Source: a bacterium
GTDB taxonomy: Bacteria > UBA8248
Assembly (NCBI GenBank): GCA_965213625.1
Contig: CBDBZU010000004.1
Span: 3,136,001-3,200,000, forward strand
DNA length: 64,000 bases
Reading direction: 5' to 3'
The translations under genes were made by a program, and so were the position numbers. Below the pieces are notes generated by a model, which had not been told where the DNA came from, searched no databases, and was given only the letters and a program-made list of their open reading frames with translations. Numbering within the stretch: position 1 is the stretch's first letter; each line of letters opens with the position of its first letter. Positions 1-64,000 of this stretch are shown here, piece by piece.

Positions 1-896
1 ACAACCCGCCCAAGCCGCAGCTTCTCTATCAGGCAGCCGCCCTGACCATGCAGAAAAACCTGCAGGTCTACTCCCAGGGGAAGATAGACATCCAGATATT
101 CCCCTCCTCCCAGCTCGGCAAGGACCGCGTGGCCGCAAAGAAGGTGCAACTCGGCTCGGTGCAGATGCAGCTCGTGGCGTCCAACAACATCACGGCCTTC
201 GACAGGCGGCTCGACATCTTCACCCTGCCCTTCATGTTCGGCAGCTTCAAGGGCGCGGCGAAAGTCTTCAACAGCGACATCGGCCAGACCATCGCCGAGA
301 ATTTCCGCAAGAAATCGGGCATCCGCGTGCTGGGCTTCGTCGCCACAGGTTTCCGGAACATGATGAACAGCAAACACCCCATCATGAAGCCCGCCGACCT
401 GGGCGACCTTCGCATGCGGATCGCGAAAAACCCCATCATGGTGCAGACGTATAAAGCGCTTGGCGGCAGCACCATCGGCATGGCGCCGACGGAGCTGTTC
501 AGCGCGCTCAGCACCAAGACGGTGGACGGCCACGATGGCGGCTCGAGCTGGGCGTGGGCCATGAAGCTCTACGAGGTGCAGAAATTCCTCTCCATCACCC
601 GGCACCAACTCGTGGCGGGCGCGCTCATCATGAACGACAAGACTTACAACAAGCTGCCCAAGGACATGCAGAAGGCCGTTCTGATGGCGGCGCGCGACAC
701 CATCGCCTGGGCGAACGCCTATGCGGAAGAAAACGAAAAAGACATCATGAAAGGCTTTGCCGATAAGGGGCTCACGATTGCAACGCCCGATCTCAAGCCC
801 TTCCGCGCGGCCGTAAGGCCAGTCCACAAGATGTTCTCCGACAAGGTGGGCGGCATGGAGTTGATCAACCGTATCCTGAAGATGCAGGAAGGCTAG
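1..896 (+). CDS. TRAP transporter substrate-binding protein DctP family (5' end outside window)
   Basis: Frame is open from the window edge. DctP-like motifs IFPSSQLG, LPFMF, GFRNM, DLGDLRMR, ELFSAL..VDG, LYEVQKF. Confidence 0.9.
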   Translation, partial: NPPKPQLLYQAAALTMQKNLQVYSQGKIDIQIFPSSQLGKDRVAAKKVQLGSVQMQLVASNNITAFDRRLDIFTLPFMFGSFKGAAKVFNSDIGQTIAENFRKKSGIRVLGFVATGFRNMMNSKHPIMKPADLGDLRMRIAKNPIMVQTYKALGGSTIGMAPTELFSALSTKTVDGHDGGSSWAWAMKLYEVQKFLSITRHQLVAGALIMNDKTYNKLPKDMQKAVLMAARDTIAWANAYAEENEKDIMKGFADKGLTIATPDLKPFRAAVRPVHKMFSDKVGGMELINRILKMQEG

Positions 897-906
897 GCGA
901 CCACAA

Positions 907-945
907 GGCGCGCGGCGGCTTCCGGGTCGCCGCGCGCCGTTTTTT
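907..945 (+). terminator. Rho-independent terminator
   Basis: Stem GGCGCGCGGCGGC / GTCGCCGCGCGCC followed by a T6 run, just after the DctP stop. Confidence 0.8.
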
Positions 946-963
946 CATGAAAAGGAAAGTGAT

Positions 964-1719
964 ATGAGCGGCTTCGAGGGGCAAAGCGCCTTCGTCACGG
1001 GCGCGGCGACGGGAATCGGTGAATCCACGGCGAGAATCCTCGCCCAGAGAGGGGCTGCGGTCACCGTCATAGATTTCGACGCTGAAGGCGCCGAAGCCGT
1101 CACGAAATCCATCAACGAAAGCGGAGGCGCGGCCCACTGCGCCGTCGTCGACCTCACCGACTGGGAGGCGACCGAAACCGCAGTCAACGAGGCTCACAAC
1201 CGGGCAGGCGGTATCGATGTTCTCGTGCACAGCGCGGGCGGCTTTCCGCAATACGTGAGCCTGCTCGAATGTCCCGTAGAGGCCTGGGACGGCGTGGTGA
1301 ACTCGAACCTGAAATCCATGTTCTATCTCTTGAAAGCCGCGGCTCCCCTCATGGTGGCGGCGAACTACGGTCGCTTCGTGACGCTCTCGAGCATGGCGGC
1401 GCGCAGCGGCGTGAACCCCAATCCCCCGCATTACACCGCCGCCAAGGCGGGCGTGCTCGGCCTTACCCGGCAGGCAGCGCGCGAACTGGGGCCGCACGGC
1501 GTCACCGTGAACGCCGTGGCGCCTGCCAACGTGCAGACGCCGAGAGGGCTCAAAATCAGAACGCCCGAGCGCATCGCCCACATCGAAAAATCATCGCCCG
1601 TGGGCAGACTCTCGGAATCCCGCGAGATAGCCGAGGCCGTCGTTTTTCTCTGCAGCAAGGAGGCAGGCTACATCACCGGCGTCACGCTCGACGTGAACGG
1701 CGGCGCGACGATGGTTTGA
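964..1719 (+). CDS. SDR family oxidoreductase (FabG-like)
   Basis: TGAATGIG cofactor motif, YTAAK catalytic motif, C-terminal ITGVTLDVNGG. Confidence 0.9.
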   Translation: MSGFEGQSAFVTGAATGIGESTARILAQRGAAVTVIDFDAEGAEAVTKSINESGGAAHCAVVDLTDWEATETAVNEAHNRAGGIDVLVHSAGGFPQYVSLLECPVEAWDGVVNSNLKSMFYLLKAAAPLMVAANYGRFVTLSSMAARSGVNPNPPHYTAAKAGVLGLTRQAARELGPHGVTVNAVAPANVQTPRGLKIRTPERIAHIEKSSPVGRLSESREIAEAVVFLCSKEAGYITGVTLDVNGGATMV

Positions 1720-1851
1720 TAAGGCCTGCTCTCTCGCCGCCCCTGTGGATTCTGGTTTGAGCAGGCGGATAAAAAGCAAGTGAGCTTTGCGACACGCTAA
1801 ATGAAGAATATACGAAGGATCGTCTTCTCCCGTTTTCCCATTCCTTAAAAT

Positions 1852-1880
1852 AATCGCCCCCGTTTTTAGCAGGGGCGATT
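1852..1880. terminator. Hairpin between convergent genes (probable terminator)
   Basis: 9-bp inverted repeat AATCGCCCC / GGGGCGATT. Confidence 0.5.
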
Positions 1881-1984
1881 CGCTTGGTGCAGTTACTGAA
1901 AACTCGTCCGGACTTATCGGGTGCGCTGCTCCTCCAGCACTTCTCTCATAATGGTTCGTATCTGTTGCGGCGTGATTAGTTTTT

Positions 1985-2884
1985 CTAGGCGCTTTCGAGG
2001 GCTTGTTTCACGAGTGGCACGACCTGGGAGAATCGCTCGGCCACGAGGACGCCCGCTTCTTTTAGTAGCCTTTTCTTGCCCGAGGGCGCGCCGCGGCCGC
2101 GCTCGATGAGTGCGCCGGTGTGGCTCACACTCGCGGGCGTGGGTGAGGTTTCCCAGAACTCGCCGGGGATCATCGCCACGGCGGGTTTCGTGAATCCTCC
2201 CGAGGCGATGAAGCGCGCCGCCTCCTCTTCCCGGTCCGTACCGGGTTCGCCAAACATGACGACGACGCGGGTTTCTGGGTCTTTTTCGAACAGGGCAAGC
2301 ATCTCGACGAAGGCGGAGCCGATGAGCAAATCGCCGCCCAGGGCCACGTAGGTGCTCTGGCCGATGCCCGCTTGCGTGAGGAAAAGGCATATCTCCGCCC
2401 CCATCCCGCCGCTTCTGCTCACCACGCCCACAGGGCCGGGGCGGAACATGAGGTCGGGCACCTCGCCGCCCGTTCCACCCAGCTTCGCCTTCCCCGGACT
2501 CACCATCCCCTGGCTGTTGGGGCCGATCACGAAGGTTCCCCGCTCCGCCGCTCGCGTGAGCAGCGCGCAGGCGTCGTGGTGCGGCACCCCCTCCGCGAGA
2601 ATGTGCACGGTGGGAACGCCCGCCTCGATGGCTTCCAGGGCCGCCTCGCGCACGAACCGTGCGGGCACGAAGAGCACGGAAAGGTCCACCTCGTGCTCCC
2701 TCAAGGCGTCCGCCACGGCACCGTAGACGGGTACGCCGCCAACCGATTCGCCCCCTTTTCCCGGAGACACGCCCGCCACCACGCGGGTGCCGTAGTCCGT
2801 CATGGTGGGCAAAAGACGCCGCGCCTCGGCCCCCGTGGCTCCCTGCACAAGCACGCGGGTAATTGAATCCAGCAGAATGCTCAA
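1985..2884 (-). CDS. Succinyl-CoA synthetase alpha-subunit-like CoA-binding protein (SucD paralogue)
   Basis: VLVQGATG, GVSPGKGG, IGPNSQG, VVSRSGG, GIGQST, and phospho-His motif SHTGA. ATGA overlap with the upstream gene. Confidence 0.88.
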   Translation of the reverse strand: MSILLDSITRVLVQGATGAEARRLLPTMTDYGTRVVAGVSPGKGGESVGGVPVYGAVADALREHEVDLSVLFVPARFVREAALEAIEAGVPTVHILAEGVPHHDACALLTRAAERGTFVIGPNSQGMVSPGKAKLGGTGGEVPDLMFRPGPVGVVSRSGGMGAEICLFLTQAGIGQSTYVALGGDLLIGSAFVEMLALFEKDPETRVVVMFGEPGTDREEEAARFIASGGFTKPAVAMIPGEFWETSPTPASVSHTGALIERGRGAPSGKKRLLKEAGVLVAERFSQVVPLVKQALESA

Positions 2885-4107
2885 CTTTCATCGCTCCCGT
2901 AGCTGCGCGCCACGATCCGCCGCGCCAGGTCTTCTATCGACGCCTCATCCTCGTGCCATTCCACGCCCGGCACTTCGGCGATAAGCCTCCTGGCTTCTTC
3001 CACTCCCGGACCGGCGTAGCGGATGATGATCGGGAATTTTTCGAGATCAAGATCCGCTTCCTTGAGGGCGCGAACCACGCCCGCGACTTTAATATCCACT
3101 CTCGTAAAATTGCTCACGTTCCCCGCCAGGAGCAGCCCCTTGATGCCGGGCTTCGAGAGCACGGCCTTCACCGCCCGGCGCATTTTCTCCTCATAGCGCC
3201 CGGGCGTAATGTCGAAGGTGGTGGCGGGCTTGCCTCCTGAGTCCAGAAGCGCTTCCAGGCTCGAGAGGCCATAGCCACCACCGGTGACCATGAAGCCGAT
3301 GTCGCCGTCCATTTCGCTGAAGCGAATCGCGCCCACGTGGGGGTCGATGGCGTCGATATCGCGCATGCGCATCTCGAGCTCCGTGAAGGGCCGCCAGCCG
3401 TTTCCCCCTTCCACGCCCAGCTTGGCTTCAAGCTCCGGGTGGCGGAAGAGCGCCTGCGCGTCTAGCTGCACCACGCCCGCCGCAGCCACCACACGGCCAT
3501 CGGCCAGTTCCGCCAGGGGGTTCACCTCTATCATCTCGCAGTCATGGGCGCAGAAAACGCTATACATCGCGCAGACAGAGCGGGCGACCTGTTCGGAGAG
3601 ATCGCCCGAGAGACCCGCGCGCCCCACCAGTTCGAGAGCGCCTTCGACCGCAAGCCCCTCCAGGATGTTCACGGGCCACTCAATAAGCTTGTCGGGATGA
3701 TGTTCGGCCAACTCCTCCACGTCCACGCCTCCCTCGGCGCTGAAGAGGATGAGCGGGCATTTTCTCGGGGCATCGAAGGAGATGGAGCAGAATATCTCGC
3801 GTTTTATGTCGAGCGCCTCCATCACGATGAGTTTGTCGACGGGAAAGCGCCGCACCTCCATGCCGAGTATGGCCGTAGCGTGCGCACGGGCCTCACCCGC
3901 CGAGCCGGCGAATTTGACCGCGCCCGCCTTGCCGCGCTTGCCTACCGGCACGAGTGCCTTGATGACGGCGCGCCCGCCCAGGCTCTCGGTGGCGCGGGCG
4001 GCTTCTTCTGCTTCCGTGCAGACCTCGAAACGCGGAACGGGGAGTCCGCCTTCGCCCAGCAGCGTCAGGGAGTCGTTTTCCAGAAGGCGTGACAAGAGGG
4101 TCTCCAC
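2881..4107 (-). CDS. ATP-grasp acyl-CoA synthetase beta subunit (SucC / citryl-CoA synthetase-like, divergent)
   Basis: VIKA..GKRGKAGAVK, GGVDVEE, EVNPL, ALFRHPE, DGDIGFMVTGGG. Confidence 0.85.
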   Translation of the reverse strand: METLLSRLLENDSLTLLGEGGLPVPRFEVCTEAEEAARATESLGGRAVIKALVPVGKRGKAGAVKFAGSAGEARAHATAILGMEVRRFPVDKLIVMEALDIKREIFCSISFDAPRKCPLILFSAEGGVDVEELAEHHPDKLIEWPVNILEGLAVEGALELVGRAGLSGDLSEQVARSVCAMYSVFCAHDCEMIEVNPLAELADGRVVAAAGVVQLDAQALFRHPELEAKLGVEGGNGWRPFTELEMRMRDIDAIDPHVGAIRFSEMDGDIGFMVTGGGYGLSSLEALLDSGGKPATTFDITPGRYEEKMRRAVKAVLSKPGIKGLLLAGNVSNFTRVDIKVAGVVRALKEADLDLEKFPIIIRYAGPGVEEARRLIAEVPGVEWHEDEASIEDLARRIVARSYGSDES

Positions 4108-4309
4108 TCAGAATTCGTTCGGCGCGTTTTCGCGAGAAAACCTGCAAGATGCGCACTAGCTAGCATTCAGGGCTTTTGACGTCAAGATTTGCAGGGGAAA
4201 AACGCGACATCACCTCTCACTGGGTATCGAGCGCACACCCCGCTTCCCCACTGGCTTCCGGCGCTCACAGGGAATCAGCGGGCAAGGCAGGGCGCCGAGT
4301 CAAATCGTC

Positions 4310-5332
4310 TCAGCCGCATTTCATCGTGGGGCGAACCACCTGGTGAAGCGTGCTGCCGCTGCTGCCGCCCATCCGGGTGCCGCCGCCGGGGAGGTGGATC
4401 CAGCCGTTCAGGTAAACCAGCCCTGTGACGCCATGCACGGGAAAGGGCATATCGGGTAAACGCGTCCAGCGGTCGGTTTTTGGATTATAGACCTCGTGGT
4501 GGGGGAACACGCCGGTCGGACTCGCCGTCGGATGTTCGCCGCCGAAGGTATGGAAACAGCCGTTCACGGCAATACCGTTGTTTCCGCTTCGCTCATAGGA
4601 CATCGGCCGCTTGGCGCTCCACTTGTTGCTTACCGGATCGTACACCTCGAGCACCGCCGTTATCTTGCTCCGAAAGCCGCCGCCGAAGCGCCCTCCGGCA
4701 ACATAGAGTTTGCCGTCAATCGCCGCCGCCGCCATGTGATTTCGGGGCGTCGGCAAGTCGGGCAGTACCGTCCATTTGTCTGCCTTCGGGTCGTAGACGG
4801 CGAAATCGTGCCCGCGTGGCGGACGGCCGCCGGCGACGTAAATCTTACCGCCGATAACGCCGTGCGCCATTGCGCTGCGCGCCGTCGGCATTGGCGCGCG
4901 CGGCGTCCACTTCTTCGTCCTGGGATCGAAGGCGTAGACGGCCGATGTATACAGGGATTTCGTCCTCCGGCCGCCGGCATTCGTCTGGCCGCCGATCACA
5001 TAGAGAATCCCGTCGAGAGCGACTGCCGAGGAATGGTTGATCGTGGTCGGATAGGGGGTCGTCAGGCTCCATGTGTCTGACTTCGTGTCATATACCTGGA
5101 TGGTATCCACACTGACCCGCGTCGAGGGGTATCCCCCGACAACGTAGATTTTTCCGTCCAGATAAGCGACCGCCATTTCAGAATTAGGCTCGATGAGCGC
5201 TGCGCGCTTGCCCCATTCCGGCTTTTGAATCGTCTGGGCCGACGACTCTGACCCGTAGAGCCACATGGCCAACATACCCAGGACGAGAACAGCTATGGCG
5301 TCCTTGCGAACACCCCGGCCCGAAATCGCCAT
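4310..5332 (-). CDS. Secreted Kelch-repeat beta-propeller protein
   Basis: About six repeats of the GKIYVxGG...YDPxxxxW type, plus a hydrophobic N-terminal signal. ATG at 5332 is preceded by GGAAGGGGAG. Confidence 0.85.
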   Translation of the reverse strand: MAISGRGVRKDAIAVLVLGMLAMWLYGSESSAQTIQKPEWGKRAALIEPNSEMAVAYLDGKIYVVGGYPSTRVSVDTIQVYDTKSDTWSLTTPYPTTINHSSAVALDGILYVIGGQTNAGGRRTKSLYTSAVYAFDPRTKKWTPRAPMPTARSAMAHGVIGGKIYVAGGRPPRGHDFAVYDPKADKWTVLPDLPTPRNHMAAAAIDGKLYVAGGRFGGGFRSKITAVLEVYDPVSNKWSAKRPMSYERSGNNGIAVNGCFHTFGGEHPTASPTGVFPHHEVYNPKTDRWTRLPDMPFPVHGVTGLVYLNGWIHLPGGGTRMGGSSGSTLHQVVRPTMKCG

Positions 5333-5630
5333 CTCCCCTTCCCTCCCCATCGAAATACCGTGTGCGAATACCAAATCGGGCAAAAGACCCGCTTGATTTA
5401 CACGTTGCGGTGATCCGCCATACATCTCCGGTCGTTCCGCGAATCTACCATGAGCTCGCTCACGCCACCAAGCGAACGGCGAAGATGTTTATCCTTATCC
5501 CCGGACGCCTTATCATTCATCGAACAGGCGCCGCCGTGACCCGGTCGATTGCCGCCGGCGGAAGAGACGGGATTCAGGATGACTGTGTTTTCTCATTTCT
5601 GATAATATCGCCAAACTGACTAAACACCGC

Positions 5631-5658
5631 TTGCGAAAGTATGTTGATGAGATAGAAT
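5631..5658 (+). promoter_or_regulatory. Possible sigma70 promoter of the TAXI operon
   Basis: TTGCGA-N16-TAGAAT about 50 nt before the ATG at 5710. Confidence 0.4.
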
Positions 5659-5709
5659 CATTCCAACGAGTAAAACCCATTTCTCTGCGATACCAACGGA
5701 GGTGAGTCT

Positions 5710-6708
5710 ATGCGTACCCACAAAAGATTGATCGCAGCAACTGCCGTTTTCGCTGTAGCCGGCTTCGCCGCCTCTCTGGCGAGCGCCGCCACCACCAACA
5801 TCACCATCGTCGGCGCGGGCAAGGGCGCGGGCGCGTTCCGCATGGCGGCGGGCCTCGCCGAGGCGGTGAACAAGACGAGCAAGACCGTCAACGTCACCAA
5901 CCGCGAGTCCAAGGGCTTCGTCGCCAACACCCGCCTCGTCGCCAGCGGCCGCTCCGAGATCGGGATGACGAACGGTATTTTCGTCGACTTCATCCAGCGC
6001 AAGCAAAAACCCTTCCACAAGGGCAAGGCCATGATGACCATCCGGGGGATCGGCCCGGTGTCTACTTCCTGGTTCCAGATGGCGACGTTCCACAGGACCG
6101 GCATCAAGACCTACCACGATCTCGCCGGCAAGCGGGTGAACGTGGGTCCGAGGGGAAGCTCCACGCTCTTCATGACGAAGTTCATCACCGACAGCATCGG
6201 GATTACCGACAAAATCCGCAAAGACTACCTGGGCTGGGCCGCTGCCGCCAACAACATGATCGACAGCAAGATCGACGCTTTCAGCATCCCGAACCCGGTG
6301 CCCTCGCCCTCGATTCTGCGCGCCTCGCGCAGCGGTCCGCTCCGCATCCTGAGCATCCCCGACAAGGTGCGCGACAAGTTCGTAGCCCTGAGCTCGGGCT
6401 ATTACAAGGATAACAAGGACGCCAGCCCCTACCAGGGGATGAAGGGCAAGAAGTTCAAGACGGTCGCCTACACCATCTTCGCCGTGGCGAACGAAAAAGT
6501 GCCCAACGACGTCATCTACGAGGTGACGCGGCGGGTGTACGACAAGGCGAACCGCGAATTTTTGATCAACGTCTTCAAGGGCTGGAAGATCGGGCTGGAT
6601 TTCGCCGCGAAATCGGATGAGTTCATCAAGCAGATGGGCAGCTTCAAATTGAAGGTCCACCCCGGCGCCGCGCGCTACTGGAAGTCGAAAGGCTATATGG
6701 TCAACTAG
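5710..6708 (+). CDS. TAXI-family TRAP transporter solute-binding subunit
   Basis: Signal peptide, SKGFVAN, DLAGKRVNVGPRGS, C-terminal HPGAARYW, RBS GGAGGT. Confidence 0.9.
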   Translation: MRTHKRLIAATAVFAVAGFAASLASAATTNITIVGAGKGAGAFRMAAGLAEAVNKTSKTVNVTNRESKGFVANTRLVASGRSEIGMTNGIFVDFIQRKQKPFHKGKAMMTIRGIGPVSTSWFQMATFHRTGIKTYHDLAGKRVNVGPRGSSTLFMTKFITDSIGITDKIRKDYLGWAAAANNMIDSKIDAFSIPNPVPSPSILRASRSGPLRILSIPDKVRDKFVALSSGYYKDNKDASPYQGMKGKKFKTVAYTIFAVANEKVPNDVIYEVTRRVYDKANREFLINVFKGWKIGLDFAAKSDEFIKQMGSFKLKVHPGAARYWKSKGYMVN

Positions 6709-6730
6709 ACGTTTCCCGGATTCTTTTGTT

Positions 6731-6759
6731 CCCCCGGAGGGCGAGACGCCTTCCGGGGG
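6731..6759 (+). other. Intercistronic stem-loop (mRNA stabiliser or partial terminator)
   Basis: CCCCCGGAGGGCG-AGA-CGCCTTCCGGGGG between the SBP and permease genes; no T-tract. Confidence 0.55.
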
Positions 6760-6807
6760 GTCTGGCTCGGGCGGCTGCCATTCGAATTCGGGTAAGAAAG
6801 GGTAGCG

Positions 6808-9414
6808 ATGGGGAAGTTTTTCAATTTGCTCGGGGGATGGTTGCGATTCATATTCGCCCCGGAGTCGGCCATCCGCCGGGATATCGAGCCCGGCCTCCAG
6901 AAGAAAAACCTACCCATCTTCATATTTCTCTCTGCCATTCTCCTCGTCTACATCGTTATCTTCGCCGGGAGAAAATACAACTTCTACCTTCCCTATGAAA
7001 TCTCATGGGAATGGCAGGAGGTCGAATTCCCCGCTCTCGAGTTCTGGCTCTACGCCCTCATCTGGCTCTACGTATCGGGCCTGTGCATTCTGCCGAGGGT
7101 GACGATCCTCCTCTCCTCGTTCGTGTTCGCCGCCTATTTTCTATACGGCGCGGCGAACAGGGCGCCGGTGGATTTCGGTCTGGGTTTCGGCGAGGTCATC
7201 GTCTATATCCTCTCCCCGCTCCTCAGTGCGGAGATGGAGAAATCCCTCTCGGCGATATGGGAGACGCTCCACTTTCCGGGGCTCTCCATCTATGCGTATC
7301 ATTTCTACCTGCCCCTGTACGTGATCTTCACCGCCATCCTGACGTTCATCTTCTATCCGGCGCGAGCGGGCGCTCCGACGAGGCGGCCCTCCACCGTGGA
7401 CCTCCTCCTGTGCGCGGGCGTCGTCGTATTCACGGTGGAATACATCATGAACTTCGCCGACAGGGGAGACCGGGCGGGCCTCGTCCTCTGGCCGGACGTC
7501 GCCATGGGAACAATCGCCATCATCGTCTCGATAGAGATGTGCCGCCGTGTGCTGGGCTGGGTGCTTCCGCTGCTGGGTCTCTTTTTCTTTTACTACGCCA
7601 TGTACGGCAACTATTTTCCTGGACGGCTCCTGCACAAGGGGTTTTCCTATAACGAGGTTGTGAGCTTTATTTACGGGACGTCGGGTATATTCGGCGTCAT
7701 TGCGAACGTCTACGCGAGCTATGTGTTCCTGTTTATTCTTTTCGGCGTCTTTCTGGAAAAGACGAAGGTCGGCGACGTGTTCATCGACCTCTCCTACGCC
7801 CTGGTGGGCCGTCTGCGCGGAGGAGCCGCCAAGGCTTCTGTCGTATCGAGCGGCCTGGTGGGATCGGTGGTGGGAAGCGGGGCGGCGAACATCGTCATCA
7901 CCGGAACCTTCACGATCCCGCTCATGAAGCGAGCGGGCTACAAGCCCCACTACGCGGGAGCGGTCGAGGCGGTCTCATCCATCGGCGGTCACCTGCTGCC
8001 CCCCATCATGGGTTCGGCGGCCTTTCTCGTAGCGGCGTTCACCGAAACGGACTATGGGTGGATAGCGCTCATATCGCTCGTACCCGCGCTGATGTACTAC
8101 TTCTCGGTCTACATGTCTGTCCACTTCCGCTCGGGGATGGACGGCATCCACGGCCTCTCGAAAGAAGAGTTGCCCGAACTGCTGCCATTGCTCAAAAAAG
8201 ACGGCTACCTGCTTCTGCCGGTGGCGCTGCTTATCTGCCGGCTCGTCATCGGGCGCTCGCCGTTTGACGCGGCGCTTTGGTCCATCATCCTCGCGATGGT
8301 TCTGGGATTCTTCCGCGAGGACACACGCCTGCTGGCCCTGCCGCCGGTTCTCGCGCGCCTCGTTGGTCGTCCCGGATGGAGCACCCGCAACGACAGGCTC
8401 GAATACGAGGCCGCGAAACACCACAAGAAACTCATGGAATCAGGCAAGAGCCTGGAAGATGCCAACACCGAGGCGGAAGCCTATCTGGAAACAGCGAAGG
8501 CCGAGCCCGCCGGAAACCCACTCATGGAGAACTGGCCCCTGCTCGCCGGGCTGGGGCTGCTTATCGTGCTTCCGGTGGCGGGACATACCCTGCCTGAGAC
8601 GATCTTCTGGTCCGTGCTCGCGGCGGTGGTGCTCTCATCCCCTCGCGTTCTGGACGGCCTCGAGCGCGGCGCCGTCAACTCGCTCATCATCGGCGTGACG
8701 GCGGGCGTGATGGGCATCGTACTCGCAGGCGTTTCGATGCCCGGCCTCGGCATCAAATTCTCCTCGATCATCCTGAGCTACGCGTCCTTCCTCGACAACG
8801 CCCTGGGCATCACGGGAACCGCGCTCCCGGTGGCGATTCTGCTGTGCACCGTCGCCAGCTACATCATGGGGATGGGTATGACGATCACGGCAAGCTACGT
8901 GCTGCTCTCGATCCTTGCCGTGCCCGCGCTTGTGGAACTCGGCGTGCCGCTCCTGAGCGCGCACCTGATGATCCTCTGGCTGAGTCAGGACGCCTCGCTC
9001 ACGCCGCCCTTCGCCCTGGGCGCGTTTATTGCAGCGGGCGTGGCGGGCGCAGACCCGATGCGCACCGGCTTCGCTTCACTCAAACTCGGCAAGGCGCTCT
9101 ACATCGTCCCCTTCCTGATGGCCTACACCCCGATCAACATGACGCCGGGCTCGGAGTGGATCGACATCCTCATCGTATGGGGGAGCGGCTTCATGGGCTT
9201 TTTCTGCACCTCGGCGTCGCTCGAGGGCTACATGCGGAGAAAGCTCGAAATCTGGGAGCGGGTCGTCTTCGCCGTGGCGGGTGGGCTGCTGTTCTTCTAC
9301 GTGCCGTGGATGAAGATAACGGGCGCGATCATCATGGCCGTCATGGTCACCATCCAGTTCATGGGCGCGAAGGATGAGGGTGCTGCCTCGCCTAGACCTG
9401 CAGTGTCCTCGTAA
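6808..9414 (+). CDS. TRAP transporter 4TM/12TM fused permease (TAXI type)
   Basis: GIFG, FILFG, RGGAAK, GSGAAN, TGTFTIPLMKRAGY, AVEAVSSIGG, PPIMG, LTPP. Confidence 0.92.
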   Translation: MGKFFNLLGGWLRFIFAPESAIRRDIEPGLQKKNLPIFIFLSAILLVYIVIFAGRKYNFYLPYEISWEWQEVEFPALEFWLYALIWLYVSGLCILPRVTILLSSFVFAAYFLYGAANRAPVDFGLGFGEVIVYILSPLLSAEMEKSLSAIWETLHFPGLSIYAYHFYLPLYVIFTAILTFIFYPARAGAPTRRPSTVDLLLCAGVVVFTVEYIMNFADRGDRAGLVLWPDVAMGTIAIIVSIEMCRRVLGWVLPLLGLFFFYYAMYGNYFPGRLLHKGFSYNEVVSFIYGTSGIFGVIANVYASYVFLFILFGVFLEKTKVGDVFIDLSYALVGRLRGGAAKASVVSSGLVGSVVGSGAANIVITGTFTIPLMKRAGYKPHYAGAVEAVSSIGGHLLPPIMGSAAFLVAAFTETDYGWIALISLVPALMYYFSVYMSVHFRSGMDGIHGLSKEELPELLPLLKKDGYLLLPVALLICRLVIGRSPFDAALWSIILAMVLGFFREDTRLLALPPVLARLVGRPGWSTRNDRLEYEAAKHHKKLMESGKSLEDANTEAEAYLETAKAEPAGNPLMENWPLLAGLGLLIVLPVAGHTLPETIFWSVLAAVVLSSPRVLDGLERGAVNSLIIGVTAGVMGIVLAGVSMPGLGIKFSSIILSYASFLDNALGITGTALPVAILLCTVASYIMGMGMTITASYVLLSILAVPALVELGVPLLSAHLMILWLSQDASLTPPFALGAFIAAGVAGADPMRTGFASLKLGKALYIVPFLMAYTPINMTPGSEWIDILIVWGSGFMGFFCTSASLEGYMRRKLEIWERVVFAVAGGLLFFYVPWMKITGAIIMAVMVTIQFMGAKDEGAASPRPAVSS

Positions 9415-9463
9415 CCTCGGGAATCCGCAAACTCCAAAGATCGCGCTTCTTCCCGTAGTTTAA

Positions 9464-10402
9464 TCACCCCGGCAAAGAGCGCGCGAGACAAGCCTTGAGC
9501 GCGCCGCCGCAGTAGGAACGGGCGAAATCCTCCCCGTGCGCATCTGCGAGACGATCGGCGAAGTCCCCTATGCCCCAGATACCCCGAAATTCATCGAACA
9601 GGCGCCTGCCGTCGGGCGCCGGGCGGTTGATGCCTGCGAAGTCGCTGCCGAGCGCCACCTGGTGGGCGGCGATCTCGGCCAGGAACTCGATTTCCTCCAG
9701 ATGGCGATCGAACGTCTCGTAGAACCCCCGATGCGGCGCCAAGCCGATGAGCGCACCCGTCTCGAGGAGCCTCCTCGCCATATCACGCGGCAGTCCCCGT
9801 TCGCCAAAGACAGGCAGCAGCGGTTCGTCCAGATGGCCGTGGGAGTAGTGCATCTCCCGTCCGGTGACGAGAGCCAGATCGATCATGTCCGATTTCGTCT
9901 GGTGGTTCGCGTGCGCACAATCCACCAGAAAACCCATCCGCCAGGCCAGAATCAAGAAAGCGCGGCCCAGGGGCGTCAGACCCCGCGCGGGGTCTCCCAT
10001 GGCCCCGCCGCCAAGAGGGTTGTCGTCGTTGTACATGGGGCCGACGCTGCGCACGCCTTCCTCCCAAAGCCATTCGAGGAGTTTCAGGTCGTTTTCAGTT
10101 TCGATGAAATAGATACCCTCCGCGTGAATCAACTGCCTGCCCACGCCATCCAAATCCGCTCGCGTGAGCACGATGCTCAGGCCCTCCGCCGAACGAATCC
10201 GCTCCAGATCGCGCCTCACCAACTCGAATTGCGCGTCCTGCGGTGCGCCTTCGAGCCGTTCCAGGGCCGAGAACACGCCGCCCAGCTTCGCCGCCGCCTG
10301 AATGTCTATCTGTTCCGCCAGATAGGTGCGTTCCTCGGGCAAATCGACCATCCACCGCAGATCGGTGTGAAAATCCCAGACGTCATTGAACTCTATCGGC
10401 AT
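9464..10402 (-). CDS. Membrane dipeptidase (M19)-like amidohydrolase
   Basis: DFHTD, HAEG, GLTPLG, VDCAH, YSH, LGSDF motifs. Confidence 0.75.
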   Translation of the reverse strand: MPIEFNDVWDFHTDLRWMVDLPEERTYLAEQIDIQAAAKLGGVFSALERLEGAPQDAQFELVRRDLERIRSAEGLSIVLTRADLDGVGRQLIHAEGIYFIETENDLKLLEWLWEEGVRSVGPMYNDDNPLGGGAMGDPARGLTPLGRAFLILAWRMGFLVDCAHANHQTKSDMIDLALVTGREMHYSHGHLDEPLLPVFGERGLPRDMARRLLETGALIGLAPHRGFYETFDRHLEEIEFLAEIAAHQVALGSDFAGINRPAPDGRRLFDEFRGIWGIGDFADRLADAHGEDFARSYCGGALKACLARSLPG

Positions 10403-10544
10403 ACGCGTCTTCTCCCGGAATCAATTCAGGTGAATTTTCTTGACCGCAAACACCATCATAACGGGGTTGTTGTAAAAGTCATCCTCGGTCGGAATTCACC
10501 CCTCCCTCATCCCGAGTAGGCGCGCTTGCGCGCCGTATCGAGGA

Positions 10545-10573
10545 TTTGACCCGACCGGGAAGGGAGGGTCAAA
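10545..10573. promoter_or_regulatory. Perfect 8-bp inverted repeat containing a TTGACC -35-like hexamer (possible operator)
   Basis: TTTGACCC-N13-GGGTCAAA in the divergent intergenic region. Confidence 0.4.
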
Positions 10574-10582
10574 CCCTTTGGT

Positions 10583-10750
10583 GCGTTCAGGAGTGCAGTT
10601 CCTCCTTCTTCAGTCGGTACTGACCTTCGATACGCCGCCGGAGCCTGGCCCGAGTACCACCGAGGGGACGGCTACTCAGGGTGAGGTCACTACGGCGACA
10701 AGGCAAGACGAGGACTTGACGCGAGCGAGGAGCGAGAGTCGAACGCTCCT
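10583..10750 (+). ncRNA. Unassigned structured RNA candidate (long rod with branched head plus 3' hairpin)
   Basis: Nested complementary segments folded by eye (see finding). Strand is inferred. Confidence 0.45.
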
Positions 10751-10865
10751 GCTTCCAAGGCCAGATTATTCAACAAGCCCATAACACGCGCGATTGGGGC
10801 TTCGCCTTTGCGCAACGCCGCAAGCTCGCATAGTCTGTCGGCTTTGTTTCCAGGGAGGACGATTC

Positions 10866-11654
10866 ATGTCGACAACGAAACCACTGGTGCTGGTCGATCG
10901 CGATGGTCCGCTCGCCACGCTCACACTCAATCGCCCCGAGAAGCGAAACGCCATGAATACGCAGATGACCCGCGAGGCGAAATCAGCTATTGCCGAACTC
11001 GCGGGGGCGGATGATTTGCGCGCCCTGGTCATCGAGGGTGCGGGCAGCATATTCTCCGCCGGGGCCGACGTGGTCGAGATGGGCGCGCTTACCGAAGACA
11101 ACGCGCGCGGTTTCATCTCGAACTTGCACTCACTCATCCACAGCGTGCGCGAATTTCCGCATCCCGTCCTCTGCAAGTGCCAAGGGTATGTTCTGGGCGG
11201 CGCACTCGAGTTGATGCTCGGCTGCGATCTCCGCGTCGCGGCGGAAGATACCAGGTTCGGCATGCCCGAGGTGAGAGTCGGCGTGCCATCCGTCATCGAA
11301 GCTGCGCTGTTCGTACCCATCTCAGGCTTGGGGGCCGCGCAGGATCTGCTCCTCACGGGCAGGACGTTCGACGCCCAGGAGGCGCATCGGCTGGGAATAG
11401 TCCAGAGGATATGCCCTCCAGCGGAACTCGAGAGAACAACACAAGAGTCCGTAAATGAAATTCTCCAGGCCGCTCCCGGCGCGCTGCGCGCCCAGAAAGC
11501 GCTTTTGAGGCGATGGATGCAGGCCTACCTCGAAGCCGCCGTTCCGCCCTCCATCGACGCTTTCGAGGCCTCCTTCCGGACCGGCGAACCGCAAGAGGGC
11601 ATGGCCGCGGCACACGAGAAGCGCCCTCCCGCCTGGTCGCCCGGAGAAAGATAA
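10866..11654 (+). CDS. Enoyl-CoA hydratase/isomerase family protein
   Basis: LTLNRPEKRNA, FSAGAD, GGALE, FGMPEVRVG; GGAGG RBS before ATG 10866. Confidence 0.9.
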   Translation: MSTTKPLVLVDRDGPLATLTLNRPEKRNAMNTQMTREAKSAIAELAGADDLRALVIEGAGSIFSAGADVVEMGALTEDNARGFISNLHSLIHSVREFPHPVLCKCQGYVLGGALELMLGCDLRVAAEDTRFGMPEVRVGVPSVIEAALFVPISGLGAAQDLLLTGRTFDAQEAHRLGIVQRICPPAELERTTQESVNEILQAAPGALRAQKALLRRWMQAYLEAAVPPSIDAFEASFRTGEPQEGMAAAHEKRPPAWSPGER

Positions 11655-11749
11655 GGCCGCAGAGAGTGGCGCAATCCCCTCGCAGTGGCGTTCCCCAGTT
11701 CGGTGTGGCATCTTCACTCATCCTGACGGGACAATGAAGGAGAACCAAG

Positions 11750-12079
11750 TTGTCGGGAGACGAGGCCTTGATCGAGCGCATACGTCCGATTCTCAGGCGG
11801 CGCAAGGGGTATTCGGAAAAACGCATGTTCGGTGGCGTGTGCTTCATGATCAACGGGAACATGTGCGCCGGCACGTGGAAGGGTTCGCTCATCGTGCGAC
11901 TCGGCAAGGAGAACCACGAGGCCACGCTTACCGAACCCCACACGAAGCCGGCCGATATGGCGGGCCGCGTGATGAAGGGCTGGGCGCTGGTCGAACCGGC
12001 GGGAATTGCAACCGAAGACGATTTGAAAGCCTGGGTGCGCCGGGCGGCGAAGTTCGCAGGCTCGCTACCGCCCAAATGA
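11750..12079 (+). CDS. TfoX/Sxy N-terminal domain protein
   Basis: EKRMFGGVCFMINGNM, GRVMKGW; AAGGAG RBS before a TTG start. Confidence 0.8.
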   Translation: MSGDEALIERIRPILRRRKGYSEKRMFGGVCFMINGNMCAGTWKGSLIVRLGKENHEATLTEPHTKPADMAGRVMKGWALVEPAGIATEDDLKAWVRRAAKFAGSLPPK

Positions 12080-12113
12080 GCACACACTCCCGAAACTACT
12101 TGGATTCACTCTT

Positions 12114-13124
12114 ATGAAGGATGAATTGATGAAAGCGATTACCGTTCAGGGAGACGCCGGAATCGAAGGGCTGGTATACGGCGATGTTCCCACGCCCGAG
12201 CCGGGAGAGGGCGAAATGCGCGTCAAACTCCTGGCTTCAGGCATCAACCACATCGACGTCTATCAGTGCACGCCCGCCATGGTGCAGCACGAAAAGCCTC
12301 ACACCATGGGGGCGGACGGCGCAGGCGTCGTGGACAAGGCGGGGCCGGGAACGAGCTTAAAGCCGGGCGATGAGGTGGTCGTCGACCCCAACTTGAGCGA
12401 CCCCACCAAACCGGGCTACGGCATCGTGGGCGCGCACTGCCAGGGTACTCACGCGGAGTTCATTACACTGCCTGAGAATAATTTCTTTCCGAAGCCAAAG
12501 AATCTTTCCTTCGAGGAAGCGGCGGCGCTTCCCCTCGCCCTTTGCACGGCCTATCGCCAGCTCATCAGCCGCGCACGGCTTACAAAGGGCGAGAGCGTTC
12601 TCATCCATGGGGTGGGAGGCGGTGTCATGCTCTACTGCCTGCAACTCGCGGCGCAGGCGGGGGCGTTCTCCATCGTCACCTCATCGAGCGATGAGAAGCT
12701 GGCAACCGCCAAAAGACTGGGTGCAGACGTCTGCATCAACTACAAGACGCAAGACGTCGCTGGGGCCGTGATGGACGCCACCGATGGCCGGGGGGCCGAC
12801 GTGGTGGTCGACAACGTGGGTGCGCCCACCTTCGCGGTGAGCGCGAAATGCGTCGCACTTAACGGGCGCATCACCATCGTGGGCGGGGCTGCGAACCACG
12901 TGATACCCGAGGTCAACCTGCGCGATCTGTATTTCAAGCAGGTCGACATTCACACCTCCACCATGGCGACGCCGGAAGAATTCCACGAGGCGATGACTCT
13001 TGCCGCCGAGGGCAAGGTGAAGGCCCACATCGACTCCACCTACCCTCTCTCCCGCTTCAGGGAAGCCATCGAGCGCGTTGCGAAGGGTGAACAGTTCGGG
13101 AAAGTCGTGATTACCAGAGACTAG
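12114..13124 (+). CDS. MDR-family (quinone oxidoreductase/alcohol dehydrogenase-like) protein
   Basis: GINHID, GADGAG, VLIHGVGGGV, GRGADVVVD, QFGKVV. Confidence 0.85.
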   Translation: MKDELMKAITVQGDAGIEGLVYGDVPTPEPGEGEMRVKLLASGINHIDVYQCTPAMVQHEKPHTMGADGAGVVDKAGPGTSLKPGDEVVVDPNLSDPTKPGYGIVGAHCQGTHAEFITLPENNFFPKPKNLSFEEAAALPLALCTAYRQLISRARLTKGESVLIHGVGGGVMLYCLQLAAQAGAFSIVTSSSDEKLATAKRLGADVCINYKTQDVAGAVMDATDGRGADVVVDNVGAPTFAVSAKCVALNGRITIVGGAANHVIPEVNLRDLYFKQVDIHTSTMATPEEFHEAMTLAAEGKVKAHIDSTYPLSRFREAIERVAKGEQFGKVVITRD

Positions 13125-13188
13125 GGACGAGGCGATTACACCTCCATTCAACACGCGGATAATTCACTATTGGAGATAGCACAAAAAA

Positions 13189-14337
13189 ATGAATAGACAC
13201 CTCGCCAAAACCGTCGCCGCAACCGCAAGCGGAGAGCGCGCCAATCACATGACGGCCAAAAAACCGGCGGGCCTGGTGCCGCTCGATTCGGGAACGCCCA
13301 ACTTCCCCACGCCCAAACACATCACGAATGCCGCCAAGGAGGCGCTCGACCAAGGCTTGACGGGCTACGCCCCCGGGCAGGGGGAACCTGAGTTCCTGGA
13401 AGCCGTGTGCGAACACGTCGAGCGCGAGGCGAATGCGAAATACACGCCCCATTCCATCATCGCGACGAACGGGGCGAGTTCCGGAATCTACGCCGTTATG
13501 ACGACATTCCTGGACCCGGGCGATGAGGCCATCCTCATGGACCCCACGTTTTCCCTCTACGCCCACGTCGCCCTGCAATTAGGGGCCGTTCCCGTTTCCG
13601 TGCCGCACGATGCGGACTACCAAATCGACGTCGCGGCCGTGCGCCGCGCCATCACATCGCGCACGCGCCTTATCCTCGTCAACAACCCGAACAACCCCAC
13701 CGGCGTGGTTTACCGTCGCGATGACCTGGCGGCTCTCGCCGAACTCGCAACGGAGCACGATCTCATGCTCGTATCGGATGAGGCTTATGCGAAAATCCTG
13801 CAACCAGGCTTCGAGCACGTCCCCCTGCTCTCCTTCACCGAACACAGAGATCACCTCATCCTGCTCGACACTTTTTCCAAGACCTATTCGATGACCGGCT
13901 GGCGGCTGGGCTTCATGGTCGTGCCCGAGGATCTGCCCCAGCCGATGTTCAGCGTGCACCGCTCCATCAATGGGCCGATCAACACATTCGTCCAGCGCGC
14001 AGGCGCGGTGGCGCTCAGGAGTTCGCAGGAATGCGTGGAACAGATGGCGGTTGAGTACCACAAGCGGGGTCGACTCATGAACGAGATGACGCGCGACATT
14101 CCGGGACTCATTCCGGTCGAGCCGCAGGGCGGCTTCTACCAATACTGCCGCTATGAGTACCCCATTCCATCGAGCGAGGTGCGAAAGCGCGTCTGGGAGG
14201 CCGGTGCGGCGATACGGAGCGGTTCCGAGTTCGGTGCTTCAGGCGAAAACCACCTGCGCTTCACCTATTCGGTGGATGAAGAGGTCATCGAAAAAGGCAT
14301 GAAGATCGTGGGCGAGGTATTCCGTCACTTAGGCTAA
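13189..14337 (+). CDS. PLP-dependent aminotransferase class I/II
   Basis: NNPNNPTG, SDEAY, FSKTYSMTGWRLG, HLRF. Confidence 0.92.
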   Translation: MNRHLAKTVAATASGERANHMTAKKPAGLVPLDSGTPNFPTPKHITNAAKEALDQGLTGYAPGQGEPEFLEAVCEHVEREANAKYTPHSIIATNGASSGIYAVMTTFLDPGDEAILMDPTFSLYAHVALQLGAVPVSVPHDADYQIDVAAVRRAITSRTRLILVNNPNNPTGVVYRRDDLAALAELATEHDLMLVSDEAYAKILQPGFEHVPLLSFTEHRDHLILLDTFSKTYSMTGWRLGFMVVPEDLPQPMFSVHRSINGPINTFVQRAGAVALRSSQECVEQMAVEYHKRGRLMNEMTRDIPGLIPVEPQGGFYQYCRYEYPIPSSEVRKRVWEAGAAIRSGSEFGASGENHLRFTYSVDEEVIEKGMKIVGEVFRHLG

Positions 14338-14398
14338 AGCTGCCTGTTTCGCTAATCATGAGCCGTCCATCCCACGCGAACGGCTCCTTCCAGCATCA

Positions 14399-15349
14399 TC
14401 AATAGACGGGCAAAATATCCTTCTCGTAGGTCTCATCCACGCCCCGTGCGGCTGCGTAGAATATCTCCTGCAGCCTTCGCGTGATATTTCCGGGCTTTCC
14501 GTCTGCTACCTCGATGCGGTCGAGCGAGAGCACGGGCGCGACCTCGGCGGCCGAGCCGCAAATCATCGCCTCATCGGCCACATAAATCTCCGTGCGATCT
14601 ACGGGCCGTTCCACGGGTTCGGGGCCGATGTGCCTGCCGAACATCTCGATCACGCTGTCTCGCGTGATGCTTTCGAGGATGGATGCCGTCACCGGCGGGG
14701 TAATGAGCTTGCCCTCCCGGACGATCATGATGCACGTGCCCGTGCCCTCGGCCACCTTGCCGTCCTGGTTGAGCAGAAGGGCATCGTCATACCCGTTTAT
14801 CCGCGCCTCCACGCCCGCGAGCCTGCCGTTTTGGTAGTTGGCGGACGCCTTGACGCGCGGCGGCACGGTATCGTCCGAGATGCGCCGCCAACTGCTCACG
14901 CACAGGTTCACCCCCTGCTCCTGGCGTTTTCTGTTGCTGTTCGGCCCTCCGCTGATGAATACGCAGGTGTCCACCTCGTCCGCAGCGTAGCCCTTCATGT
15001 CCAAAGGCCCCGAATCGTCAAAATACACGTTCAGGCGGAAATGCAGGTCTTCCTTGAACTCGTTCGCCCGTATCCATTCGATGACGGCAGCCTTGAACTC
15101 TTCCGCCGTGTAGGGCGGCGTCATCCGCATCACGCGCATCGAATCGAACAGCCGCCTGATGTGCGGGTCGATCTTCCAGAGGAACAGGTTGTTTCTCTCC
15201 TCGCTCCAGTAGGCGCGAATCCCCTCATATATGCTCGAACCCCTGAGAACCGCCTGGCTGAAAACGCTGATCTTGGCGTCTTCGGGCGGAACAACCTCTC
15301 CGTTGAGCCATACCTTGGCATGATCGTAGCTGGGCACTAGAACCTCCAA
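14399..15349 (-). CDS. Aminotransferase class IV (branched-chain amino acid transaminase-like)
   Basis: YEGIRAY, HIRRL, KASANY, EGTG, ILESITR, ADEAMICGSAAEV. Confidence 0.9.
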   Translation of the reverse strand: MEVLVPSYDHAKVWLNGEVVPPEDAKISVFSQAVLRGSSIYEGIRAYWSEERNNLFLWKIDPHIRRLFDSMRVMRMTPPYTAEEFKAAVIEWIRANEFKEDLHFRLNVYFDDSGPLDMKGYAADEVDTCVFISGGPNSNRKRQEQGVNLCVSSWRRISDDTVPPRVKASANYQNGRLAGVEARINGYDDALLLNQDGKVAEGTGTCIMIVREGKLITPPVTASILESITRDSVIEMFGRHIGPEPVERPVDRTEIYVADEAMICGSAAEVAPVLSLDRIEVADGKPGNITRRLQEIFYAAARGVDETYEKDILPVY

Positions 15350-15505
15350 TGCGGAAGTAGAGAACGACTACCAATGTGGAAAACACGGCATCATGGACAA
15401 TTTAATGGTGAGTTGACAAGGGGCCTTCCCACCTTGACGTTCGGGCGCGCTAGGGCGTAGCGTTGTCTCGGACAAATTCAGAACCCCACCCTACTGGAGA
15501 TTTTC

Positions 15506-16876
15506 ATGCAGCAGCCCACGGACACCCCGAAACTCGCGGATGCCTATGCCGAATCCCTGCCCGCCTCTCGCGCTCTTTACGATCGGGCGAAGGAGGTCTT
15601 CCCCGACGGGGTGACACACGACAACCGCAGGATGCAGCCGTTCCCCATCTACGTCGAGCGCGCCGAGGGCGCTCACAAGTGGGACGTGGACGGCAACCGC
15701 TACATCGATTACTGGATGGGCCACGGCGCGCTTCTCTACGGGCACAACCCGCCCCATATCCGGGACGCCGTGAGCGAAGCCGTTCTCCAGGGCTCGCACT
15801 ACGGGGCCAGTCATAGGCCGGAAGTGGAATGGGGCGAATGGGTGCAGCGTCTCGTACCGTGCGCCGAGCGGGTGCGCTTCACGGCTTCGGGCACCGAGGC
15901 CACGCACATGGCACTGAGGCTCGCGCGCGCCTTCACGGGCAGAAAGCGCGTGGTCAAGTTCGCGGGCCACTTCCACGGGTGGCACGAAGGTCTCGAGATC
16001 GGCGTACGCGCCCCCTACACGAACGAACCAGAAGCGGGACAACTCTCAGAAGTAACCGACCTCGTCACCGTATGTCCGCCGGATGATCTGGAAATCGTTC
16101 GCAGCACGCTGGCATCGGGCGATGTGGCAGCGCTCATCCTGGAGCCGACGGGCGGACACTTCGGCACAATCCCGATGAGCAGGGAATTCGTAGCCGCCCT
16201 CAGGGAAGAGACGAAAAAGTCGGGCGCCTTGCTTGTCTTCGATGAGGTGGTTACAGGCTTTCGCGTATCGCCGGGCGGCGCGCAGGCGCACTTTGGCGTG
16301 ACACCCGACTTGACGAGCCTTGCCAAGATACTCTCGGGCGGCCTGCCGGGCGGAGCCATCGTCGGCCGGGCGGACGTTTTGGAATACCTCGCCACCAAGC
16401 CGGACCCCGAAATGAACCGCCACATGAAAATCGCTCACCACGGCACCTTCAACGCGAACCCCATTTCCTCCGCCGCAGGCGTCGCCATGCTCTCCTCCCT
16501 GGCTGACGGCCGGGCGACCGAGAAGGTGAACGCGCAGGCGCAAAAACTCAGGTACGGGATGAACGAGATTCTCGCCCATGAAGCAGTTTCCTGGCTGGTT
16601 TATGGCGACTACAGCGACTGGAAAATCTTGTTTGACGCCGACGCTCCGCCGAGTGATGGGGAAGATCAGGACGTGAGCGGAATCGACTGGCGGCGTCTCG
16701 ATTCCAAGAACGCGCAGAAAAGCCGCGCCCTGAGGCAAGCGCTGATTTTACACGGCGTAGACTTCAACGGCGCGCGCGCTCTCGTGGGCGCCTGTCACTC
16801 GGACGACGTGATTGAGGAGACCCTCGCCGCCTTCCGGGCGGGCGTCCAGACCATGAAGGAAGAAGGCATCGCCTAG
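15506..16876 (+). CDS. Aminotransferase class III (glutamate-1-semialdehyde aminomutase-like)
   Basis: DVDGNRYIDY, SGTEAT, FDEVVTGFR, PDLTSLAKILSGGLP, GTFNANP. Confidence 0.88.
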   Translation: MQQPTDTPKLADAYAESLPASRALYDRAKEVFPDGVTHDNRRMQPFPIYVERAEGAHKWDVDGNRYIDYWMGHGALLYGHNPPHIRDAVSEAVLQGSHYGASHRPEVEWGEWVQRLVPCAERVRFTASGTEATHMALRLARAFTGRKRVVKFAGHFHGWHEGLEIGVRAPYTNEPEAGQLSEVTDLVTVCPPDDLEIVRSTLASGDVAALILEPTGGHFGTIPMSREFVAALREETKKSGALLVFDEVVTGFRVSPGGAQAHFGVTPDLTSLAKILSGGLPGGAIVGRADVLEYLATKPDPEMNRHMKIAHHGTFNANPISSAAGVAMLSSLADGRATEKVNAQAQKLRYGMNEILAHEAVSWLVYGDYSDWKILFDADAPPSDGEDQDVSGIDWRRLDSKNAQKSRALRQALILHGVDFNGARALVGACHSDDVIEETLAAFRAGVQTMKEEGIA

Positions 16877-16920
16877 AATTATCCAACAAACGCACCAAAC
16901 CCTATGAAGGAGAACTGCAC

Positions 16921-18171
16921 TTGCATAGCGCGCTGAAAGGCCATTTGAGCCTTGAATCCGGACGCATCGTAGACGACATGGAACACCCTTTCACCTGCCC
17001 CGAAACGGGCGGGAACCTGCAGGGCAGCTACGACGTCGAGTGGATAAAGACGAACGTGGACAGGGACGAAATCGCCCGCAGACCCCGGGGTATCTGGCGC
17101 TGGCGCGAGTTGTTGCCCGTGCGTGATGAGAAGAACGTGGTTTCGCTCGTGGAAGGCGATACTCCCCTCATCCACGCTGAAAGTCTTGGAAACACTCTCG
17201 GATATAATAACCTCTACATACTGGATGAATCGAGAAACCCCACCGGCTCGTTCAAGGACAGGGGCGGATCGGTCACCATCAGCAAGTGCAGGGAGGTGGG
17301 AGTCGACCGCATCGTACTGCCCTCATCCGGTAACGCGGCGGCCTGTTTCAGCGCCTACTGCGCTCGGGGCGGAATTGAGTTCATTGGCTTCGTGCGCGAC
17401 GACAGCTCCGCCGTTCATTGCCTGCAGGTCGGCGCATACGGGGCGTTCACCCTCATTATCGAGGGCGATCAGGGCACGGGCGGGCGCTTCGCGGAGGAGG
17501 TGTCGAAAGAACTCGGCTGTCTGCACGCCACCCTGCCCCGGAACCTCTACAGAATCGAGGGGAAAAAGACGGCGGCGTTCGAGATCGCCGAAAAACTCGG
17601 CTGGCGCGCGCCGGATCGCGTCGTCTGCCCCACGGCGGGCGGCACGATGGCTCTTGCAATGGACCAGGGCTTCCGCGAACTCCTCGCGCTTGGCTGGATA
17701 GACAGGATGCCGGCCATCGACATCGTACAGGTCGATGGCTGCGCGCCCATCGTCAAGGCGCTGCATACGGGCGGGAAGGTGGAGCCCTGGGGCGAGGTGC
17801 GCACGAAATCAGCCGGTCTCACGAGTCCCTCACCCGGCGCCGGCGAACGCGTGGCCGAAGTCGTGCGTCGCTCCGAAGGCCACGGTGTGCTCGTGAACGA
17901 CGCGATGAACCTGGAAGCCGAGTTCCAGATCGCCGGACGCGAGGGTCTTTTCCTGCAACCGGCCTCGGCGGCTTCTGTGGCAAGTCTAATGGAGGACGCC
18001 GAGCGGCCCGAGCGACCGGAAGCCGATGAAGTAATCGTCTGCATCGGCACGGGCACGGGCAAGAACGCGACGGAAGTGGCAAGCGAGGCCCTCGGCAGGC
18101 CGGGCCGCATTCCTCCAGATATAGAGGCCTTCAAACGAGCCCGTTCCTCCTGGCGGGAAAACGTCTCCTGA
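16921..18171 (+). CDS. Threonine synthase-like PLP enzyme (fold type II)
   Basis: GIWRWRELLP, EGDTPL, NPTGSFKDRG, SSGNAA, EGKKT, TGTGK. The start codon is uncertain. Confidence 0.85.
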   Translation: MHSALKGHLSLESGRIVDDMEHPFTCPETGGNLQGSYDVEWIKTNVDRDEIARRPRGIWRWRELLPVRDEKNVVSLVEGDTPLIHAESLGNTLGYNNLYILDESRNPTGSFKDRGGSVTISKCREVGVDRIVLPSSGNAAACFSAYCARGGIEFIGFVRDDSSAVHCLQVGAYGAFTLIIEGDQGTGGRFAEEVSKELGCLHATLPRNLYRIEGKKTAAFEIAEKLGWRAPDRVVCPTAGGTMALAMDQGFRELLALGWIDRMPAIDIVQVDGCAPIVKALHTGGKVEPWGEVRTKSAGLTSPSPGAGERVAEVVRRSEGHGVLVNDAMNLEAEFQIAGREGLFLQPASAASVASLMEDAERPERPEADEVIVCIGTGTGKNATEVASEALGRPGRIPPDIEAFKRARSSWRENVS

Positions 18172-18382
18172 GACGGAAAACATCCCGTCTGGACGTTCGT
18201 ATCTCCTGGCACTCCCCGAGGGATAATCCTTAATTATCCCCCTATTTCCAACCAGCGTTCTTTCCACGCAATATAGTGAACAATATCTCTTTTTACTTCA
18301 CTTTATTCATTATGTTCTACTTCATTATACATGCCATAACTATATATAAATAAACCCATTATTCTTAGTTTTAAAATATTTC

Positions 18383-18411
18383 TTGAATTTCGTTATATTT
18401 TCGTATATCTT
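18383..18411 (+). promoter_or_regulatory. Probable sigma70 promoter with a direct repeat in the spacer
   Basis: TTGAAT-N17-TATCTT in an AT-rich block; TTTCGT repeated at 18388 and 18399. Confidence 0.5.
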
Positions 18412-18447
18412 TTTCCTTCATGTCAAATCACATAAGGAGAAAAAACC

Positions 18448-19692
18448 ATGGTGACGGAAAAGACCCTCCACAAACTGGCCATTCTCGGTGGGCAATCCTT
18501 CGACGATAGGGAGGGCCCGCCCGGCATGCGGAAACATCCTATATTTCGGCGCAAATTCTTGGCTTCAGACACGCCGGCGATATTTCCGGTCCCCTTCAAG
18601 GGCGGTCGCATCATGCCCCTTCTCTCCACCATGATGACCAACGCCTGCAGCTACGACTGCCACTACTGCCCCATGCGCGCCTCGCGCAACATGCCCCGCC
18701 ACTCCTTCAGCCCCGAGGAGTTGGCCGACACCTTCATGGCGCTCAAAAAGAGAAACCGCGCCGAGGGGCTTTTCCTCACCAGCGGGATTCCGGGCAGCGG
18801 CGTCACTGGCGTGGACAGGATGATAGCGGCGGCGGAAATCCTGCGATTCAAACATCGTTTTGGCGGCTATATCCACTTGAAAATGCTGCCCGGCGTAGAG
18901 GACTCCCAATTAAACCGCGCCGCACAAATTGCTACGAGGCTTTCGGTGAACTTAGAAGCCGCCACCCAGCAAGGTCTTCACGCCATGGCGCCCGAAAAAA
19001 AACTGGAAACCGACCTGAAACCCGCCCTCCATTACGTGGGGGAGATGGCGCGCGAGTCTTTTTTTGAAAGATCTGGCCTCATCAAAGGAGGCGTGACGAC
19101 ACAGTTCATCGTGGGCGCCAGCGGGGAGAGCGATATGGACGTGCTCACATCCTCCCACTCGCTCCAGAGGAAGGGCATTTTGCGCCACACGCATTTCAGC
19201 GCTTTCAAGCCCGTGGAGGACACGCCGATGGACGGGGTGCCGTCTGTCTCCAAAAAGCGCGAGCACAGGCTTTATCAGGCTGAGCACCTCCTGCGCGAGT
19301 ATGAATTTGGGCTGGATGAGATTCCCGCCGCAGACGGCAATCTGGCGCTCGATGAAGATCCCAAAACGACGTGGGCCAGGAGAAACCTCTCGCAATTCCC
19401 TGTGGAGATCATGACGGCGGACCCCCGTACGCTCATGCGCGTGCCGGGCATTGGCCCCACATGGGCGAAACGCCTGGTCGAGGTACGCAGAAAGGTTCAT
19501 ATCCGCGATTTCAGGGAGCTGACGCGCCTGGGACGCATACGCAAATCGGCGGCGGGCTGGCTCATGCTGCGCGGCAAACGCCTGGGGCCCGAACCCGTGC
19601 TCGCCACGCAGATGAGCCTCGGTCTGCAGCACAGGGGCAAAAGACGCGTGCACCCCTCGATGAGCAACTTGCCCCCCTGTTCTTTTCGCTGA
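18448..19692 (+). CDS. Putative DNA modification/repair radical SAM protein with helix-hairpin-helix domain (TIGR03916-like)
   Basis: TNACSYDCHYC, EGLFLTSG, GYIHLK, RLSVNLE, REHRLYQA, DPKTTWA, LMRVPGIG; RBS AAGGAG. Confidence 0.85.
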   Translation: MVTEKTLHKLAILGGQSFDDREGPPGMRKHPIFRRKFLASDTPAIFPVPFKGGRIMPLLSTMMTNACSYDCHYCPMRASRNMPRHSFSPEELADTFMALKKRNRAEGLFLTSGIPGSGVTGVDRMIAAAEILRFKHRFGGYIHLKMLPGVEDSQLNRAAQIATRLSVNLEAATQQGLHAMAPEKKLETDLKPALHYVGEMARESFFERSGLIKGGVTTQFIVGASGESDMDVLTSSHSLQRKGILRHTHFSAFKPVEDTPMDGVPSVSKKREHRLYQAEHLLREYEFGLDEIPAADGNLALDEDPKTTWARRNLSQFPVEIMTADPRTLMRVPGIGPTWAKRLVEVRRKVHIRDFRELTRLGRIRKSAAGWLMLRGKRLGPEPVLATQMSLGLQHRGKRRVHPSMSNLPPCSFR

Positions 19693-19731
19693 TAAGACGG
19701 CCAAACAGCAAGATGGAATGCGCACGAGCGC

Positions 19732-19760
19732 TTGACGCGAAAAAGCGATAAGACTACCCT
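19732..19760 (+). promoter_or_regulatory. Probable tRNA promoter
   Basis: TTGACG-N17-TACCCT about 50 nt upstream of the tRNA. Confidence 0.5.
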
Positions 19761-19811
19761 TCCCGTCTCTCGCCATCGCGCCATGCGTGATGCGGGCAGA
19801 CACCGCTTCAT

Positions 19812-19886
19812 GGCCCCTTCGTCTAGCGGTCAGGACACCGGCCTCTCACGCCGGTAACAGGGGTTCGAGTCCCCTAGGGGTCACCA
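19812..19886 (+). tRNA. tRNA-Glu (anticodon CTC)
   Basis: Acceptor GGCCCCT / AGGGGTC, anticodon arm CCGGC-CTCTCAC-GCCGG, T arm AGGGG-TTCGAGT-CCCCT, encoded CCA. Confidence 0.97.
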
Positions 19887-19924
19887 AAAGAAAAACCCTC
19901 AATCAACTCAGACTGAATAGCCCC

Positions 19925-20569
19925 TCAACTCCAGGTGTTCATATGTACGATCTCATCGAGCGGACGCCGCTTGGCGGGCCTGAAATTCGTCCCCTTCGTA
20001 TAGGCCACCGGAATGAGCGCCACCTGCATGAAATCATCCGGCACGCCGAGAAGTTCCGCCGCCTCCTCCTCACATCGCAGATGCAGCGTGGTGTACACCG
20101 AACCCAGTCCCCGCGAGCGAAGCGCCAACTGGAAACTCCACACCGCCGGGATGACGGAACCCATCAGCCCTGCCCACATGAACCTCGGCGGGTTTTGGGG
20201 CAGGAAATTCTGGATGCACGGAATCACGTGCACGGGCGCGCGCTCGATGTTTTCGGCCAGATAGACGGCGGAATCGAACACCCGCTCATCCTGCGCGGCG
20301 CCGCTCTCGCGCGCCTGCTCCAGGCCTTGCGCGAGGTAATCATCCCCTCCCTTACAGTATAACCGCCCAAGTTCACGGCGCATACCCTCATCCGTCACCA
20401 CCAGCCAGCGCCAGCCCTGGCGATTCGAACCCGTGGGCGCCTGAAGGCCGAGTTCAAGGCAATCCATCACAACTTGGGCCGGCACCTCGCGCTCGAAATC
20501 AAGTCGCTTGCGCACCGAGCGCGTCGTGGAGAGAAGTTTATCGGTCATTTCCAGGTCAAAATCGGCCAT
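19925..20569 (-). CDS. Nitroreductase family protein
   Basis: TTRSVRKRL, APTGSNRQGWRW, LALRSRGLGS, ALIPVAY. Confidence 0.9.
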   Translation of the reverse strand: MADFDLEMTDKLLSTTRSVRKRLDFEREVPAQVVMDCLELGLQAPTGSNRQGWRWLVVTDEGMRRELGRLYCKGGDDYLAQGLEQARESGAAQDERVFDSAVYLAENIERAPVHVIPCIQNFLPQNPPRFMWAGLMGSVIPAVWSFQLALRSRGLGSVYTTLHLRCEEEAAELLGVPDDFMQVALIPVAYTKGTNFRPAKRRPLDEIVHMNTWS

Positions 20570-20727
20570 GCAGTGCTCCTTTCAGTTGCTTGTCAGTTGG
20601 TTTCAGGTGAGATGGCGCATGTTATCAGAACAACCAAGCGTACGTAACGCGCCGCCACTCCGGTTCCCAAGAGTGGAGGGTTCTCCTATAATCCCCGGAA
20701 AACCCCTTTACCAAGACGAGGAAAATC

Positions 20728-21411
20728 ATGTCGAACCAGGCAAGCGAGATGAGCAAAATCCAGTTACTGAACCCAGATGAGGCGGCGGGCGATACGGCGC
20801 GCTTTTTCGAGGCGACGCGCGAGTTTCTGGGCCGCATCCCCAATTCCGCGCTCGCGATGGCGAACACGCCCTACATCGCGCGGTTTTATCTCCCCTTCAA
20901 CGCCACACTCCAGCGCGAGGGCATGGGCGGGCTTTTGACGTGCAAGATAAAGGAGATCGTGGTTCTCAAGACAAGCTTCGTGAACTCTTGCGCCTACTGA
21001 ATCGCGCACAATACGGCGCTTGGTCAAGCGACGGGAATCACGGAAGCACAAATCGAGGCCATCGCCTCGGACGATTACATGACTTCGCCACTCTTAAGTC
21101 CGCGCGAACGAGCCGCCTGCCTGTGGGCGGAGCACTTTACGAGAAACACCGCGCGCGAGAATCCGGACGTGCTCGAAGAAGTGAAGCGACAATTCACCGA
21201 CGGCGAGATCGTCGAGATGTCCCTCATGAGCGGCAAACAGGGCATGATGAACCGCTTCATGGATTCGTTCGCCATCCCCATCGAAAATGAGGGCGAGGTG
21301 AACAAGATCAAGAAATCCGTGCGCGGAAATCCCGACAAGATGAAGGCCTACCTGCAGTCTTTGATCGACAACTGGCCCGAGGAGTTCCCCGAGCCCAACC
21401 CGGACGAGTAG
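20728..21411 (+). CDS. AhpD/carboxymuconolactone-decarboxylase-like selenoprotein (CxxU), UGA at 20998-21000 read as Sec
   Basis: ORFs 20728..21000 and 21079..21411 share a frame and are separated by a single TGA. Read-through gives KEIVVLKTSFVNSCAY-U-IAHN (CxxC-xx-H pattern of AhpD). A hairpin follows. Confidence 0.85.
21014..21033 (+). promoter_or_regulatory. SECIS-like hairpin
   Basis: Stem CGCTT / AAGCG (21017-21030) with GGTC loop starting 22 nt after the UGA, extendable by 2 bp across a G-A mismatch. Confidence 0.65.
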
Positions 21412-21499
21412 GCGACGAAGACGGGAAGGCCTGTTTTGTCCTGTGAGGAAATGCGGACAAATACGGGGAGGTGCGTGGTTCCGAAAAAATTTTTATTTC

Positions 21500-21619
21500 G
21501 ATAAATATCCGAAATTATTTAATATGCTACTTTAACATACAGCCGCATCATGCTGATATGTAGCCTTATATATATTTATCAGACATCTTAACATTTTCAG
21601 ATATTTATCGATATTTATC
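21500..21619. repeat. Repeated GATATTTATC motif in an AT-rich patch
   Basis: GATATTTATC at 21600 and 21610, ATATTTATC at 21572, inverted GATAAATATC at 21500. Confidence 0.55.
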
Positions 21620-22142
21620 TTATTACACAGAAATTCCGGTTTCGCGCGTTTCCCCGCGCTTCGGAAGTCTCCGGTCGCAGCGAAAACCTCGACCAGAGGC
21701 GTGTTGCAAGTGGCGGCCGTCCGGTCCGATCGCCGCGATCCATCTGCCTGGCGTGTCGGCTTCACACGCTCCATCCGCCGCGACGTGATGAAAGCGCCAC
21801 CTGAAATTACCCTCATTTTCACCTCTTCCTCATAAAAATTTTTACATTTGTCTGCCCAGCCACATCGACCCGCTGCGCCCCGAAGTAGGTAGCGTGCGGC
21901 CCGCCAATCTAACGAAAAGCCCGAGTCGCGCGGTGACGCCAAATGCGGGGAATTGCGGGCCAAAAGCGAGTGATGAGCGAGTATCGCGATGCCGGTCGGG
22001 CAGGAATAGCGTATCCAGCCAAGAAAGGAGGATATGCACAATCCCTGCGGAAATAGGCCCCTATTACGAACTGCTTACGGACCCGTCGCGGGGTTTTCAT
22101 TCCTCTGAATTTTCGATTTCTTAACGGTTTCTTTATGAAAAC

Positions 22143-22171
22143 TTGACAAATATCGCTGCTGGGCCCATATT
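22143..22171 (+). promoter_or_regulatory. Probable sigma70 promoter upstream of the lipoprotein gene
   Basis: TTGACA-N17-CATATT, about 290 nt before ATG 22461. Confidence 0.5.
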
Positions 22172-22460
22172 TTAATTACCAGTCAAATTAGGACCCAACT
22201 CACCTACATAGCAGCCCTTCTCGGGCAGCCGCCGCAACAAGACGTATTTCTTGCGGGATTGCGCACGAACCGTATGGCAAGCCGCAAGTGGTTTGCGACC
22301 TTCCCGAGCCGTCGATCGGTATGGTCAAGTTGTCGCCGCCTTCGAATGGATGAGATTGCGCCGGGAGGTAGTGCTGCTCTTCTCCTGAGATTCAATCTCC
22401 ATCCAAACCTTGGGCGTCATACTTCTGTTCCGGAGAAGCGCCTGCAAAAGGGGAAGGAAA

Positions 22461-24674
22461 ATGAGCCAAATTAGACTGCGAATCTCGGTTATAGCTCTTC
22501 TAGCGGTTGTAGCTGCCGCCTCCTTCGGTTGTGGCGGAGGATCCGGCTCCGGCTCGGCGGCCAGCGGCGGTTTCATCCCTGCCGTGATACCGGGCAACGA
22601 CTAGCCGACCAGAAGTGGAGGTAGTGACGCCATCCTTGGCACTCCGCCATCGAATGGAGACGGTGGAAACGGAGCCGTCGGTTCGACGCAGAATCCACAA
22701 TCCGCGCAGCAACTGGTTCAAAACGGCAATCAGGGAGAAGACGGGGAAGAGAAACCCGGCAACTCCACAAACTCGACGACCGGCACTGAAAGCGAAAACA
22801 TCGTCATTGACGCTCCACCATCGAATGAAGGCGGGGGAAACGGAGCCGGCAGCCCAACACAGAATTCTAATACCGCACGACAAGGTCTAGGGGAATTTCA
22901 ACTACCTCCGGGGCATGGCATCGAGCCAGGCCTGATTGAAGTGCAGGGGGGTGTATCAGAAGAATTCGGCAATATTATAATCTCGTGCCCTTACACCGAC
23001 GGCTTCTCGAGTTGCTTCATCAATGTCGGGGTGAACGGCGTGGCGACCTACTCTGAAAACGGAACCGCCCCCAACTACAGGCATAGTCCACGCTATGAAT
23101 ACCTGGACATCCCTTTGCCCAGAGCCGTCGACTGGCAACAAGCGCCTGTAATAGACCATGGAGACATAATGCACGTTGGGGCCAATGTCGCGCCTCAAGA
23201 CGGCGTGTTGACCGAAGGAATCGCCCGCAACGGAGTAAGTGTTTCATACGGACAGGTCCGGGACGGCCTCGGGGCGGACAGACTCCTCGAATTTATGAAA
23301 CAGCATATTAGTATTGAAGAAAAGCTCGCCTATTCCGGCGTGAACAACGGCTCGGGTCTCGAAACCTTTCCCGAGCCCCCAACCATCCGTCTCGCTGAGG
23401 GAACCAGCGAGTTATATACAAAGTTTGCGGCGCACGCCGTTCAGTTGATCAACAGCGCCTTACCCATTGATAAGCGCATCACGCTAAGCATGGAGACTCT
23501 GCCGGCAGATGCGTCGAACGATGACATCCCAGAGGGGCAGATTCTTCTCAATTTCTCTAAACTCGCCAATCACACACAGTTGGGTGGTGCTTCAACTATT
23601 ACCAACACAGAATTTAATACCGAAACACAGCGTGATGAAGTCCAACAGACGAGCAAAGCCAGAACCACAATAAACGATGATTTATTTCGATTTGCCTTTG
23701 TGTTTAACCCAACGTCGGATAAGGAAGAACTGGCCGAACGTTGGGAGGGCAAATTATTGGATAGCCGGGTGTCGAATACGGACATGATCATCAAATGGTT
23801 CAACGATGGCATTTTGCTTTCAGTTATTGTTCACGAACTGATGCATACACTCGGATTTTATCATATCGACGACGTGCGATTTTCCGATTCAATTTTACAT
23901 CCGGAAGCAGAATCAAATAATGGCCAAGTACAAGTATATTCACCATACCTGGATGGGGCGGTAATCATGTTGTTCGTTTTCCCAAATGATACGGAGGAAT
24001 CAGGCCAATCCGGATATCTCCCAGCACAACGAAACGAAGGCTACATCATCACACCCAGAGCTAGATCCGTACACGGGCACGTCCTGTATCCCATCGACAG
24101 AGAGGCCCTGCTGGCGGCCTACAACAGACTCGCTCCAGGCACTCAGCCGGAAGAACTGACGGCGGAAAACTTAGGGTCTTGGAGCGACACGTCATTACAT
24201 CTGCGCGGGGATGTGGATGTTCGGGGCGGAGGGGCCTCATTCGGCGTCGCATTGAGAAACGGCTTCGCGCAGCCATGGGCCGCGGGTCCCTCACCGTGGA
24301 CGGACCTCCGGGACAACCGCTTTGTGTCGGGAAGCGCAACCTGGAACGGCGCTCTCCTGGGGGTCGATTTTTCATCGGAAACGATCTCTGGCGACGCTTC
24401 GCTCTCCGTCAATCTGACAAGTCTCACCGGGCGACTCGACTTCACAGGCTTGGAGAAATGGGGAGTGAACGAAGCGCCTGGAGCAGCCGGCAGCGGGACG
24501 ACGTGGGTCGATGGTGATCTGGGATACACGGTCCAGGTTCGCGGCAACACCTTCATCCAGACCGGCGGAGACGACGGCTATGTAACCGGCGCGTTTTTCG
24601 GCCCCGTCCACGAGGCCATGGGCGGCGTGCTCGAACGCGCAGACCTCTCGGCGGGCTTCGGCGGTAAGCGGTAA
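22461..24674 (+). pseudogene. Surface lipoprotein with metzincin motif and TbpB-like C-terminal barrel, interrupted by one in-frame TAG (22602-22604)
   Basis: RBS AAGGA, signal peptide ending ASFG-C, G/S/N-rich linker. The frame is open from 22605 into ORF 22941..24674. HELMHTLGFYH motif; C-terminus VTGAFFGP.HEAMGGVL...GFGGKR. Confidence 0.7.
22642..22848 (+). repeat. Imperfect 36-bp direct repeat within the lipoprotein linker
   Basis: 22642-22677 versus 22813-22848, 171 nt apart; peptides PPSNGDGGNGA / PPSNEGGGNGA. Confidence 0.75.
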
Positions 24675-24719
24675 CGAGAACAACAAACTGAGAGAGGATA
24701 CACGCCGCGCAGCCACAGC

Positions 24720-25754
24720 CTAGAAATACTCCCGCACCTCAACCGTGCGGCCCATGCGCGAGCTCGCGTCCGCGGCGTAGACGACGGCCAGGTTCTCATG
24801 CGCTACGCGGCCGTCGACTTCCGGCGTGCGGCCCTCGCGAACGCAGTCGGCGAAATCCTCGAGCGCGTCGCGGAACATGTCTCCTTCGGGCATGTCGTAT
24901 ACGGTATCTTCGCCCAGCGGGTCCCGGTCCACATGGAGGCGGATGGGTTCCGGCGCCTTCGAAGGGTCGCGCCACTGCTGGCCCGTGATGCGGAAATGTG
25001 CGACGCCCTTCGTGCCATGCACGTTCATGTGAAACGCCCAGGGGCACGCCCAGCCCCCGCCGACGTAGGAGAGCGCGCCGCTCTCATGCTCCAGGATCAT
25101 CATCGAGCTGTCGTCCACGTCCTCGGTCGCATAGGCGCGCTTTAACTTCGCCGTGACGCTCTTTATCGGCCCATGCAGGTAGCGGAAGGTGTCGATATGG
25201 TGGATCGATAGCTGGATAACGACGCCCGTGGGGTTGAGCTCCCGGCTCGATCGCCATTTGTCGGGCGTGAGTTCCAGCCCACGCTCGGTGCAGAAGTTGC
25301 TCTCGCTCATCGAGACGCATCCGATTTCGCCCGCCTCGATTAGCTCCTTCATGCGGCGTGACACCGCCAGGCGGCGCGCGCTATGGCCCACCGCCAGCTT
25401 GACGCCTGCACCCTCCGCCGCATCCACGATGGCCCTTGAATGCTCCAGGCTGTGGGCGATTGGTTTTTCGCAATAGACGTGCTTGCCCGCGGCGGCCAGC
25501 GCCTCGATGTGCTCCTTGTGGTTGTGATTGGGCGTCGTGAGTATGACGGCCTCGATTTCATCGTCATTCAAAAGCGCGTCGAAGCTCTCCGCCTCGCGTG
25601 CGCCGTAGCGCTCCATGAAGGCGGTGCGTTTTTCCGCCGTGCGGCTGAAGCACGAGACGATCCGTATTTTGCCTCCTCGGAGTGCGGCGTCGGCGAGCAC
25701 GTTTGCCCAGCGGCCCAGCCCCATCGAGGCGACGCGCACGGGTTCGAACGACAT
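24720..25754 (-). CDS. Gfo/Idh/MocA family oxidoreductase
   Basis: GLGRW, TPNHNH, GKHVYCEKP, IHHID; AAGGAG RBS before ATG 25754. Confidence 0.9.
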   Translation of the reverse strand: MSFEPVRVASMGLGRWANVLADAALRGGKIRIVSCFSRTAEKRTAFMERYGAREAESFDALLNDDEIEAVILTTPNHNHKEHIEALAAAGKHVYCEKPIAHSLEHSRAIVDAAEGAGVKLAVGHSARRLAVSRRMKELIEAGEIGCVSMSESNFCTERGLELTPDKWRSSRELNPTGVVIQLSIHHIDTFRYLHGPIKSVTAKLKRAYATEDVDDSSMMILEHESGALSYVGGGWACPWAFHMNVHGTKGVAHFRITGQQWRDPSKAPEPIRLHVDRDPLGEDTVYDMPEGDMFRDALEDFADCVREGRTPEVDGRVAHENLAVVYAADASSRMGRTVEVREYF

Positions 25755-25806
25755 ATTGTTACTCCTTACAGATGGGGGTCCGGGTGTCGGCTGAATCCGG
25801 TATTCA

Positions 25807-26030
25807 AGGGGTTGTTGAAATCCCTCTTGCGGGTCAGGCCGAACCATTCCCCCTTTGTGGGGTGGTTCACCGTAGGGACAACCCTCCGTGGTTGTCCTTT
25901 TGCAGGATGGTTTGAATCGGGACAGGCACGGAGGCCTGTCCCTACGGGGCGGCGCCTCCCCGGTCGGTTTGATTGCCCTCTCACCTGCATGAAAAGCAAC
26001 CCCCGACAAGTGGGACTTTCAACAACCCCT
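25807..26030. mobile_element. MITE-like element with perfect 14-bp terminal inverted repeats
   Basis: AGGGGTTGTTGAAA (25807-25820) / TTTCAACAACCCCT (26017-26030), extendable inward with one indel; no transposase. Confidence 0.7.
25872..25945. repeat. GTAG-type REP doublet (REPIN-like)
   Basis: GTAG-GGACAACC-CTCCGT-GGTTGTCC plus an inverted copy GTAG-GGACAGGC-CTCCGT-GCCTGTCC. Confidence 0.75.
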
Positions 26031-26079
26031 CATGAGGACAAACGAACCCCAGAAAAACTCCACTCCACTCAAGTCCGCG

Positions 26080-26547
26080 TTAGATGCTCACCTGGAAATT
26101 CGGCAGGCGGACACCACCTCCCGCATCGGCAGACGCCGCGCTCAATTCCTCGAGCGTGGTCTCGCGCAGCGTCTTGTCTATGGCGTCTTCCAGTTTTTTC
26201 CACAAGGCGCGGCTCCAGCACACCGGAATGTTCGGGCACGGCGACGAGGGCGGCTCCTCACCGCAATCGACGGGCTGAATCGTCTCTCCTACCGCGCACA
26301 AAACATCGCGCATGTTGATCCCGGAGGGCGGCAGCGCCAGGATGTAGCCGCCTCCCGGTCCCCTCGTGCTGCTCACCAGAGAGGCCCTGCGCATCTTCAC
26401 GAACAATTGTTCGAGATAATGCTGGCTGATGCCGAGCTTGCCGGCTATCTGGGGCAAAGGAACGGGATGCGTCTGCGAATGCCTGGCCAGCTCAATCATG
26501 GCGAGCACGGCGTATCGTCCCTTGGTCGATATCTTCATCGGCGGCAT
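26080..26547 (-). CDS. Rrf2-family transcriptional regulator, IscR-like with three Cys
   Basis: MKISTKGRYA, HYLEQLF, STRGPGGGY, C-x8-C-x5-C. Confidence 0.9.
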   Translation of the reverse strand: MPPMKISTKGRYAVLAMIELARHSQTHPVPLPQIAGKLGISQHYLEQLFVKMRRASLVSSTRGPGGGYILALPPSGINMRDVLCAVGETIQPVDCGEEPPSSPCPNIPVCWSRALWKKLEDAIDKTLRETTLEELSAASADAGGGVRLPNFQVSI

Positions 26548-26569
26548 CCTCTCATCGTCTCTCCAGGCC

Positions 26570-27385
26570 TCATGGCTGAACGAGCGCTCCGCGCTTCATG
26601 GGGAATTTCGCTTGCCCGCGCTCGGCGAGCGCGCAGACGGGACAATCCGGGTCCTGGGCCACATCCACGCTCCCGACGGCGTTTTTCCACAAATCAGCCG
26701 TCATCAGCCTGTTCGACCAGGCGGGATCGAGCCCCACCAGAACACGCAGCGCGTCTGCGGCCTGCGCCATGCCCACGAAACCGGCCACCGCGCCGAAAAC
26801 GCCCGCATCCCCGCAGTCGAGGCCGCGCGCGTTTGCGCCCTCCTCGCCTACCAGACACCTCAGACACGCGCTCTCACCCGGCAGAATCGTCATCATTTGG
26901 CCGAAAAAGCGCAAGACGCCCCCCATCACCCACGGCCTGCCCGCTTCGGCGCAGGCTTCGTTCAGCGCGAGTTTTGTGGCCAGATTGTCGCTGCCATCGA
27001 CGATGACGTCATAAGGCGCGATGATTCTGGCGACGTTCCCGCTCGTGAGTTTCTGAGGAATCTTGTCCACAGCCACCTCGGCGGAAAGCCTGAATATGGA
27101 ATCAGCGCCTGAGTCCACTTTCAGGCGGCCGATGTCTTCGGTGCGGTGGAGAATCTGGCGCGCGAGGTTGTCGAGCGTCACGGCGTCGTGATCCGCAAGC
27201 CCGATGCGGCCCACGCCCGCCACGGCCAGGGCCAGCGCCGCAGGGCAGCCCAGGCCGCCGACGCCCACGATTAGCGCGGATGAGGCCGCCAGGGCGTTAT
27301 TCCAACTCACGCGTGCCGTGGATGTGCTTGCGGACGCTGGCGGCGCTTTATCGGGCAACCCCTTGCGAGGAAAATGAAGACTCAT
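26570..27385 (-). CDS. ThiF/MoeB-family E1 adenylyltransferase, catalytic core intact but lacking the N-terminal RYxRQ/H helix
   Basis: GVGGLG, DHDAVTLDNLARQ, GRLK, DGSDN, CLRC, DCGDAGV, CPVC; ATGA overlap with the JAB gene stop. Confidence 0.88.
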   Translation of the reverse strand: MSLHFPRKGLPDKAPPASASTSTARVSWNNALAASSALIVGVGGLGCPAALALAVAGVGRIGLADHDAVTLDNLARQILHRTEDIGRLKVDSGADSIFRLSAEVAVDKIPQKLTSGNVARIIAPYDVIVDGSDNLATKLALNEACAEAGRPWVMGGVLRFFGQMMTILPGESACLRCLVGEEGANARGLDCGDAGVFGAVAGFVGMAQAADALRVLVGLDPAWSNRLMTADLWKNAVGSVDVAQDPDCPVCALAERGQAKFPMKRGALVQP

Positions 27386-27876
27386 GCGCCCGCCTCCTCG
27401 AAAATTTCCAGCTCGTTCTCGATAAAGGTCTTTTGCTCCGCATCCCAGTAATACACCTTCTGGCCAAGTACGGCGCCTTCGCGCACGCTCATGACAACGT
27501 GCTCGGCATCCGGGAACGCCGGAATATCCCCGAAAGGAACCGCCGCATCCACGTCTTCCTGCGAAAAATAGGCATCCTCGTCCGGGTGGCTGTGGAATAT
27601 GCCGCGAACCACCTCGCCCGCCTTCTCCGCTTCTCTCACGATGCGCTCGAACTCGAAGGGATCGATCAGAAAGGCGCGCCGCGCCGTCCGTGGATATATT
27701 TCCGGGTCCTTCTCGTGCATCTCGTTCTGCACGTTCTTACAAGGCTGGAGTGCGAGCGTTTCAACTTTGCCCTCCAGCCCAGGCGGGGGACCGATTATCA
27801 ACCCGCAGCACTCATCGGGATACGCCTCTCGCGCGTGATGGTGCATCGCCTCCACCTGTTCAAGTGTCAGACGCAA
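27382..27876 (-). CDS. JAB/JAMM (M67) metallopeptidase, Mec-like
   Basis: YPDECCG and FHSHPDEDAYFSQED (E...HxHx7SxxD). Confidence 0.92.
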   Translation of the reverse strand: MRLTLEQVEAMHHHAREAYPDECCGLIIGPPPGLEGKVETLALQPCKNVQNEMHEKDPEIYPRTARRAFLIDPFEFERIVREAEKAGEVVRGIFHSHPDEDAYFSQEDVDAAVPFGDIPAFPDAEHVVMSVREGAVLGQKVYYWDAEQKTFIENELEIFEEAGA

Positions 27877-27887
27877 AACAAGCCTCC

Positions 27888-28826
27888 CTAGCGCGCTTCG
27901 CTCAAGTACCTGTCCCCCCCGTCGGGGAGCAGGGTGACGATAACGCCCTTCCCTATCTGCTTCGCCACCTCGCGCACGCCCACGAGCGCGGCTCCCGCCG
28001 AGTGGCCGATGAAGAGGCCCTCTTCTTTCGCGATGCGTTCGGCGAGATCGTAGCTTTCCTCGGTGCTCGCCAGAATCAGGTTGTCGTGCACGCTTTCATC
28101 GTAAATCTCCGGGCGTATGGCCGTGGGGATGTGCTTCATGCCCTCCAAACCATGAAATGATTCCGAGGGCATAACCGCATACACCACGACATCCTGCTTC
28201 CTTGCCTTCAAGCCGCGCCCCGTGCCCACCAGGGTGCCCGTGGTGCCGAGACCCGCAACGAAGTGCGCCACCCGCCCGTCGGTCTGCTCCAGAATCTCGA
28301 CCGCCGTTGTCTCCACGTGTGCGAGCGGATTGGCGGGGTTGTCGTACTGGCAGGGTAAAAAGTATTTTTCCGGCTCCTCGCGGTACATCTTCGCCGCGAG
28401 GCGCTGCGCGCCGTCCGAACCCTCCAGGGGATCAGAGAGAACGATGTCGGCCCCGTAGCCCTTGAGCGTCGCCTTGCGCTCGTCGCTCGCGTTCGCAGGC
28501 AAGACGAGGCGGATGGGAATCCCGAGTGCGGCGCCTATCATGGCGTACGCGATGCCGGTGTTCCCGCTCGTGGAATCCAGGAGAATCTTGCCGGGGCGCA
28601 ACTGGCCCGTTTCCAGGCCGTCTTTCACCATGAAGAGCGCCGGCCTGTCCTTCACCGAGCCGCCCGGATTGAACCACTCCGCCTTGGCGTAGACCTCAAC
28701 GTCCGGGAATTCGATCTCGAACAACTTGATCTTGAGCAACGGGGTGTTGCCGATACACTTGATTATCGGGGAATCCTCCAGGTTTCTGAACGCGCTCGCG
28801 GGATTCTCCACCGTCGATTCGACCAT
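27888..28826 (-). CDS. Cysteine synthase family protein (CysM / sulfur-carrier-dependent type)
   Basis: IGNTPL, NPGGSVKDR, TSGNTG, QYDNPAN, GLGTTGT, GLEGMKH, PDGGDRYLS. Confidence 0.88.
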   Translation of the reverse strand: MVESTVENPASAFRNLEDSPIIKCIGNTPLLKIKLFEIEFPDVEVYAKAEWFNPGGSVKDRPALFMVKDGLETGQLRPGKILLDSTSGNTGIAYAMIGAALGIPIRLVLPANASDERKATLKGYGADIVLSDPLEGSDGAQRLAAKMYREEPEKYFLPCQYDNPANPLAHVETTAVEILEQTDGRVAHFVAGLGTTGTLVGTGRGLKARKQDVVVYAVMPSESFHGLEGMKHIPTAIRPEIYDESVHDNLILASTEESYDLAERIAKEEGLFIGHSAGAALVGVREVAKQIGKGVIVTLLPDGGDRYLSEAR

Positions 28827-28859
28827 TGATATGGCCCTCGCACTTTGCTCCTGAAACTC

Positions 28860-29507
28860 TCAGGAAAGGTTCGCACGCGCCTCCATTAGGCCATGCGAAA
28901 AATCGAATCGGGCCTGCACAGTCGACCCCACTGTATCCGTCTCATCCACCAGATGCCTTAAAGTTCTGGCGGCCAGCCATGCGCCCAAAGCGCCCTGGGC
29001 CGCCGTTGAGGCTGACCCTACTTGAGGCGCCATGTTCGGCTTCTCGAAAACGCCGGGGCCTTCTGAAAACTCGCCCGCCTCACCACGGCTCATGCCTCGT
29101 ATATCGAATTTTCCCATTAACTTGACCGTCTCGATATTTCCGGCGGATTCATCGCCCAGCCGGATGAGGACATCGAAATCCTTTCCCGCCACTTCACCCG
29201 GATGAATCGGAACCAGCCTCGAATCGGGATTTAGCCTCTTGAGGCCATTGCCCAGGCTGCCGCCATAGAAGGCGCAAAGCGGCGATTCCCGCTTGAGCCC
29301 ATCGCCTCCATCGAGCGCACACCAGCCGATGCGTCCCACGCCCGCAGCGGCCAGATAGGCCAGGGCCATGAGCGCCGCGCTTTCCTCATCCTCAGAAAAG
29401 ACAATGAGGACGGACGAGGCGAGCAAGCGCTCCTGGCCGACCCCTCCCACGCCGGGGAGTAGTACGTGGCGGCTGTAGCGCTGAATCTGCTCTTCGCTCA
29501 GACCCAA
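28860..29507 (-). CDS. Degenerate ThiF/MoeB-like protein retaining the N-terminal RYSRH helix but lacking ATP- and Zn-binding motifs
   Basis: LSEEQIQRYSRH, GQERL, YLAAAGVG, RLNP and GALGAWLA are retained. GxGxxG, NLxRQ, DxxDN and CxxC are absent. Confidence 0.75.
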   Translation of the reverse strand: MGLSEEQIQRYSRHVLLPGVGGVGQERLLASSVLIVFSEDEESAALMALAYLAAAGVGRIGWCALDGGDGLKRESPLCAFYGGSLGNGLKRLNPDSRLVPIHPGEVAGKDFDVLIRLGDESAGNIETVKLMGKFDIRGMSRGEAGEFSEGPGVFEKPNMAPQVGSASTAAQGALGAWLAARTLRHLVDETDTVGSTVQARFDFSHGLMEARANLS

Positions 29508-29540
29508 GGGACAACTCTCCTCTCGGGAGTTTTCGGACGA

Positions 29541-29819
29541 TTAGAGGCCGCCCGCAATGGCCGGCACGATGGAGACCTCATCCCCATCGCTCACCGCCGT
29601 CCCCTCGCCCTGCAGGAAGCGGATGTCCTCCTGGTTCACATAAATGTTCACGAAGCGGCGCAGCTTGCCCTCCTCGTCATAGAGGCGCTGGCCGATGCCC
29701 GCGAACTGGTTGTCGAGATTTGCGAGCACTTCCTTCACGTCCGCGCCCGCGATATCCACGGCGTCCTGCTGCTGGGTGAACTCCTGTAAAGGTGTCGGAA
29801 TACGAACCGTTACCGCCAT
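29541..29819 (-). CDS. MoaD/ThiS/CysO-family ubiquitin-like sulfur carrier
   Basis: VRIPTPL, LRRFVNIYVN.EDIRF, C-terminus VPAIAGG-L. Confidence 0.93.
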   Translation of the reverse strand: MAVTVRIPTPLQEFTQQQDAVDIAGADVKEVLANLDNQFAGIGQRLYDEEGKLRRFVNIYVNQEDIRFLQGEGTAVSDGDEVSIVPAIAGGL

Positions 29820-29872
29820 TTCTGTCTCCTGATCTGAATGCCCCGCCTTCCGGGGATGCCGAATGAAGATTC

Positions 29873-30832
29873 CTAACGAAAATGCTGCTCCAGACTATAA
29901 TATCTCTCCCAGCCGTCGGGTATGACGACCACCACGTTTTCCTCGGGACTCATCCGCCGCGCCACCTCCAAAGCGGCGCTAACCGCCGCGCCCGCCGAAA
30001 TACCTGCGGCCATGCCCTCCTCGCGGCTTAAGGCCTTGCTCATGTCGTATGCGTCCGAATCGCTCACCGGCATCACCTCATCAATGATCTCCCGGTTGAG
30101 AACGGCGGGAATAAAGCCCGCGCCGATACCCTGAATCTGGTGCGGGCCGGGTTCTCCGCCCGAAAGAACAGGGGACGCGGCGGGCTCCACTCCCACGACG
30201 AGCGTTTCGGACCGCCTCTCCTTCAGGACCTCGCCGACTCCCGTAATGGTGCCACCCGTCCCCACGCCCGCCACGAAGGCATCCACCGCCTCCGCGCCCA
30301 TATCGCGCAGAATCTCGCGCGCCGTGGTTCTACGGTGGATTTCCGGGTTGGCCGGGTTGTTGAACTGCTGGGGCATGAAGTAGTCCGGGTTCTCATCCAA
30401 AATGGCTTCCGCCATCACGAGGGAGCCGTACATGCCACCCTCGCTCGAGCTGAATACCACCTCGGCCCCGTAGCCCGTGAGCAGGGATTTGCGCTCGTGG
30501 CTCATGCTCTTGCTGAGCACGATAATCGTCCTGTAGCCGCGAATGGCGCCGATGAGCGCCAGGCCTATCCCTGTGTTTCCGCTCGTGGGTTCGATGATCG
30601 TTCCACCGGGCCTCAAGAGACCGCGCCGTTCGCCGTCGAGCACCATGCTGAGCGCGATGCGATCCTTCACGCTTCCGCCGGGGTTGTACTGTTCGAGCTT
30701 TGCGAAGACGCGCGCGCCGGACGCATCCGGCAGGCGCTGCAGTTGGACGAGGCTCGTGCTTCCGATGCGATCGATGAGCGAGGGAAGCGCCCTTAGAATC
30801 TGGGGCGGACGGCCCCGGGTGCCCAATGCCAT
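29873..30832 (-). CDS. cysK: Cysteine synthase A
   Basis: NPGGSVKDRIA, EPTSGNTG, QQFNNPAN, GVGTGGT, HQIQGIGAGF, GISAGA. Confidence 0.88.
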   Translation of the reverse strand: MALGTRGRPPQILRALPSLIDRIGSTSLVQLQRLPDASGARVFAKLEQYNPGGSVKDRIALSMVLDGERRGLLRPGGTIIEPTSGNTGIGLALIGAIRGYRTIIVLSKSMSHERKSLLTGYGAEVVFSSSEGGMYGSLVMAEAILDENPDYFMPQQFNNPANPEIHRRTTAREILRDMGAEAVDAFVAGVGTGGTITGVGEVLKERRSETLVVGVEPAASPVLSGGEPGPHQIQGIGAGFIPAVLNREIIDEVMPVSDSDAYDMSKALSREEGMAAGISAGAAVSAALEVARRMSPEENVVVVIPDGWERYYSLEQHFR

Positions 30833-30875
30833 GATAGTACCCTTCCAAGTCTTTTACATAGACCAGCCGAGCGTG

Positions 30876-30908
30876 AGACTATAATTCCCAAACAAATTTG
30901 TCAAGAAT
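30876..30908 (-). promoter_or_regulatory. sigma70 promoter of the cys operon overlapped by an IscR-type-1-like operator
   Basis: Minus strand TTGACA (30904-30899)-N17-TAGTCT (30881-30876). The 25-mer ATTCTTGACAAATTTGTTTGGGAAT (30908-30884) covers the -35. Confidence 0.65.
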
Positions 30909-31034
30909 TCCCAATTAAAGAGTTTTTCCGTTTTTTCTTCCCTTCAACATATTCCCGCATACTCCCAATTTATACTCGGTGTGCTACATTTCCATGTCGC
31001 ATCGCCTTATGATGTGACTCGAAAGGAGAGAGAC

Positions 31035-31856
31035 ATGGCGACATCCGCGGGCGTTCCTCCCATCGCCCTCACCATAGCGGGCTCGGATTCTGGCGGCGGC
31101 GCCGGAATTCAAGCCGACCTCAAGACTTTCAGCGCATTCGGCGTCTATGGCGCCTCGGTCATCACCGCGCTGACGGCGCAAAATACGGTGGGTGTACAGG
31201 GGGTGCACGGTGCGCCGCCTGATTTCATCGCGGCGCAATTCGACTCGGTGTGTTCGGACTTGGACGTAGCTAGCGCAAAAATCGGCATGCTCGCCACTGT
31301 CGACGTCATCGAGGTCGTGGCCGAAAAGCTCAAAGAACACGCGCTCGCGCGTGTCGTGCTCGATCCGGTAATGGTCGCCAAAAGCGGCGACCGCCTCCTG
31401 GCGCCCGACGCGAGAGACGCGCTCGTCGAAAATCTCTTTCCGCTGGCAGAGGTCGTCACCCCCAACACCGAAGAAGCGCGCGATATCCTCGAATCCGGAG
31501 AAATAGAAAACCTCGCACAGATGAAAGACGCCGCACGTGCCCTCCACGAGCGTGGGGCGAAATGCGTTCTGCTCAAAGGGGGCCACATCACCGACGGGGC
31601 GGTTGACATTTTTTTCGACGGAGAAAACGAGGTCGCCCTGGAAGGCAGGCGGGTCGACACCCCCCATACCCACGGTACGGGATGTACGCTATCCTCGGCC
31701 ATCGCGGCCGGACTGGCGCTGGGGGAATCGACCATCGAGGCGGTGAGGCGGGCGAAAGGTTTCATTCAGGGCGCCATCGAGAACGCGCTCGCCATCGGTA
31801 ACGGCAGAGGGCCGCTGAACCACATGTACCGCCAATACGAGGAAAAATCGCCGTGA
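31035..31856 (+). CDS. thiD: Hydroxymethylpyrimidine/phosphomethylpyrimidine kinase
   Basis: LTIAGSDSGGGAGIQADLKTF, TAQNT, DPVM, TPN, KGGH, THGTGCT. Confidence 0.95.
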   Translation: MATSAGVPPIALTIAGSDSGGGAGIQADLKTFSAFGVYGASVITALTAQNTVGVQGVHGAPPDFIAAQFDSVCSDLDVASAKIGMLATVDVIEVVAEKLKEHALARVVLDPVMVAKSGDRLLAPDARDALVENLFPLAEVVTPNTEEARDILESGEIENLAQMKDAARALHERGAKCVLLKGGHITDGAVDIFFDGENEVALEGRRVDTPHTHGTGCTLSSAIAAGLALGESTIEAVRRAKGFIQGAIENALAIGNGRGPLNHMYRQYEEKSP

Positions 31857-31925
31857 GCCACGTATTCTCGCGCCACCGGATTTTTCATATTTCAGGCCAC
31901 GATTCAACGAAAGGAAGGAGCCGTT

Positions 31926-32339
31926 ATGAGCGACAGCCACGATAATAAACCCTTGCGCGTGCGGGAGAGCGAAGCCCTGAGCGGGGAATTGCCCGTGCCC
32001 GGCGGCAGGAGCATGTTCCGCATTCTGCTGGATGAGGAGTCCGTGGGCGCAAAGCAGTTCGCCCTGCTCATCAACGAATTCGACCCGGGCCTCACCTCCA
32101 CCGCCCACAAGCACGACAAAGAAGAACACGCCTTTTACATCATCAGCGGAACGGGTGTGATCGACATCGAGGGGGAGAAGATTACCGTCGAGGCGGGCGA
32201 CGCCGTATTTGTGCCTCCGGGAAACATGCACCAAATCACGAGCACGGGTGACGCGCTGTTCAAATATATGGTTTTATACTCGCCGCCGGGACCCAACGTC
32301 GCGCTCAGGGAAAAAGGCGGCTATGGACTCGCCGAATGA
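31926..32339 (+). CDS. Cupin domain protein
   Basis: HKH..EEH.FYIISGTG and GDAVFVPPGNMH. Confidence 0.88.
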   Translation: MSDSHDNKPLRVRESEALSGELPVPGGRSMFRILLDEESVGAKQFALLINEFDPGLTSTAHKHDKEEHAFYIISGTGVIDIEGEKITVEAGDAVFVPPGNMHQITSTGDALFKYMVLYSPPGPNVALREKGGYGLAE

Positions 32340-32416
32340 TTCGGGTCCGGTGCGTTAAATCGTCTTCATGAAATCGGTATAATGGACTGACTCAATACCC
32401 TTATCGGGAACAGAAA

Positions 32417-34966
32417 ATGACCACTGTGCTTTCGTTTCAGGTCGTGCCCAGCATTCCTCCGGAATTGAAGGGGCTCGAGGAAATCGCCGACAACATCGCC
32501 TTCGACTGGGACCATCGCGCGCGCGCGCTTTTCAGCAGGCTGGACGATGCCCTGTGGGAGGATTACCACTACAATCCCGCGCAGATGCTGCGCTCCGTCT
32601 CTCAGGAGCGGCTCGATGCGGCGGCGCGCGATGCGCATTTTCTCCGCGATATGGAGAGCGTTCTCAAAGAACTTCACGCATATATCCACAAACCATCCTG
32701 GTACCAGAACCTGCCTGCGAGTGAAAAGAGCGAGGAGCTTCGCATCGCTTATTTCAGTATGGAGTTCGGTCTCACGGAATCCGTACCCAACTATTCGGGC
32801 GGCCTGGGCGTCCTCGCCGGCGATCACATGAAATCCGCGAGCGACCTGGGGCTGCCCCTCATCGGTGTGGGCCTCGCCTACGGCCAGGGATATTTTCGCC
32901 AGCATTTAGGCCCCGACGGCTGGCAGCAGGAACGCTACCCGGACAACGATTTTCACCACACGCCGTTCCATCTCGAGCACGATGAGAACGGAGAACCCAT
33001 CACGGTGGAGGTCGATTTCCCCGACGGCCCGCTCACCGCGCAAGTCTGGCACGTGCAGGTGGGCCGCAACCCCATCTACCTCATGGACGCCAACGTGCCC
33101 GGAAACACGGCCTCGCTGCGCGAAATCACTCTGGCCCTCTACGGCGGGGACATGGAGACGCGAATCCGCCAGGAGATACTGCTCGGCATCGGAGGCGTGA
33201 GGCTGCTCCACAAGCTGGGCCTCCCCCCCGTCGTCTGCCACATGAACGAGGGGCACTCCGCCTTCCTGGCACTCGAGAGAATCCGCTATTCGATGGGGAA
33301 ATTCGGCATCGACGCCGGCGCTGCCCAGGAGTTGACCTCAGCTGGAAACATTTTCACGACGCACACGCCCGTCCCGGCGGGCATTGACATCTTTCCACCC
33401 GACATGATGGAAAAATATTTCCGCACTTATGCGGAATCCCTCTCCATGGAATGGGACGATTTTCTGGGTCTTGGCCGAGTGAACCCCGAACAGGGAGATG
33501 AGCCTTTCAACATGGCTGTCCTCGCGCTGCGCCTTTCCTCGGCGGCGAACGGCGTCAGTAAGCTGCATGGCGAGGTGTCGAGAAAGATGTGGCAATCCAT
33601 GTGGCCGGAAGTCCCCGAGCAGGATATTCCTATCGACTCCATCACGAACGGCGTCCATTTTCCCACCTGGGTATCTCCCGGGATGAAGGAGTTGTTCGAC
33701 AGACATCTGGGCGGCGCCTGGGTGGACGAGACAGACAAGCCGGAGATATGGGAGAGAGTCGCCTCTATCCCGGAGAGTGAACTCTGGGGCGTCAGGGAGA
33801 AAAACCGCGAGCGGCTTATCGAATTTTGCCGCGCGCACGCCCACAAGCGGCCACTGGGCAGCGTCACGCGGCCCAATGTCACTATCCTCCCCAATCCCAA
33901 AGCGCTGACGATCGGCTTTGCAAGACGCTTCGCCACCTACAAGCGCGCCACCCTATTGCTCAAGAGGCCAGAGCGCTTTATCTCACTACTCACGAACGAG
34001 GAAAAACCCGTACAATTCGTATTCTCCGGCAAAGCCCACCCGAGGGACATGGAAGGCAAGAGTTTCATACGCGAACTCGTCCATTTCGCCCGAAGGGAAA
34101 ACGTGCGCGACAAGCTCGTTTTCGTGGAGGATTACGATATCCATGTCGGCCGGCAACTCGTGCAGGGGGTGGATTTGTGGCTCAATAATCCCCGCCGCCC
34201 GCAGGAAGCAAGCGGCACCAGCGGCATGAAGGCGGCCGCCAACGGCGCCTTGAACCTGAGCATCATGGACGGCTGGTGGGCGGAAGGGTATGCGAGCCAC
34301 TTAGGGTGGGCCATCGGAGGTCTCGAGACGTACAACGACCCCGGCTACCAGGACGAGATGGAGTGTGAGAGCTTGTTCAACACCCTCGAGCAAGTCGTCG
34401 TTCCCCTTTTCTACGAACGAGGCGATGAGGGCATTCCATACGGTTGGGTAGAGATGATCAAGAATTCACTTCAATCTCTATGCCCCTACTTCAACACGAG
34501 CCGGATGGTGCGCGAGTACGCCGAAAAATTCTACCTGCCCCTGGGGGCGCACCATGCCCGCCTCATGGCGGATGAGCGGAATCCCGCCAAGTCACTTTCC
34601 GACTGGAAAGAGCGCGTGCGCCGCGCCTGGCCCGGGGTGGAGATCACCCAGATATCGATGGCACAAAGCGGCGTAGTTCAACTCGGCGCAAAAATGAGCA
34701 TCGAGGCGGAGGTTTCGCTCGGACATCTTTCCCCCGAAGAAGTTCGTCTCGAGATATACGAAGGTCCAATGAAAGAGGAAAGCCTGTTGTCCGGCGATAT
34801 CGTCTCTCCCATGGTTTTCTCGGAAGACCTCGGCGGCGGCGCATACCGTTTCCGTGGCGAGATAGAATGCCGCAGACCGGGCATGCACGGCGTGTCGGTG
34901 CGTGCGGTGCCCCATCACCCGCATCTCATTCATCCGCTAAGCCTGCATCTTCTCACCTGGGGCTAG
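32417..34966 (+). CDS. glgP: Alpha-glucan (glycogen) phosphorylase
   Basis: AYFSMEFG, YSGGLGVLAGD, HMNEGH, ARRFATYKR, EASGTSGMK. Confidence 0.95.
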   Translation: MTTVLSFQVVPSIPPELKGLEEIADNIAFDWDHRARALFSRLDDALWEDYHYNPAQMLRSVSQERLDAAARDAHFLRDMESVLKELHAYIHKPSWYQNLPASEKSEELRIAYFSMEFGLTESVPNYSGGLGVLAGDHMKSASDLGLPLIGVGLAYGQGYFRQHLGPDGWQQERYPDNDFHHTPFHLEHDENGEPITVEVDFPDGPLTAQVWHVQVGRNPIYLMDANVPGNTASLREITLALYGGDMETRIRQEILLGIGGVRLLHKLGLPPVVCHMNEGHSAFLALERIRYSMGKFGIDAGAAQELTSAGNIFTTHTPVPAGIDIFPPDMMEKYFRTYAESLSMEWDDFLGLGRVNPEQGDEPFNMAVLALRLSSAANGVSKLHGEVSRKMWQSMWPEVPEQDIPIDSITNGVHFPTWVSPGMKELFDRHLGGAWVDETDKPEIWERVASIPESELWGVREKNRERLIEFCRAHAHKRPLGSVTRPNVTILPNPKALTIGFARRFATYKRATLLLKRPERFISLLTNEEKPVQFVFSGKAHPRDMEGKSFIRELVHFARRENVRDKLVFVEDYDIHVGRQLVQGVDLWLNNPRRPQEASGTSGMKAAANGALNLSIMDGWWAEGYASHLGWAIGGLETYNDPGYQDEMECESLFNTLEQVVVPLFYERGDEGIPYGWVEMIKNSLQSLCPYFNTSRMVREYAEKFYLPLGAHHARLMADERNPAKSLSDWKERVRRAWPGVEITQISMAQSGVVQLGAKMSIEAEVSLGHLSPEEVRLEIYEGPMKEESLLSGDIVSPMVFSEDLGGGAYRFRGEIECRRPGMHGVSVRAVPHHPHLIHPLSLHLLTWG

Positions 34967-35062
34967 ACCGGGCGCGCCCAAATGCGTATTTCAAGTTTTT
35001 CCCGCACCTGATAAACTGCTCGTAACGAAGGGCGGTTCAGCAGAATCGGAGGAAAACACTTC

Positions 35063-35377
35063 ATGAGCGAGAAAAAACCATACATCGTCGAAATCGGTCA
35101 GGGAGGTAGAATCCACCTGCCCAAGGACGTCATGAAATCCCTGGAAGCCGGGCCCGGCAATCAAATCCGCTTCGAGCTTGGGGAGGATTCCGTTCAAATT
35201 GTACGGCATCAGGTGAAAGACCCGTTCGCCGAGGCGGCTAAGAAAAAGACCCCCGACATTCAGGATTTGATGAGCCGGCAAGCGGCCAGAAAGAAAGAAG
35301 CGGCCGACTTATTCGCTAAGGGGATGCAGGAGAAACACGAAATCAGGCCCGAAGACCGGGAAGATTTCTGGCGTTAA
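35063..35377 (+). CDS. AbrB/MazE/SpoVT-like DNA-binding domain protein
   Basis: N-terminal VEIGQGGRIHLPKDVM..LEAGPGNQIRF swapped-hairpin pattern; GGAGG RBS. Confidence 0.65.
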   Translation: MSEKKPYIVEIGQGGRIHLPKDVMKSLEAGPGNQIRFELGEDSVQIVRHQVKDPFAEAAKKKTPDIQDLMSRQAARKKEAADLFAKGMQEKHEIRPEDREDFWR

Positions 35378-35415
35378 GATCATAAAACCAGAAATAGGAA
35401 CTGCTCCGGAATACT

Positions 35416-37314
35416 TTACAGGTTATACCCTTCCTCGAAGCGGATGTTGGACGCTTGTCTGAGTCTTTCCAGATACTGGTTGAAGACCATCGCTTTCTTC
35501 AATTGAAGCTGCGCATTGCTGAAATCCGATTTCTCGGATTCGAATTTCTTCATATCGGTCTGCGGCCCCTCCAATACCTCGAACAAAATTACATCGCTAC
35601 CAGCCTGAGCCATCCCGAATTCGCCCTTCTTGAGGCTGAACGCAAGGCTTGCAATATCTGGAGAAGACCCAAGCTGCGCGGGAACGCCCACCCGCTTGAA
35701 AGCTTCAGGCTTGAGCACCTTGAGTTTGAGTTCCTCGGCGATTGAAGATAGGTCACGCTTTTTACCCTTGAGTTCTTGGAGCCAGAGCGCCGCTTTTCGT
35801 TTCGCGGCTTCAGCCCCCTTGAGACGCAGGTATGACCGCTCCACCTGTTTGAGCACATCCTCGAATTTCGGGACGAATGGCTCCCTTTTCGCCTCGAGAC
35901 GCACGAAGCTGACGCCCCCGCCCCCTTCCCGTTCTCTGGAAATCTTTTCATCTCCGCTCAGACCAAATGCAAGTTCATTTATTATATTGGATGCAGGCAC
36001 CGTCTGCGGAGTACGACCTCTTTCAAAAAAGTCGGTTTCTCCCTTTTTCAGACCGGCGAGAGCCGGCTCCGCCTTCTTGTCTTCCACGGCGTAGCGGATT
36101 TTTCTCAATTCATTCTTCGCCCGTTCTCTGGACCGCAAGGCCCTCAAATCTACTTCCACTTGCTTTCGAACTTCCTCGAACGGTTTCTCGCCGGGCAAAA
36201 TCTTGTCCCGCACCCACAACAGGTGCATCCCGAAAGAGGTTTTAACCGGCTTGCTGACTTCTCCTTTTTTCAGTGCGTAGGCCACTTTTTCTAGCTCGGG
36301 CAGCATCTGGCCTTTGCCGAAAGCGCCGAGTTCGCCCCCTCGTTTCGCCCCGGGTCCCTCAGAGTGCGCTTTGGCCAGCTCGGTGAATTTCTCGCCCTTC
36401 TGGACACGCTCGCGCAGCGCTTCGAGCCGTTTCCGTGCCGCATCCACCTGCTCTTTTTTCGCATTGGGAGAAAGTTTCAACAGAATCTGATTCACAGACA
36501 CGCTCTCTTTGCGTTCATATTTCGCGCGGGTCCGTGCGTAGTGCGACCTCAGCTCTGTGTCACCAAGTTCGATTCCTTTCGCCACTGCGGATAACGGGAG
36601 ATGCCACCAGGTTACCTTCCGCTGAGGGCCGGTTTTGAATTGGTCTTTATTTTTTTCATAATAGGTTTTGAGGTCAGCTTCGGGTTTAGGCACATCCTCG
36701 GAGAAAGTCTTCGGTTTCAGACGAAGGGCGGCCAACCTGATCTCCGCGTTTCTCCACTCATAAGCGCCCCGTGTTTCCTGCTCGCTCACTAACACCCCCA
36801 AGCTCACATATTCACGAAGCTGATTGAGCAAAACGACCCGCCTTTGGTCATCTTCGAACTGCCGGGGCGAGATGCCATTCGACTCCAGTATGCTGCGATA
36901 ACGCTGGTTATCGAACTTTCCGTCCTGCTGAAAGGGGGCGAGCGATTGTATCTGGAGGGCGACTTGCGCGTTGGTGACCTCGATCCCGAGCCTCTGGGCT
37001 TCTTGTAGTTGAAGTTTTTCTAATATGAGAGAATCAAGCGTCTGGCGTCTCAGCCCGAGCCTGCGCGCAAGTTCTTCATTAAACGCGGCGCCCAGTTGCC
37101 TTCTAAGCCTTTCCGCCTGCTGATAATAGCGTTGTTCGAATTCGCGCACCGATATGGGCATTTCACCTACCCATGCCGCGACACGGCCGCCTCCGGTATC
37201 GCTTTGCCTGTCCGAGAGTGCGAACCCGCCAAAAGACACGAACGTGAGCGCTACGAAGCCGAGCAGCGCTTTAAGTACCCAGCTTTTACCCTTTTCTCTC
37301 AAAAAACGAAGCAT
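35416..37314 (-). CDS. ppiD: PpiD-like membrane-anchored chaperone (SurA N-terminal domain plus parvulin domain)
   Basis: N-terminal anchor MLRFLR..KSW, FQQDGKFD..RY, FTELAKAHSE..GGELG, PVKTSFGMH. Confidence 0.85.
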   Translation of the reverse strand: MLRFLREKGKSWVLKALLGFVALTFVSFGGFALSDRQSDTGGGRVAAWVGEMPISVREFEQRYYQQAERLRRQLGAAFNEELARRLGLRRQTLDSLILEKLQLQEAQRLGIEVTNAQVALQIQSLAPFQQDGKFDNQRYRSILESNGISPRQFEDDQRRVVLLNQLREYVSLGVLVSEQETRGAYEWRNAEIRLAALRLKPKTFSEDVPKPEADLKTYYEKNKDQFKTGPQRKVTWWHLPLSAVAKGIELGDTELRSHYARTRAKYERKESVSVNQILLKLSPNAKKEQVDAARKRLEALRERVQKGEKFTELAKAHSEGPGAKRGGELGAFGKGQMLPELEKVAYALKKGEVSKPVKTSFGMHLLWVRDKILPGEKPFEEVRKQVEVDLRALRSRERAKNELRKIRYAVEDKKAEPALAGLKKGETDFFERGRTPQTVPASNIINELAFGLSGDEKISREREGGGGVSFVRLEAKREPFVPKFEDVLKQVERSYLRLKGAEAAKRKAALWLQELKGKKRDLSSIAEELKLKVLKPEAFKRVGVPAQLGSSPDIASLAFSLKKGEFGMAQAGSDVILFEVLEGPQTDMKKFESEKSDFSNAQLQLKKAMVFNQYLERLRQASNIRFEEGYNL

Positions 37315-37466
37315 CAATGTTGCATTCCTCCCAAATCGACGGCCCATACAATCACACACGACTTTAGTAGTGAGCTAATGGAAAATAGCCCACCTCTCGT
37401 GTCATCGCAAATAGGATAAGGTGATTTTGACGGGTCCCTTCCGCTGCTCAATAGATTTTTTTTTGA

Positions 37467-38615
<1,149 letters not shown>

Positions 38616-38695
38616 CCGATATACATCATTAAAGCTTCGGTCGCTGCCCGCAATAGCGCTTTCGCGCATTTCTGGGAATCAACCCTAGAACTATT

Positions 38696-39529
38696 ATGTT
38701 TCAGTTTTTCGTCGAACGCAGAAGTCTGGCCCTCCTTGTCGGGTTATTTGCCGTCTGCTTCACGCTCATGACGCTGAGCGTGCGCTTTCGTGGTCAATCC
38801 ACTTTGATTGACAGAGCGTTACTCTCACTCGTCGGTTCGACCATTCAGCTCGCCGACATTCCCAGAAAATTGTCAGTCGAACTCTGGCAAAAATACCTGC
38901 TCCTCAAGAATGCCCATGAAGAAAACAACGCGTTGAAACAGAAGCTGCAATCGTTCAGCGCGAACCACGCGCAGGTACAAGAGTTGAAATCCGAAATCGC
39001 TCGCCTCGAGAAACTGCTCGCTGCATCGCAGACTCTCGAGGCGCCTGTTCGCCTCGCCCGGATTATCGCTCACAACAGAAACATTTATGGAGAATCGCTG
39101 CTTCTCGACCTGGGCTCGCAAGCTGGCGTGCGCAAGAATATGCCTGTCATGCACCAGGCAGGCCTCGTGGGAAGAATCTCCCGCGTAGGGAACAACGTGA
39201 GTCAGGTATTAACCCTGCTCGACTCTAGAAGCGCCGTCAACGTCATCGCCCAGCGCTCGCGCGCGCAAGGGGTCTTCGCCATTTCCTCCTTAGGGGAGAG
39301 CGAGGTGCGCTACATGCCGCTCCATACAGAAATGAAGCAAGGGGATCTGCTCATTTCTTCCGGTTTGGGAGGAATTTTCCCAAAAGGACTTCCCGTGGCC
39401 CATATTACAGATATCAAAAACGCGCGAGAGTTGTTCCCAATAATCAAGGCCAAGGCGGTTGTGGATTTCTCCAATTTGGAAGAGGTGATGATCCTGATGA
39501 CGAAACCTAAGGATAATCCCTGGAAATGA
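38696..39529 (+). CDS. mreC: Rod shape-determining protein MreC
   Basis: TM plus coiled coil, GLVGRI, SSGLGGIFPKG; synteny. Confidence 0.93.
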   Translation: MFQFFVERRSLALLVGLFAVCFTLMTLSVRFRGQSTLIDRALLSLVGSTIQLADIPRKLSVELWQKYLLLKNAHEENNALKQKLQSFSANHAQVQELKSEIARLEKLLAASQTLEAPVRLARIIAHNRNIYGESLLLDLGSQAGVRKNMPVMHQAGLVGRISRVGNNVSQVLTLLDSRSAVNVIAQRSRAQGVFAISSLGESEVRYMPLHTEMKQGDLLISSGLGGIFPKGLPVAHITDIKNARELFPIIKAKAVVDFSNLEEVMILMTKPKDNPWK

Positions 39530-40047
39530 TTGTTATATTTTATCTCATACTCGCTGTCCTCACGATTGTCTTGCATACGACAATTGCGGATTATTTCTCG
39601 AGCTGGATTGGCGCCAAGCCGGATGCCATGCTTCTCACGACTGTATTTCTGGGTCTGTACCGTGACAGAGAGACGGGGCTCATCGGGGGATTCAGCCTCG
39701 GAATTTTTGAAGATGTGCTCACAGGCGGCTTGCTGGGTTTCAATGCGCTCCTCAAAGGGTTGATTGGTCATTACACGGGTGGACTGAAACCCAGCATGAC
39801 GGCGCGCTCCGTCTTTTTCTACTGCGCGGTGGTGTTTTTCGCCTCCATATTCAACATCCTGTTCTCTTTTTTGCTCGTGCAAATTTTTGTGCCAGCTCAA
39901 TTTCTGCCCATCACGTATTGGATAGACGCTGTCAAGACGGTAGGCTTGAACGTCGTTTTGGCGCCTATCGCCATCAGCCTTCTGGGAATGATGGAAGAAA
40001 AAGTGCTACCATCAGATGCGGGTACGCCCTATCCGGAGCGCTCCTGA
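39526..40047 (+). CDS. mreD: Rod shape-determining protein MreD
   Basis: Hydrophobic 173 aa with KPD and G..ED motifs; synteny. Confidence 0.9.
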   Translation: MIVIFYLILAVLTIVLHTTIADYFSSWIGAKPDAMLLTTVFLGLYRDRETGLIGGFSLGIFEDVLTGGLLGFNALLKGLIGHYTGGLKPSMTARSVFFYCAVVFFASIFNILFSFLLVQIFVPAQFLPITYWIDAVKTVGLNVVLAPIAISLLGMMEEKVLPSDAGTPYPERS

Positions 40048-40048
40048 G

Positions 40049-41950
40049 ATGAAAGAGTGGCAATTCAATTCAAACCCCGAGACAAGCGATGCACTCAAGC
40101 GCCGCGTTGTCATTTTCGGGATCTGTTTCGGCTTGGTCCTCTTCGGCTTGTTCATCAGACTCTGGAATCTTCAGGTGATCCAGGGCGCGAAATTCCGAGC
40201 CCTTTCCGAAGATAACCGAATCGCCTACCGCCTCGTGCAAAGCCCCAGGGGCATGGTGTTCGACTCGAGCGGAGAACTGCTCGCCGACAACCGCGCATCA
40301 TTCAACATATATCTGATTCGGGAAAATGTAAAAAAACTGAAGCAGACCATTCGCCTGCTGGCCGAGATTACGGATCAACCCTTTGAGGAACTCTATCAAA
40401 GAACCCGAAATGCGAATCCTTTCCGCCCATTTCTGATCAAGTCGGACATCAGCCGCAAAACCATGGCTTTCCTGGAAGAGCATAAGCCCGATTATCCCGG
40501 TGTATTCGTTCAGGTGACACCCCTCAGACAATATCCGTCTAAGGAGCAGGCGAGCCATCTTCTCGGTTATATGGGCGAGGTCAGCAACCGTCAGTTACAA
40601 CGCTTGAAAGTACGAGATTACAGGCAGGGAGACTTGCTAGGTCAATACGGGGTCGAGCGAACTCAGGAAAAATTCCTGCGCGGGCAAAACGGCTTCAAGC
40701 AAGTGGAGGTAGACGCCTACGGAAGAGAGTTGCGCGTCGTCCGTCCGTTCGTGGAAAAACCGGGGAACAACGTCTACCTGACGATCGACATGGAACTCCA
40801 AAAAAAGGCGGAGGAGTTGTTCGAGGCGCATGAGGGCAGCATCGTCGTCCTCAATCCATCTAATGGCGCCATTTTGGCTATGGTGAGCAAGCCATCCTTC
40901 AACCCGAACATTTTTGCTGGAGGCATAGACGCCAAAGACTGGAAAAGTCTCATGCAAAACCCCCTGAAACCGCTCGAGAACCGGGCCATCCGAGGGCAAT
41001 ACCCCCCTGGCTCGATTTTCAAAATCGTGATGGGTTTCGCGATTCTGAACGAGAAAATCATGCGTTCCGACGAAAAAATACGCTGCCACGGCTCATTTCC
41101 ATTCGGGAAAAAGATATTTCGAGACTGGAAAAAAGGCGGGCATGGACCCATCGACTACGTTCAATCCCTGGCTCAGAGTTGCGATATCTACTATTACACC
41201 AACGGCCACAAGCTCGGCATCAAGAGAATCGCGCATTACGCGCGCATGTTCGGGCTGGGTTCGCCCACCGGGTTCGGAGCCGCTGAAAAAGGGGGGCTCG
41301 TGCCGTCGGATGCCTGGAAGCGCCGCCGATTCAAGGAAAGATGGTATAAGGGCGAAACTATCAGCGTATCCATCGGCCAGGGCTTCAATCTCGTCACGCC
41401 CATGCAGGCCGCCAACCTCATCGCAACCGTGGCGAACGGCGGTTATCTCTGGAAGCCCTACCTCGTGAGAAAAGTGCTGGACCCCGGCGGCAAGGCGCTT
41501 TTCGAATCCAAACCCCGGCTGATTCGGAAAATCCCGATATCTCCGGAAATTTTCCAGAAAGTCCGAGAGGGGCTCAAAGAAGTCGTCCACGGCAAGCGGG
41601 GCACGGCGAAAAAAGCCCGGGTGCCGGGCGTCATTGTGGCCGGCAAGACGGGCACCGCCCAGACGGTCGACCTCAAATACACGGGCCGTAAGAGAAAACC
41701 CGAAGAATTGCCGCGAAAATTTCGGGATCATGGCTGGTTCGTCGCATTCGCCCCCTTCGAAAACCCCACCATCGCAATCGCAATTTTGGGAGAAAACGCC
41801 GGCAGGCCGGGGTCCTTTTTCGCCCCGTACGCAAAAGAGCTGATCTCTTTCTATCTTGAGAAAAACGGGCAACAAATCCTGGCTTCGACCGAAACGACTG
41901 AAGGGAAACCGCTCTCCGCGAACAACCGGGCGCCAGGAATTCGCAGATGA
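40049..41950 (+). CDS. mrdA: Penicillin-binding protein 2
   Basis: PGSIFK (SxxK), SCD, KTGTAQ; synteny. Confidence 0.95.
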   Translation: MKEWQFNSNPETSDALKRRVVIFGICFGLVLFGLFIRLWNLQVIQGAKFRALSEDNRIAYRLVQSPRGMVFDSSGELLADNRASFNIYLIRENVKKLKQTIRLLAEITDQPFEELYQRTRNANPFRPFLIKSDISRKTMAFLEEHKPDYPGVFVQVTPLRQYPSKEQASHLLGYMGEVSNRQLQRLKVRDYRQGDLLGQYGVERTQEKFLRGQNGFKQVEVDAYGRELRVVRPFVEKPGNNVYLTIDMELQKKAEELFEAHEGSIVVLNPSNGAILAMVSKPSFNPNIFAGGIDAKDWKSLMQNPLKPLENRAIRGQYPPGSIFKIVMGFAILNEKIMRSDEKIRCHGSFPFGKKIFRDWKKGGHGPIDYVQSLAQSCDIYYYTNGHKLGIKRIAHYARMFGLGSPTGFGAAEKGGLVPSDAWKRRRFKERWYKGETISVSIGQGFNLVTPMQAANLIATVANGGYLWKPYLVRKVLDPGGKALFESKPRLIRKIPISPEIFQKVREGLKEVVHGKRGTAKKARVPGVIVAGKTGTAQTVDLKYTGRKRKPEELPRKFRDHGWFVAFAPFENPTIAIAILGENAGRPGSFFAPYAKELISFYLEKNGQQILASTETTEGKPLSANNRAPGIRR

Positions 41951-43089
41951 CGGGCATCGCCACCACTCAATCATCCACTTTTTGGCGAGCCGTCTCGCAG
42001 ACGGACTGGCTGCTCGTTCTCACCACGCTTTTGCTCAGCTTGACGGGCATATTCATGATCTACAGCGCCATCCATTCCAACCCCGTCTTTCTGAAAAGCT
42101 CACTGCATGTCAAACAAGCGCTGTGGACATCCATCGGTTTATTCGTATTGCTCTGTATCCTTTTTTTCGACTACCACTTATTTACGCGGTGGGCCTACTT
42201 TTTTTACGCCATCGTCATCATTCTCCTCATCGCCGTCCTCTTCTCGGGACAGGTGGCATACGGTGCGAAACGCTGGCTCGTTTTGGGCCCCTTGCGGCTT
42301 CAGCCCTCAGAGCTGGCGCGTTTGGCGGTCATCCTCGTTCTGGCCAGATACTTCGGCTCTCGCGGAGACGAAAACCCCATAGGATTCAAGGAACTCATCC
42401 CAGCGTTTGTTCTGGCCATCGCGCCCGTGTTGCTGATTGTTCGACAACCGGATTTGGGCACCGGCCTCACCGTTTTCCTGGTAGCGGGAGCGATGACGCT
42501 CGTCGTCGGCGTAAGGAGAAGAGTCCTCATCGCCATCGCAAGTCTGGCGATTGTATGCGCGCCGCTGGGCTGGTTTTTCATGAAACCATATCAACGCCTT
42601 CGGATTTTGACTCTCTTCAACCCCGACGCCGACCCACTCGGCGCAGGCTACCAGAGCATGCAAAGCATCATCGCCGTCGGCAGCGGTGAAATCTGGGGCA
42701 AAGGACTTCTTCAGGGAACGCAGAGCAGACTTCATTTCCTGCCGGAGAAACATACCGATTTCATCTTCTCCGTACTGAGCGAAGAGCTAGGCTTTATCGG
42801 CAGCATTATCGTGTTGGCGTTGTTCTTCATATTTATCCTGCGGTGTCTGAGCGCAGCGATGAACGCCGCCGACAAGGAAGGCACCCTGCTCGCCGTAGGA
42901 ATCACCTCGGCGTTTTTCCTCTACATCATATTCAACATCGGGATGACGCTCGGCCTGATGCCGATCGTCGGAATCCCGCTTCCCCTGGTCAGCTACGGAG
43001 GGAGTGCCTCCATCTCGTCTTTCATCGCCATCGCCCTGGTCCTGAACGTCGGCATGAGAAGAAAAAGCCTCACTCCCTTCTTCGGCTGA
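41947..43089 (+). CDS. rodA: SEDS peptidoglycan glycosyltransferase RodA
   Basis: GAKRW, QPSE, QPDLGT, PEKHTDFIF, SYGGS. Confidence 0.96.
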   Translation: MTGIATTQSSTFWRAVSQTDWLLVLTTLLLSLTGIFMIYSAIHSNPVFLKSSLHVKQALWTSIGLFVLLCILFFDYHLFTRWAYFFYAIVIILLIAVLFSGQVAYGAKRWLVLGPLRLQPSELARLAVILVLARYFGSRGDENPIGFKELIPAFVLAIAPVLLIVRQPDLGTGLTVFLVAGAMTLVVGVRRRVLIAIASLAIVCAPLGWFFMKPYQRLRILTLFNPDADPLGAGYQSMQSIIAVGSGEIWGKGLLQGTQSRLHFLPEKHTDFIFSVLSEELGFIGSIIVLALFFIFILRCLSAAMNAADKEGTLLAVGITSAFFLYIIFNIGMTLGLMPIVGIPLPLVSYGGSASISSFIAIALVLNVGMRRKSLTPFFG

Positions 43090-43095
43090 CCCCCC

Positions 43096-44559
43096 CTACT
43101 CCCCGTGTTCGTTCTCGCCCGGGGGTGGGGACGCGAAACTGTTCCCGATGGCGATCACGGCCTCTCGCCCGCCGTGCCGCTCGACCAGCGCCGCCTGCTC
43201 CGCCTTTGCGCGCCTGTCCACCTCTTCGGGGTCGAGGATGCGCAGAAGACACGCTTCGAGTTCCGTTAGAATGGATTGATGCGCAGGGTTTTGAGAGATG
43301 TCGTGACGCTCTTCGGGGTCGTCTTCCAGATCGAAGAGTTCGGGCTCGTGCCCCACGTAATGGATGTACTTGTAGCGCCCACGGCGAATCATGAACAGAC
43401 CCGTTTTGGCGCCGAGCGCGTGGAATTCACTAAAAATCTCTCGCCCGGGTTCATCGGGTTCGCTCGCCATTCGGAACAGGGAGTCGCCGTGTAGCGGCGC
43501 TTCCGCTTGGCCTTCGAGCAAGCCTGCGCAATCGAGCGCCGAGGGATACAGGTCGATGAGCGAGACCGGCGTTCGCGACACCTTCCCCCTCGGCACGTCC
43601 GGCCCCGAGACGATGAGAGGCACGGCGACTGATTCCTCATACATGGTGGATTTCCCCCAAAGGCCGCGCTCGCCCAGGTTGTCTCCGTGATCGCTAGCGA
43701 AGAGCACCCGCGTGTTGTCCCTGAAGCCTGAATCTTCCAGGGTTTTCAAGATTCTTCCGACGTTCGAATCCACAAAGCTGATCATGGCGAAATATGACGC
43801 GAGAGCGACGCGTCGTTTGTGGTCATCGAAATAATCGTCGTACGGAGCGCATTCGTGAAGCGCGGCAATCCACGGGTGCCAATCGTAGCCGCCCGAAGGG
43901 TGGGGCTCGGGCAGCGGAATTTCTTCGAGCGGGTAGTGATCGTAAAACTCGGGCGGTCCGATGAATGGGAAATGCGGGCACGTGAGGGAGACGAACAACG
44001 CCCAGGGGCGCTCGTCATCTTCCTTCGCTTGCCCGGCAATCCACTCGCAGGCCAAATCCGTGACTTGTCCGTCATAGGAGATATATTTGGAGTCACCCGG
44101 CCCGATTTGCTCGGCCATCCACTCCGGATTGTTCCGGGGCGGCAGGCCCTTCTCATCGCGAACCGCACTGTGGATATCACCTATACCACCTTTGGGTACA
44201 TGCAGGGGGATTATTTGCTCGTCGAAGCCGACGGGAAGCTCGGCGTTTCGGTAATGGAGCTTGCCGACCGAAGCGGTTCTCATCCCGGCTTCCTGGAGGC
44301 GGTGGCCCCAGCTCGGGGGCTTTCCCTCGTAGGGGTGCGCATTGTCCCAGGCGCTGATTTCATGGACATACTTGCCCGTGGCGAAACTCGCGCGGGCCGG
44401 CGCGCAGATGGGGCAGTTCGTATATGCGCTCTCGAACCGCGTGCCCGACGAAGCGAGCGCGTCGATGTTCGGCGTCTTGACAATCGGGTGGCCATAACAG
44501 CCCATCATTTTTTGTGTATGCTCATCATCCATCAAGAGCAAGAAATTCATCGGTTCCAT
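43096..44559 (-). CDS. Sulfatase (choline-sulfatase-like, Cys-type formylglycine)
   Basis: DEH, TPNID, CAPARAS, GKLH, PHFP, SDHG, LWGK. Confidence 0.9.
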   Translation of the reverse strand: MEPMNFLLLMDDEHTQKMMGCYGHPIVKTPNIDALASSGTRFESAYTNCPICAPARASFATGKYVHEISAWDNAHPYEGKPPSWGHRLQEAGMRTASVGKLHYRNAELPVGFDEQIIPLHVPKGGIGDIHSAVRDEKGLPPRNNPEWMAEQIGPGDSKYISYDGQVTDLACEWIAGQAKEDDERPWALFVSLTCPHFPFIGPPEFYDHYPLEEIPLPEPHPSGGYDWHPWIAALHECAPYDDYFDDHKRRVALASYFAMISFVDSNVGRILKTLEDSGFRDNTRVLFASDHGDNLGERGLWGKSTMYEESVAVPLIVSGPDVPRGKVSRTPVSLIDLYPSALDCAGLLEGQAEAPLHGDSLFRMASEPDEPGREIFSEFHALGAKTGLFMIRRGRYKYIHYVGHEPELFDLEDDPEERHDISQNPAHQSILTELEACLLRILDPEEVDRRAKAEQAALVERHGGREAVIAIGNSFASPPPGENEHGE

Positions 44560-44874
44560 TCGCGCAACTCCCTGAATCGGTTAGAAGTAGTCTAGAATCC
44601 GTAAAATCATATCTCCTGAAACAACGAATTGAAACTGCCCTCACTCCCGAATTGCGGCAAAACGCCCCGTTCGTTTTGACTTCAATATGCGTGACTATGC
44701 GCGTTGAAGCCAGTTGCTTCACACCCCTCGTATATCTTGGTTGCCAATTCTTTCCATTTCCGTCAATATAAGGGATCGGTTCGCCCAGACCCCCAAAAGG
44801 CGCAGGTCGGGAACCTGAAGAAGAAAATATGTCTCCCCGCATTTGGCGAGAGAGACTTTATCAGGCTGATTACA

Positions 44875-47697
44875 ATGAATTTAGACTACGCACGGGACGT
44901 TTTTCCCTTCGTCCAGAAACCTTCGCGTTATCTTGGGAACGAGGTCAACTCGATCCATAAGGATCTCGCCAGGGTAAGGAACAGCATTGCCCTCGCCTTC
45001 CCGGATACATATGAAGTCGGCATGTCTCACAACGGCATCCGCATTCTCTATCACCTCTTAAACGAATACGAAAGCGTCGCCGCTGAGCGTGTTTTTCTCC
45101 CCTGGAATGATTTCGAAACCATCCTGAGAAGCAAAAACGCGCTTCTGACCACGCTGGAGAGCCGAACACCCGTCCGGGAATTCCATATTCTGGGCATATC
45201 GCTTCTGTATGAGCTGGCCGCCAGCAACATCGTCTTGCTCCTTGATTTGGCAGGCATACCCAGGCGCGCCGCCCAAAGGCGGAGAGAAGACCCGCTCGTC
45301 ATCGCGGGCGGCCCCGTGACGTTCAACGTAGAGCCCATGGCGCCTTTCTTCGACGCCGTCGCCTTAGGCGATGGAGAAGAGCTTTTCCCCGAGGTCATCA
45401 AGGCCCACGAGAGGTGGCGGGAGACGAACGCCCCGAGAGAAGCGCTGCTCGAGATGCTGGAGGAGATTGACGGCGTCTATGTCCCGAGTCGCTACGTGGT
45501 CGAGCACGAATCCGGCGGCGAGGTGGAAAGCTTCCATCACGTCAGCGGACACCAGGAACCCGTACTGGCGCGCGTGCTGGAGGATTTGAACAATTCACCC
45601 CACCCCACGCAGCCCGTCATCCCCTTCACCCAGGTGGTGCACGACCGGGTGACGCTCGAGGTGCAGCGTGGATGCACGAGGGGATGCCGCTTTTGCCACG
45701 CGGGTATGGTCTATCGCCCCGTTCGGGATCGGGACCCCCACAAAGTTCTCGAACTCGCCGAGGAATCCCTCAAGAATACGGGTTATGAGGAAATCAGCCT
45801 CTCATCGCTTTGCATCGCCGATTATCAACCCTTGAAGGGTCTGGTGCCCCGTATGATGGAGCGCCTCGCGCCCATGCAGACCTCCATCTCCCTGCCTTCG
45901 CTGCGCGTCGGAGCCATGAGCCCGGATCTCCTGGCTCAGATCGCCCGCGTGCGCCGCACGGGTTTCACCCTCGTACCCGAGGCGGGCAGCGAGCGACTGC
46001 GTAACGTCATCAACAAAGTGCTGACCGAGGCGGATCTCGAGCGAAACCTGCAGGACATCCTCGATACCGGCTGGCCGGGTGTGAAGTTCTATTTCATGCT
46101 GGGGCTTCCCACCGAGAATTTCGACGATTTGCAGGAAATGGCGGACATGCTCATGTCCTGCATGAAAATGCGCTCGCGGAAAACGGGCGAGCCGTTCCGC
46201 TTCATCAACGTCAGCCTTTCCACCTTCGTGCCGAAGCCCCATACGCCGTTCCAGTGGTTTCCCCAGAACAAGAAAGAGGAAATCAAGGCGAAACTCGATT
46301 TCATCAAGCGGGCCGTGCCCGACAGGCGAATCAAGCTGCACTGGTCGAATCCCGAGCACAGTTTTTTGGAAGCGGTAATCTCGAAAGGCGATCGCCGCCA
46401 GGCGGACGTCATCGAGACGGCGGTCGATATGGGATGCAAATTCGACGGCTGGATGGAGTTTTTCGATTACGACAAGTGGATGGCCGCCTTCAGGGAACAT
46501 GGCCTCGACCCGGAATGGTACGCATACCGTGACATTCCGGAAGATGCCCCGCTGCCCTGGGATCACCTCGACTGCGGGGTGACGAAGGAGTACCAGCTCG
46601 CCGACTGGAAGCGATCCCTCCGCGAGGTCACCATCGGCGATTGCCGCTACGAGGCGTGCGGTCAATGCGGCATTCTGGATAAATACAAAGGCATCAAATA
46701 TCACTACGAAAAACCCTTGCCGCTTGAAAACACCCCTCTCCCGGTCATCAACGCGCCAGTTCGGTCGGGTGGTATGGTTCAGGCGGCGGATTTGCCGCCC
46801 GGACAAGACATCGCTCCTGTAGAACCGGTGGAACTCGCAATCGCCAAGGCCCAGCCCGAACCGCCGCGGCCCAGGCAAAGGAGGCGCAAGAGCGTCGCAC
46901 GGGAATCAGGGCCCGTTCCGGTGGGTTTCGAGGGTGCCCAAGACGACAACCCCGGCCTGTCTGAAGAACAACCCGACGCGCCCATCCGAAAATTCAGATT
47001 CATCTATGAAAAATCAGGCGACCTGCGCTTCTTGAGTCACCTGGAGATTCTGAGAACTTTCATCCGCGCCATTCAGCGCGCGGGCTACCGCCTCGAACAC
47101 TCCAAAGGCTTCAACCCGCACCCCAAAATCGTTTTCTCTCATGCGCTGCCCGTAGGCGTGGAAAGCCGCGCGGAGGTGGTGGATTTCTCGCTATTGGAGG
47201 TCGACGGGCGCATCGAATTACGCGATTTGTTCCAAAACCTGAAACGTGAACTCCCCCGAGGCTTAAGGCCCCGTTCGGGATGGCGCATCGTGGGCAAAGC
47301 ACCCTCATCCGCCAATGCGCTCAGCGCCGCAACCTATGAAATTTCCTTGTCTCGAAAAGATATGGACTCGCCTGAAGCGCCGGATTCACAGGTCAGTATT
47401 ATCATCGAGGAGTTCATGGATGAGAAAAGCATTGAAATTACGCGCGAGCGCAAAGGGAAGATAAAACATTTCGACGCGCGGCCATCCATCGTGCGGTTTT
47501 CACTCGAATCTTCGACCGACGCCGTCATTCGCCTGCACCTCACGCTCCTTTATGGAGATGGCGTCAAACCAAAGGTTACGGAACTTCTCGCCCGATGTTT
47601 CGGGCTTTCTCCCGAGGCATGCCTGAGGGCTCGGATTCAGAAAATCACCGTCCACTGGAGAGCGGGAACGTCCCGCACACTACAAAATGCCGTCTGA
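44875..47697 (+). CDS. TIGR03960-like B12-binding radical SAM protein fused to a TIGR03936-like radical-SAM-linked domain
   Basis: KPSRYLGNE, FPDTYEVGMS, RGCTRGCRFCHAG, FVPKPHTPFQW; C-terminal LRFLSHLE...SKGFNPHPK. Confidence 0.88.
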   Translation: MNLDYARDVFPFVQKPSRYLGNEVNSIHKDLARVRNSIALAFPDTYEVGMSHNGIRILYHLLNEYESVAAERVFLPWNDFETILRSKNALLTTLESRTPVREFHILGISLLYELAASNIVLLLDLAGIPRRAAQRRREDPLVIAGGPVTFNVEPMAPFFDAVALGDGEELFPEVIKAHERWRETNAPREALLEMLEEIDGVYVPSRYVVEHESGGEVESFHHVSGHQEPVLARVLEDLNNSPHPTQPVIPFTQVVHDRVTLEVQRGCTRGCRFCHAGMVYRPVRDRDPHKVLELAEESLKNTGYEEISLSSLCIADYQPLKGLVPRMMERLAPMQTSISLPSLRVGAMSPDLLAQIARVRRTGFTLVPEAGSERLRNVINKVLTEADLERNLQDILDTGWPGVKFYFMLGLPTENFDDLQEMADMLMSCMKMRSRKTGEPFRFINVSLSTFVPKPHTPFQWFPQNKKEEIKAKLDFIKRAVPDRRIKLHWSNPEHSFLEAVISKGDRRQADVIETAVDMGCKFDGWMEFFDYDKWMAAFREHGLDPEWYAYRDIPEDAPLPWDHLDCGVTKEYQLADWKRSLREVTIGDCRYEACGQCGILDKYKGIKYHYEKPLPLENTPLPVINAPVRSGGMVQAADLPPGQDIAPVEPVELAIAKAQPEPPRPRQRRRKSVARESGPVPVGFEGAQDDNPGLSEEQPDAPIRKFRFIYEKSGDLRFLSHLEILRTFIRAIQRAGYRLEHSKGFNPHPKIVFSHALPVGVESRAEVVDFSLLEVDGRIELRDLFQNLKRELPRGLRPRSGWRIVGKAPSSANALSAATYEISLSRKDMDSPEAPDSQVSIIIEEFMDEKSIEITRERKGKIKHFDARPSIVRFSLESSTDAVIRLHLTLLYGDGVKPKVTELLARCFGLSPEACLRARIQKITVHWRAGTSRTLQNAV

Positions 47698-49294
47698 AAT
47701 CGTCGTCAACGCCGAGCCGTTCGAGACGCGCATCGCGCTGCTCGAAAACGGAGTAGCGGCCGAGCTTTATATCGAACGAGAAAGCGGCAAGAACATCGTC
47801 GGCAACATATACAAGGGAAAAGTCACAAAAGTGCTGCCGGGAATGCAGGCGGCGTTCGTAGACATCGGGCTCGAAAAGGCGGGTTTTCTCTACGTGAGCG
47901 ACGTAGACACCATCGAGTCCATTGAGAATTACAGAAAACTCGCGGCCGAACAGTCAGAAGACGACGATGATCTCGAGTTCGAAGGCAACGACTTCAGCAA
48001 CGGGGACGATCACGATGGCGGCAAGGTCGAGCAGCAAAACGGCTCCCATCGTAACCTCGTCGGAAGACGCCCGCGCCGTTGGGAGGAAGAACGCCACATA
48101 GAGGACCTGCTTCAAGACGGCCAGGACGTCATCGTCCAGGTAAGCAAAGAGCCCCTGGGCACCAAAGGCTCCCGCCTGACGAGCTACATCACCCTGCCCG
48201 GACGGTACGTGGTTTACATGCCCACGATCAAGCAAATCGGCATCAGCAGGCGAATCGAGAACGAAGATGAACGAAAAAGGCTCAAGAAACTGGTGCGCAA
48301 AAACCGCCAGCCAGGAGCCGGATACATCGTGCGCACGGCGAGTGAAACCATGCCCGCCCAGGACATCGAAGCCAACGTGAACTTCCTGCACGCGCTCTGG
48401 GAAGATATTCTAATCAAAAACGAATCGGCTTCCTCGCCGTCTCGGATTCACTCGAACTTGAACATCATTGAGCGGACCGTAAGGGATTTGTTCAATTCCT
48501 CCGTCGACAGGATGATAATCGACGACAAAGAACAATTTCTGAAGACCAAGGATTTCATACAAAGCTATTATCCGCATCTGGTTCCCAAGCTCCAGCACTA
48601 TGACGGAGATGAACCGATATTCGATTATTTCGGTGTCGAATTAGAACTTGAGCGCGCTCTCGGCCAGCGCGTGTGGCTGCGTAATGGCGGCTATATCGTG
48701 ATCGATCAGACCGAGGCGCTCACGACGATCGACGTCAACACCGGACGATTCGTGGGCAAGAAAAGCCCCGAGGAGACGATTCTCGAAACAAATCTGGAAG
48801 CGGTGCGGGAAATCGTATCCCAATTGCGCCTGCGAAACCTGGGCGGGATCATCATCGTCGATTTCATCGACATGGAAAAAGAAGTGAATCGGGATAAAGT
48901 ATTCAATACCTTCAAGGAGGAACTCAGAAAAGACCGCTCGCGCACCAATATCTTGAAGATAAGCGAGTTGGGGCTCGTCGAGATGACCCGAAAGCGCGTT
49001 CGTGACAGCATCCTGAGAACACTCTGCACCGCGTGTCCCTATTGCGAAGGACGCGGACAGGTAAAATCCGCGATCTCGGTGAGCTATGAAGCCATGCGGG
49101 AAGTGCGCCGGGTGAGAAGAGCGCACAAGGACGCCGCAAAATTCCTCATCAACGTCCACCCCGAGGTCGTGGATATCCTCCTCGATGAAGAAAGAAGGCA
49201 CGTGGAAGAACTCGAGAGCCTGCTCAAGATACAGCTCGTCATTAAAGGAGATGCCGAGCTGCATCGAGAAGGCTTCGAGGTCGTCCGGCTATAA
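47687..49294 (+). CDS. rng: Rne/Rng family ribonuclease (RNase G-like)
   Basis: GNIYKG..VLPGMQAAFVDIG, TEALTTIDVNTG, LRLRNLGGIIIVDFIDM, CPYC. Confidence 0.93.
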   Translation: MPSEIVVNAEPFETRIALLENGVAAELYIERESGKNIVGNIYKGKVTKVLPGMQAAFVDIGLEKAGFLYVSDVDTIESIENYRKLAAEQSEDDDDLEFEGNDFSNGDDHDGGKVEQQNGSHRNLVGRRPRRWEEERHIEDLLQDGQDVIVQVSKEPLGTKGSRLTSYITLPGRYVVYMPTIKQIGISRRIENEDERKRLKKLVRKNRQPGAGYIVRTASETMPAQDIEANVNFLHALWEDILIKNESASSPSRIHSNLNIIERTVRDLFNSSVDRMIIDDKEQFLKTKDFIQSYYPHLVPKLQHYDGDEPIFDYFGVELELERALGQRVWLRNGGYIVIDQTEALTTIDVNTGRFVGKKSPEETILETNLEAVREIVSQLRLRNLGGIIIVDFIDMEKEVNRDKVFNTFKEELRKDRSRTNILKISELGLVEMTRKRVRDSILRTLCTACPYCEGRGQVKSAISVSYEAMREVRRVRRAHKDAAKFLINVHPEVVDILLDEERRHVEELESLLKIQLVIKGDAELHREGFEVVRL

Positions 49295-49345
49295 CGAGGC
49301 GCCCTGCAATTTTTATGTAATGTTGCCGCCTTGAGGATAGACGAT

Positions 49346-50137
49346 ATGCGGCGAAGTGTATGCGCATTGGCATTCACTGTGTTTCTGGCAGGGTGCGCCA
49401 ATTTCCCCCAACTCAATCCGGGATCCGGCTCATCCGAGAGTCTCCGTGGCGCTTCCGGAACCAAGATACTCGAGAAAGAATTGTTCGCCGCCAGGGAGCG
49501 TAACGCGCGACTCGAAGCTCAAATGTCCGATTCCGCCAAGAAAATCGTAACGCTTACCCAGGGAATTCGTGACTTAAAAAAAGAAATCAGCACTCTAGAG
49601 GCCGCCATGGAAAGGCTAAGGCGGGAGAACATAATCGCCAGGAGTTTCCCGGTTCCCCCGCCCTCGCGAAAGCCGAAGATAGCGCCAAAAACTTTACCCG
49701 GCAAGCCTTCCGTAAAGCCGAAGAAACTTGGGCGAACGACAATCACCCCGCAGGCGCTCTACAATAAATCATATCGCGCCGTCAGGGACGGAAAAAACAA
49801 TGCGGCCATTCGAGGATTTCGCCGTTTCTTGCGCCTGTTTCCCGAAAATCAGTTAGCACCCCATTCCCAGTATTGGCTTGGGGAGGCTTACTACGCGCTC
49901 AGTCAATACCACGAGGCGCTGGATGAGTTTCTGAAACTCATCACAAGATACCCCAAAAGCCGCAAGGTTCCGGATGCCTATTACAAGCGAGGGCTTACAT
50001 ATATCCGTCGCAAATTCCCATTGAATGCTACCCTTGAATTTGAAAATCTGGTCGAAAAATTCCCCGCTCATCCGTTATCTGAAAAGGCGAGAATCCAACT
50101 CCAGAATCTCAAGCACTACATCGGAAAAAAGCCCTGA
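49346..50137 (+). CDS. Tol-Pal associated YbgF/CpoB-like TPR lipoprotein
   Basis: Lipobox LAGC, coiled coil, TPR motifs QYWLGE.YY and YPKS.KVPDA. Confidence 0.82.
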   Translation: MRRSVCALAFTVFLAGCANFPQLNPGSGSSESLRGASGTKILEKELFAARERNARLEAQMSDSAKKIVTLTQGIRDLKKEISTLEAAMERLRRENIIARSFPVPPPSRKPKIAPKTLPGKPSVKPKKLGRTTITPQALYNKSYRAVRDGKNNAAIRGFRRFLRLFPENQLAPHSQYWLGEAYYALSQYHEALDEFLKLITRYPKSRKVPDAYYKRGLTYIRRKFPLNATLEFENLVEKFPAHPLSEKARIQLQNLKHYIGKKP

Positions 50138-50246
50138 GGAAAATAAATGATCCATTCTCCCCTCGCCCCGAACTTATCCTATGTCTTGACACGAGATACG
50201 GACTCCATGCTAAGGGTTCAAACGTGATCAATGCCGGAGATCGTGA

Positions 50247-51425
50247 ATGAGAACCTTGAACCCCTTTTTGCGCTTCGAGAATCGAGATCCTTTGAGCGCA
50301 GCCGATGCCTGGCTCGTCTTGCAAACCTTCCCGGGAATGACGCCTGAGCGCCTGAGTCGATTGACCGAAGCGTTTGAGCGCCCTCAGGAAGCTTTTGATG
50401 CGCCCCCCGATGTATTCGCGCGCCTTTGCGGGCGGAAAGCCCGTGAAGTTCTTGATAAAGATTCGCCGGTCGATTTGGCCGTCAAAATCCGCAAGGAAGC
50501 TTCGAATCAAGGCGCAAGTGTCATCACGCGCGATTCCGCCCGATACCCCGATTCCCTGCGCGAGATATACGCCCCGCCGGGCGCATTCTTCACCGAGGGA
50601 GAAATTCTCGCCACGGATCGTCTCGCTGTCGCTATCGTCGGCATGCGGCGTCCGACGGACTATGGAAGGCGGGTGGCGAGGCAGCTTGCGGCCGATCTCG
50701 CCAGAAAAGGAATTACCATCGTTAGCGGAATGGCCTACGGCATCGATGCGGAAGCTCACAAGGCCACACTCGATGCGGGAGGCAGAACCATCGCCGTCCT
50801 CGGGTGTGGCCTGACCCAGAACTATCCTGCCGAGCATAAGGAACTCAGACAAGAGATCGCCGCCCAAGGCGCCGTGATATCGGAATTTCACCTACGCGCT
50901 CATCCGAGGAAAGAAAATTTTCCCCGAAGAAACCGCCTCATCAGCGGCTTGTCCCTGGCGACGGTCGTCGTCGAGGCCGCTCAGCGAAGCGGTGCGCTCC
51001 TGACCGCTCGGCTGGCGCTTGAGCAGGGACGCGATGTGATGGCCGTACCCGGGCCCGTCCATACCCAGAAGAGTACCGGCTGCCATTATCTGCTCAAAGA
51101 GGGGGCGCACCTGGTGGAAAATGCGGACGACATCGTCAACGCTCTTCCAGAGTACGCCCGAAGTATGTTAGATAATCCAGCGCAGATTCGAGTCAAGGGA
51201 TTGGGTCCCGAAATAAACGAAGCTCCAAGGGCGACGCCAAACGCGAATCTCACAGAAGATGAAAACGCGCTATTGCTCTTGCTGGAAAATGGAGACAACA
51301 CCATCGAGGGCCTGACCCAGCAGCGGGGCCTGCCGGCGCAGGAAGTTTCATCCGCTTTGTTGCGCCTGGAACTGGAAGGACTCATGAGACAAAAGACCTC
51401 AGGAAGTTACGAACGAGTTTCATGA
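50247..51425 (+). CDS. dprA: DNA-processing protein DprA
   Basis: AIVG.R, VSGMAYGID, FPRRNRLISG, VVEA..RSGAL.TA, C-terminal winged helix. Confidence 0.95.
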   Translation: MRTLNPFLRFENRDPLSAADAWLVLQTFPGMTPERLSRLTEAFERPQEAFDAPPDVFARLCGRKAREVLDKDSPVDLAVKIRKEASNQGASVITRDSARYPDSLREIYAPPGAFFTEGEILATDRLAVAIVGMRRPTDYGRRVARQLAADLARKGITIVSGMAYGIDAEAHKATLDAGGRTIAVLGCGLTQNYPAEHKELRQEIAAQGAVISEFHLRAHPRKENFPRRNRLISGLSLATVVVEAAQRSGALLTARLALEQGRDVMAVPGPVHTQKSTGCHYLLKEGAHLVENADDIVNALPEYARSMLDNPAQIRVKGLGPEINEAPRATPNANLTEDENALLLLLENGDNTIEGLTQQRGLPAQEVSSALLRLELEGLMRQKTSGSYERVS

Positions 51426-51581
51426 TCAAGCGATCGACTGTTTCGTTGATAGGGAATGTTAAATTTGACGAATTCGCCCGCGAAGCGCAAGCGTTCGCTA
51501 ATCAAAAAACCAACGCCGTCCACCAGGAAGATTCATTCGCAAACGGAGCCCCGAATAACAACTCGTGGGTATGAGAAATAA

Positions 51582-54098
51582 ATGACCGACAAAAAAACTC
51601 CGAACAAATCGGCCTCGAAACGCTCACCATCCAGGAGCAATTCCCGCAAGTCCGCATCCAAGCTACTCATCGTGGAATCGCCTACGAAGGTGCGCACCAT
51701 CCAGAAATTCCTGGGTTCTGAATTCGACATCCTCGCGTCGCGGGGCCATGTGCGGGATTTACAAAAAACGGGTGAGCGCAAAATGGGCATTGATGTTCAC
51801 AACGATTTCCAGGCCGATTACGGTGTTATTCACGGAAAAGTAAAGACCATCGACCAGTTGCGCAAGGCGGCGAAAGCGGCGAAAGAGATCTACCTGGCCC
51901 CGGACCCGGACCGCGAGGGTGAGGCCATAGCCTGGCACATTCAGGAACTCCTCGGGGCTTCCGGGGCCGAGAGCGAATTCTATCGAGTGACGTTCAACGA
52001 GATCACGAAACGCGCGGTGCAGGAGGCGCTCGCGAAACCCGGTCGAATCGATCAGAAAAAAGTAGACGCGCAGGAAACCCGCAGAAAACTGGACAGAATC
52101 GTGGGTTTCAAGCTCTCCGGCGAAATACTCTGGAACAAGGTAGCCTTCGGCCTCAGTGCGGGCCGGGTGCAGTCAGTCGCGCTTAAACTGATATGCGAGC
52201 GCGAAGACGCGATTGATGCATTCGAGCCGAAAGAATACTGGAGCATCACGGCGCACCTGGAAAAAGCAGGCTTTGAGCCTCCATTTGAAGCCAAACTGCA
52301 CCGAATCGCCGGAAAAGAGGCGGAAATACCGAACGAAGCCAGAGCGATGGAACTCGCGGAAAAAATTGCCGCCGGCGCTTTGAGAGTCTCCAGGGTTGAG
52401 AAAAAAGAGCGTCGGCGCAGACCGCCCGCTCCTTTCATCACCAGCACTCTTCAACAGGAAAGTTCCAGCAAGCTGCGCTACGGCGCGAAGAAGACCATGA
52501 GCATCGCCCAGTCTTTATATGAAGGGGTGAACCTGGGACGCGAAGCGGGAAACGTCGGCCTCATCACTTATATGAGAACGGATTCCGTACGTCTGGCGCC
52601 TGAGTCCATCGCCGCAGCCCGTTCGTATATCGAGACGAAATACGGGAAAGACCACCTTCCCCGCAAGCCAAACTTCTTCAAGACAAGGGAGACGGCCCAG
52701 GACGCGCATGAAGCGATACGGCCCACCGACGTCGGGCTCACGCCCGATAAGGTGCGCGCTTTCCTGAAACCCGAACAATTCTCTCTCTACAGTCTCATCT
52801 GGAGGCGCTTCCTCGCATGCCAGATGACGGCGGCCGTTTACGACCAGACGAGCGTAGACATCATTCTCGACCGCCAAGAGGATGAGGAACTCCTCCTGCG
52901 GGCAAGCGGTTCCGTCCTTAAATTCAAGGGTTTCTTGAGAGTATATCAAAGCGATTCTGAACCCGGGAACAACACGGACGGCACAAATTCCAAGTCAGCC
53001 GGTTCCGGTAAAGACAGGCTGCTTCCACCTCTCGAGGACGCCGACCCTCTAGCGCTCGTAATATCCGAATCCGCTCCCACCGGCGTCGCGCCCGAGCAGC
53101 ACTTCACCCAGCCTCCGCCGCGCTATACGGAAGCCTCTTTGGTGAAGGAACTCGAAGAAGACGGCGTGGGCCGCCCGAGCACCTACGCGAGCATCCTGGA
53201 CACGTTGGAGAAGCGCAAATACGTCGGCATCGAAAGAAAGCGCAGGCAATTCACCCCCTCCTCCCTTGGTCGGGAAGTGAACCGCCTTCTCATACAGGGT
53301 TTCCCCGACCAGATTGACGTGGGTTTCACCGCAAAGATGGAAAAATATCTCGATGACATCGAGAACGGAACGACGCCTTGGCTGCCCGTGATGAGGGATT
53401 TTTACGACAGCTTCGACAAGAAAATTCAGATGGCAAAAAAAGAATTGCCGAATCTCAAGACGCAAGGAGAGCCCATCGGCAGAATTTGCCCTGAATGCGA
53501 GCGTGAGTTGGTGAAGAAATTCAGCAGAAACGGCTGGTTCATATCATGCTCGGGATACCCTGGCTGTCGTTATTCGGAAAACATTCCCACCGAGAACGAG
53601 TCTGAGCCCGAAGAGACGGAAGATATGGCCCGCATCGAGGAACTCGCCCAGCCTTGCGAGGAGTGCGGCGCACCCATGCAGGCGAAACGAGGACCTTTTG
53701 GCATCTACCTGTCCTGTACGGCATCCCCTAACGAGCACAAGAAAAGAAAAGCGCTCGGCAATGGACAAGCCGCCCCTGCCCCCAAGACAACCGGCGTGTC
53801 CTGCTCTCGCGAGGGTTGCGACGGGGAACTGGTGGAGCGGCGCTCCCGCCGCACCGGAAAGCCGTTCTACGGGTGCAATCGCTTCCCTGCGTGCAAGACG
53901 GTCGCATGGGATTGGCCCGTGGCGCAGTCGTGTCCCTCTTGCGGGAATCCCATCCTTACCATAAAGACCACCAAGAAAAACGGGAACCAACTCGCCTGCC
54001 CCAAAAAAGAATGCGGATATGCGGTAGAATGTCCTCCTGAGCTTCTCGAACGGATGGAAGCCTCGAAATCCACTCCCGCCCAGGAGGCCTCGGCTTGA
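51582..54098 (+). CDS. topA: Type IA DNA topoisomerase I with C-terminal Zn ribbons
   Basis: IVESPTK, DPDREGE, SAGRVQS, ITYMRTDS, AHEAIRPT, GRPSTY. Confidence 0.97.
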   Translation: MTDKKTPNKSASKRSPSRSNSRKSASKLLIVESPTKVRTIQKFLGSEFDILASRGHVRDLQKTGERKMGIDVHNDFQADYGVIHGKVKTIDQLRKAAKAAKEIYLAPDPDREGEAIAWHIQELLGASGAESEFYRVTFNEITKRAVQEALAKPGRIDQKKVDAQETRRKLDRIVGFKLSGEILWNKVAFGLSAGRVQSVALKLICEREDAIDAFEPKEYWSITAHLEKAGFEPPFEAKLHRIAGKEAEIPNEARAMELAEKIAAGALRVSRVEKKERRRRPPAPFITSTLQQESSSKLRYGAKKTMSIAQSLYEGVNLGREAGNVGLITYMRTDSVRLAPESIAAARSYIETKYGKDHLPRKPNFFKTRETAQDAHEAIRPTDVGLTPDKVRAFLKPEQFSLYSLIWRRFLACQMTAAVYDQTSVDIILDRQEDEELLLRASGSVLKFKGFLRVYQSDSEPGNNTDGTNSKSAGSGKDRLLPPLEDADPLALVISESAPTGVAPEQHFTQPPPRYTEASLVKELEEDGVGRPSTYASILDTLEKRKYVGIERKRRQFTPSSLGREVNRLLIQGFPDQIDVGFTAKMEKYLDDIENGTTPWLPVMRDFYDSFDKKIQMAKKELPNLKTQGEPIGRICPECERELVKKFSRNGWFISCSGYPGCRYSENIPTENESEPEETEDMARIEELAQPCEECGAPMQAKRGPFGIYLSCTASPNEHKKRKALGNGQAAPAPKTTGVSCSREGCDGELVERRSRRTGKPFYGCNRFPACKTVAWDWPVAQSCPSCGNPILTIKTTKKNGNQLACPKKECGYAVECPPELLERMEASKSTPAQEASA

Positions 54099-55429
54099 GC
54101 GAAAGACTGCGTATCATCGGCGGTGGCTTAGCGGGCTGTGAAGCCGCCTGGCAGGCGGCCAGGCGGGGCGTCGAGGTCGATCTCTACGAGATGCGCCCCC
54201 ACAAGAAAACGCCCGCCCATGAAACCAGCGGATTGGCCGAACTCGTCTGTTCGAATTCGTTCCGTTCGAATTCCGTGGAAAACGCCTCAGGCCTTCTGAA
54301 AGAAGAGATGCGCAAGCTCGATTCCCTCATTTTGCGCGGCGCCGATTCCTGCCGGGTTCCCGCAGGTCTGGCTTTGGCCGTCGATCGAGCCTCATTCAGC
54401 AATACGATCACCGAAACAATTGAAAACGATCCGCGAATCACCATCCACCGAGAAGAAATCAACAATTTAGAGGATAAAACCCTCACCATCGTCGCCACCG
54501 GCCCGCTTACGAGCGATTCCCTCTCCGCCGAAATCGCCCGCCTGACGCAAGGCAAGTACCTTTATTTCTACGACGCCATTTCTCCCATCCTGTACGCGGA
54601 CAGTATCGACATGTCGACGGCATTCAAGGGCTCGCGCTACGGAAAGGGCAACGAAGAAGGCGGCGAGGGCGACTATATCAACCTGGGCCTCAACGAAACG
54701 CAGTATTACCAATTCGTCGAGGATCTTCTCGTCGGCGAGAAAATCCCCCTCAGGGAATTCGAACGCGCCATTTATTTCGAGGGCTGTCTGCCTCTCGAAG
54801 AAATGGCCGCTCGCGGAAAAGACACCCTGGCGTTCGGGCCGATGAAGCCCGTTGGCTTGGAGCATCCCGCAACCGGAGAGACATACTGCGCAGTTGCCCA
54901 GCTTAGGCGCGAGGATTTGACGGGAGACTACTTCTCCATGGTGGGTTTTCAGACCAGACTGCGCTATCCGGAGCAAAAACGCATTTTCTCGACGCTACCC
55001 GCGCTAGAGAACGCGCGCTTTTTGCGCTACGGAAGCCTGCACCGGAACACCTACATCAATGCGCCGCGCCTGATGCGGATCACCCTGCAACTCAAGCGTC
55101 ACCCGCATATTTTCATGGCGGGCCAGCTCACCGGCGTAGAGGGGTACCTCGAATCGGCCGCCATCGGCCTTATCGCGGGAATCAATGCGGCAGCCATTAT
55201 CCATGGGGAACCCATTGCCCCTCCACCCGCAACGACGGCGCTCGGCGCATTGAATCGCTACATCATTGAAGCGAATCCGAGAAATTTCCAGCCCATGAAC
55301 ATCAACTTCGGCCTCTTCCCGCCCCTGGAAAAGCGCGTTCCTAAAAAAATCAGGAAAAAGCACGTCACCAATCGCGCCATCGAGGATCTGGAGCAATGGC
55401 GAAGCAAGCTCGACTCACAAACAGTCTGA
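54095..55429 (+). CDS. trmFO: Folate-dependent tRNA m5U54 methyltransferase TrmFO
   Basis: GGGLAGCEAA, ELVCSNS, FEGCLP, FGPMKPVG, GVEGYLES. Confidence 0.96.
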   Translation: MSERLRIIGGGLAGCEAAWQAARRGVEVDLYEMRPHKKTPAHETSGLAELVCSNSFRSNSVENASGLLKEEMRKLDSLILRGADSCRVPAGLALAVDRASFSNTITETIENDPRITIHREEINNLEDKTLTIVATGPLTSDSLSAEIARLTQGKYLYFYDAISPILYADSIDMSTAFKGSRYGKGNEEGGEGDYINLGLNETQYYQFVEDLLVGEKIPLREFERAIYFEGCLPLEEMAARGKDTLAFGPMKPVGLEHPATGETYCAVAQLRREDLTGDYFSMVGFQTRLRYPEQKRIFSTLPALENARFLRYGSLHRNTYINAPRLMRITLQLKRHPHIFMAGQLTGVEGYLESAAIGLIAGINAAAIIHGEPIAPPPATTALGALNRYIIEANPRNFQPMNINFGLFPPLEKRVPKKIRKKHVTNRAIEDLEQWRSKLDSQTV

Positions 55430-56337
55430 GCGAAGCCCGGGAACTTTTTGAAGCGCACCTGCGCGATGAACGCGATAGTTCGGAACACACGCTTCGCGCA
55501 TACGCGTCGGACTTGAAAGACTTTGATGAGTTTCTTACCGATTGGGCGCAAAAGCCGGTTCCACTTGATAAAATCGACTCTCTGGCCATCCGTGGCTACC
55601 TCGGATTTTTGTATCGCAAGGGAGTCTCTCCGACGACGGTGAACAGGCACCTGTCGAGTATACGCAGTTTGTTTCGTTTTTTGAGGCGCGAAGGCTTCTC
55701 GGTGCAGGATCCGGCGGGGGAAGTACCCTCACCCAAAGAAAACAGGCCCTTGCCGACATTCCTGCCAGTCGATGACGCGGTACGCCTCATGGAGATGCCC
55801 GACACATCTACCCCCGAGGGCGTCCGGGACAAGGCGATTTTCGAGCTTCTCTACGGATCGGGGCTGAGAGTCAGTGAATTGACGGGATTGAACCACTCCG
55901 ATTTAAACATGGCGGAAAGGCTCATCCGTGTTCGGGGAAAAGGAAGAAAAGAGAGAATCGTGCCCATCACCAAAGAAGCGGCCAAGGCCGTAACCAGCCA
56001 TCTCGCTATAAAAGAAACAGACGCACCCGAGGATTCTCCTCTTTTCATCAACAAGCGAAACAAAAGGATTTCTCCGGCCTTCGTGCGTTCCATCTTCCGT
56101 ACGTATGAAAAAAAAGGCGGTTTCAGCTATCATTTCACCCCTCATGCCCTTCGCCATACGGCGGCGACGCATTTGTTGGAAAGCCAGGAGGCCGACCTGA
56201 GATCGATTCAGGAACTATTGGGACACACGAGCCTGTCCACGACACAAAGATACACACAGGTGGATTTCTCTCATTTGCGCGCCGTTTATGACGATGCGCA
56301 CCCCAGAGCCAAAATGAAACGCGAACGAGGACGATAA
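55396..56337 (+). CDS. xerC: Tyrosine recombinase XerC
   Basis: GLRVSE, GKGRKER, HALRH, LLGH..LSTTQRY; synteny with hslVU. The start is uncertain. Confidence 0.9.
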   Translation: MAKQARLTNSLSEARELFEAHLRDERDSSEHTLRAYASDLKDFDEFLTDWAQKPVPLDKIDSLAIRGYLGFLYRKGVSPTTVNRHLSSIRSLFRFLRREGFSVQDPAGEVPSPKENRPLPTFLPVDDAVRLMEMPDTSTPEGVRDKAIFELLYGSGLRVSELTGLNHSDLNMAERLIRVRGKGRKERIVPITKEAAKAVTSHLAIKETDAPEDSPLFINKRNKRISPAFVRSIFRTYEKKGGFSYHFTPHALRHTAATHLLESQEADLRSIQELLGHTSLSTTQRYTQVDFSHLRAVYDDAHPRAKMKRERGR

Positions 56338-56886
56338 ATGACGACGCAAGATGCAATTATCCGCTCCACCACGATTCTCGCGCTGCGCTACAAGGGACAA
56401 ACGGCACTGGGCGGCGACGGTCAGGTCACAATGGGAGACGCGGCAGTGAAACATGGGGCTGTGAAAATCCGCAGACTCGGGGAGGGAAAAGTGCTCGCCG
56501 GTTTTGCGGGCTCGGCTTCCGACGCCATCGCCCTGTTCGAGCGCTTCGAGGGCAAACTCGAAGAATACCGTGGGAATCTCTCGCGCGCCGCCGTGGAGAT
56601 GGGCAAGGACTGGAGAACGGACAGGGTGCTTCGCCGCCTGGAAGCACTTCTGGCTGTGGCGGACGAGAATACCTCGCTCATCCTCTCGGGCACGGGCGAC
56701 ATCATCGAGCCCGATGACGGCGTACTTGGTATCGGCAGCGGCGGTTCCATGGCCATCGCCGCCGCGCGCGGAATCTTGAGTCTGGAGCCTGACCTCAGCG
56801 CCGATGAAATCGTGAGAAAATCTCTGGAAATCGCAGCGGAAATCTGCGTCTATACCAACAGCAACATTTCAGTGGAAACCCTTTAA
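56338..56886 (+). CDS. hslV: ATP-dependent protease subunit HslV
   Basis: STTIL, GDGQVT, GFAGS, WRTDR.LRRLEA, IGSGG. Confidence 0.97.
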
Positions 56887-58244
56887 TGGAAAATCTCACA
56901 CCCACGCGAATCGTCGAGGAACTTGACCGCTACGTCGTCGGCCAAGGAGACGCCAAACGAGCGGTGGCGATTGCGCTCAGAAACCGCTGGCGCAGACAGC
57001 AACTGCCGCCCGAGATGGCGGAGGACGTAGCGCCCAAGAACATTATCATGATAGGCCCCACCGGCGTTGGAAAAACCGAGATAGCAAGGCGCCTGGCAAA
57101 GCTCACGAAAAGCCCGTTCATCAAGGTCGAAGCTAGTAAATTCACCGAAGTGGGCTACGTGGGCCGGGATGTGGAGAGCATGATTCGCGATCTCGTCGAA
57201 CTGGCGCGCAACATCGTCCAGGAAGAACAGCGCGATATCAACAAAGCCAAAGCCCAGGAACTGGCCGAAGAGCGGCTCCTCGACATGCTCTTGCCGCATC
57301 CTCCCGGATTCGGCGCGATGGACGAACGCGGCCAAACCAAGGACCCGCTCGGCGAGGAAAGCTACCAGCGAACGCGGGAGAAGTTTCGCGCACTGCTGCT
57401 CGAGGGCAAACTCGACGATCGTGAAGTGGAGATAGAAGTGGCGGAGAAAGGCCCCGAACTTCACTTCATGGGCGGGAGCGATATAGAGCAAATCGGCATC
57501 AACATGAAGGAAATCATGGGAAACTTCATGCCTCAGGCCCCCAAGAGCAGGCGCATGAATGTGCCCGAAGCTTTTGAATTCCTCGCCCAGGATGAGGCGG
57601 ATAAGCTCATAGACCCGGAAAACCTCAACGCCGAGGCGATCGAGCGCACCGAGCAGTCCGGTATCGTGTTTCTCGATGAAATCGACAAGGTCGCCGCCCA
57701 GAATAACGGAAGAGGCGGGCCCGACGTCTCGCGCGAAGGTGTGCAAAGAGACCTGCTTCCCATCGTGGAAGGCTCCACCGTACAGACCAAATACGGCCCG
57801 GTGAAGACGGACCACATCCTCTTCATCGCGGCGGGAGCGTTCCACATGGCAAAGCCCTCGGACCTTCTGCCAGAACTGCAGGGCCGCTTCCCCATCCGCG
57901 TGGAACTGGACTCTCTGGACCGTGATGATTTCATCCGCATCCTCCAGGAACCCGAGAACGCGCTGGTGCGGCAATACCCCGCCCTTCTGGCGACAGAGGG
58001 CGTCAACATCGCATTCGGGGAAGACGCCGTGAAGGAAGTGGCCGACTTCGCCTTCCGCATCAACGAGCAGACCGAAAACATCGGCGCCAGAAGACTCCAC
58101 ACCATCATGGAACGGCTTCTCGAGGAAATTTCCTTCCGGGCCCCGGAAATGTCCGGCGAAAAGGTGGAGATTGACGCCGCCTACGTGCGCGAGCGCCTGA
58201 GCGACATCGTCGAAGACCTTGACTTAAGCCGCTATATTCTCTAA
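56886..58244 (+). CDS. hslU: ATP-dependent protease ATPase subunit HslU
   Basis: [45 protein letters not shown]. Confidence 0.97.
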
Positions 58245-58345
58245 ACCTTCTGCCCTTCCCCCTTGGCCTTGCGCTTCGGGGGAGTGTATATTTCTCGGCT
58301 TATGACGAGAGACCCCTATTTTATTGTTTTTTTGAAGGTTTTTGC

Positions 58346-59221
58346 ATGGAACCAAGAGACAGGGCGGCGACGCTGGTAGAAGCGCTTCCCTACATCCAAC
58401 AATTTGCGGGCAAGACCATTGTCGTCAAATACGGCGGCGCCGCCCAGGTGCAACCGGAGCTTCACGCCCCGTTCGCCCAGGACATCGTGCTTCTCAAGTA
58501 CGTGGGTATCAACGTGGTCGTCGTCCACGGCGGCGGCCCCCAAATCGGCGAAACCCTCAAGAAAATCGGCAAGACCAGCGAGTTCATCGAAGGCCTCCGG
58601 GTGACGGATGAGGAAACGGTCGGCGTGGTCGAGATGGTGCTTTCCGGCGCCACGAACAAGAGCATCGTGAGGCTCATCAATCGGCACGGGGGAAACGCCG
58701 TGGGTCTTTCCGGCTCGGACGCCGGCCTCACGACGGCGAAGAAACTGGTCATGAGCAGAAAAGGACCCGGCGGAGAAGACGTGGAGTATGACCTGGGGCG
58801 CGTCGGCGAGGTCCTGACCATAACGCCTGACATCATCCATCATTTGACGGAGGGTGGGTTCATTCCCGTTATCGCTCCGCTGGGCGTTGGGCAGGACGGC
58901 AACGTTTACAACATCAATGCGGATTCGGCGGCGGGCGCCATCGCCGGGGCGCTTCATGCGGAAAAATTCATCCTCCTGACAGACGTGCCCGGCATTCTGG
59001 ATGGAAGCGAAAACCTGATCAGCACCGTGAAGCGCGATGAAGTCAACAGACTCAAAGAAGAGAAAATCATCACCGGCGGGATGATCCCGAAAGTCGACGC
59101 GTGTCTTGACGCCCTCTCATCGGACGTCACGAAAACCCACATCGTCGACGGCAGGGTTCCTCACGCGGTATTGCTCGAAGTGTTCACGAAAGAAGGCGTG
59201 GGCACGCAAATCGTCAGATAG
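58346..59221 (+). CDS. argB: Acetylglutamate kinase
   Basis: VVKYGG, HGGGPQI, GLRVTD, NINAD, GGMIPK. Confidence 0.96.
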   Translation: MEPRDRAATLVEALPYIQQFAGKTIVVKYGGAAQVQPELHAPFAQDIVLLKYVGINVVVVHGGGPQIGETLKKIGKTSEFIEGLRVTDEETVGVVEMVLSGATNKSIVRLINRHGGNAVGLSGSDAGLTTAKKLVMSRKGPGGEDVEYDLGRVGEVLTITPDIIHHLTEGGFIPVIAPLGVGQDGNVYNINADSAAGAIAGALHAEKFILLTDVPGILDGSENLISTVKRDEVNRLKEEKIITGGMIPKVDACLDALSSDVTKTHIVDGRVPHAVLLEVFTKEGVGTQIVR

Positions 59222-59241
59222 CTTCTTTATTGGGGAATAGC

Positions 59242-60435
59242 ATGGACAACGCTACACTGATCTCGGACGCTGAACTCAACGTCGCCCCCACGTACGGGCG
59301 CTACCCCATCGCGTTGGTCCGTGGCGAGGGCTGCCGTGTCTGGGATGCGGACGGAAAAGAATATCTCGATTTCGTGTCCGGCCTGGCGGTGTGTAACCTC
59401 GGGCATTGCCACCCCGGCGTGGTGGCCGCCATCAGGGAACAGGCCGGAAAACTGATCCACGTATCGAACCTCTACCATATCGAGCCCCAGATTGAGCTAG
59501 CGAAAAGGCTCAACCGACTCTCTTTCGGCGATAAGGCGTTTTTCTGTAACAGCGGCACTGAAGCAGTAGAGTCTGCGTTGAAACTCGCCAGAAAGTATTC
59601 GTTCAAAAAATACGGTGAAGGCCGCCACGAGATACTGAGCTTCGATATGAGCTTCCATGGCCGCACCATGGCCTCGCTCACCGCCACGGGCCAGACGAAG
59701 TTTCACGGGGCTTTCAAGCCGCTGCTGCCCGGGTTCCGCTACTTGCCCTTTGGCGATGTGGAGTCGGTTGCCGCCGCGGTTTCGGAGCAAACCTGCGCCA
59801 TCATGGTGGAGCCCATCCAGGGAGAGGGTGGTGTAAACGTGCCGCCCGATGGCTATCTTAAAGGCTTGCGCGAGATTTGCGACGCGAACGATTTGTTGCT
59901 GTTGTTTGATGAGGTCCAAGTCGGGCTGGGCAGGACGGGAAAACTCTGGGCGTATGAGCACGAGGGCGTGGCGCCCGACGCCATGAGCCTGGCGAAGGCC
60001 CTGGCGGGTGGAACCGCCATCGGCGCGCTGGTGGCCTCGGACAAAGCCATGGCGTTCGAGCCCGGCGATCATGCGGCGACGTTCGGGGGCAATCCCCTGG
60101 CCACCGCCGCCGGTTGCGCCGCGATGGACGCCATTACCGCGCCCGGATTCCTCGAAAACGTGCAGGAGATGGGGGCATACGCCACCGCAGGGCTCGAGGA
60201 ATTGGCGACGCGGCACGCCATCATCAAGGAAGTCCGGGGCAAAGGGCTGATCATCGGCTGCGAGGTGGACGTGGACGCGACATCCATCGTCACGAAGGGG
60301 CTGGAAGCGGGCATTTTGCTCAACGTGGCCGTCCAGAAGGTCATCCGGCTCATTCCTCCCCTCGTCGTAGAAAAAGAGATGATCGACAAGCTGATGAATT
60401 TCCTCGATGAGGCCCTCGCGGATCTGGCGAAATGA
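59242..60435 (+). CDS. argD: Acetylornithine aminotransferase
   Basis: HVSNLY, NSGTEA, FHGRT, EPIQGEGG, DEVQ.G.GRTG. Confidence 0.93.
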   Translation: MDNATLISDAELNVAPTYGRYPIALVRGEGCRVWDADGKEYLDFVSGLAVCNLGHCHPGVVAAIREQAGKLIHVSNLYHIEPQIELAKRLNRLSFGDKAFFCNSGTEAVESALKLARKYSFKKYGEGRHEILSFDMSFHGRTMASLTATGQTKFHGAFKPLLPGFRYLPFGDVESVAAAVSEQTCAIMVEPIQGEGGVNVPPDGYLKGLREICDANDLLLLFDEVQVGLGRTGKLWAYEHEGVAPDAMSLAKALAGGTAIGALVASDKAMAFEPGDHAATFGGNPLATAAGCAAMDAITAPGFLENVQEMGAYATAGLEELATRHAIIKEVRGKGLIIGCEVDVDATSIVTKGLEAGILLNVAVQKVIRLIPPLVVEKEMIDKLMNFLDEALADLAK

Positions 60436-61370
60436 AAAAGCTCGATTACCTCACCGGCGAGGAACTGAGCGCCGCGCAAACCATTGGACTCATCGAAGAG
60501 GCCCTCGTCCAGAAACAAGAAACGGCGCAAGGGATACTTCGCCCCGCGTTGTCGGGAAAGAACTTTGCGCTCATTTTTGAAAAACACTCCACAAGGACCC
60601 GGGTTTCCTTCGAGGCGGGTCTCTCGCAACTGGGGGCCAGCAGTATTTTCTTGGCGCCGAACGACACGCAAATTGCCCGGGGGGAAACCCCTGCGGACAG
60701 CGCAAAGGTTTTGAGTGAATACGTGGACGGCATCGTCGTCAGAACGTATGCGCATGCGCGCGTGGAGGAAATCGCAGAAAACGCGAACGTTCCCGTCATC
60801 AACGGCCTGACGGACCTTCACCACCCCTGCCAGGCCCTCGCCGATTTCATGACGATGAGAGAACATTACGGAACACTGGATGGCCTTAAGCTCGCCTACC
60901 TGGGCGACGGGAACAACGTGCTGCACTCGCTGCTCATCGTAGGCGCTCTAATCGGCGTCGACATCAGCGCGGCGTGTCCAAAAGAGTATTGGCCAGACTC
61001 CAATATTCTGGAGCAGGCCCGTCATTCAGCACAAGAGTCGAACGCGCAAATCCATATCACCGAGGACGTGGAAGAAGCATGCGCGGGCGCCCACGCCGTT
61101 TATACGGACGTGTGGGCCTCCATGGGACAGGAAGATGAAAACGAGCGCCGCCAGAAAGCCCTGGCCCCATATCAGGTGAACGAGAGAGTTTTCCGGCATG
61201 CGAATAAAGACGCCGTTTTCATGCACTGTCTCCCCGCCCACAGGGGAGAAGAAGTGACGGCGGACGTGATCGACGGCCCCAGGAGCGTCGTCTTCACACA
61301 GGCCGGAAATCGACTCCACGCGCAGAAGATACTTCTTCAATTACTAGCCGGAGGAAATGATGGCGCCTAA
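60432..61370 (+). CDS. argF: Ornithine carbamoyltransferase
   Basis: [21 protein letters not shown]. Confidence 0.96.
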
Positions 61371-62574
61371 GCCGAGCAGGGTGGTCCTCGCCTATTCAGG
61401 GGGGCTGGACACCTCCATCATGCTCAAGTGGATCAAGGAAACATACGAATGCCCCGTCGTGGCCTTTGCTGCGGATGTCGGCCAAGGCGCCGGAGAGCTT
61501 GATGGATTAGAGGAAAAGGCATTGGCCACGGGTGCGGAGTCTTGCCACATCCTGGATTTGAGGGAAGAGTTCGCGCGGGACTACATTTTCCCCATGCTGC
61601 GCGCAGGCGCCGTTTACGAAGGCGCGTATCTGCTGGGAACGTCCATCGCCAGGCCCCTTATCGCGAAAGGCCACATGGACGTGCTCAAAAATACTGGGGG
61701 TGACGCGGTCGCCCACGGCGCGACGGGCAAAGGGAACGACCAGGTGCGCTTCGAGTTGACATACGGTTCCATCGACCCGGACGTCACCATCATCGCTCCC
61801 TGGCGCGACTGGGATTTCGGGGGGCGCTCCCACCTCATCGCCTACGCGGAAAGACACGGCATACCGATACCCGTGACGGCGGAAAAACCATATTCGATGG
61901 ACAGGAACCTTCTGCACATCAGTTTCGAGGGCGGCGTCCTGGAAGACCCCTGGGCGGAACCGCCTGCGGACATGTTCGTCTTGAGCGTTTCGCCCGAGAA
62001 AGCGCCCGATACGCCCGAATACGTCGAAATCGAGTTCGATAAGGGCGACCCCGTCGCCCTGAACGGAGAACCCCTCTCGCCGGTCTCCATGATGGAGCAG
62101 CTAAATGCCCTGGCGGGTGCGCACGGCGTGGGTCGGGTGGACCTGGTGGAAAACCGCTTCGTGGGCATGAAGAGCCGAGGCGTGTACGAGACGCCGGCAG
62201 GCACGGTCCTACATTCGGCGCGCCGGGCCGTGGAATCTCTGACGATGGATAGAGAAGTCATGCAACTGCGCGATTCCCTGATCCCCAAATACGCGCAACT
62301 CGTCTACAACGGTTTCTGGTTCGCGCCCGAGCGGGAATTTTTACAAACCGCCATCGATGGGGCAGCGGAATCGGTTTGCGGTATGGCCCGTGTAAAACTC
62401 TACAAGGGCTCCTGCATCGTCGTGGGCAGAAAAGCGCCCGAAAACATGACCCTATACCGTCCCGACCTCGCCACCTTCGAGGAAGACGAGGTGTATACCC
62501 AAAAAGACGCGGAAGGATTCATCCGCCTGAACGCCCTTCGGCTGCAGGTGCGCGCGCAACGCGACTCTCGTTAA
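61357..62574 (+). CDS. argG: Argininosuccinate synthase
   Basis: [32 protein letters not shown]. Confidence 0.97.
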
Positions 62575-62709
62575 ATCTCAGGACTCAGAACCTAAGATAA
62601 TACGGAATCTTCTATGGAGTGGGAACTCCAAGTGAGGATTTCATGACCTGTGCAGGGATGGAAATGCGCTCATCCTGCCTGCAACACCCTGCCCATTCCC
62701 AAGAAATAA

Positions 62710-63639
62710 TCAGGCTTTGGCAGCAGAGCTTCTCTTGCTTCTGGAGCCTCGGCGCGCCGGCTCCGGCCATGCCAGCAGGATGGGGCTCGCCACGTAGATG
62801 GAAGAATACGTACCGGCCACGATTCCTACCGCCAGGGCGAACGCCACGTCGGAGATTATGTCGCCACCCAGGAGGAGGAACGCCAGCACGGCGACCAAGG
62901 TCGTCCCCGAAGTGAGAAGCGTACGGGAGAGGGTCTGGTTGATAGATTTGTTGACGAGGCCTGAAAACTCGGCCCGTCTCGAAGCGCGCGTATTCTCGCG
63001 GATGCGGTCGAACACGACGATGGTGTCGTTCAAAGAATAACCGATGATCGTCAAGACGGCCGCCACGATGGGGAGCGTGAACTCCTTGCCCGATAAGGAA
63101 AAGACGCCGAGCGTGATGATGACATCATGCAAAAGCGCCACGACCGACGCGATGGCCTGCCGGAACTGAAACCTGAAACTGATGTAAATCAGGATGCCGA
63201 TGAGGGCGAAGAGCATGCTGCTGAGCGCCTTCTGGCGCAGGTCCGCGCCCACTTTGGGACCCACCATTTCGGTTCTGCGCATCTCGAATGCGTCTTTCCC
63301 GAATTTTTTGATGAGCGCCGTTTTCACGACGGACTCGACGCCTTTGATGTCGCCCGAGCTTTTCTCCACGCGAATCAGGAACTCCCTGTCGGAGCCGAAA
63401 TTCTGGATAACCGTATCGCCCAAAGAAAGCCCTCCGACAGCGCTTCGCACGTCGCCAATCTGCTTGGCCTCCTTCAATTGCACTTGAACCAGCGTTCCGC
63501 CGGTGAAATCGATGCCGTAGTTGATTCCCTTGGTCATAAGCAGAAGAACTGACAACACGACGACCACCGTGGAGATGCCGACAAAGAGCTTGATTTTGCC
63601 GATGATGTCGTACGATGCGTCTGGCCGGATAATTTCCAT
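62710..63639 (-). CDS. secF: Protein translocase subunit SecF
   Basis: GIDFTGG, VGPKVG, HDV, GYSLNDTIVVFDRIRE, GTYSS. Confidence 0.96.
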   Translation of the reverse strand: MEIIRPDASYDIIGKIKLFVGISTVVVVLSVLLLMTKGINYGIDFTGGTLVQVQLKEAKQIGDVRSAVGGLSLGDTVIQNFGSDREFLIRVEKSSGDIKGVESVVKTALIKKFGKDAFEMRRTEMVGPKVGADLRQKALSSMLFALIGILIYISFRFQFRQAIASVVALLHDVIITLGVFSLSGKEFTLPIVAAVLTIIGYSLNDTIVVFDRIRENTRASRRAEFSGLVNKSINQTLSRTLLTSGTTLVAVLAFLLLGGDIISDVAFALAVGIVAGTYSSIYVASPILLAWPEPARRGSRSKRSSAAKA

Positions 63640-64000
63640 TAGATGCTCAAACTCCTCACGTCGGTTCGGTACAAGAAGAAGTCATATACGAATCGGGTGA
63701 CGAAAATTGCGGTGAACATGCTCGCAACGATGCCGATGCTGAGGGTGACGGCAAAGCCCTTGATGGGTCCCGTCCCAAACTGCAGGAGCACCAGTGCAGC
63801 GATGAGCGTCGTAACGTTTGCGTCCAGAATCGTGAGGAAAGCCTTGCCGTATCCCGATTCGATGGCGGAGCGGATTGTTTTCCCCAGGCGAAGTTCTTCC
63901 CGGATGCGCTCGAATATCAAGACGTTGGCGTCGACCGCCATACCGACAGTCAGCACGATGCCCGCGATGCCGGGCAGCGTCAGCGTGGCGCCGAAGAACC
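63639..64000 (-). CDS. secD: Protein translocase subunit SecD (C-terminal part; continues beyond window)
   Basis: [36 protein letters not shown]. Confidence 0.95.

Follow-up and report, generated by a model that had tools for sequence, protein, structure and literature searches.

Gene content of the operon

The window, a 64,000-nucleotide stretch of DNA, carries a minus-strand operon for cysteine synthesis from a Nitrospina-like bacterium, with the gene order CysK, Ubl, A, CysM, JAMM, B and Rrf2 (Table 1). A previous reading of the sequence alone had proposed that A and B, two ThiF/MoeB paralogues with complementary losses, form an E1-like heterodimer, and both open reading frames were found where that reading had placed them, on the minus strand.

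Table 1. Genes of the operon, with their positions in the window and profile scores.
Gene product	Position	Strand	Profile matches
CysK-type cysteine synthase, 319 aa, operon gene 1	29873..30832	-	PALP PF00291, 254 bits; TIGR01139 cysK, 398 bits (above cut-off 351)
ThiS/MoaD/CysO-like sulfur-carrier Ubl, 92 aa, C-terminus AIAGG-L	29541..29819	-	PF02597, 63.7 bits
A, degenerate ThiF/MoeB-fold protein, 215 aa, TTG start, proposed inactive subunit	28860..29507	-	
CysM-type cysteine synthase, 312 aa	27888..28826	-	PF00291, 214 bits; TIGR01138 cysM, 342 bits (below cut-off 394)
JAMM/Mov34 (Mec+-like) metalloprotease, 164 aa	27382..27876	-	PF14464, 71 bits
B, ThiF/MoeB adenylyltransferase with complete catalytic motifs, 271 aa, lacking the N-terminal helix	26570..27385	-	
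Rrf2 (IscR/CymR-like) regulator, 155 aa, final operon gene	26080..26547	-	PF02082, 122 bits

The stop codon of JAMM and the start codon of B overlap (ATGA), 33 nt separate A from CysM, and the Rrf2 gene is syntenic in every operon seen. A single residue follows the GG of the Ubl in 30/30 orthologues. The gene content is that of a CysO/CysM/Mec+ system, with a GG-ended ThiS/MoaD-like carrier, a JAMM peptidase and a CysM-type synthase (the latter below the TIGR01138 cut-off), and the combination of Ubl, cysteine synthase and JAMM matches operon type 4c/4d as described by Iyer et al. 2006 (PMC1779556). Pfam and NCBIfam searches revealed no rhodanese domain in A, in B or elsewhere in the operon, and no E2-like gene among its seven genes. 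Counts from a promoter and terminator scan of the operon were not above those of shuffled sequences.

B carries a complete adenylation core but no N-terminal helix

B matches PF00899 with 208.1 bits (cut-off 28.1), its residues 30-250 covering positions 16-238 of the 238 in the profile, and it scores 137 bits against 1jw9 (MoeB) and 135 bits against 1zud (ThiF), the typical core of the homodimeric enzymes. It is collinear with MoeB and ThiF over its 271 residues, with no crossover-loop insertion and no CYS or UFD domain. The motifs GVGGLG (G41-G46), NLARQ (R76) and DGSDN (D133) are present together with K89 and the two CxxC pairs, CLRC (C174/C177) and CPVC (C248/C251), while C191 aligns with the crossover-loop cysteine of MoeB/ThiF; all of these residues are invariant across the alignment of B orthologues (A2). 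The first 15 or so positions of the PF00899 profile are unmatched, and the N-terminal helix of RYxRQ type, which bears the arginine finger that acts in trans, is missing in 29 orthologues. Residues 1-29 form a variable extension with a dN/dS value (NG86) of 0.89, as compared to 0.205 for the core. We considered a hidden N-terminal helix, and this was ruled out: the in-frame sequence that precedes the ATG runs into the JAMM gene and does not resemble ThiF, and a search of the 600 nt before B found the motif R[YF]xR[HQ] in none of the frames. The description of B as bearing all catalytic and Zn motifs without the RYxR helix was thus borne out.

A retains the helices of a ThiF subunit and has lost its catalytic motifs

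A has no Pfam match at E<=0.01, and the NCBIfam models for MoeB, MoeZ and UbaA cover only its residues 3-66 and give no more than 46 bits, where the cut-offs are 266 or higher. In phmmer searches against the PDB, residues 2-66 aligned with Uba4, MoeB and ThiF. This segment includes the N-terminal helix (residues 5-20, with RYSRH at 10-14) and the first of two dimer helices (47-56); the second spans residues 167-186, and the C-terminus carries a conserved VGSTxQARFD sequence. The sequence-only reading was right in likening RYSRH to the helix that bears Arg14 of MoeB, but it is the second arginine of the motif, Arg13, that aligns with MoeB Arg14 and ThiF Arg11. FSEDEES occupies the position of the P-loop, where the hhalign alignment has a three-residue insertion; NLxRQ is absent, LGDES stands in the place of DxxDN, the catalytic Asp is missing, and there is no CxxC, C63 and C78 being the sole cysteines. 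The retained helices and the lost motifs that had been read from the sequence are therefore confirmed by phmmer, hhalign and the orthologue alignment.

Comparison of A with the B/ThiF profile gave an hhalign probability of 99.5%. The AF2 model of A is of moderate confidence only (pLDDT 68, pTM 0.72), and its best Foldseek matches were Uba4 6yub (E 6e-9, TMq 0.63), ThiF 1zud and MoeB 1jw9, with E values from 6e-9 to 4e-7 and TMq from 0.59 to 0.66 over the three families; SAE1 and APPBP1 chains also matched, at lower rank. The model suggests that A has a full ThiF/E1 fold despite the lost motifs. The possibility that A is the N-terminal fragment of a split gene was rejected on the grounds of this full-fold model and of the 33-nt distance to CysM.

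If A were merely what is left of a ThiF duplicate in decay, without a function, the loss of all catalytic motifs and the absence of a Pfam match would be expected, and its dN/dS (NG86; 0.36 overall) is indeed the highest in the operon, where neighbouring genes have values of about 0.1. However, the reading frame is intact in 30 genomes at identities down to about 40%, 34 positions are invariant among orthologues, dN/dS falls to 0.19 for residues 1-66, and A is lost only jointly with B. The dN/dS values support purifying selection on A, and we regard a decaying remnant as exceedingly improbable. Position 13 is Arg in 28/30 genomes and His in the other two.

The complementary motif pattern of A and B is kept in 29 orthologous pairs, which indicates that it is more than chance. 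At the sequence level, the pair comprises the inactive and the active adenylation modules of a one-site E1; the heterodimer itself is a modelled one.

A and B are present or absent together

The operon occurs in 42 of the 51 genomes of the phylum; both A and B are present in 30 of these and missing from 11, and in the remaining one the operon is truncated where the contig stops. A-type genes are present in 30/51 genomes, and B-type genes in 29 of the 30 A-bearing genomes and in no other f1 genome. The one A without B is in a genome whose contig ends at JAMM (G022); apart from this case, no genome has just one of the two, and A and B occupy two separate sites in the operon. The 11 operons without A are also without B and have the order CysK-Ubl-CysM-JAMM-Rrf2. 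In a genome from another family (G009), B is likewise truncated at the N-terminus and A is degenerate in part. On the operon tree, five joint changes of A/B state are needed, at least three of them forced by well-supported (starred) branches, and none of 500 shuffles was as low as five, figures that come from one operon in one clade and from few events. Joint presence or absence, which had been put forward as a check on the pairing, was thus observed, and replacement of whole operons could mimic a joint loss.

The only other protein of the genome with an N-terminal helix is the housekeeping rhodanese-MoeB (L081), so we also considered whether B pairs with this protein, which would donate both the helix and the rhodanese domain missing from the operon, with A competing or doing something else. 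Where A and B are missing from the operon, the housekeeping MoeB presumably serves it instead. Such a pairing leaves unexplained the selection on the N-terminal and dimer helices of A as well as the joint loss of A and B, and it would set bulky residues of B at the dimer axis (described below) against T/S-type residues of MoeB instead of the small ones of A; we hold it to be very unlikely.

Model of the A:B complex and asymmetry of the dimer axis

Models of B with ATP and A reached ipSAE values of 0.91, 0.91 and 0.90, against 0.01 for the best of three controls. In a benchmark, 58 of 80 solved complexes attained this mark, as did 2 of 110 mismatched pairs, counts that apply only roughly here because we used our own alignments and included the ligand. 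The runs agreed in at least 91% of contacts, with a partner pLDDT of at least 78. The modelled interface includes residues 9-14 and 16-18 of A and 71-78 of B (NLARQ), and the N-terminal helix of A is placed on the NLARQ segment of B. The score may stem from solved MoeB/ThiF homodimers that the predictor has memorized, and the model points to compatibility of A and B rather than to a preference for each other over other pairings.

The modelled interface, which makes up 25% of A, contains 18 of its 34 invariant positions and is better conserved on average (0.83 versus 0.685; MWU p=8e-6), while for B the difference between interface and core (0.863 versus 0.814) is not significant (p=0.08); these arguments from conservation and contacts are partly circular, since the model was built on the same alignments.

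Residue 206 of B is Met in 29/29 sequences and in 0/91 canonical ThiFs, which mostly carry T, S, I or V, and residue 203 is Phe in 23/29 versus 2/91. The equivalent positions of A are Ala/Ser in 29/29 (A176) and either Ala (20 sequences) or Val (9) at A173. All 20 genomes with Ala at A173 have Phe at B203, and the six with another residue at B203 all have Val at A173. The dimer axis would thus be asymmetric, bulky in B and small in A, and this asymmetry of sequence supports a heterodimer.

These observations bear on a further arrangement, in which B is a self-sufficient homodimeric adenylyltransferase that, like TcdA, dispenses with a finger helix, and A is a non-catalytic accessory (for example a scaffold for the carrier or for CysM, or a regulator) co-inherited through the shared pathway. 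[quoted passage not shown] On these grounds, the claim that the pair is obligate by virtue of the finger has to be weakened. On the other hand, A keeps exactly the dimer elements of ThiF, the modelled interface with B is where its invariant residues concentrate, and the two genes are never found apart. A B:B dimer would also set Met against Met, where none of the 91 canonical ThiFs has Met, instead of placing Met206 and Phe203 opposite Ala/Ser176 and Ala/Val173 of A. We therefore consider a self-sufficient B unlikely.

Proposed mechanism

A and B are probably the subunits of one heterodimeric adenylyltransferase of the ThiF/MoeB type that has a single active site. The data show the anatomy, co-occurrence, selection and sequence asymmetry; the physical binding of A to B, catalysis at one site, the substrate and the sulfur step are what we infer. 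In the proposed scheme, the JAMM protease would first trim the one extra residue after the GG of the Ubl. B would bind ATP/Mg together with the Gly-Gly at the C-terminus of the carrier and adenylate the carrier, with the dead paralogue A completing the dimer that enzymes of the ThiF type require. The RYSRH helix of A (Arg13) would pack in trans on the NLARQ/ATP site of B, which has no helix to return to the dead site of A. After thiocarboxylation, the activated carrier would serve CysM in making cysteine, along the lines of the CysO/CysM/Mec+ route of mycobacteria.

The enzyme would be a sulfur-carrier adenylyltransferase in a CysO/CysM-type operon and not a conjugating E1, given that B has neither a CYS nor a UFD domain. 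All computational tests applied speak for the proposal of an A:B heterodimer with one site acting on the co-encoded Ubl, namely co-occurrence, the complex model, interface conservation, axis asymmetry and purifying selection; the parts concerning the arginine finger, a precursor state and the type of E1 needed correction.

Origin of the pair

Full-length ThiF genes lie at both operon positions in L019, and the B clade groups with the JAMM-adjacent ThiF of this locus (96* clade) on a long stem. The N-terminus of A is slightly closer in score to ThiFs that neighbour Ubl or CysK than to those beside JAMM, a signal too weak to assign an origin, and it is synteny that points to orthology of A with the first ThiF of L019. 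Complementary degeneration of two full-length ThiF genes that occupied these operon positions may have given rise to the pair. It is lineage-specific, confined to one family-level clade, and looks derived. This does not agree with the suggestion of a precursor-like state of the SUMO/NEDD8 E1s; the prokaryotic parallel to these enzymes is retained, as a convergent one.

Comparison with known systems

Bacterial ThiF, MoeB and MoeZ are textbook symmetric homodimers. These known enzymes, MoeZR included, have two active sites and usually bear a rhodanese, whereas A/B consists of a dead and a truncated paralogue with no rhodanese. To our knowledge, asymmetric one-site E1s have been regarded as a eukaryotic hallmark, with the single-chain BilD as the only case so far outside it. 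In the mycobacterial CysO-CysM-Mec+ pathway, MoeZR works with CysO (PMC3227635).

As predicted for A/B, SAE1/UBA2 (SUMO) and NAE1(APPBP1)/UBA3 (NEDD8) are composed of two ThiF-fold polypeptides of which just one is active, so that the enzyme has one site for adenylation, and in E1s of this IAD type an N-terminal arginine of the inactive subunit is described as reaching the active site (PMC10557695). In contrast to these enzymes, B lacks the CYS/SCCH insertion and the UFD, the operon lacks an E2, the substrate would be a sulfur-carrier Ubl, and the origin of A/B is independent and lineage-specific.

The sequence-only reading knew of no characterized bacterial example, and our literature searches found no published two-gene bacterial heterodimeric E1-like case, but a single-chain E1 with an inactive and an active adenylation domain, BilD of the BilABCD antiviral systems, has been characterized, with Arg9 provided by the IAD (PMC10557695). 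BilD differs from A/B in being one chain with a CYS domain and an E2 partner and in carrying out conjugation to proteins, while A/B is encoded by two genes split by CysM and JAMM, with no conjugation machinery. In the yeast ct6A dehydratase Tcd1-Tcd2, a heterodimer of the ThiF family, the arginine finger comes from Tcd1, the catalytic Arg and Asp reside in Tcd2, and the finger mutation R59A is reported to have little effect (PMC13139853). Tcd1-Tcd2 resembles A/B in its paralogous ThiF-fold subunits with complementary residue loss, but is eukaryotic and acts on tRNA t6A.

Wider occurrence and annotation

It is conceivable, though doubtful, that stand-alone dead ThiF-like subunits retaining no more than the Zn site and the finger and dimer helices are widespread in bacteria, and that duplication followed by complementary decay has repeatedly produced heterodimeric E1-like enzymes with one site in the sulfur-carrier pathways of prokaryotes. 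The Nitrospinaceae A/B would in that case be the first with clear genomic evidence, and a living model of the step that led to the IAD/AAD architecture of eukaryotic E1s. A metagenome scan with the degenerate ThiF-like protein P0136 gave one locus (27% identity), probably canonical, and plasmid tblastn with another, P0333, matched only canonical moeB/thiF. In scans with the A3 profile of the phyla of G055 (17 genomes) and G051 (120 genomes), the matches listed were essentially all of canonical length, and the wider degenerate ThiF-like set has no specific NCBIfam family.

If the proposed heterodimer is real, A/B is a natural two-gene bacterial case. With full-length ThiFs in L019 and joint loss in sister genomes, the evolutionary change from symmetric to asymmetric E1s could be tested directly on small soluble proteins, and the system allows one to ask what the helix and arginine finger contribute in trans, and what role the Met/Phe versus Ala residues of the axis play in heterodimer specificity.

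The analysis also corrects the annotation, as B would pass for an ordinary MoeB; both A-type entries that bear a source name are annotated as 'hypothetical protein'.

Operon organization

Gene families were assigned with Pfam and NCBIfam, and seven genes were found to follow one another closely on the minus strand, with intergenic gaps of -4 to 53 nt. Two of them, here A and B, encode ThiF/MoeB paralogues. The host genome comprises 4 contigs and 4.15 Mb, and those homologues that carry names come from Nitrospinae/Nitrospinota.

Genes of the A/B operon and one further ORF of the window
Feature	Position	Strand	Length	Assigned by
CysK	30832-29873	-	319 aa	Pfam + NCBIfam
ThiS/MoaD-like Ubl, C-terminus AIAGG-L	29819-29541	-	92 aa	Pfam + NCBIfam
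A	29507-28860	-	215 aa	
CysM	28826-27888	-	312 aa	Pfam + NCBIfam
JAMM peptidase	27876-27382	-	164 aa	Pfam + NCBIfam
B	27385-26570	-	271 aa	Pfam + NCBIfam
Rrf2 regulator	26547-26080	-	155 aa	Pfam + NCBIfam
ORF with HExxH-like motif (VHELMHTLGF)	22941-24674	+	577 aa	

The Ubl, a sulfur-carrier-like protein, ends exactly one residue beyond Gly-Gly in 30/30 genomes (L 14, R 13, others V, A, G), implying that the C-terminus must be trimmed, presumably by the operon's own JAMM peptidase. Iyer et al. 2006 listed operons that combine ThiS/MoaD, E1-like, JAB peptidase and cysteine synthase genes, the E1 being rhodanese-fused (PMC1779556); in mycobacteria, CysO is reported to be served by MoeZR (PMC3227635). 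The separate 577-aa ORF is found where the GC content of the window is lowest (0.516 versus about 0.6).

Complementary motif loss in A and B

The sequence-only reading had proposed that the two paralogues have lost complementary motifs, and profiles, alignments, a fold model of A and the missing helix of B all bear this out. B matches PF00899 at 208 bits, from profile position 16 onward, and retains the P-loop, R76, K89, D133, both CxxC pairs and the crossover-loop Cys191. It has no N-terminal helix, and many orthologues start about 10 residues ahead of strand beta1. A search for R[YF]xR[HQ] in every frame upstream of B returned nothing, and a hidden helix was rejected, the frame there being JAMM-overlapping junk.

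A gave no match in Pfam; the NCBIfam models MoeB, MoeZ and UbaA match only its residues 3-66, and phmmer against the PDB aligned residues 2-66 with Uba4, MoeB and ThiF, placing Arg13 of A at MoeB Arg14 and ThiF Arg11. Profile-profile comparison aligned A with B/ThiF at a probability of 99.5%, with FSEDEES and 3 inserted residues where GxGGxG would stand; neither NLxRQ, the catalytic Asp nor either CxxC is present in the A sequence. The AF2 monomer model (pLDDT 68, pTM 0.72) matches Uba4, ThiF and MoeB (E 6e-9 to 4e-7, TMq about 0.6) and, ranked below these, the inactive subunits SAE1 and APPBP1. A is thus modelled as an entire ThiF fold despite its motif loss.

In locus L019, labelled Nitrospinota by NCBI although its genome, G055, is grouped in a separate 17-genome phylum set, the operon order matches and both ThiF positions are filled by full-length, motif-complete ThiFs; a second locus (L070) has a full-length ThiF where A sits. 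In the ThiF tree, the B clade (starred, 97, with G009, a genome of another family) has a long stem and lies inside a starred clade (96) with the JAMM-adjacent ThiF of L019. Probably both paralogues were complete at first and then decayed in complementary fashion, and by synteny alone A would be orthologous to the Ubl-adjacent copy. Between its first ThiF gene and CysM, L019 also carries two short ORFs of 103 and 112 aa (6862-7511) that have no counterpart in the window.

Predicted A:B interface

Models of A with B and ATP gave ipSAE values of 0.91, 0.91 and 0.90, the best of three controls reaching 0.01, with contact agreement between runs of at least 91% and partner pLDDT of at least 78. The ipSAE mark is reached by 58/80 solved complexes and 2/110 mismatched pairs, counts that are only a rough guide for A:B because we used our own alignments and included a ligand. 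Since MoeB and ThiF homodimers are already solved, the result may reflect memorization of those structures by the predictor. What the models show is compatibility with B, not preference over B:B, through a predicted ThiF-type dimer face that A still offers.

The modelled interface involves residues 6, 9-14, 16-18 and 20 (the RYSRH-bearing N-helix), 47-56, 167-184 and 197-212 of A, and residues 48-56, 71-83 (NLARQ, whose Arg76 is ATP-binding), 193-214 and 222-239 of B. It holds 18 of the 34 invariant positions of A in 25% of its residues, at a mean conservation of 0.83 versus 0.685 (p=8e-6). The C-terminal VGSTxQARFD of A, of low confidence in the monomer model, touches B in the complex.

The contact pairs listed are symmetric, the B residue being the A residue + 30, which places B203/A173 and B206/A176 on a pseudo-twofold axis. 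At B206, Met occupies the site in 29/29 orthologues but in 0/91 canonical ThiFs, where the residues are T 48, S 13, I 12, V 9 and others, and B203 is Phe in 23/29 versus 2/91; A176 is Ala (25) or Ser (4), and A173 is Ala (20) or Val (9). All 20 genomes with A173 Ala carry Phe at B203 and all 6 non-Phe B203 residues pair with A173 Val, a covariation that clusters by phylogeny. Judged from these sequences, such a large-versus-small pattern would disfavour both B:B and A:A.

Selection and distribution

Pairwise NG86 estimates of dN/dS, which are rough (median dS 0.4-0.8), were 0.36 for A as a whole (0.19, 0.48 and 0.40 for residues 1-66, 67-165 and 166-215) and 0.255 for B (0.89 for residues 1-29, 0.205 for core residues 30-255), against 0.085-0.14 for neighbouring genes. 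A is under constraint, strongest in its N-terminal third, yet changes more quickly than the genes beside it.

The A family is small, with only 8 representatives at E<=1e-30 among 1.84 billion. In the phylum set of 51 genomes, the JAMM-containing operon occurs in 42 and full-length A in 30, of which 29 carry B-type genes; the exception, G022, has its JAMM gene at a contig end. All 11 operons without A (10 complete, that of G011 cut within CysM) also lack B and read CysK-Ubl-CysM-JAMM-Rrf2. No genome of this set has A alone or B alone, though their operon sites differ. On a concatenated CysK+CysM+JAMM+Rrf2 tree the both/neither state needs 5 changes, at least 3 of them forced by starred branches, and 0/500 label shuffles were as low. 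G009 has an N-truncated B and, after Ubl, an A-like gene, cut by the contig end, in which GLGGVG is still there and downstream motifs are gone; with this genome as root, several independent joint losses of A and B are the simplest reading. Lineages lacking the pair presumably make do with the housekeeping rhodanese-MoeB, the sole other ThiF in the genome.

In G038, the CysM of an A/B-less operon has shrunk to a 73-aa fragment (L152 5073-5294), and G029, with a stated contamination of 16%, carries the whole A/B operon in two copies (contigs C6 and C8).

Relation to known activating enzymes

The best explanation of A and B, and one we hold to be probable, is a heterodimeric, one-site ThiF/MoeB-type activating enzyme. 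The role first suggested for A, donation of an arginine to B, is weakened. The modelled RYSRH helix does meet the NLARQ segment, but the MoeB Arg14 and ThiF Arg11 fingers are reported to be non-essential, TcdA is described as having none and Tcd1 R59A as hardly altering activity (PMC13139853); moreover, across 30 A orthologues R10, Y11, S12 and H14 are kept in 30/30, while Arg13 is His in 2/30. A therefore probably supplies the helix and a dimer half rather than a single Arg. In ThiF, the full active site is reported to combine the N-terminus of one monomer with the C-terminus of the other (PMC12596934).

The likeness to SUMO/NEDD8 E1 architecture holds as a lineage-specific parallel; the pair is neither a precursor nor a conjugating E1. 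Chambers et al. describe the bacterial E1-like proteins known so far as homodimers, bar BilD, which joins inactive and active adenylation domains in a single chain (PMC10557695). Our full-text search of a limited literature found no two-gene bacterial ThiF/MoeB heterodimer, and none of the papers listed by one aimed at Nitrospina contained that term. The nearest analogue in logic is yeast Tcd1-Tcd2.

Degenerate ThiF-like proteins and a MoeB variant

The A profile also retrieves many ThiF-like proteins of about 200-260 aa which retain the N-helix, the YLAAAGVG helix and, in most cases, two CxxC, whereas by regular expression P-loop and NLxRQ are gone. They make up 48/78 matches of at least 190 aa with the N-helix among the best 150, and 51/107 of those proteins in the listed 120 that were new (P0263-P0369). 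An alignment of 32 members has invariant R10, Y11, R13, G21, G24, Q25, A52, G53, G55, N89 and two Cys, and none of these proteins reached an NCBIfam cut-off. Members of this large, diverse, metagenomic, unnamed set include P0127, P0130, P0136, P0152, P0177, P0183, P0188 and P0333, and named sources are Binatia and Margulisiibacteriota; a Symbiobacterium ThiF-like variant retains a P-loop-like motif. These proteins may be inactive subunits elsewhere.

MoeB has been listed among prokaryotic selenoproteins. A housekeeping rhodanese-MoeB gene (L158 126-1721, minus strand) has an in-frame TGA precisely at the crossover-loop Cys (...PSUSEAGVLG...), and with 11 further genomes this holds for 12/17 of the G055 phylum set, a pattern that suggests a putative selenocysteine form of MoeB in this set.
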